A DNA stretch of 9,441 bases. Source: an uncultured Polyangiaceae bacterium. Its GTDB lineage: Bacteria > Myxococcota_A > Polyangia > Polyangiales > Polyangiaceae. This document shows, one piece after another, positions 1 through 9,441 of this stretch. The notes beneath the pieces were generated by a model. It searched no databases, was not told where the DNA came from, and was given only the letters and a program-made list of their open reading frames with translations. Each line of letters starts with the position of its first letter. The stretch's first letter is position 1. Position numbers and translations under genes: made by a program. The DNA lies in NCBI GenBank assembly GCA_964441055.1, contig CAYTYV010000029.1, positions 1 through 9,441 on the forward strand, read 5' to 3'.

Positions 1-55
1 TTGGGGCCCATCGGCTGGCCCTCACCTGTCTTGGGGCCAGTCGATGGGCCCCAAG
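1..55 (-). terminator. Long inverted repeat / stem-loop immediately downstream of the OmpA-family CDS stop; possible transcription terminator
   Basis: ttggggcccatcg (1-13) is the exact reverse complement of cgatgggccccaa (43-55). The inner arm ctggccc (15-21) pairs with gggccag (35-41), giving about 20 bp of stem around an ~13-nt loop. It lies 17 nt after the TAG stop (72-74, minus strand). Any U-tract on the minus strand would fall outside the window, so it cannot be seen. Confidence 0.35.
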
Positions 56-71
56 GGGCTGGCGAACGCCG

Positions 72-2654
72 CTAGTCCTTTTGCAGGATGACGAACTGAA
101 CGCGGCGGTTACGGGCCCGATTGGCGGGAGTGATGTTGGGGGCCAGCGGCCGAGTCTGGCCGTAGCCCTTGGCCGTCAGCCTGGCGGCGCCGATGCCATG
201 CGTGACCAGCCAGCTCCGCACCGCGTCGGACCGATCCTGGCTGAGCTTCTGGTTGTGCTCCCTCGTACCGCTGTTGTCGGTATGCCCCTGGATCTCGATG
301 GACTTGAGGTTGGGGTTGCGGTGGATGACGTCGGCGATCTCGGTCAAGAGCTGCTGCGAGTCGGGTTGGAGCTTGGCGGAGTCGAGCTCGAAGTGGATCC
401 GCTTCAAGACCAAGATCCGATTGCCCTGTACGCGCACGCTGGGTCGCGCGGGGCGCTTGCTCAGGCTCAGCACCACGCTGGCATCCTTACGCGGCTCGAT
501 GGTGGTCTCGGTGACGTACAGCATGTAGTCGGGGGCCTCCGCGCGGATGGTGGCCTTGCCCAGCGGAAGCTCTGCGAGCTGGAAGCGCCCCGCACCGTCG
601 CTGGTGACGGCGTGCTCGCGTCCCTCGGCGTCGGTGACCTGAACGCGGACATTGCCGACGCTCTTGCCGTCGGTGTCCTGGGCCTGGCCCTGAATGCCGC
701 CCTTGCGCGGCAGGGCCTCCAGCTCGCATTGCACGTCCACGAAGATGGGGCCAGTAGGGGCGGCCGGCCCGACGCCGGGGCCCGCGGGGGCAGCCGGCCC
801 GACGCCGGGGTAGGGGGTGGGGGAGCCCGGGGCGGGCGGAGCCGATGCTCCAGGACCGGGATAGGGCGGCGGGCCGAATGCGCCGCCCGGCCTCATGCCG
901 GGTTCCGTCGGCTGGGGCTGCGGCCACGCACCCGCGGTGGGTGCCGGTTGCACGACGGCCGCGCAGGTGCCCGGCTTGTAGTCGGGGGCTCGAAGCTCGA
1001 GCGTGTAGCTGCCAGGCTGCAAGGCACGCGTCAGGAACTTTCCGTCGGCGGCGGTGGCGATGGGAGGATCGGTCTGGCCTTGGATCGCGATGATCGCGTC
1101 GGCAACAGGCGTTTGCGCGCCTTGCTCGGTGACGACGCCGCGTACGAAGTACTCGGGTGGCGGCGGCGGGGGCAGCGGCGGGGGCAGCGGCGGGGGGGCC
1201 TCGGCCTTCTCCTTTTTCTCCTTGGTGTCAAAGGCGTAGCCCATGCCCAAGTAGAGCATCCAGGGAGGCTCGGGGGAGACCTCCTCGATGAAGGTGCTGG
1301 TGGCCGACAGCCCGATGTCGAAGCCCACGTGGGCGCTCAGGCCGCGAAAGGACTCGTCGAAGGGCGTGGTGCGAGCACCCAGCGACAGCCGCGATGGGGT
1401 GGCCGCGTAGCCTGGGGCGCCAGAAAACTCGTCGTCGAGGTCGGACAGCGCCAAGCAGACGTCCCCCGGCGAGATCGTGCGGGTATGGCACTCGTAGCCC
1501 TGGCGGTTGACCGGGATGTCGACCGAGTACTCCAGGTAGGGCTGGACGTAGCGCGTCGGCACGTCGACCCCGAGGGCAAGGGTGTAGAAATCCACCCGAT
1601 CGATGCCCAGGCCGAAGCGCTCGATGCGGCTGATGGGGATCCGGTCGAGGCCGCCCGAGGTGGCCGGGTCGCGCTGGGCGCGCAGCTCCTCGACGTCCTG
1701 GACCAGCCCGCCCGAGCTATCCAGTCGGTAGCCGGTGTTGAAGTGGATTCGCAGGGGGATGTCGATGCTCGACGGCTCGCGAAAGTCGGCCGAGGCCAGG
1801 GCCATGAAGTCAGCGTTGACGCCGCCGATGCCCACCTCGCCCGCGCCGTTGAGCAGCAGCAATCGGATCTCGCCGCCGAACGTGAAGATGTCGCCGACGC
1901 GCATGGGCGTGAAGCCCTTGACGCCGAAGGTGGTGTCTCCCAGCACCTGCAGCAGCCCGGGAGATGAGTGGGTGTTGGAGGCGGCGTAGGTTCGGACCGC
2001 CGCGTATCCCTCGAGGAAGTCGATCGGCGTGACGTTCAAGGCGAATAGCGCACCGACATGGCTCGCCTCGTCCTCCGTCGCCTGATCGGGCGTGAGCAGC
2101 GCACAGGGTGTGTCAGCGTTGCACAGGAAGCCGCCCGCGGTGAACCAGTCGAACAGGAAGCCCACCCGGAAGGTCCCCTCGGCGCCCGAGCCTGCGTAGG
2201 AGGTATGCAGCAAGCCGGTGGAGCCCAAGGTGTTGATCTGCTCGCTGAGCGAGCGCTCGCGGTACGCCCATTCATCGTCGGCCTTCTTGTCGGCCCGCGC
2301 GCCGCCAGGCGGCGGCAGCGGTGCACCGAAGCTAGCCCCGCCATGGAAGTCGAAACTGGCGGGCGCATCGGTTGGCGCGGCCTCGGGCGCCGGCTCGGCC
2401 GCACCAGGCGCCTGGCCAGATGGCGGAGGGGCGCCGTAGGTCGTGGGCGGGGCCCCGTACGGCCCGGCTGCGGGTCCTGGTGTCGGCCCGGGTGGGGGCG
2501 CGGACTCCGGCGGGGCCGTGGGGTAGGGCGATGGGGTTTGCGGGTACGCCGTCCCGGCCACCAGGGTGCCCGCGGTGAGCGCGACGATCGGCAGGGCTGC
2601 TCGGGCGAGCAATCGAACGGCTTGTGCCGGCTTGGCATTCAACGGGGTTCGCAT
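72..2654 (-). CDS. OmpA-family outer-membrane protein. Domain order: signal peptide, Pro-rich region, putative beta-barrel, poly-Pro linker, two CarboxypepD_reg-like beta-sandwich repeats, C-terminal OmpA_C peptidoglycan-binding domain.
   Basis: 860-aa ORF. The N-terminus MRTPLNAKPAQAVRLLARAALPIVALTAGTLVAGTA looks like a signal peptide. The C-terminus IHFELDSAKL...IEIQGHTDNSGTREHNQKLSQDRSDAVRSWL...GYGQTRPLAPN...NRRVQFVI matches the classic OmpA_C pattern (TD..G...N..LS..RA, NRRV). Two segments (GVVTEQG...DGKFLTRALQPGSYTLELRAPDY and IQGQAQDTDGKSVGNVRVQVTD...GRFQLAELPLGKATIRAEAPDY) resemble carboxypeptidase-regulatory-like domains. The central part has alternating hydrophobic residues and ends in YAF, which is beta-barrel-like. 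Confidence 0.9.
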   Translation of the reverse strand: MRTPLNAKPAQAVRLLARAALPIVALTAGTLVAGTAYPQTPSPYPTAPPESAPPPGPTPGPAAGPYGAPPTTYGAPPPSGQAPGAAEPAPEAAPTDAPASFDFHGGASFGAPLPPPGGARADKKADDEWAYRERSLSEQINTLGSTGLLHTSYAGSGAEGTFRVGFLFDWFTAGGFLCNADTPCALLTPDQATEDEASHVGALFALNVTPIDFLEGYAAVRTYAASNTHSSPGLLQVLGDTTFGVKGFTPMRVGDIFTFGGEIRLLLLNGAGEVGIGGVNADFMALASADFREPSSIDIPLRIHFNTGYRLDSSGGLVQDVEELRAQRDPATSGGLDRIPISRIERFGLGIDRVDFYTLALGVDVPTRYVQPYLEYSVDIPVNRQGYECHTRTISPGDVCLALSDLDDEFSGAPGYAATPSRLSLGARTTPFDESFRGLSAHVGFDIGLSATSTFIEEVSPEPPWMLYLGMGYAFDTKEKKEKAEAPPPLPPPLPPPPPPEYFVRGVVTEQGAQTPVADAIIAIQGQTDPPIATAADGKFLTRALQPGSYTLELRAPDYKPGTCAAVVQPAPTAGAWPQPQPTEPGMRPGGAFGPPPYPGPGASAPPAPGSPTPYPGVGPAAPAGPGVGPAAPTGPIFVDVQCELEALPRKGGIQGQAQDTDGKSVGNVRVQVTDAEGREHAVTSDGAGRFQLAELPLGKATIRAEAPDYMLYVTETTIEPRKDASVVLSLSKRPARPSVRVQGNRILVLKRIHFELDSAKLQPDSQQLLTEIADVIHRNPNLKSIEIQGHTDNSGTREHNQKLSQDRSDAVRSWLVTHGIGAARLTAKGYGQTRPLAPNITPANRARNRRVQFVILQKD
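757..810. repeat. Tandem 30-bp direct repeat inside the OmpA-family CDS, encoding PGVGPAAP twice
   Basis: ggggc[g/a]gccggcccgacgccgggg occurs at 757-780 and 787-810, matching at 23 of 24 positions. The 18-nt core gccggcccgacgccgggg is exact at 763-780 and 793-810. The protein reads PGVGPAAPAGPGVGPAAPTGP. Confidence 0.8.
1168..1198. repeat. 12-bp tandem repeat followed by a G7 run, encoding the poly-proline linker
   Basis: gggggcagcggc occurs at 1168-1179 and again at 1180-1191, followed by ggggggg at 1192-1198. On the minus strand this encodes PPPLPPPLPPPPPP. Confidence 0.75.
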
Positions 2655-2749
2655 GGTCTTGTGCTCATCCAGGGATCGGCCCCGGTGGGGCGCTTTTCAG
2701 ACTACGGTTGTAACACTGTCGCGGACGGCATACGCACCATTTTCTTCGG

Positions 2750-4177
<1,428 letters not shown>

Positions 4178-4205
4178 CGACCTTCTTCGCGGCTGGCGGC
4201 CGGGA

Positions 4206-5552
4206 TCACAAGGGCAGCAGCACGTCGCGTTCTAGCCCCAACAGCGCCGCGCGCACAGCACCGACGAGGAAGATCGATCCGGTGACCACCACCGTGTGGT
4301 CCGCGCCCGCGTGGGAAACGGCGTGCTCGATGGTCTGCTCCGCGGCGCCCACGATCCGACCGGGGTAGCGCGCGGAGAGCTGGCTCGGGGCGACCGCGCG
4401 TCGGCTGGCGAGCGCCAGCGGAGGCTCGGTGTAGTAACGCGTCGCAGCCCGCGGGCCGAGCAGGGCGAGCATCTCGGACCAGGGCTTGTCGGCGAGCGCG
4501 CCGAACACCAAGGTGGTCCGCTCGGGCCGGGCGTGGTCGGTCAGCCAGGCCTGCAGAGCCGCGGCCGCGGCCCGATTGTGCGCGCCGTCGAGCACGACCC
4601 ACACGCCGCGGTGTCGAATGGGCTCCAGTCGCCCTGGCCAGCAGGTGTGCTCGAGCCCGCGACCGAGGTGGGCCACTAGCGGCCCCGCCTTCCGCTGTGG
4701 ATGCCAGGCCACGGCGTCGAGCTGCTCGACGATGCCCGCGGCCACGGCGGCGTTTTCGGCTTGGTGGCGGCCCGCCAGATTCAGCCTAGCCCGCACGGGC
4801 CCCGCGCTCAGGCCGCGGATCTCCACCCTGCCATCGGCGGCCATCGCAGCGGCAATGGCGCCCGCCGACTGCCCAACAGCACTAGCGCTAGGCTCGACCC
4901 GCCGTATAGGCCCCGCCCCCACGCGCTTGGCCACCCGTTGGATGGCGCGCGCGGGTCCTGCCGCCATAGGCCCCAGCACCAGGGGACGGCCGGGCTTGAT
5001 GATACCGGCCTTCTCGTAGGCGATGGTGGTCGCATCGTCCCCCAGGTAAGCGCGGTGGTCCACGTCGATGCTGGTGATGGCCGTGACCAGGGGGGCCTCC
5101 AGCGCGTTGGTGGCGTCGAGCCGACCGCCGAGGCCCACCTCGACGACGGCGAGCTCGACCTCGGCCTCGCGCATGGCCCAGAACGCGGCCGCCGTCATCG
5201 CTTCGAAGAAGGACAGCGGCGGCAGCCCGGGGTCGAGCGCCGCCTCGAGCGCCGCCGCGAACGGCTCGTCGTCGATGGGCTGGCCGTCGATGCGGATCCG
5301 CTCGTTGAAGCGACACAGGTGGGGCGAGGTGTACAGGCCCGTGCGCAGCCCAGCCGCGCGGGCCACCCGCTCGACCATGGCGCACGCGCTGCCCTTGCCG
5401 TTGGTCCCGCCGACGTGCACGGCCGCGAGGCCGCGGTGGGGGTCGTCGAGCACGGCCAGCGCCTGGCGCATTGCGGCAAGGCCGAGCTTCGGGCCGCTGC
5501 CGACCCGGCCGAGCAAGCTGCGCAGCGCGGCGGGCAGGCGTCGATGGCTCAC
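4206..5552 (-). CDS. folC: Bifunctional folylpolyglutamate synthase / dihydrofolate synthase
   Basis: 448-aa ORF with the Mur-ligase-type P-loop HVGGTNGKGS, plus SIDVDH and LDGAHN motifs typical of FolC. The GTG start (5552-5550) overlaps the accD TGA stop (5551-5549) as GTGA. accD-folC adjacency is also the E. coli arrangement. Confidence 0.9.
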   Translation of the reverse strand: MSHRRLPAALRSLLGRVGSGPKLGLAAMRQALAVLDDPHRGLAAVHVGGTNGKGSACAMVERVARAAGLRTGLYTSPHLCRFNERIRIDGQPIDDEPFAAALEAALDPGLPPLSFFEAMTAAAFWAMREAEVELAVVEVGLGGRLDATNALEAPLVTAITSIDVDHRAYLGDDATTIAYEKAGIIKPGRPLVLGPMAAGPARAIQRVAKRVGAGPIRRVEPSASAVGQSAGAIAAAMAADGRVEIRGLSAGPVRARLNLAGRHQAENAAVAAGIVEQLDAVAWHPQRKAGPLVAHLGRGLEHTCWPGRLEPIRHRGVWVVLDGAHNRAAAAALQAWLTDHARPERTTLVFGALADKPWSEMLALLGPRAATRYYTEPPLALASRRAVAPSQLSARYPGRIVGAAEQTIEHAVSHAGADHTVVVTGSIFLVGAVRAALLGLERDVLLPL

Positions 5553-6457
5553 CGTGGCGCAGGGTCCTCGGCGTCGCGGCCGCGGCTGTGGCCCGTCCCG
5601 CGTTCCCCGCTCGAAGGCTGCGGGCAGAGGTGGCGCAGCAGCATGGCCACGGTAGCCTTCAGCTCGAGCCGCGAGCAGACCCGATCGACCATGCCATGCT
5701 CAAGCAGGAACTCGGCCCGTTGAAAGCGCGCGGGCAGCTTCTCGCCGATGGTGGTTTCGATGACGCGCGGCCCGGCGAAGCCGATGAGGGCCTGGTGCTC
5801 TGCCAACAGCACGTCGCCCAGGGTGGCGAAGCTGGCTGCCACACCTCCCGTGGTCGGGTGTAGCAGGCAGGAGATGTACGGCATGCCCACGGAGCGGAAT
5901 CGTTCGAGCGCCGCCACGCTCTTGGCCATCTGCATCAAGGAGAGGATGCCCTCCTGCATCCGGGCCCCGCCCGAGGCGTGCAGCATGACCACGGGCAGTC
6001 GCTCGACGCAGGCGCGCTCGAACAGCCGCGTGACCTTTTCGCCCACCACCGAGCCCATGCTCCCGCCCATGAACGAGAAGATGAAGCAGCCATAGGCGAT
6101 GGGCCGCCCCTCCAGGCGCGCCCGGCCGATCTCGATGGCCTCGTGGTAGCCAGACTTGCTCTGCGACAGCTCCAGTCGCTCGCTGTAGGATTTGCCGTCG
6201 CAGAAGTGTAAGGGGTCGGTCGGCTTGAGGCCCTCTTCCCACAGCTCGAGCATGCCGCCGTCGCACATGAGCTGCTGCCAGCGAGCGGCCGATAGCCGAT
6301 GGTGATGGCCGCAGCGCGGACAGACCTCGAAGTGGGCGGCCAACTCCTCGGCGGTCAGGGTCTCGCCGCAGCCCTCGCATCGTCGGAAGACCCCTTTGCC
6401 CAGCGTGCGCTTGGCATCGGCGGACGTGGATGGAGCGGTTTTCTCAGGCCAGCTCAT
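5549..6457 (-). CDS. accD: Acetyl-CoA carboxylase carboxyltransferase beta subunit. The start is moved to the internal ATG at 6457; the 362-aa track ORF is over-extended.
   Basis: From MSWPEK the protein carries the N-terminal Zn-ribbon CEGCGETLTAEELAAHFEVCPRCG (C-x2-C-x15-C-x2-C), plus FMGGSMGSVVGEK, ASGGARMQEG and HPTTGGVAASFA. All are AccD hallmarks. The ATG at 6457-6455 is preceded on the minus strand by AAGGAGGGACG, a strong SD. The 60 codons upstream are Arg/Gly-rich junk that overlaps the upstream ORF. Confidence 0.9.
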   Translation of the reverse strand: MSWPEKTAPSTSADAKRTLGKGVFRRCEGCGETLTAEELAAHFEVCPRCGHHHRLSAARWQQLMCDGGMLELWEEGLKPTDPLHFCDGKSYSERLELSQSKSGYHEAIEIGRARLEGRPIAYGCFIFSFMGGSMGSVVGEKVTRLFERACVERLPVVMLHASGGARMQEGILSLMQMAKSVAALERFRSVGMPYISCLLHPTTGGVAASFATLGDVLLAEHQALIGFAGPRVIETTIGEKLPARFQRAEFLLEHGMVDRVCSRLELKATVAMLLRHLCPQPSSGERGTGHSRGRDAEDPAPR

Positions 6458-7044
6458 CGTCCCTCCTTGGCGGCGCCGTTTCCCACCGCCACGGATATCT
6501 CCGCCACGTCCGGTCCGAGCTTCAAGGTCGGCTCGCTCTTGTCTTGAACGGATCGGGCCGACACACCAGGGGCCAGCTCGCGGATGCACAGGCCTTCGGC
6601 GAGCACCTCGAGCGCGCACAGCTCGGTGAACACCCAATCGGCGCGTAGCGGTCCGCTGCTCTGCGCCACGACGGCTGGTCTGCCGCGCTCGTCGAGGTGG
6701 CGCATCAGCACCAACACCCGCCGAGCCCGCATTGCAATCGCCTCCTGCTCGCGCTGCTTTGCGTCCTCAGCGATGTCCACAAGGCCCCGCTCCGAGACCC
6801 GAACGGCCTCGATTACCGCCACGTCCACGTCATCGGTCGGGGCGGGGTCGCCCGATGACGTGGCGCGCACGCCGCGGGCGAGCAGGGGCTTGAGCTCGAG
6901 GGGTAGACCGGCGCAAAGGTGGATTCGCCTGTCGGGCCGAAGCTCCTGCGCTAGGCGGGCCAGGAGCTGCTTGCGCGTCAGCGCCACGTGGCCTCCCCGC
7001 TGGCTATTGGGCCAGCCTCGCGTGCCGCCGGGATGCGAGGCCAC
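6454..7044 (-). CDS. Hypothetical protein whose N- and C-termini resemble family I CoA-transferase beta subunits (AtoA/ScoB-like) but which lacks the central catalytic region
   Basis: The 196-aa ORF has a GTG start at 7044. An alternative GTG at 6987 is preceded by GGGGAGG plus 4 nt and would give 177 aa. Amino-acid composition looks like a real protein. LTRKQLLARLAQELRPDRRIHLCAGLP recalls the AtoA/ScoB N-terminus (..IA.RVAQEL.DG..VNLGIGLP). RRVLVLMRHLDERGRPAVV...VFTELCALEV..EGLCIRELAPGVSARSVQDKSEP recalls their C-terminus (..VIV.MEH....G..K.V..C..PLT....V..LVTELAVF.....L.L.E.APGVS.EE.Q.KTEA). I do not see the SENG catalytic-Glu motif. The stop overlaps the accD ATG as ATGA (6454-6457). The family assignment rests on recalled sequences only. 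Confidence 0.55.
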   Translation of the reverse strand: MASHPGGTRGWPNSQRGGHVALTRKQLLARLAQELRPDRRIHLCAGLPLELKPLLARGVRATSSGDPAPTDDVDVAVIEAVRVSERGLVDIAEDAKQREQEAIAMRARRVLVLMRHLDERGRPAVVAQSSGPLRADWVFTELCALEVLAEGLCIRELAPGVSARSVQDKSEPTLKLGPDVAEISVAVGNGAAKEGR

Positions 7045-7342
7045 GAGTCATCGTCTCGCGTGCCGTCGGTGCTTGCGGGCGAGAACGCCGCGACGCATCG
7101 GCGAAAGCCCATCGCCGCCGCGTGCCCGAAAAGCGCGGAGACGGAGTTGAACGACCTCAACGACCTTATGGCTACAGCGCTCATCACAGCCCAGCCCGCA
7201 CGGTGGTCCGTCCCATGACGGTCTTTTGGTGCGAGGTCAATCGGCCTCTTTTGTCTTGATAACGTTTATTCGAATAGGAGATGTACTCATATTGCTCCGC
7301 GGGTCGGGGTGGAGATTCGTCAATAGCAGAATCATTGGGGTT

Positions 7343-7362
7343 TGTGGCTAATCTGTGGATAA
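7343..7362 (-). promoter_or_regulatory. Two tandem DnaA-box-like 9-mers, one perfect and one with a single mismatch, spaced 11 bp start to start
   Basis: tgtggataa at 7354-7362 is the exact reverse complement of the E. coli-type DnaA box TTATCCACA. tgtggctaa at 7343-7351 (reverse complement TTAGCCACA) differs at one position. Both have the same orientation and sit one helical turn apart. Confidence 0.45.
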
Positions 7363-7403
7363 CTGTGTGACGAAAAAAAGTGATCCCCAAGCGATCTTTT
7401 TGT

Positions 7404-7432
7404 TTGCAAATAGAATCGGCTTCTGCGAGATT
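7404..7432 (+). promoter_or_regulatory. Candidate sigma70-type promoter with an extended -10, pointing into the structured region
   Basis: The -35 is TTGCAA (7404-7409). A 17-nt spacer ending in TGc follows, which is an extended -10 TGn. The -10 is GAGATT (7427-7432), matching TATAAT at 3 of 6 positions including A2 and T6. The predicted transcription start is near 7438-7441. This is a weak motif-only call. Confidence 0.25.
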
Positions 7433-7437
7433 CACCG

Positions 7438-9419
7438 TTGGAAGTTCCGCGGCACATCAGCCAACGAACAGTTCCAGACGCAGAAGCCACGAGGGGGACT
7501 GCGGTCGTTCTCGATACTGCGGGGCAGTACGCAATGCCGCGCGGCATCAGGGCGATCGAGCCAGTCGGGCAGCAACCCCGTCAAGGTTGTTGTTTCCGTT
7601 GGTACCAAAGGTCCTGGGCTGCTGCGACCCTGCTGGGGTTCCGGCGGGGGAGAAGCAGCCGCTTGCTGGGAGACCGGCAAGACCTCCGGTGGAAGGCACC
7701 CCGGGTGCGGTCGAGCCCGTCCTCTTTCGCGAGAGGGTGGGGGAGGCGGCCCTAGAAGGCGAGCCGCGTGAGAGCGCGGGGAGCCGGGCGGGTTGGTTCG
7801 CAAGAGACCGTTGCCGCACGGTCGTCGAACGCTGTTCTCTTCCGGATGGCGGACGGCACCAGCTCCGCGACAGGGGGTGTCCGGGTAGATCAGGTTGGGG
7901 TAAATCCGTCGGGACGAGCGGTCGTCGCGACGGGGGGTTGCCAACGCGATATGCGCAACGCGCCCCCTGGCCTGTGACAACTCGGCTAGCGGTGGCCCGC
8001 AAGGGCGGTCGCTACTTCTCGTGCGGTGGCTCGCCACCGCATCCAAGCGAGGAGGTCTGGGCAGCTCGGTGGCGTGCTCGTGGGTCTCCCATCTGCAGAA
8101 GTCGGCAGGCGGCATGTGGCCTGAGGGCTCCGGCGAATAGCCGGCACGGCGCTTGGGTCTAGCGCACAAAGATGTGCGTGAACGCATGTCGGAAGCCCCA
8201 TCTCGGCGGCCAAGCCGGGGTGGCGGTGGCGGCCCGAGGGGCCACGCTCCGAGCGCAAGCGAGGGGCGGAGCTCGGCGGGACCTGTCGGTGGAAGGCGTC
8301 CTGGATTCGGGGAGCTCGTGCCCTTGGCGGGGCATGGGCGAAGCGGGTTCTGGCTCTCTTGGGGTCGGCCGGGCAACCGGGCGGCTACGAGGGCGCGACA
8401 GGGGGCGTCAGTGGTCGCCTCACGGGGTTCGCGATCCGCCGATAACGCGGAGGCGAGCCAACGCCCGCGCAAGCGGGTGCCCTTCGGGGAACGGTGAACG
8501 CGGCTGCTGCTGGCGGACGCAGCGTCAACTGCGTCGCCACTCGGGGTCGGAGATGCCAGCAATGGCTATCCGGCGTCGTCGTAGACGGTTTCGGGTCGTC
8601 GCTCGCGCGCAAGCGTCGGCGCAGGCACGAGGCAGGTCGCGGCGGGCGGCACGGCGCAAGCCACAAGCTCGAGAGTTGGGGATCTGACGGGTGTTCGTGA
8701 CAACACAAGTCGGCTGCAGAGGTTAGCAAGAGGCATCTTTTCCGGCGGCGCCGAGAGCCAATCCGTTTTTGGCAAGGCGGGAATAGCTGTTGGAAGTGGC
8801 CCATCACCCCGACGAGGCGGGTCATCGGAAGGCGGCGAAGCGGGTGCTCGGGTTGCGGACCGCTCGACTGAACAGGTCGAGCCGCGGCAACCTACCTCCC
8901 CGGAAGGGGAGGTCGAGCTAACGGAAGGCATCCTGGAGCGAAGGCTCCTCGCGCCCTAAACCGGCGAGTGGAGTGGACGCTTCTGGTTCGGTGGCCCTCG
9001 GCTCGGTGGTCCTTCGGGGTCGGCGAGGCGAGCGGTGTCGAGAGTGGAAGGCTCGGCGCTGCACCAGCGAACGACAGAGGATGTCAGACCTGGCGGCGAT
9101 CGGTCAGGCTCTCTCAGCGCAAGCGCAGAGGGTCGGCGGCAGGAGCGAGAGCTCGAGGCCGCGCCGTTCGAACGCGGGGAAAGCTACCGCGGCCCAAAAG
9201 CCGCGTTATCCACGCGCAGGACCTCGCGACGCGAAGCGCTGTCCCGACGCGGGAAGCCGACGGAGCACGGTGGTGCCACGACTGCGTCTACGGCGCAGCG
9301 TGGAGGCGCACATCGGCTGAAAAAGCCGATGAGGGTAGTCCCCCGGAACTGCCCTGGCGCAAGTGGAGTTCCGTGGGGGGGGGCGCGGGGGAAACAGAAC
9401 ACCCCCCCCCCAGTTTTTT
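7438..9419 (+). ncRNA. Candidate large (~2 kb) structured non-coding RNA of unknown class. Boundaries are approximate and the 3' end could lie beyond the window.
   Basis: (1) There is no credible ORF. Every track ORF here is Arg/Pro/Gly/Ser-rich junk, and they overlap in several frames on both strands. (2) At least 15 local hairpins are capped by GNRA or UUCG tetraloops that are valid only on the + strand; coordinates are in the findings. (3) Many further perfect 5-10 bp stems occur: 7716-7741, 8022-8041, 8130-8144, 8512-8538, 8862-8882, 8935-8948, 9034-9060, 9188-9205, 9276-9303, 9311-9331. (4) The + strand has strong G>C skew: 111 G versus 64 C in four hand-counted 60-nt lines (8221, 8281, 8821, 9121), against 21 G/24 C for coding line 3001. 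That fits G.U-rich RNA helices. (5) An AT-rich promoter-like region lies upstream and a terminator-like element downstream. Confidence 0.45.
9375..9419 (+). terminator. Intrinsic-terminator-like element: G9/C10 stem followed by a T6 tract
   Basis: The G run 9375-9383 can pair with the C run 9402-9411 across an 18-nt loop (cgcgggggaaacagaaca). The stem is followed by ag and then tttttt (9414-9419). The T-tract follows the stem only on the + strand. Confidence 0.4.
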
Positions 9420-9441
9420 GTGGGAAAAAAAACCCCCGCAC

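Follow-up and report, generated by a model that had tools for sequence, protein, structure and literature searches.

A very large structured non-coding RNA with three related domains predicted at a conserved locus in uncultured Polyangiaceae

The locus and its non-coding character

The window (i.e. the whole stretch of 9,441 nucleotides of DNA that was analysed, from an uncultured Polyangiaceae bacterium with a genome of ~70% GC) carries genes between positions 72 and 7044 that have a strong GC3 periodicity of 0.85-0.98. Downstream of these lies the RNA gene that is the subject of this study, with a divergent accD operon (accD/folC) on its upstream side and, in most homologous loci, the co-oriented genes mtnA/lipA downstream. 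Here the periodicity is lost; the GC content by codon phase is flat over 7400-9441, with all three phases between 0.55 and 0.80. None of the ORFs listed in the region, including one on the minus strand from 7432 to 8562, gave a Pfam match. The original prediction had described ~2 kb without open reading frames of protein-like composition, and these data bear it out. It had also drawn attention to an AT-rich island at the boundary and to a G>C skew on the plus strand. Both are present. The GC content is 0.53-0.58 at 7000-7600, compared with ~0.70 elsewhere, and over 7200-9400 the skew, taken in steps of 400 nt, never leaves the range of +0.11 to +0.18.

Comparison with homologues leads to the same conclusion. 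Only 209 of 1162 indels (18%) have a length that is a multiple of three, and mismatches are spread evenly over the three phases (4403, 4486 and 4562), the pattern of non-coding DNA. Homologues of 7440-9419 thus keep no reading frame, and the region is not coding. A mosaic of REP-like repeats, which would have undermined the prediction, was not found either. A repeat search of the region gave short two-copy matches only, and these are the signature of an internal triplication of domains.

Promoter, upstream repeats and terminator

The features that define the ends of the gene are listed below.

7343-7372, plus strand: direct repeats with an 11-bp period, comprising TGTGGCTAA (7343-7351), TGTGGATAA (7354-7362) and a degenerate third copy (7364-7372)
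7397-7409, plus strand: T-tract and -35-like hexamer TTGCAA (7404-7409); promoter role inferred
7427-7432, plus strand: -10-like hexamer GAGATT (consensus GACATT), 17 bp past the -35 element and 7 bp before the 5′ end; role inferred
7440-9419, plus strand: RNA gene, from G7440 to the U-run of the terminator, 1980 nt; defined by full-length homology, contig ends and covariation
7440-7458, plus strand: 5′ 19-mer GGAAGUUCCGCGGCACAUC, nearly invariant and the most conserved element
9375-9419, plus strand: intrinsic terminator, with G9 (9375-9383), C10 (9402-9411) and T6 (9414-9419)

The prediction had placed the start of the region at 7438, two bases outside the true 5′ end at G7440. If the 3′ end corresponds to the base of the terminator hairpin the RNA is ~1,930 nt in length.

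The arrangement of TTGCAA, 17 bp, GAGATT, 7 nt and G7440 is common to ~38 contigs, and TTTTTGTTTGCAAA is kept in at least 9 of 11 loci and in an upstream alignment of 41 sequences. A generic sigma-70 scan called no promoter because the -10 hexamer matches the sigma-70 consensus at only 3 of 6 positions. A sigma-54 promoter was considered and rejected, as the GG/GC spacing is wrong. The upstream repeat has three matches in the window where 0.36 would be expected, and CTGTGGATAAC is found in 2-3 copies at an equal distance from the start in ~38 homologous contigs derived from DNA. The repeats resemble DnaA boxes or direct repeats of the OmpR/PhoB type, and the segment from about -97 to -68 is a probable regulator site.

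A terminator-like element of G9/C10 followed by T6 had been predicted, and all three parts are in place. The hairpin and T-run keep their position in the homologues while the sequences of the stem differ; the helix 9375-9382/9400-9407 is 96% canonical with four covarying pairs. Judged by its sequence, 9375-9419 meets the criteria for a Rho-independent terminator. A generic terminator scan missed it on the plus strand because the loop is longer than 8 nt. Transcription from a conserved promoter of its own, as inferred from these elements, starting at G7440 and ending at a conserved intrinsic terminator, is strongly indicated.

Distribution and gene neighbourhood

Full-length nhmmer matches were obtained at 10 of 80 accD loci, i.e. 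in ten Polyangiaceae/Myxococcota metagenome-assembled genomes (MAGs), with 47-66% identity. A further 118 metagenome contigs match the 19-mer, and 58 of these contain homologues; the other 60 are unrelated coding genes, and were kept as a control. In these alignments the RNA is conserved over its full length at one locus in an uncultured subclade of the Polyangiaceae, and it is widespread in environmental assemblies. An HMM built from 43 sequences (E up to 1) did not detect the RNA beside accD in cultured Polyangium and Sorangium (this locus only). Predatory and cellulolytic, the Polyangiaceae are a group of ecological importance.

In nine loci (L003, L004, L005, L006, L012, L018, L019, L169 and L175) the terminator is followed at 44-200 nt by a co-oriented gene, which is mtnA (IF-2B family) in seven of them and directly lipA in two. 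In L007 and L182 lipA is 3.3-4 kb away, and neither gene was found in L008 and L014. The window itself stops 22 nt past its terminator, and its own downstream gene is out of view. L169 is a natural variant with one module, ~1.2 kb long, in an equivalent genomic context.

No conserved gene for a partner protein was identified beside the RNA; the neighbours are those named above. An adjacent ORF of 196 amino acids was considered as a partner and rejected, since it is CoA-transferase-B-like, though diverged, and occurs in Polyangium and Sorangium too, where the accD locus lacks the RNA.

Folding and covariation

The plus strand folds better than shuffled controls, with RNAfold z scores of -6.74 (7438-8437) and -3.77 (8438-9419), compared with -1.39 and -1.18 for the matching halves of the minus strand. 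The window contains ten GNRA hairpins and one UNCG hairpin on the plus strand and none on the minus strand. Over 43 homologues there are on average 10.5 GNRA hairpins per RNA on the plus strand, 1.0 on the minus strand and 2.2 in dinucleotide shuffles. The region had been predicted to be dense in hairpins, and this is upheld on the plus strand only.

A consensus structure was derived with RNAalifold from a sequence-based MAFFT alignment of 43 non-redundant sequences (47-66% identity). It comprises 429 base pairs, of which 86% are canonical over the 43 sequences, falling to 40-45% when the partners are slid. Two-sided compensatory change is seen in 289 of the 429 pairs, against 123-152 for slid partners (counts not corrected for phylogeny). 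This extends to long-range helices; pairs spanning more than 300 columns are 88% canonical, and 33 of them covary, where 200 column shuffles gave at most 23. Within the paired cells G-U makes up 15% and A-C 3.3%. Note that a single MAFFT alignment served both to predict the consensus and to score it, that variable regions and pseudoknots lie outside the model, and that the covariation counts take no account of phylogeny. With these provisos, the alignment indicates a secondary structure of the plus strand that is upheld by hundreds of compensatory changes, the outcome that the prediction needed from its homologues. By its size, covariation and non-coding status, as judged from sequence, the RNA passes as a large ornate structured non-coding RNA in the operational sense of Breaker and Weinberg.

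Three paralogous domains and a terminal clamp

The predicted structure is divided into the following parts.

7460-8073, plus strand: domain I, closed by helices 7460-7470/8063-8073 and 7473-7479/8055-8061
7486-7886, plus strand: inner parts of domain I, comprising subdomain a (7486-7690), a GGAAGG linker from 7691 and module b (7690-7886)
8074-8694, plus strand: domain II, closed by helices 8074-8079/8689-8694, 8081-8088/8679-8686 and 8090-8094/8674-8677; module b 8284-8414
8695-9270, plus strand: domain III, closed by helices 8695-8697/9268-9270 and 8709-8715/9255-9261; module b 8916-9090
9271-9369, plus strand: 3′ tail, with hairpins 9276-9303, 9313-9329 and 9334-9353, followed by the conserved CAAGUGGAGU

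The two closing helices of domain I have 8 and 6 covarying pairs, and its helix 7695-7702/7874-7881 is 98% canonical. The helix 8927-8934/9078-9085 of domain III is 99% canonical with 6 covarying pairs. Module b of domain II contains 25 pairs that are 90.7% paired (42-52% when slid), 22 of them with two-sided change; these values were reached by none of 500 shuffles.

A covariance model (R1) was made solely from module b of domain II, with a rough calibration of E-values. It finds module b of domain I at 7690-7886 (27 bits, E = 6e-4) and of domain III at 8916-9090 (27.5 bits, E = 5e-4). These scores are modest, but nearly every homologue gives three full-length matches on the same strand, and the pattern is seen in more than 25 of them. 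When domains were compared with one another using nhmmer the matches were collinear, with E down to 1e-8. In each domain the GGAAGG linker leads to a conserved 8-bp helix ending in GACAGRGGRYGUC. The RNA is therefore read, from its sequence, as three tandem paralogous domains of ~600 nt, each with its own closing helix.

In the consensus model a four-way junction without a single unpaired linker nucleotide joins the three domains to a terminal helix, which gives a cloverleaf on a giant scale. The terminal helix involves the 19-mer, which in its RNA form reads GGAAGUUCYGCGGCACAUC. This region is predicted to pair with three 3′ segments, as helices 7444-7448/9365-9369, 7449-7453/9306-9311 and 7455-7459/9271-9275, the last five nucleotides of CAAGUGGAGU pairing with nucleotides 5-9 of the RNA. 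In the alignment columns of the terminal helix, U9 is paired with A in six sequences while C is never placed opposite A, and in L005 C8 is changed to U along with a change of G to A. Helix 7444-7448/9365-9369 is thus backed by covariation in the alignment. The other two helices rest mainly on 85% and 93% canonical pairing; there is so little variation in the 19-mer that only 0-1 of their pairs covary. The model has the junction clamped by these interactions of the 19-mer with the 3′ segments. Neither the internal triplication nor the clamping of the 3′ tail by the 5′ 19-mer had been noticed in the earlier reading of the sequence.

Evidence for expression

At least 15 homologous contigs, 1.4-2.9 kb in length, begin no more than 4 nt from the invariant 5′ GGAAG. 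Examples of contigs with this start are Ga0242661_1000862, Ga0242657_1003913, Ga0242671_1000859, Ga0058900_1015529, Ga0213853_10551320 and Ga0138576_1144907. By contrast, none of the 60 unrelated control contigs has the 19-mer at its end. Many of the homologous contigs stop just before the terminator, with 3′ ends that cluster at ...AAGUGGAAC, mostly near 9369, and many independent contigs cover the RNA from its 5′ end through the 3′ tail. Leaving aside the longest extensions past the RNA, of ~200-250 nt, no transcript-like contig was seen to run into a downstream gene. The ~2-kb contigs presumably derive from metatranscriptomes, judging by their end positions and their JGI project series. From the positions of their ends they look like assembled transcripts, although we have neither sample metadata nor an experiment. 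Accumulation of the RNA in many environmental samples, to a level sufficient for assembly at full length with exact 5′ ends, is strongly indicated, in the absence of experimental evidence of transcription. A plus-strand transcript was central to the prediction, and contigs that start exactly at the conserved 5′ end are what such a transcript should yield; no RNA experiment stands behind them.

We note separately that circularisation is hinted at by one contig with a circular assembly path (L153), and by the clustering of 3′ ends beside the helix that pairs with the 5′ end.

Comparison with known RNA families

The 4227 families of Rfam 15 gave no match at gathering thresholds, either for the whole window or for 20 homologous contigs (43 kb in total). 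Relaxing the cut-off to E of 10 on 7150-9441 brought up only four matches at chance level (mir-9193, ncS16, HIV-1_SL4 and L2 leader; 12-19 bits), mostly on the terminator. Thus Rfam gives no match to GOLLD, ROOL, OLE, HEARO or raiA, no covariance model for RNase P RNA, tmRNA, SRP, 6S or rRNA (SSU and LSU) was matched, and ARAGORN found no tRNA or tmRNA. The failure by eye to find signatures of RNase P, tmRNA, group II introns or rRNA in the original prediction is in keeping with these searches. A group II intron was rejected on several grounds: no Rfam match at E up to 10, a 5′ end of GGAAGUUC in place of GUGYG, no Pfam domain in the ORFs of the region, and a promoter and terminator of its own where there should be exons. 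A role as a CsrA sponge through GGAAGG was also discarded, as there are only ~3-5 such motifs, lying in the junctions of elaborate conserved domains. Collections of plasmids, phages and viruses (IMG/VR) contained no match to the RNA, and a literature search on large non-coding RNAs of myxobacteria or Polyangiaceae and on new ornate RNAs found nothing relevant. The family is not described in the databases or literature searched, and appears to be a new class of RNA.

Discussion

We conclude that 7440-9419 on the plus strand is a free-standing gene whose product is a very large and highly structured non-coding RNA of an undescribed family, with a probability that we put at about 0.85. The prediction of a giant structured plus-strand RNA of unknown class is supported by its folding, by covariation, by the absence of Rfam matches and by the 5′ ends of contigs.

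A co-oriented mtnA or lipA gene shortly past a conserved terminator in nine loci might suggest a giant cis-acting leader or attenuator of mtnA-lipA (methionine salvage and lipoate synthesis), whose fold would set the formation of the terminator at 9375-9419 and so control read-through in the manner of a riboswitch. Yet the next gene varies, being distant in two loci and neither of the two in another two; no transcript-like contig was seen to enter a downstream gene (the longest extensions, of ~200-250 nt, left aside), most stopping at or before the terminator; and no conserved alternative helix is predicted to compete with the terminator stem. Moreover, the cis-regulatory leaders known so far are shorter by a factor of 10 to 20. 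We consider such a leader unlikely. Nevertheless a cis role is not excluded, because the co-oriented gene lies 44-200 nt past the terminator in most loci. A slim chance also remains that the transcript is a polycistronic precursor, from which a nuclease such as RNase III or RNase E, acting on the closing helices, would release three RNAs of ~600 nt that then work individually. The paralogy of the domains, the long closing helix that each possesses and the existence of the one-module variant L169 in an equivalent context would all be accommodated by this. Against it, many independent contigs take in both the 5′ end and the 3′ tail, and the domains abut without linker nucleotides, which suits a folded junction better than a processing spacer. 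In addition the 19-mer, the most conserved element, pairs with the 3′ tail with covariation, and an intact end-to-end molecule is therefore favoured.

A mobile or selfish RNA (i.e. an ORF-less group II intron, a retroelement or IS-associated guide RNA, a prophage RNA of the ROOL/GOLLD type or a viroid-like replicon) would be one way to account for contig L153, where an exact terminal overlap of 123 nt joins the 3′ end of the RNA to its 5′ end, and for a similar 3′-to-5′ junction in L171. However, the sequence past the junction in L171 is that of a different variant, which points to an intermolecular chimera. The RNA occupies one chromosomal locus among housekeeping genes in ten of ten MAGs; it has a promoter and terminator of its own, and no reverse transcriptase, transposase or phage gene is nearby. 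There is no Rfam match to an intron, HEARO, ROOL or GOLLD even at E up to 10, none in the plasmid, phage or IMG/VR collections, and the 5′ end is GGAAG, not GUGYG. A mobile origin is thus highly improbable. The possibility of a decayed or unrecognised protein gene (a pseudogene, or one with frameshifts or odd composition) is effectively refuted. There are stop-free stretches, such as the 376 codons of 7432-8562 on the minus strand, and the median longest stretch in homologues is 269 codons compared with 216 in shuffled sequences. But GC3 periodicity and Pfam matches are absent, indel lengths and mismatch phases are those of non-coding DNA, and what is conserved is paired, compensating columns, with G-U pairs that are sensible on the plus strand only.

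For the free-standing RNA, the most likely reading of its function is a folded RNA particle or scaffold acting in trans, although nothing bears on function directly. About ten GNRA tetraloops and three equivalent domains could generate a compact particle with pseudo-threefold symmetry, which might act in trans as a scaffold or container, as RNA alone or as an RNP. Such a particle would be the intramolecular counterpart of the homo-oligomeric assemblies of OLE, ROOL and GOLLD, rather than a cis leader or an mRNA. Its expression may be controlled by a DNA-binding regulator (DnaA or of the OmpR/PhoB type) through the 11-bp direct repeats. This mechanism is inferred by analogy and is tentative, somewhat short of an even chance; for a cage-type assembly only the prerequisite, three equivalent domains and many GNRA loops, has been established. 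More doubtful still, the RNA might be the founding member of a new giant class and the largest structured non-ribosomal RNA of bacteria, with its three linked domains forming a closed pseudo-threefold particle, i.e. a single-chain counterpart of the ROOL and GOLLD cages, and with some of the molecules perhaps cut shortly before the terminator and made circular in vivo.

Few very large structured RNAs of bacteria are known once rRNA is set aside (OLE, GOLLD, ROOL, RNase P and group II introns). All of these have opened structural and functional work, most recently with the finding that several form RNA-only cages. At ~1,950 nt the present RNA would be among the largest non-ribosomal structured RNAs of bacteria, as originally predicted. 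It would add a new and much larger class with an internal threefold repeat, defined ends and a regulated-looking promoter, apparently highly expressed in soils, lakes and sediments. It would also suggest that the duplication of domains, the standard route of proteins to complexity, can build giant RNAs as well, and it points to unrecognised RNA biology in the Polyangiaceae. The RNA can be tested directly, since its sequence and ends are to hand along with over 40 diverse homologues.

GOLLD (RF01998) is ~800 nt in length and ROOL (RF03087) ~580 nt. Like the present RNA, GOLLD is very large, ornate and supported by covariation, has many motifs for tertiary contacts and lacks a known biochemical function, and it is expressed as a discrete RNA. 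There is however no match in sequence or structure, the present RNA is ~2.5 times longer and is internally triplicated where GOLLD is a single unit, and GOLLD is associated with prophages and tRNAs, in contrast to a chromosomal position among housekeeping genes in Myxococcota. GOLLD forms a symmetric 14-mer nanocage as seen by cryo-EM (PMC12286853), which invites the idea that three linked domains do something similar within one chain. ROOL forms an octameric cage with many A-minor and kissing-loop contacts (PMC12286853). It too is large and ornate without a known protein partner, but it is found in phages and prophages near tRNA islands, whereas the present RNA has a fixed chromosomal locus and no phage, plasmid or viral match. 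OLE (RF01071) is an RNP scaffold that dimerises (PMC12286853). Like the present RNA it is large, highly conserved and structured, and its gene lies among housekeeping genes; OLE is also plentiful in the cell. It differs in being ~600 nt long, in occurring in Firmicutes and in its genetic linkage to partners (oapA and others), while our RNA has neither an Rfam match nor a partner gene.

The 16S and 23S rRNAs resemble it in their size class of ~2 kb, multiple domains, long-range closing helices, paired 5′ and 3′ ends and abundant GNRA loops, and the present RNA is apparently abundant enough to assemble from environmental RNA. Yet the domains of rRNA are not paralogous, and the present RNA is a single unit with its own promoter and terminator outside an rrn operon. 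Tandem glycine riboswitch aptamers and CsrB/RsmZ also repeat a structural unit in one transcript, and such repetition suggests cooperative or multivalent action. Their units are 20-100 nt in length and have known ligands (glycine and CsrA), whereas those described here are ~600 nt and highly ornate, with no known ligand.

A conserved non-coding region

Positions 7440-9419 of the window contain a conserved, non-coding and extensively base-paired RNA gene of ~1.95 kb on the + strand, made up of three paralogous domains and served by a terminator and a putative promoter of its own. The G+C content of the window is ~70%, and minus-strand genes overlapping by 4 nt fill the following interval:

72-7044 (−): genes for an OmpA-family protein, a phosphoglucomutase-family protein, a FolC-like Mur-ligase protein, AccD, and a 196-codon ORF

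The original prediction was of a candidate giant RNA of unknown class, in a region lacking protein-like composition beside these genes, bounded by an AT-rich island and a terminator-like element, with G>C skew on the + strand and a high density of hairpins. All of these features are found. Third-position G+C bias is strong in all the genes of 72-7044 (0.85-0.98), while third-position periodicity is wholly gone from ~7200 onward. There is a low-G+C island at 7000-7600 (0.53-0.58), and from ~7200 to the window end G exceeds C by 11-18% in each 400-nt window. The terminator is located at:

9375-9419 (+): G9/C10 hairpin followed by T6

Folding of the 1-kb halves gives z = −6.74 and −3.77 relative to dinucleotide shuffles on the + strand, but −1.39 and −1.18 on the minus strand (i.e. 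not much better than the shuffles), so the excess stability is confined to the + strand. The window has 11 GNRA/UNCG tetraloop hairpins on the + strand and none on the minus strand.

A mosaic of REP-like repeats or a conserved reading frame would have refuted the prediction. The repeat finder detected no dispersed-repeat mosaic. Comparison of 27 homologue pairs (≥70% identity) gave 1162 indels, of which only 18% are multiples of three in length, and no codon phase is enriched in mismatches (4403/4486/4562). The stop-free stretches are at their longest near shuffled-sequence values, and ORFs inside the RNA region have no match in Pfam. The indels, mismatches, stop-free lengths and Pfam search all indicate non-coding sequence. 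The original observation is real and above chance, and its coordinates were essentially right.

We note that two stretches within the 860-aa OmpA-family ORF (72-2654, −) are also poor in periodicity. These (721-990 and 2250-2610) have G+C of 0.75-0.82 at all codon positions, and are probably low-complexity Ala/Pro/Gly-rich linkers.

Homologues and distribution

The window has no match in Rfam 15 at gathering thresholds and only chance-level matches at E up to 10, and ARAGORN found nothing in it. The AccD of the window was found only on ~3-kb metagenome contigs. An nhmmer search of 80 loci encoding close AccD relatives showed that 10 MAGs (Polyangiaceae, Polyangia, Myxococcales or Myxococcota by label) retain the whole region of 2.0-2.5 kb, which starts just upstream of 7440 and runs to the terminator. 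In every one of these the RNA is antisense to the accD operon and upstream of it. It is absent at the accD locus (the only locus to which this applies) in the other 70, including cultured Polyangium and Sorangium.

The best-conserved stretch is the 19-mer GGAAGTTCYGCGGCACATC (7440-7458). An exact match occurs in 118 metagenome contigs, 58 of which are true homologues by nhmmer; the remaining 60 carry unrelated protein-coding genes and served as a control. In L086, L087, L090, L091 and ~25 more contigs the 19-mer is present by chance, within one conserved protein-coding family of rumen- or gut-type contigs (...GGAAGTTCTGCGGCACATCCTTCACCCACTGGTGATG...) and within LuxR-type regulators, where it reads L-E-V-L-R-H-I. 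Scans with exact words therefore need confirmation of homology.

Secondary structure and covariation

A lack of compensatory change among homologues would also have counted against the prediction. The consensus fold of 43 full-length, non-redundant sequences with 47-66% identity to the window (MAFFT L-INS-i, RNAalifold) has 429 pairs in 77 helices. Of the sequence-by-pair cells 86% are canonical, compared with 40-45% in controls that slide the 3′ partner by 1-3 columns, and two-sided change is seen in 289 pairs, compared with 123-152 in the slid controls. Among the 61 long-range pairs (spanning >300 columns), canonical pairing reaches 88% and 33 covary, whereas 200 column shuffles gave at most 80% and 23, and sliding left 10-15 covarying. 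G-U accounts for 15% of paired cells and A-C for only 3.3%, and the same pairs read on the other strand would be 74% canonical; the RNA is therefore the + strand.

A 131-nt module (8284-8414; alignment A1, 32 sequences) was scored separately. Its 25 pairs are 90.7% paired, compared with 42-52% when slid, with two-sided change in 22, and none of 500 shuffles reached any observed measure. The consensus structure was derived and scored on one alignment, without variable regions, pseudoknots or a phylogeny-aware test.

Three paralogous domains and a 5′-3′ clamp

In the consensus fold four arms meet at a junction with no nucleotides left between them. The arms, and the 8-bp helices inside the three domains, are:

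7449-7459 with 9271-9311 (+): terminal helix arm
7460-8073 (+): domain I
8074-8694 (+): domain II
8695-9270 (+): domain III
7695-7702/7874-7881, 8295-8302/8402-8409 and 8927-8934/9078-9085 (+): 8-bp helices, 97-99% canonical

The closing helices of each domain contain 4-8 covarying pairs. Every domain has a subdomain a, a single-stranded GGAAGG linker (7691, 8291, 8917) and the 8-bp helix, the 3′ strand of which is GACAGRGGRYGUC. This repetition of parts led us to suspect an internal triplication, which was tested in two ways. Profiles of one domain (nhmmer) match the other domains collinearly, with E down to 1e-8 for a 26-kb target. Covariance model R1 (134 positions), built only from module b of domain II, picks out exactly those two paralogous modules that were predicted for the window, at 7690-7886 (+; 27.0 bits, E 6e-4, model positions 7-134) and 8916-9090 (+; 27.5 bits, E 5e-4, model positions 1-134). 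The same pattern of one strong and two weaker matches occurs in nearly every homologue. A natural 1.2-kb variant (locus L169, 1625-2914, −) in the usual mtnA-lipA context has a single b-module, with a 5′ part like domain I and a 3′ part like domain III. From its sequence it looks like a domain I/III recombinant, consistent with recombination between paralogous domains.

Three distinct segments near the 3′ end pair with the invariant 5′ 19-mer. Covariation supports the outermost of these helices, 7444-7448 (GUUCC) with 9365-9369 (GGAGU). In all 6 sequences where the partner of RNA position 9 is A, position 9 is U, and C is never opposite A; in the homologue L005, C8 is changed to U together with G to A. 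Transcript-like contigs stop right after this helix.

Putative promoter, contig ends and inferred expression

A single upstream architecture is shared by ~38 DNA-derived contigs, and the position of the terminator is conserved among homologues while its stem sequence is not. The RNA unit is therefore a self-contained gene:

7343-7372, ~−100 to −65 (+): two or three head-to-tail direct 11-bp repeats CTGTGGATAAC, conserved in ~38 contigs
between the repeats and TTTTTTGTTTGCAAATAG (+): A-tract, ~38 contigs
TTTTTTGTTTGCAAATAG (+): includes the −35 TTGCAA, 17-bp spacer to the −10, ~38 contigs
7 nt before GGAAG (+): −10 GACATT (GAGATT in the window), ~38 contigs
putative promoter 7343-7432, RNA 7440 to ~9369 or 9419 (+): RNA gene, from upstream architecture, terminator and contig ends

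Some contigs (L161, L149) have three perfect copies of the 11-bp repeat. Conservation of the repeats suggests that expression of the RNA may be regulated, and possibly coupled to replication. Read on the opposite strand, the TGTGGATAA within them is the canonical DnaA box TTATCCACA; direct repeats of the OmpR/PhoB type have a similar layout.

At least 15 homologous contigs (1.4-2.9 kb) start within 4 nt of the first G of GGAAG, eight of them exactly on it, while in the 60 controls the 19-mer is never at a contig end. Break positions in DNA assemblies are random, and contigs that repeatedly start on one nucleotide look like assembled transcripts. About 10 stop at ...AAGUGGAAC, directly before the terminator hairpin, and a few extend into or through it. 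Clustering of the 3′ ends would follow from the typical loss of a final, highly stable hairpin from random-primed cDNA. Several of these JGI contig series are, we believe, soil, freshwater and rhizosphere metatranscriptomes. Inferred from contig ends in the absence of sample metadata, there is a strong indication that the RNA accumulates as a discrete full-length molecule in many environments.

Two contigs have unusual junctions. L153 has an exact 123-nt terminal overlap (1-123 = 2530-2652), so that its assembly path closes into a circle of 2,529 nt; at the junction (1826/1827) ...GCGGAACG is joined directly to GGAAGU, i.e. the common 3′ end to the 5′ end. In L171 (1938/1939) the end of the terminator stem is joined to the 5′ start of a different sequence variant, so that it looks like an intermolecular chimera. 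Both would be accounted for if reverse transcriptase had switched templates on an RNA of very high abundance; they could be assembly artefacts, and genuine circularization of a processed form is not excluded.

Genomic neighbourhood

The divergent upstream operon comprises a ScoB-like ORF, accD and folC, beginning with:

6454-7044 (−): first ORF of the accD operon, 196 codons, no Pfam match

The 196-aa ORF has 26-49% identity (tblastn, partial to near-full-length) to the CoA-transferase subunit-B-like gene preceding accD in Polyangium and Sorangium. Relatives without the RNA have scoA-scoB-accD at the corresponding place; the scoA partner is missing in the window, and the ORF has the look of a ScoB remnant that has diverged or is decaying. 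It was rejected as an RNA-specific partner, since a ScoB-like protein is also present without the RNA. Between the divergent operon and the RNA promoter (~7257-7290) lies an AT-rich, partly palindromic element GATAACGTTTATTCGAATAGG, with ATAACGTTAT- and GATAGTGCTATC-like palindromes at homologous positions in loci L004, L012, L014, L018 and L019. A possible role for these elements is as operator of the divergent operon.

Discussion

We put the probability that this is a new structured RNA gene at about 0.9. A pseudogene or missed CDS is scarcely credible given the indels and mismatch phases. An RNA of a mobile element is only slightly less improbable; no phage, plasmid or transposon genes were found near the RNA, and plasmid, phage and IMG/VR collections contain no match to it.

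Two other readings are unlikely, if less so. Co-oriented mtnA (IF-2B family) then lipA follow 44-200 nt past the terminator in 7 loci, and the RNA might be their giant cis-leader. However, the downstream gene is variable (lipA directly in 2 loci, other genes in the rest), and the transcript ends speak against it. Marginally less probable is a precursor of three ~600-nt RNAs, against which stand the full-length contigs and the covariation of the 5′-3′ clamp.

That the RNA acts in trans as a folded particle is an inference that we hold only tentatively. Each molecule has ~10 GNRA tetraloops, a fivefold excess over shuffled sequence. Combined with the three equivalent domains and their tight junction, these are in keeping with a compact fold of pseudo-threefold symmetry, held by tetraloop-receptor and A-minor contacts. 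The 'oligomer' would here be covalent, with three domains in one chain.

In size, lack of coding signal and covarying helices the RNA fits the operational class of large ornate structured ncRNAs, while its expression as a discrete molecule is inferred from contig ends. It belongs to no Rfam family (gathering thresholds for the window and 20 homologues, and E up to 10 for the window region 7150-9441), and we found no paper describing this RNA. The nearest functional analogies to the proposed particle are OLE, an RNP scaffold and dimer, ROOL, an octameric cage, and GOLLD, a 14-mer cage (PMC12286853). We rate the RNA as a categorically new class, with the reservation that its function may yet fall in a known category such as scaffold RNA. 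It is ~2.5-3 times the size of GOLLD, ROOL or OLE, and differs from all known large ornate ncRNAs in its internal triplication, its uncultured Polyangiaceae host and its housekeeping chromosomal context.
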